Source of the DNA: Planctomycetota bacterium
GTDB taxonomy: Bacteria; Planctomycetota; Planctomycetia; Pirellulales; Lacipirellulaceae
DNA length: 11,281 bases
Assembly: GCA_039190745.1 (NCBI GenBank)
Contig: JBCCXZ010000093.1
Location: 1-11,281 of the forward strand
Direction of reading: 5' to 3'
Part shown: one piece after another, positions 1-11,281 of the stretch
How the letters are laid out: every line of letters starts with the position of its first letter
Position numbering within the stretch: the stretch's first letter is position 1
The notes under the pieces: model-generated
What the model was told of the DNA's origin: nothing
The model's input: only the letters and a program-made list of their open reading frames with translations
Database searches by the model: none
Made by a program: the position numbers and the translations under genes

Positions 1-1472
1 GAACCGTTGGAGCTGTTGTTGCTGATGGTACTAGAGAAGACCCCAATTCCCTTGGGGGCCGAAAGCCCTCCCCCGTTGGAGGCAGTTCCGTGCGTGCTAT
101 TGCCGTCAACCTCACTCTTGTGCAGTTCCACAAGCGACATCGAGGAAACCCCGCCGCCTGCGGACTCCCTGCCATGCGTGCTATTGCCGAGAACCCGACT
201 CTCCCTAATGACAACGGCGCCGTCCAAAGGCCCAGGAGGCAATACCCTGTTGATTCCTCCGCCTCGCGACGCTTCTCCAGTCGTGCTGTTCCCGCTGACG
301 GTCGAGCGCATAACCGAGACCGCGCCGTTAGCCTGGAAGCCTCCGCCTCCCGAGGCGTCCCCGTGCGTGCTGTTTCCTGAGACAATGCTCTCGTGCAAAG
401 TAACGCTGCCAGAAACTCCAAAGTTGCCGACCACGAATCCACCTCCCTCAGACGAGTCCCCCTTGGTCTGGTTCCCCTCAACGGCGGTGCGTACGAGAGA
501 AGCGGATACCGATGCGAACCCCCCGCCCCCCGAGCGCCACCCGTCAGTTGAGTTGCCTCCGACCAGGCTGTCGGTCAAGGTCGTGTCCCCGCTATAGAAG
601 CCTCCGCCCCCCGCGTTATCGCCCGTCGTGTGATTCTGGCTGATAGTGCTACCCACAATAGTTGTGTTGGCACTAATAAAACCGCCGCCGTCCGAAAGGT
701 TTCCGTCAGTCGTGTTTCCCGACACCGTGGTCCCGGACATCACCAAGTCTCGCACGTGGAACCCGCCTCCATCCGCACCACCGCCCAGAGTCGCGTTGCC
801 AGTGATCGTGCTGTCACTGATCGTCGCTGACCAGGCCCAGAAACCTCCTCCTAAAGCCCCAGACCCCGTCGTGTGGTTCCCCGAGATCACCGAGCTGCTG
901 ATGGTTATCTCTCCCGACGAATACACCCCTCCTCCATATGCGGAAGAACCAGACGTTGAGCTGTCGCTAATCCGAATATCAGAGAGGCTCAGAGAACTCA
1001 CGAAAGCGAAAACAGCTCCGCCCCTTCCTTCTTGCCCAGGGGCGGTCGTGGCGCCGTTGGCTAGAGTCAGGCCTGATAAAGCAACCGCCTGCTCGTGGTC
1101 GGGATCAAATGGGATGTCTATGCGGAAGAGCCGTGAATCGTGCTGGCCATCAATGGTCAAGAGGTCCATCCCAGGTCCAACGATACTTAATGCCTCGGTA
1201 ATCGGAAGCTCGCCATCGGTTAGTGCGATGGTCGAAGGCCCTTCGTTGCCAAGCTCGAAGACGATCTCGTCGACGCCTGGAACTGTGTTGGCTGCAAAGA
1301 TCGCTTCCCGAAGAGACGTAAGGCCATCATTTAAATCGACCACGTCCAACTCGGTGTCGATCACAATCGCCAGCACCCGTCGCTCTTCCAACGGATCAAA
1401 ACGCAGCCGACGCAAACGGGCTTCCGCCTGCTTCAGAAACGGGTCGCGACGCCACGGTCTCAGCAGACTCAT
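1..1472 (-). CDS. Large secreted planctomycete surface protein (Planc_extracel/LEPR-XLL-like leader, CSLREA motif, right-handed beta-helix GGG repeats); 3' end lies outside the window
   Basis: Manual translation from ATG 1472 is open to the window edge (490 codons): MSLLRPWRRDPFLKQAEARLRRLRFDPLEERRVLAIVIDTELDVVDLNDGLTSLREAIFAANTVPGVDEIVF... It continues with about 12 repeats of the type S.(I/V)SGN.T.G..(S/A).GGG(F/V/I). A GGGGG RBS-like run lies upstream. The ORF track probably omits it because there is no stop codon in the window. Confidence 0.9.
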   Translation of the reverse strand, partial: MSLLRPWRRDPFLKQAEARLRRLRFDPLEERRVLAIVIDTELDVVDLNDGLTSLREAIFAANTVPGVDEIVFELGNEGPSTIALTDGELPITEALSIVGPGMDLLTIDGQHDSRLFRIDIPFDPDHEQAVALSGLTLANGATTAPGQEGRGGAVFAFVSSLSLSDIRISDSSTSGSSAYGGGVYSSGEITISSSVISGNHTTGSGALGGGFWAWSATISDSTITGNATLGGGADGGGFHVRDLVMSGTTVSGNTTDGNLSDGGGFISANTTIVGSTISQNHTTGDNAGGGGFYSGDTTLTDSLVGGNSTDGWRSGGGGFASVSASLVRTAVEGNQTKGDSSEGGGFVVGNFGVSGSVTLHESIVSGNSTHGDASGGGGFQANGAVSVMRSTVSGNSTTGEASRGGGINRVLPPGPLDGAVVIRESRVLGNSTHGRESAGGGVSSMSLVELHKSEVDGNSTHGTASNGGGLSAPKGIGVFSSTISNNSSNG

Positions 1473-1887
1473 CAGTGAGCCCCCTAGCCGCTCAAGAACA
1501 AGGAAGCCGGGCAGCCGTCTGCACCGGCCCGGCGACCAAGACCTCGGCGCCGACTTACCCCTAGCCTACACGACCCCGCGGGCGACGCAATTCTCAAGCC
1601 CGGATTCGGCCCCCGCGACTTTTCGCAGTTTTTTGTGTGGAAAGTGGCCGCGCAGTCACATATACATGTGTACATATAAATCCGCGCGCCGCAGAGGCCC
1701 GAGCATCAGCGAGGAGTCACACCCGAGAAGAGTCCCAGAAAACTCAACCCGCTTTGGCCAGAACAAGCCATGAAACATGCCAACCCAACACCGACTCTAT
1801 CCTACAAAACCCGACCTCCAACCGCCGATCTCTCACTACTGCCAACCGACTTTTGGCGTATCGCCGCGTGTACCCGAATCCGCGCCT

Positions 1888-1924
1888 AAAGACAAAACAG
1901 GCCCGCCGACTTCAGTCGGCGGGC
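1888..1924 (-). terminator. Intrinsic terminator after the HTTM gene (possibly also a REP-like palindrome)
   Basis: Perfect 10-bp stem GCCCGCCGAC-ttca-GTCGGCGGGC (1901-1924), 12 nt after the stop at 1937, followed on the minus strand by CTGTTTTGTCTTT. Confidence 0.75.
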
Positions 1925-1936
1925 GCTCAGGATTCC

Positions 1937-2923
1937 TCAGGTAAACACCCGAGCAATCCGAGCGGCTAACGGATCGCAATACTTCCGCACCGCCTGAGGC
2001 GAGACGAACGAGAGGTTCGCGTAGATCATCGCCAAGCCGAACGTAATCATCCCCATGCACAACGCGATCCCGCCGTGCACCCCGAACGCGATCAACAGCA
2101 CCACCGGCCTGCAGTGCCGGTTCCAAACCAGGCAGCAGTAGAACAGCTCCCAGAACACCGTCACGTGCGTCATGACCGCCACCAGCACCGGCCAGCCCGC
2201 CATCCACGTCATGTCCAGCGACTGGTACTCCAGGTTCGCCACCGCCCACCACACCGCCGTGCCCGCTTGCCAGTTCTCGCCTTCCAGCTTCGCAATACCC
2301 GAGAACAAGTACACCACGCACAAGTGCAACTGCATCAGCCGGATTGCCACGTTCGCCGAGACGCTCGCCGGCGGGTCGTCGGTGTGCCCCTTGCGCATCC
2401 GCCGCAGCCGGTCGACCGAGTACCTAGCCCCGCACGGCCCCAGCATCAAGTACATCACCAGCAGGCAGTTGGTTTTATCCAACCCAAAGAACGCCCCCGG
2501 CGTCACCCGCTGGGCGTAGGAAATCGCGAGCAGGTAACCCAAGAAAGCCGCCGTGCGGGTAAAGAACCCCAGCATCAAGCAGGTAAACACCAACAATGCA
2601 AGCACATGGACCGACCACAGCTGCCAAGGCTGATCGATCCAGAAAAACACACTCCACGTCGACCACACCGGTTCGAGCGTGCCGTCTTCCAGCCGCGAGA
2701 CGTGAACCGTGTTCCGTAGAAACTCCACCGGCCACCAACCCTCCGGGCCCAGGAAGGCCCACAGGTCGAGCGACCACACCGCGTGCGTATAAAGCAGCAG
2801 CGAGCCGGCCAGCAGCCGGATGAGCGACAGCGTCGCCGGGTCGGCCGGCGTAAACCAGAACCGGTTCCAGGCGTCCCACACCTCGGCGATGTAACCCCGC
2901 GTGCCGCGGGCGGCAGAGATCAT
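1937..2923 (-). CDS. HTTM-domain polytopic membrane protein (SdpB / linaridin LinG / vitamin K-dependent carboxylase N-terminal-like), 328 aa
   Basis: Motifs WNRFWFTP..P..L...R, RLMQLHLCVVYLFSGIAKL.G.NW..GTA, THVTVFWEL and VHGGIALCMGMITFGLAM, with many TM helices. The true start is probably ATG 2923, which overlaps the upstream TGA (ATGA). The listed extension to 3397 lies out of frame within the upstream gene. Confidence 0.88.
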   Translation of the reverse strand: MISAARGTRGYIAEVWDAWNRFWFTPADPATLSLIRLLAGSLLLYTHAVWSLDLWAFLGPEGWWPVEFLRNTVHVSRLEDGTLEPVWSTWSVFFWIDQPWQLWSVHVLALLVFTCLMLGFFTRTAAFLGYLLAISYAQRVTPGAFFGLDKTNCLLVMYLMLGPCGARYSVDRLRRMRKGHTDDPPASVSANVAIRLMQLHLCVVYLFSGIAKLEGENWQAGTAVWWAVANLEYQSLDMTWMAGWPVLVAVMTHVTVFWELFYCCLVWNRHCRPVVLLIAFGVHGGIALCMGMITFGLAMIYANLSFVSPQAVRKYCDPLAARIARVFT

Positions 2924-3705
2924 CGCGGTGCCCCCTGCGGCTGGGTCGGCGGCAACTCGACCGGCGGCGTCTTCGCTACGCGAGGCTTCCCTTGCAGCGA
3001 AGCGAGCACGCGGTAAGTCGACCGGGCGTCTAGCGGCGTCTCTTCCAATACCCGATAAGGAGGCAGCAGCCCGTGAAAGACCAACTCCACCTCGCTCTCG
3101 CCGCCGTGGACCGTCGCCAGGTGGTCTGCGTAGTTCTGCCCCGAGCTCGGCCCGTGCCCGGCTGTTTGCTCCGAGAGCATCATGTGCCGGTGGTAGAACA
3201 GCCGCGGCCGGTGGGTCTTCCGATCGGGGAACGTCCCCTCCACCACCTGCCCGTCCGGACGCGTCACGCGGTACCGCATGATGTGCGTCCCCGCGGGGTC
3301 GGGGGCGAAGAACTCGTAGCCGTGGTTGATGAACACCAGGTTCTGGTAGTGCGTGAGCTTGGAAGACAGCCAGTCCACCACAATTGGTTTCTGCCACTCG
3401 CGGCTCGACTCCGGCGGCGGGGCGACCGGATTACCTTGGTCGTCGAACAACCGAAAGTTCGGCGGCAGCGCATCGGCAGTCATCAACGACCAAGGCGCGA
3501 CAAACACGGCGAGCATGTGGCCGGAAACCAGCAGGCTCACCAGCAGCCGCGTCCAGAGACTCCAACCGACGCCGCCGGCCGGCGCCGGCTTGGAGGGCTT
3601 CGCCTTCTCGGGCTTGGGCTTCTCCGGCTTCGCGGCGGGCTCAGCAGCACGCGGGGTCGCCTGCTGCGATTGCTTCGCCCCGAGTTCTTGCCGACGCCTT
3701 GCCAT
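2920..3705 (-). CDS. Single-pass membrane protein, SdpA/DUF5819 (LinL/CypL)-like, 261 aa
   Basis: Lys/Pro-rich N-terminal tail, one TM helix containing a His (LLVSLLVSGHMLAVFVAPW), and the motif NHGYEFFAPDP, which resembles the W/Y-x-(L/F)-F-A-P-x-P signature of SdpA/DUF5819-type proteins. It is coupled to an HTTM gene, as sdpA is to sdpB. Confidence 0.75.
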   Translation of the reverse strand: MARRRQELGAKQSQQATPRAAEPAAKPEKPKPEKAKPSKPAPAGGVGWSLWTRLLVSLLVSGHMLAVFVAPWSLMTADALPPNFRLFDDQGNPVAPPPESSREWQKPIVVDWLSSKLTHYQNLVFINHGYEFFAPDPAGTHIMRYRVTRPDGQVVEGTFPDRKTHRPRLFYHRHMMLSEQTAGHGPSSGQNYADHLATVHGGESEVELVFHGLLPPYRVLEETPLDARSTYRVLASLQGKPRVAKTPPVELPPTQPQGAPR

Positions 3706-3803
3706 CTGCTCTCTCGGATTCGGTCGGCCCCGGCTGTGTCGTCGTGCCCTGCCCAGTTCATAGGGAACTGGCGGCCCAGCCGCGTCAGTCTCGGTGCGAT
3801 AGC

Positions 3804-3846
3804 AAAAGAAAAACCCCCGCTCCGGTCAACACCGAAGCGGGGGTTT
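3804..3846 (-). terminator. Strong intrinsic terminator after the TIGR03000 gene
   Basis: The minus strand reads AAACCCCCGCTTCGGT-gttg-ACCGGAGCGGGGGTTT-TTCTTTT. This is a 16-bp stem whose single irregular pair is G-U only on the minus strand, followed by a U tract. Confidence 0.88.
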
Positions 3847-3885
3847 GGGGTACTGCTAGCGTTGCGGACTCAAGCCAGGAGACAG

Positions 3886-4875
3886 CTAGTTGGCCATCGC
3901 GACCTTGGTCGCCTCGTCCGAGAAATCGAACGCCAACTCACGCGAGTCGCCGCCAGAGATGGCGATCGTCTGCTCACGGACCAGCGTCTGGCCGTCCCGC
4001 TCGAGCTCGACGCGGACGGTGTAGTTGTCCCACTCGGCGCCTTCCGCAAGGCGGCTGGTCACAAAGGTCCGCTCCTCGCCGGTCTGCGAGGTCTCCGCCC
4101 CGGCCAGGAAGACCTTGGCCTCGGCGGGCACGTTCACCTTCAGCGAGGTCTGCGTAGCCTCGGGCTTCGCGGCGAGCTCGGCGTTGCCGAACTCCAGCGT
4201 CGCTTTCTGCCCCGCCTTCAGGTGGACCGTCTTGACCTCCGACTCGCCGTTGTAGCTCACTTCGAGCCGGTAGGCGTAGGTCAAGCCGCTCTTGAGACCG
4301 CGCGAAACAAAGCTCCGCTCGGCGCCTTCGCTCGTGGTGGCCTTGCCGTTTACCTTCACGCTGGCGTCGGCCGGCACCGTCACCTCAATCGAGGCCGAGT
4401 CGTCCGCGGCTTCGGGGACCGATTCCACTTCGTAGCCTTCGTGGATGTGGTCGCCGTGGCTGTGGCTCTCGTGGATGATCACGCCGCCGGTCGTGCCGTA
4501 GCTGCCCGAGGAGCCGTAGCTGCCGGACGAACCATACGATCCGTGGCTGGCACTGGAGCCGTGGCTGCCGTAGGAACCGTAGCTGGCGCTGGAACCGCTC
4601 GAGCCATAGCTAGCCTTCGCGGCGTGGCGAGCAGCCTTACGAGCGTGCCAACGGGCGAACAAGCCGCCGTGGCTGCCGCCCGACCCGTAGGAGCCGCCGG
4701 AGCCGTAAGAGCCGTAGCTGGCGCTGGAACCGCTCGACCCGTAGCTGCCGTAGCTAGCGCTCGAGCCCGAGGAGCCGTAGCTGCCGTGGGAAAAAGCCGA
4801 TGCGGTACCGGTTGCCAGGATCAACGCCGTGATCCCGAAAGCCGCACCCGCAGTACGATTCATGAAAGTGGCCAT
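3886..4875 (-). CDS. Secreted TIGR03000-domain protein with (S-x-G)n low-complexity N-terminus, 329 aa
   Basis: Sec-type signal peptide ending in ASA, two SxG repeat blocks, a His-rich patch, then two copies of the planctomycete TIGR03000 pattern (I.V.VPADA.V...G..T...G.ER.F....L..G..Y.Y). An alternative start is ATG 4863. Confidence 0.9.
   Translation of the reverse strand: MATFMNRTAGAAFGITALILATGTASAFSHGSYGSSGSSASYGSYGSSGSSASYGSYGSGGSYGSGGSHGGLFARWHARKAARHAAKASYGSSGSSASYGSYGSHGSSASHGSYGSSGSYGSSGSYGTTGGVIIHESHSHGDHIHEGYEVESVPEAADDSASIEVTVPADASVKVNGKATTSEGAERSFVSRGLKSGLTYAYRLEVSYNGESEVKTVHLKAGQKATLEFGNAELAAKPEATQTSLKVNVPAEAKVFLAGAETSQTGEERTFVTSRLAEGAEWDNYTVRVELERDGQTLVREQTIAISGGDSRELAFDFSDEATKVAMAN
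4495..4791 (-). repeat. Two blocks of 9-nt-period coding repeats (14 and 13 Ser-x-Gly/Ala triplets), including an exact 26-bp duplication
   Basis: Block 1 spans 4666-4791 and block 2 spans 4495-4611. The plus-strand sequence CCGTAGCTGGCGCTGGAACCGCTCGA occurs at both 4577-4602 and 4712-4737. Confidence 0.9.
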
Positions 4876-4916
4876 CTGGTGAGGGTCCCCCTGTCGCCGG
4901 TCTCAGTGATGCTTGG

Positions 4917-4977
4917 AAAACAAACAGCGAATGAACAAAGGCAGCGGCGGCAAGACTGGACGACCGCTGACGCTGCC
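4917..4977 (-). terminator. Terminator-like hairpin in the leader region of the TIGR03000 gene (pcm terminator or attenuator)
   Basis: The minus strand reads GGCAGCG-tca-GCGG-(13 nt)-CCGC-CGCTGCC, followed by TTTGTTCATTCGCTGTTTGTTTT. Confidence 0.45.
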
Positions 4978-4997
4978 GAAATGCACGAAACTATGGC

Positions 4998-5021
4998 GTT
5001 GTAACGGCTTACCGTAACAAC
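4998..5021. promoter_or_regulatory. Inverted repeat (operator or 5' RNA hairpin) at the predicted transcription start of the TIGR03000 gene
   Basis: GTTGTAACGG-ctta-CCGTAACAAC; 9 of 10 positions pair. Confidence 0.45.
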
Positions 5022-5027
5022 TAGGCA

Positions 5028-5055
5028 AGAATAGCAGCATTGCATGCTAATTCAA
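5028..5055 (-). promoter_or_regulatory. Putative sigma70 promoter for the TIGR03000 gene
   Basis: Minus strand TTGAAT-N16-TATTCT with an extended -10 TGn (TGCTATTCT), inside an AT-rich patch. Confidence 0.45.
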
Positions 5056-5124
5056 GCAATCTGGGTAAATTTGCTGCAGCGTGCCGGTTGGGAAGAGGGC
5101 GTAGACCTGTCCGGTAGAGGTCAA

Positions 5125-5616
5125 TCACGGGTTCTCGAGAACAACCAGCCGGACTTCGTCGATGTCGAGTGTTCCGGCGGCCCCCAGCAGGCCGACCCTT
5201 ACAATCGCTTCCCTCGTCGCCAGCGGCACGTCGATAGTCCTTTCCACCCTCTGCCAATCGAAGTCCCGGCCCCATGGTCCCAGGCGCTCGCTCTGGATCG
5301 CGGCCCGGCGCCGGTCGTAGAAGGTGATGACGACAGCCGGCCCGGAGTGGGAATCCGACGGGCGTGTGATCGTGACCCCACGCACCCGCGCGGAGAGTCG
5401 GATCTGATCGATCCGCCGGCCGTCCAACGCCATGCCTTGCAGAGCCCGCCCGGGGTCGTTGATCGTTCGCACCTGGAATCGCAAGAACGAACCGCCATCC
5501 GCCGATCGGTTGTCCTGCCGCTCAACCGCGGCGTTGCGGAGGTAATGCCAACCAACCGGCAAGGCGGTATCGGTCAACACACGCTCGAAGTCCCCGTTGA
5601 CGATGCTCGGGCTGGC
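5125..5616 (-). pseudogene. Out-of-frame C-terminal domain of the Pcm protein (carbohydrate-binding/jelly-roll-like)
   Basis: The frame reads [11 protein letters not shown]...PVGWHY...DWQRVERTIDVP...GTLDIDEVRL. The NGDFE...GW...W...D.V.L pattern is typical of CBM4/9-like beta-sandwiches. It has no convincing start of its own and joins pcm in frame if one C of the C5 run (5617-5621) is removed. Confidence 0.75.
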
Positions 5617-6358
5617 GGGGGTCCGGCAGCCGCTCACGCTTGTCCTCCGCAGCACCGGTCATGGGCACGAAGAGCGTCGCACGCAACGGAGTCTGCTCCA
5701 AGCGACCGTCCCGCTTCACGACGCGGAAGAGATTTTGTTGGTAACGCTCGCCTACCGGGATGATCATCTCACCCCCTTCGCGGAGCTGATCGACCAAAGC
5801 CTGCGGGATTCTCTCCGGCGAACAGGTGACAATGATCTTGTCGAAGGGTGCGTGCTCCGGCCAACCGAGGTACCCGTCCCCCGACTTCACGTGGACGTTC
5901 TTGTACCCTAGTCTACGGAGGGTCCGCTCGGATCGCTTTGCAAGCCGGTCGACGATCTCGATCGTGTAGACCTCAGCTACCAGCGGGCTGAGCACCGCAG
6001 CCTGATAGCCGCTGCCGGTGCCGATCTCCAGCACCTTCTCCTCCGGACCCGGCTGGAGTTGCTCCGTCATGTAGGCCACGACGAACGGCGGCGAGATGGT
6101 CTGACGATCGCCGATCGGCAACGCCGCGTCCAAGTAGGCGTACTGGCGTTGCCTCCCGGGGACAAACTCGTGCCTGGGCGTCGAGCGCATGGAAGCGAGC
6201 ACCCGTGGATCGGCGACTCCCGCGGCCTCGACTTCCTCGGCCACCAGCCGTTCTCGTTGCCGCTGGTATTCGTCTTGCGCAAAGGTAGTGGGCGGAAACC
6301 AAGCCAACGCCGTAAGCACGGCCAGCCAGTGTGTCGGGATTCGACAGAGGTGTTGCAT
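5522..6358 (-). CDS. pcm: Protein-L-isoaspartate(D-aspartate) O-methyltransferase with N-terminal signal-like peptide; frameshifted after the catalytic domain
   Basis: Motifs [72 protein letters not shown] and FVPMTG. The likely start is ATG 6358 ([29 protein letters not shown]). It is 278 aa as sequenced and 410 aa if the frameshift is repaired. Confidence 0.92.
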
Positions 6359-6499
6359 CTCGCTTCTCGCCTGCACTCCAGCGCCTTGATCCTCTACGAT
6401 AGTGAGTGGCACTCGTACCCGCCCGACGGCTCCGCAGTGCATTGTTAGTTCATTGTTGAAGTGTAGTTCACGCTAGCCAAGGCCCCCCGAGACCGGCCC

Positions 6500-7675
6500 G
6501 TGCCGCAGCCACAAACCGCAGCCACCCGGCCAACGGTCCAAGACCTACGCGGCCAGATGCCGATCTGCGAGAAGTGGGCCTACCTAGATCACGCCGCGGT
6601 GGCTCCGATCTCTGGCCCTGCTTCCGAGGCGATCCGTCTGTGGAACCAGCAAGCAGCGCAGGAAGGCGTGGCCGCGTGGTCGGGTTGGATGGGCCAGCTA
6701 CGAGAAACCCGCCGCCTCGGCGCGCAGGTCACTGGTGCAAACGAGGACGAGATCACGCTGGTCAGCAGCACGACGGCGGGAATCAACCTCGTTGCCGAGG
6801 GCATCGATTGGCGTGAAGGCGACAATGTTGTCACACTCGCCGACGAGTTCCCTTCGAATCTTTACCCGTGGATGCAACTCGAACGCCTGGGCGTCGAGCT
6901 GAGGCGTGTGCCGACCGATCGGGGCGCTGTTGATTACCACGAACTCGCCTCGGCTTGCGACCGGCGGACCCGGGTGGTCACCGTCAGTTGGGTCGGCTAC
7001 TCGAACGGCGTTCGGCGGGACCTGACTCGCATTGGTGAAGTGGCACGCAAATACGACTCGTTTTTCTTTGTCGACGCGATCCAGGGGCTGGGCGTCTACC
7101 CGATTCATGTCGGAGAGCTTGGGATCGACGGCCTGGCAGCCGACGGGCACAAGTGGATGCTCGGACCGGAGGGGGCCGGAATCGCCTACATACGATCAGA
7201 GTGGCTCGACCGACTCCGCCCGCTTGGCGTCGGTTGGAACAGCGTCACCCACGCCGGCGACTACGCCAACCTCGAACTCAACCTCAAGCCCTCCGCGGCT
7301 CGTTACGAGGGCGGCTCGCACAACATGGTTGGCTTTGTTGCGCTTGGGGCCAGTTTGCGTCTGCTCAACGAAATTGGTACTCCTAGCCTGGAGCACAAGA
7401 TCCTGGAGAACGCGGGGTGTGTCCGTGCACTGCTGACTCAACACGGCGGGGTCGTGTACTCTCCTGAGGCAGGCGCCGAGGTATCAGGGATCGTTTCCTG
7501 CCGGTTTAGCGGCGTCGACCTTAAGAAGCTCAAGCGGCTTTGTTTGGAAGACGGGGTTGTGATTAACTTCCGCGACGGGCGTCTCCGCGTGAGCCCCCAC
7601 GCCTACACCGATGAGCGTGACTTTGAGAAGCTAGACGCATCACTCGCGACTGCGTTGCCGTTGGCGAGCGAGTAA
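6500..7675 (+). CDS. Class-V PLP-dependent enzyme (cysteine desulfurase/selenocysteine lyase superfamily; C-S lyase/CefD-like subgroup)
   Basis: Motifs YLDHAAVAP, STTAGIN, EFPSN..PW, VDAIQGLG, DGHKWMLGPEG (PLP lysine), RYEGGS and LRVSPHAY. The start is GTG 6500, with ATG 6557 as an alternative. Confidence 0.9.
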   Translation: MPQPQTAATRPTVQDLRGQMPICEKWAYLDHAAVAPISGPASEAIRLWNQQAAQEGVAAWSGWMGQLRETRRLGAQVTGANEDEITLVSSTTAGINLVAEGIDWREGDNVVTLADEFPSNLYPWMQLERLGVELRRVPTDRGAVDYHELASACDRRTRVVTVSWVGYSNGVRRDLTRIGEVARKYDSFFFVDAIQGLGVYPIHVGELGIDGLAADGHKWMLGPEGAGIAYIRSEWLDRLRPLGVGWNSVTHAGDYANLELNLKPSAARYEGGSHNMVGFVALGASLRLLNEIGTPSLEHKILENAGCVRALLTQHGGVVYSPEAGAEVSGIVSCRFSGVDLKKLKRLCLEDGVVINFRDGRLRVSPHAYTDERDFEKLDASLATALPLASE

Positions 7676-7737
7676 CAATCGGTCCTCATCCACTCAACCG
7701 GGCACGTTCGGAACTTACTCCTTGGGAGCGTTTAGAT

Positions 7738-8238
7738 ATGACCAGGCGGGCGGTTTACACGGGTTCGTTCGATCCAATCACCCTTGGCCACCTCAACGTG
7801 ATCGAGCGGAGCAGCCGGCTGGTGGATGAGTTGGTGGTCGGCGTCGGCATCAACATCGACAAGACCTCGTTGTTCACCGCCGACGAACGCGTCGGCCTTA
7901 TCAAGCGGGCGACCGGCCACCTCGACAACGTGCGTGTCGACCAGTTCTCTGGGCTGGCGGTGCGGTTTGTCCGGCACTGCGACGCGCGGGTCATCATCCG
8001 AGGCGTCCGATCGCTAACAGATATGGAGACCGAGTTCACGATGACGCTCGCGAATCGCAAGCTCGACCCCGGCCTCGAAACTGTTTTTCTGATGGCGGAC
8101 GATGAGTTTTCGCACGTGTCCAGTTCGTTGATCAAGCAGATTACGCCGCTTGCGGGGGACGAGGAACTCAGCCGGTTCGTCCCCGAGACGATCATCTCGG
8201 AACTGCGGGAGCGGATCGGAGCGGCAGGGGATTCGTAG
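7738..8238 (+). CDS. coaD: Phosphopantetheine adenylyltransferase
   Basis: AVYTGSFDPITLGHLNVIER (T/HxGH motif), IIRGVR...D.E.E..M...NRKL, ETVFL and VSSSLIKQI; 166 aa; GGGAG RBS upstream. Confidence 0.97.
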   Translation: MTRRAVYTGSFDPITLGHLNVIERSSRLVDELVVGVGINIDKTSLFTADERVGLIKRATGHLDNVRVDQFSGLAVRFVRHCDARVIIRGVRSLTDMETEFTMTLANRKLDPGLETVFLMADDEFSHVSSSLIKQITPLAGDEELSRFVPETIISELRERIGAAGDS

Positions 8239-8246
8239 CAAGGCGA

Positions 8247-9332
8247 TCAGCGTGCAGCTTTGAGCACCTGGAAGACGAGCGAAACGAGCCCCACGACCGC
8301 GAGGCCGGACTTGATTTGTTCGAACAGGTTGTTGGAGTTCGCTGGCTTGCCGGCGGCTGCATTCGTCGACGCGTTTCTGTTCGCGGATTGCGTTTCGGTG
8401 TTTGCCGAACCCCACAGTGACGCGACTTCTTGGGAAGGCGCAGCAAACAAGTCATCGCCAGTTGGTTGCTCGTCCAATCGGTCCGTCCTGTCTGCGAACT
8501 GCCTTCCGTCGCGCCCGCGGTTCGAAGACGGCGCCAATGCTGCTGAAAGGCCGCTCTCGGCCGCGGCGTGCCGAGGCGTCGCATCAGCGAGCAATGCATC
8601 ATCGGTTGCCCGGCCTATCCCAGGCGCGATGGAGGCAAGGAAATTCTCGACCCGACCGCCGAAGCTCCCCAGGGTGGTCCCCTGCCCCGCCCCGAACAAG
8701 ACGCCGGCGAGTTCGCCGCGGCTGTTGAAGATGGGCCCGCCGGAGTCGCCCTGGCGAGCCTCGACATCGAGCTCGACCATCTGCTGCGGAAGATCGATCC
8801 GCGGCGAGTAGTATTGCGTGCACTGGCCCGTTACGGATCGGTACACACCGGGGCCGTAGCCGCAGATTGTGAGACGGTCTCCGGGTTCAGGCGGTTGCGG
8901 CGAGATCGCGACCGGCTGCACGTCGGGGCGCCAAGTGACCAGTGCGGCCAGATCCCAGTCTTCGTCCACCTTGACCGGTCTGGCCTTCGATCGGAACCCG
9001 TCCGGGAAGAGCACCTCGACCGGCCCCTGCGCGTCGCGGACGACGTGCCAGTTGGTCACTACTAAACCGAACTGTTCCCTGGTGTCGACGAGGGTTCCGC
9101 TGCCGAACGACGTGGCCTCGCCCTCCGGGACCACGACGCGAACCACCGCGGGGTGCGGCCGATTGACGTGTGCAGAGGCGGCAGGTTTTCCGAACTGTTG
9201 GCGCCAGACAGAAGAAAGGTTCTGCAGCTGCGTCTGCCCTGCGCACGGAACCGGCGCCAACGCAAGCGCCATCAGTATGGCGGATATCCGGGGTTCGATC
9301 GCAGCCAAATGCAAGGTGCAGGCGTGAGTCAT
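8247..9332 (-). CDS. Secreted trypsin-like (S1) serine protease with C-terminal hydrophobic anchor, 361 aa
   Basis: Catalytic triad motifs VVTNWHVV (His), WDLAAL (Asp) and RQGDSGGPIF (Ser). It has an N-terminal hydrophobic signal (ISAILMALALAPVPCAG), a low-complexity linker and a C-terminal GLAVVGLVSLVFQVLKAAR. Confidence 0.9.
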   Translation of the reverse strand: MTHACTLHLAAIEPRISAILMALALAPVPCAGQTQLQNLSSVWRQQFGKPAASAHVNRPHPAVVRVVVPEGEATSFGSGTLVDTREQFGLVVTNWHVVRDAQGPVEVLFPDGFRSKARPVKVDEDWDLAALVTWRPDVQPVAISPQPPEPGDRLTICGYGPGVYRSVTGQCTQYYSPRIDLPQQMVELDVEARQGDSGGPIFNSRGELAGVLFGAGQGTTLGSFGGRVENFLASIAPGIGRATDDALLADATPRHAAAESGLSAALAPSSNRGRDGRQFADRTDRLDEQPTGDDLFAAPSQEVASLWGSANTETQSANRNASTNAAAGKPANSNNLFEQIKSGLAVVGLVSLVFQVLKAAR

Positions 9333-9499
9333 CGCGGTGCGGGCCGGCCGGTGTCTCGGCGGGACTTCTCGTTATCCAGAATCATCTGCAGCAGCCGCTT
9401 GCGGACCGAGGCGGCATCGGAACTGCGGTCTGACCGCCCGTTCACGCCTCTCGTCTCTCCAATCTTCCGAGCGGCGGGGTCTGGTTGGTTTTGCTGCAT
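9329..9499 (-). CDS. Small hypothetical protein (56 aa from ATG 9499, or 38 aa from GTG 9445), translationally coupled to the protease
   Basis: MQQNQPDPAARKIGETRGVNGRSDRSSDAASVRKRLLQMILDNEKSRRDTGRPAPR*. Its TGA overlaps the protease ATG (ATGA). A purine-rich GGAGAGACGAGAGG precedes GTG 9445. It is apparently below the ORF-track size cutoff. Confidence 0.55.
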   Translation of the reverse strand: MQQNQPDPAARKIGETRGVNGRSDRSSDAASVRKRLLQMILDNEKSRRDTGRPAPR

Positions 9500-9535
9500 C
9501 TTGCTGTACGCCGACCGGGCGTTGAGGGTGGCGCG

Positions 9536-9772
9536 TTAAGCGGCGATCGGCCTCCCACCGCGGAGTTCTTCCTCTCGTGGCGGAAAGTCTTGGCCTTCGT
9601 TGTACATCTGCTTGAGCCGACGGAGCTCGGCCCGGAAAGCGTTCTCCGCCAGCTGCGTCAGGGTTAGCCTCGCCGGGTAGCCAGCCAAGTGGACCGCCGC
9701 GTCTCGGGCTTCGTCGAGAACGTCCTGGGGCAGGTATATGGTTGCTCTCACCTTGCGTGTTTGTTCGGTCAG
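9536..9772 (-). CDS. Ribbon-helix-helix DNA-binding protein, ParB_C (pCXC100-type centromere-binding protein)-like, 78 aa
   Basis: KVRATIYLPQDVLDEARDAAVHL...LTLTQLAENAFRAELRRLKQMYNEGQDFPPREEELRGGRP: a beta-strand, two helices and a YN.G..FP.R...LR.GRP tail. The start is placed at CTG 9772, 8 nt after AAGGAGG; the ORF track uses GTG 9751. Confidence 0.8.
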   Translation of the reverse strand: MTEQTRKVRATIYLPQDVLDEARDAAVHLAGYPARLTLTQLAENAFRAELRRLKQMYNEGQDFPPREEELRGGRPIAA

Positions 9773-9780
9773 GGGTCCGT

Positions 9781-9787
9781 CCTCCTT
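9781..9787 (-). promoter_or_regulatory. Consensus Shine-Dalgarno AAGGAGG for the RHH gene
   Basis: The minus strand reads AAGGAGG-acggaccc-CTG ACC GAA. Confidence 0.7.
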
Positions 9788-9859
9788 GGCAGATCTCTGT
9801 CAGGCACAGGCCGCACTCGCCGGCCTCCACCTAAACATCGGCCGTTGGCCTACGTTGCT

Positions 9860-9878
9860 GCAAACGTCAGACGTTTGC
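9860..9878. promoter_or_regulatory. Perfect 19-bp palindrome, candidate operator
   Basis: GCAAACGTC-A-GACGTTTGC, intergenic, about 90 bp upstream of the RHH gene. Confidence 0.6.
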
Positions 9879-9982
9879 CAGAAACGAGAACGCAGGCCGC
9901 GCATGTGTTTCGACGATCGCCGCCCGTGGAACCGTTAGAGTTTGCCGAGTAGGCGAACCGGCAGCGGTCGGATCAGACCCCG

Positions 9983-11281
9983 CTATTGCCGCTGCTCAGC
10001 AATCACGAGGGCGTCGACGAGCCCAGCGGTTGTGTACTCAGCCGCGATTGCTTCTGGGGCCAGCCCTAGGTCGTCCAGAACGCCGGCCGTCAACGGGCTG
10101 ATCGCGGCAAGCCGGGTGTTCCGGAGTGCGTCGCCGTACAGGCGGGCAACCGAGCGAGCGATAGCGGAGCTTGTCACGGTCACCCAGTCGATGGCTCCTC
10201 GTTCGAGCTCATCGCGGACAGAGTCGTCTGCACGGTTCACGTCGACGCTCTGATAAACGATCACTTGTTCGACAACGCCGCCGGCTGACCGCAGTTGCTC
10301 GGCCAGCACTTCCCGTCCCCGGCTGGCCCGCAGCAGCAGGAAGCGTTTGTTCTCAGCCCCGATCTGTAGCTTCTCGGCGAGCGCCTCAGCGCGGTACTCA
10401 GCGGGGGTCAGGTCAGCACGCAATCCACGGCGGCCCAACTCCTCTTCGGTCGCAGGCCCGATCGCCGCCAGCTTAACCCCGCCGAGAACACGCAGGTCGA
10501 GACCGAGTGTATTAACCCGATCCAAGAAGTAGGAGACTCCATTCGAGCTAGAAAAAACGAGCCAATCGAAGTCCGGCAGCCGGCCGATCGCGTCGTCCAC
10601 CGGCCTCCAATCGGCAGGCGGCTCGATCTCGATCGCGGCATGCTGCACCACGCGGGCGCCCAACCGTTGAAGCCTGGAAGCCAGGCTGCGGGCTTGCGGC
10701 TCGGGTCGCGTTACCAACACGGTCTTGCCAAACAGTGGCCGTTCCGCAAACCAGTTCCGAGTAGTCCTGGAGCGGATTGCCTGCCCGATCAGCACGACGG
10801 CCGGCGGGCGGAGGGCACCCGGGGCCAACACCGTAGCCAACTTGCCGACGGTGGTCTCGATCTCAAGCTGATCGGGCAACGAAGCCCGGCGAACGACGGC
10901 CGCAGGCGTTTCGGGCGGCATGCCGTTCCGGATGAGCTCATTGGACCACTCGGGCGCTGTTGTGACACCCATGTAGAACACCAGCGTGCCGGGGAAACGT
11001 GCGAGCGCCTCGAAGTCGAGCGCCTTAGGCCCTTTCGTTCGGCATTCGTGGCCGGTCACAAACGCAACAGAGGACGCCAGCTCGCGGTGCGTCAGCGGGA
11101 TGCCGGTACAAGCAGAGGCCGCCGAAGCCGCCGTGACTCCCGGGACCACTTCGAAAGGGATCGCTGCGGCTTCGAGCACCGCAAGTTCCTCGGCCGCCCG
11201 GCCGAACACCGAGCCGTCGCCTCCTTTGAGGCGCGCGACCCGTTTCCCCGCGAGCGCAGCCTCGACGACGATCGCGTTCAC
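9983..11281 (-). CDS. cobA: Bifunctional uroporphyrinogen-III C-methyltransferase / uroporphyrinogen-III synthase (CobA-HemD), 5' end outside the window
   Basis: The CobA part has VARLKGGD..VFGR..EE, FEVVPGVTA, GIPLTHR..ASSVAFVTGHE and TLVFYMG. The HemD part has RPLFGKTVLVTRP, WLVFSSSNGV, LAAIGPAT, VIVYQS and VTVTSS. The frame is open to the window edge. Confidence 0.95.
   Translation of the reverse strand: MNAIVVEAALAGKRVARLKGGDGSVFGRAAEELAVLEAAAIPFEVVPGVTAASAASACTGIPLTHRELASSVAFVTGHECRTKGPKALDFEALARFPGTLVFYMGVTTAPEWSNELIRNGMPPETPAAVVRRASLPDQLEIETTVGKLATVLAPGALRPPAVVLIGQAIRSRTTRNWFAERPLFGKTVLVTRPEPQARSLASRLQRLGARVVQHAAIEIEPPADWRPVDDAIGRLPDFDWLVFSSSNGVSYFLDRVNTLGLDLRVLGGVKLAAIGPATEEELGRRGLRADLTPAEYRAEALAEKLQIGAENKRFLLLRASRGREVLAEQLRSAGGVVEQVIVYQSVDVNRADDSVRDELERGAIDWVTVTSSAIARSVARLYGDALRNTRLAAISPLTAGVLDDLGLAPEAIAAEYTTAGLVDALVIAEQRQ

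Follow-up and report, generated by a model that had tools for sequence, protein, structure and literature searches.

A conserved three-gene locus of Planctomycetia pairs a predicted exported serine/glycine-repeat protein, the likely substrate, with a DUF5819-related protein and an HTTM/VKGC-like protein

The window studied here, 11,281 nucleotides of a Planctomycetota contig (JBCCXZ010000093.1), carries three co-oriented genes (A, B and C; Table 1) whose layout is that of a conserved system. The products of B and C probably act on a dedicated substrate, the product of gene A, which is a predicted exported protein with a long serine/glycine repeat; together they would form a VKGC-like enzyme that removes an alpha proton, most likely to give the D-form of the residue. 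From sequence comparisons we assign this reading a probability of roughly 0.55. We infer that the serines of the repeat are modified in this way after export, with epimerisation favoured over dehydration. The arrangement is more than a chance one because the three genes lie next to each other in the same orientation in 34 of the 37 relatives examined, and because gene A is the sole dense Ser/Cys-triplet ORF in a six-frame scan of the host genome. An earlier sequence-only reading had staked its proposal on this adjacency being kept in related genomes, as it is.

Table 1. Positions of the three genes and associated features within the window
Feature	Positions	Strand	Basis
Gene A, 329 aa; likely substrate, a predicted exported protein with a Ser/Gly repeat and two TIGR03000 domains	3886..4875	-	ORF, profile searches
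Predicted signal peptide of A, residues 1-27, ending A-S-A	4795..4875	-	Hydropathy, A-x-A motif
Ser/Gly repeat of A, residues 28-130	4486..4794	-	Triplet count, codon count
TIGR03000 domain 1, 69.6 bits (cut-off 43.1)	4189..4398	-	Profile search
TIGR03000 domain 2, 72.9 bits (cut-off 43.1)	3928..4152	-	Profile search
Intrinsic-terminator-like hairpin between A and B, 16 pairs	3811..3846	-	Hairpin search
Gene B, single-TM protein, remote DUF5819 homologue, 261 aa	2920..3705	-	ORF, hydropathy, alignment, profile-profile comparison
Gene C, HTTM/VKGC-like membrane protein, 328 aa	1937..2923	-	ORF, Pfam matches of orthologs, GGCX alignment
Terminator-like hairpin ending the B-C pair, 10 pairs	1901..1924	-	Hairpin search

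The layout proposed from the letters was recovered in detail. All three minus-strand ORFs are present; the first encodes exactly 27 S-x-G/A triplets within residues 1-130, its export being predicted from hydropathy and the A-x-A motif, and the second has a single hydrophobic segment (residues 54-72 by hydropathy), the motif YEFFAPDP and a stop codon that overlaps the start of C as ATGA (2920-2923). The hairpins that follow A and close the B-C pair are the longest two among the 15 detected (mean of 9.1 in shuffles). The order of precursor, terminator and enzymes is also kept: of 48 trio loci, 44 have a hairpin downstream of A that resembles the one between A and B here.

In gene A the repeat begins immediately after the predicted signal peptide, a layout common to most of the 50 A orthologs listed, so that there is no RiPP-type leader. 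The triplets form two blocks with a basic Gly-Leu-Phe spacer in between, contain neither Glu nor Asp and use both families of serine codons, TCN (19) and AGY (17). Over 112 repeat regions, Glu amounts to 0.5% and Thr to 1.8%, and 7 to 36 S-x-G triplets are found in 51 of 52 A proteins from genomes bearing B and C; the remaining one is frameshifted and has 29 such triplets in another frame. The linker of the window's A protein is acidic, with several Glu.

Two remote families of the class (f18 and f85) also have the trio; the loci there carry SSG repeats, and all ten TIGR03000-positive genomes of these families have a strong match to B as well. Among 80 named genome loci with B, a TIGR03000-type gene lies upstream in 69 of the 73 with enough upstream DNA, and C lies downstream in 76/76. 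Of 120 genomes sampled across the phylum, a single one is matched by B and by TIGR03000 alike, and there the two lie side by side. In the sampled order the system is single-copy and near-universal, and, by record titles, related loci are present in cultured Lacipirellula, Bythopirellula and Botrimarina. A PIMT gene adjoins A in 30 of the 48 loci. It was considered as a further member of the system, but it follows A even where B and C are not detected and is missing from the f18 and f85 trio loci, and is thus treated as synteny.

This PIMT-A synteny, which persists without an evident functional link, is one argument that the adjacency of A, B and C might be nothing more than inherited gene order. 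The same objection could take another form, in which radical-SAM enzymes encoded elsewhere act on A as a His-Xaa-Ser precursor, since A resembles a low-complexity Ser/His triplet precursor and weakly matches HxsA4 (NF038313; 42.7 bits, under the cut-off of 55). We consider both very unlikely. In other orders the trio occurs with no PIMT beside it; where the enzymes were not detected, the repeat is gone although the neighbourhood is kept; and TIGR03978, which we take to be the paired radical-SAM protein 1, HxsB, was over its cut-off in none of five trio-bearing genomes, so the His-Xaa-Ser system was rejected. An exception in favour of inherited order is G190, where neither the neighbourhood of the Ser-clade B-C pair nor a protein search yielded a repeat gene.

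It is the repeat, rather than the TIGR03000 domain, that tracks the B and C enzymes. Four genomes without B and C matches have a TIGR03000 ortholog in the same gene position, adjoining the same PIMT gene (i.e., a positional ortholog), with a repeat-free N-terminus rich in Cys and Tyr; the four fully read A orthologs from genomes of this kind have 0 to 2 triplets and 10 to 13 Cys. The absence of the repeat refers to these A orthologs, and a genome-wide search with a repeat-only profile gave 3 hits in 101 and missed the host gene itself. No more than two events underlie the joint loss, one in a family of four genomes and the other in G024 (89% complete). Anaerobiosis was discarded as its cause, COX1 being present in 5/5 genomes without B and C. 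Conversely, two enzyme pairs (L167 and L168) are preceded by short repeat-only peptides of about 45-60 residues that lack the TIGR03000 domain and have no Glu in the mature part. The proposal that the Ser repeat is the substrate is thus strengthened by the shared loss of repeat and enzymes, and the idea that TIGR03000 serves as recognition or carrier module is not supported, as enzyme pairs occur with domain-free peptides and the domain is retained in genomes where neither enzyme was detected. The association has irregular cases: no repeat gene was found near the second copy in G163 (L169), the precursor and the B-C pair lie apart in G021 and G179, and the Ser-linked clade has 49% support in a quick tree.

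Gene C belongs, by sequence, to the HTTM/VKGC-like family. The window's own protein has no Pfam match, but out of 36 aligned orthologs 14 match PF05090 (HTTM) at E<=0.01, the strongest at 7.7e-13, and the membrane core aligns weakly to human GGCX (E 0.005). Lys212 (codon 2288-2290) and His283 (codon 2075-2077), invariant in all 75 alignment rows listed, align to GGCX Lys218 and His287, of which K218 is described as catalytic in the available part of a preprint (bioRxiv 10.1101/2025.02.09.637231). The predicted structure model has a pLDDT of 90.7. The HTTM label given by the sequence-only reading thus holds through the orthologs and GGCX, whereas its SdpB side fell below the family cut-off (TIGR04033, E 4e-11, 43 bits against 178.4). 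Unlike GGCX, C has Gly, Ser or Ala in place of Lys217, and the alignment covers GGCX residues 115-331 only, leaving the lumenal part unmatched. A genuine gamma-glutamyl carboxylase that acts on Glu of the acidic linker or of the TIGR03000 domains would agree with the GGCX homology, the catalytic Lys, the Glu of the linker and the MqnC and VKOR homologues found in the host genome (VKOR was not found in the trio-bearing genome G242). Nevertheless, we regard this as extremely improbable given the restricted GGCX match, the persistence of TIGR03000 domains without the enzymes and the Glu-free mature parts of both repeat-only precursors. Carboxylation of the repeats themselves, one of the options raised earlier, is unlikely because they are nearly devoid of Glu.

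For gene B, for which the sequence-only reading had made SdpA/DUF5819 homology a condition, the DUF5819 part was recovered, as a remote homology, and SdpA membership was not. Comparison with a profile of five DUF5819 proteins gave a probability of 92% (E 6e-7, 73 columns), and the alignment, limited to the N-terminal third of B, scored 51 against a shuffled maximum of 16; no match to PF19136 was over the cut-off in Pfam profile searches. For SdpA (TIGR04034) there were no matches at E<=1 in the host, with a positive B. subtilis control, and one of 37 B orthologs matched, at E 0.18. B has its own invariant motifs, G-Y-x-F-F-x-P and P-R-L-x-Y-H-R-x-x-M. The predicted model of B, compared with 48,161 chains, reached a best Z of 5.9, to an unrelated chain, and GGCX was not among the matches listed; the B and DUF5819 profiles retrieved nothing significant from PDB sequences, and the ESM Atlas search returned unnamed clusters only.

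Close in organization are the DUF5819 (PF19136) and HTTM pairs of Bacillus and Actinomycetota, with the same gene order and size as B-C and HTTM partners in which the Lys and His of C are also invariant. However, in a quick tree the C proteins of planctomycetes group on a branch of their own with full support. The SDP system of Bacillus consists of the membrane pair SdpA and SdpB, without a hydrolase, next to the exported, signal-peptide-bearing SdpC. The architecture is alike (the export of A being predicted), and C does match the SdpB family, although far under its cut-off; in contrast, the partner here combines a leaderless Ser/Gly repeat and TIGR03000 domains, no SdpC-type family was matched by the 10 window proteins (NCBIfam), and SDP is sporadic while the present system is near-universal in its order.

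Linaridin loci, in the portions of the literature available, also combine an HTTM protein (LinG; LinH corresponds to LinE plus LinG) with a small partner (LinL), both implicated in dehydration and D-amino-acid formation; for the small partner, the comparison of B covered DUF5819 references. There, LinE/G/H/L install Dhb (bioRxiv 10.1101/2020.07.09.196543), GrmL is suggested as an epimerase (PMC10373908), epimerisation by such proteins being a suggestion only in these sources, and the leader motif is PxxxTP (PMC9927463). Here, A has no leader with PxxxTP and is Ser-rich and Thr-poor; no LinE, LinM or LinD was recognised among conserved neighbours, and specifically no LinE alpha/beta-hydrolase among the 10 window proteins (Pfam and NCBIfam scans) or the recurrent neighbours of 48 loci (clusters read by eye). 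The system therefore appears to be neither linaridin nor SDP, as the sequence-only reading had it.

How might such a system work? A would be exported through its predicted signal peptide, and the internal terminator would keep its output above that of B and C. The latter two, with their coupled stop and start, would assemble in the membrane. Lys212 of C, like Lys218 of GGCX, could help to make a strong base, possibly with menaquinol, that would deprotonate the C-alpha of Ser, or of a neighbouring aromatic or His residue, in the G-S-x-G units. Reprotonation would then lead to D-residues, an outcome to which we give somewhat less than an even chance, and elimination to dehydroalanine, which seems unlikely. 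The TIGR03000 domains would serve in assembly or anchoring of the product rather than in enzyme recognition, and the product would be an envelope or surface protein more likely than a released antibiotic. Quite another activity on the repeat (oxidation, O-acylation, glycosylation, proteolytic processing), or a mere chaperone or anchoring role without covalent change, is doubtful but deserves consideration, since the genomic evidence bears on the coupling of repeat and enzymes and not on the chemistry, B has no recognised fold and, to our knowledge, the role of SdpAB in SDP maturation is undefined. Against these options stand the invariance in C of the Lys that is catalytic in GGCX and of the aligned His, and the recurrent neighbours, where neither a transferase nor a donor-pathway gene was recognised.

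No publication on this locus type, nor any mention of TIGR03000, was found in the literature searched, and two supplements of PMC8567305 had no match for TIGR03000, HTTM or vitamin K; subscription literature on CypH/CypL, outside this scope, may affect both the mechanism and the novelty. Reviews still describe what bacterial HTTM/VKGC-like proteins (SdpB, LinG) do chemically as unknown (PMC9927463 and PMC10125368, the parts available). The locus provides a natural candidate substrate for this unexplained enzyme family, an unusually clean test with a single-copy enzyme pair and one candidate substrate picked out by shared loss, and an initial clue to the function of TIGR03000 proteins. Natural repeat-only peptides and sister clades with Cys for Ser, suited to specificity swaps, are additional assets.

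These sister clades are paralogous enzyme pairs, opposite which a Cys version of the repeat was found in 12 of 15 loci, versus 1 of the 48 trio loci. Across enzyme clades, Ser and Cys thus take each other's place in the repeat, and both are substrates of beta-elimination. This makes it conceivable, though improbable, that the same partnership of A with B and C has dehydroalanine as its main product, derived from Ser here and from Cys in the paralogous pairs, and that this product goes on to cross-link the exported protein into the envelope. According to the available part of PMC10125368, the linaridin enzymes dehydrate Thr and may also remove the thiol of Cys. However, no LinE-type hydrolase was recognised among the recurrent neighbours, Thr is scarce in the repeats, and a Dha-rich linaridin was termed unprecedented (bioRxiv 10.1101/2020.07.09.196543, the part available), which weakens the dehydration branch with respect to epimerisation, our preferred outcome. 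Cys-rich proteins have been reported from planctomycete cell-wall preparations, and the locus links a candidate post-translational modification to them. A broader and rather speculative view is that Planctomycetia have clade-specific, menaquinone-dependent VKGC-like pairs as housekeeping machines, which would rewrite dozens of Ser or Cys in leaderless exported repeat proteins into D-amino-acid-rich or cross-linked polymers of the proteinaceous envelope. One of the paralogous clades faces a YTV-repeat protein.

The sequence-only reading was right on the three minus-strand genes, here called A, B and C (listed below), on the ATGA overlap and on both hairpins. Gene A, the likely substrate, runs from a hydrophobic N-terminus ending in A-S-A through 27 S-x-G/A triplets and an acidic linker to the TIGR03000 domains. 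Its repeat serines use both codon boxes (19 TCN and 17 AGY), a pattern that points to selection at the protein level and not solely to slippage of the DNA. Each gene is present once in the host genome, where a six-frame scan found no ORF other than A to be dense in S-x-G-type triplets, and the nearest named match to B, at 89% identity, comes from a Lacipirellulaceae (Pirellulales) genome.

Features of the window and, in the last line, of a related locus
Feature	Position	Strand	Description
Repeat protein	3-1472	-	Large, probably exported, Gly/Ser/Thr-rich, likely beta-helix; reaches contig edge
Gene C	1937-2923	-	328 aa, HTTM/VKGC-like
Gene B	2920-3705	-	261 aa, single-TM, remote DUF5819 homologue
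Gene A	3886-4875	-	329 aa, predicted exported Ser/Gly-repeat protein, two TIGR03000 domains
PIMT region	5125-6355	-	PIMT gene and ORF 5125-5655, in different frames
Ordinary neighbours	6500-8238; 8247-9332; 9983-11281	+; -; -	Class-V aminotransferase, CoaD, trypsin-like protease, fused CobA/HemD
Cys-rich YTV-repeat protein	L185:2525-4351		608-aa frame, head-to-head with a B-C pair (genome G165, family f87)

Profile searches of 40 relatives from the host's order (host excluded) matched C in 37, TIGR03000 in 38 and B in 37. The proposed adjacency is conserved: the three genes stand next to each other in one orientation in 34 of the 37 relatives from which loci were fetched (G010, G011 and G030 were left out); G021 and G035 carry the B-C pair on a different contig from the precursor. 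The B profile found at least 590 genome loci, of which the best 80 were examined. This set overlaps the relatives and, like them, contains kin, so that the counts are not independent. In it, C lies downstream of B in 76/76 loci with sufficient downstream DNA, and a TIGR03000-type gene lies upstream in 69/73 with sufficient upstream DNA; an SSG-repeat ORF takes that place in two of the remaining four. The precursor-terminator-enzymes layout also held: of the 48 trio loci, 44 have a strong hairpin and T-run 3' of A, and in 37 the B stop overlaps the C start (raw counts). Farther afield, in a phylum sample of 120 genomes (113 of them outside the class), B and TIGR03000 matched one genome each, the same one, with the genes side by side. 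Within a class sample of 100 genomes, B was matched in 75 and TIGR03000 in 57. Family f18 (23 genomes) has B in six and TIGR03000 in five, all within those six, while in family f85 (24 genomes) six have a strong B match (E below 1e-46), the five TIGR03000-positive genomes among them; the loci fetched from both families keep the gene order and the SSG repeats. A literature search found no description of this system; the trio is real, conserved and, apparently, so far undescribed.

It is the Ser repeat, rather than the TIGR03000 domain, that follows B and C. TIGR03000 occurs without a match to B or C in family f80 (four genomes, 99% complete) and in G024 (89% complete). In four fully read A orthologs from genomes without a B or C match, S-x-G triplets number 0-2 and cysteines 10-13, and in a fifth (G227) the repeat is absent from the portion inspected. 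From genomes bearing B and C, 51 of 52 A proteins have 7-36 triplets (median 21), and the remaining one is frameshifted, with 29 in the other frame. The repeat-free genes adjoin the same PIMT gene as the trio A genes and are thus positional orthologs of A. The idea that TIGR03000 serves as the recognition module is contradicted by G243 and by a second copy in G213, where B-C is preceded by short peptides made of a signal peptide and repeat, with no TIGR03000 domain. Against this reading, the joint loss of repeat and enzymes represents two events at most, and a genome-wide profile of the repeat alone was too insensitive for use. No precursor, moreover, was found for the Ser-clade B-C pair of G190, nor a repeat precursor near the second copy in G163. 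Overall, the coupling of the gene A repeat to B-C is well supported (probability ca. 0.85). Upstream of the G190 pair there is a divergent peptide-deformylase-like gene. In four repeat-free orthologs (L072, L153-L155) the shared N-terminus is rich in Cys, Tyr and Trp and includes a G-P-I/V/L-x-x motif that resembles the G-P-x-x-x-L spacer of several Ser-type proteins.

Gene C is HTTM/VKGC-like, as proposed: 14 of 36 orthologs match Pfam HTTM, and the only PDB match of the profile is human vitamin K-dependent gamma-glutamyl carboxylase, GGCX (E 0.005, residues 115-331). The structure model of C is confident (pLDDT 90.7). The alignment pairs K212 of C with K218 and H283 with H287 (numbering offset 26), the latter a residue which we take to be catalytic. 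Neither C residue varies among 57 Ser-clade, 13 Cys-clade and five DUF5819-linked reference proteins. According to passages of a preprint (bioRxiv 10.1101/2025.02.09.637231), K218A abolishes most GGCX activity and K217 is structural. Gene B has no Pfam or NCBIfam match, and its model, one TM helix with a small alpha/beta domain (pLDDT 80.7), gave no clear match in a fold search. Its suspected, remote DUF5819 homology is supported by a profile alignment to five DUF5819 proteins over 73 columns (probability 92%, score 51 versus at most 16 in 40 shuffles); the five are so annotated in plasmid records, and the three scanned all pass PF19136. At an E-value limit of 0.001, the B profile retrieved 1913 cluster representatives. 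MqnC was over the cut-off in 5/5 genomes tested and VKOR in 3/5. In three Kitasatospora/Streptomyces plasmid loci (L194, L195, L196), an “ice-binding family protein” gene precedes the DUF5819 and HTTM pair, and its product may be another class of protein substrate.

Paralogous B-C pairs, marked by weaker B matches, occur in families f85, f86, f87 and f90. They stand head-to-head with a Cys-repeat gene in 12 of 15 fetched loci, against 1/48 trio loci, for a motif picked after inspecting the sequences. The repeat units read C-Y-S/G in f85 and G-C-H/T-G in f86, and the f87 gene encodes a YTV-repeat protein; several share with the Ser versions a Gly-Leu-Phe/basic spacer, which 47 of the 112 Ser repeats match. 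A quick tree of 77 C proteins places the Ser-linked enzymes apart from the Cys-linked ones (two changes for three labels), with a support of only 49 for the Ser side; the columns that differ include Ser-clade H47, H106, Y136 and Y233. Planctomycete cell-wall preparations are reported to contain Cys-rich YTV proteins (PMC8567305). At the f86 loci (L173-L179), the B-like genes lie in frames of 407-507 aa, and six of the seven loci have a C gene interrupted by an insertion of ca. 165-195 aa behind the first helices. The f85 Cys-repeat proteins (L180-L183, L186, L187) have a lipobox-like L-S/N-G-L/V-G-C after a hydrophobic start and a Pro/Ala-rich tail.

By analogy, the trio may work like the SdpA/SdpB pair or the linaridin proteins LinG/LinL. 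Tested for membership, it falls outside both systems; unlike them, it has a leaderless exported repeat as its likely substrate, with or without TIGR03000, is near-universal and single-copy in the sampled order, and belongs to a family with Ser- and Cys-specific sister clades. Since the repeat begins directly after the signal peptide, a cytoplasmic leader cannot serve for recognition, and B-C likely act after export. In contrast to the coupling, the chemistry is something that we infer. Carboxylation of Glu, one of the outcomes first considered, is argued against by the repeat composition (30% Ser, 29% Gly, 10% Tyr, 1.8% Thr and 0.5% Glu over 112 loci). Linaridins undergo dehydration, as described in sections of bioRxiv 10.1101/2020.07.09.196543, and excerpts of two articles describe D-residues without a known epimerase (PMC10125368, PMC10373908), a role for which GrmL has been proposed (PMC10373908). 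A strong base of the VKGC type would act at C-alpha and could account for both outcomes. We favor epimerization, in part because we know of no mass change in SdpAB-dependent SDP besides the disulfide. It is favored also because no LinE (alpha/beta-hydrolase) was recognized and a Dha-rich linaridin is called unprecedented in a portion of bioRxiv 10.1101/2020.07.09.196543. The modified position could be the Ser/Cys or the next aromatic or His residue.

In 30 of the 48 trio loci the TIGR03000 gene has PIMT upstream of it, as it also does where B and C were not found. PIMT forms a single fused gene with its C-terminal domain in 35/35 relatives where both match, and the frame break in the window is either a sequencing error or a pseudogene. 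The N-terminus of the window PIMT resembles a signal peptide, which is unusual for this enzyme. The repeat protein at the contig edge has a weak CSLREA match (E 0.094) and accompanies the trio in 0/48 loci, and the genes kept near the trio in these 48 are the class-V aminotransferase (15), CoaD (14) and the trypsin-like protease (7).
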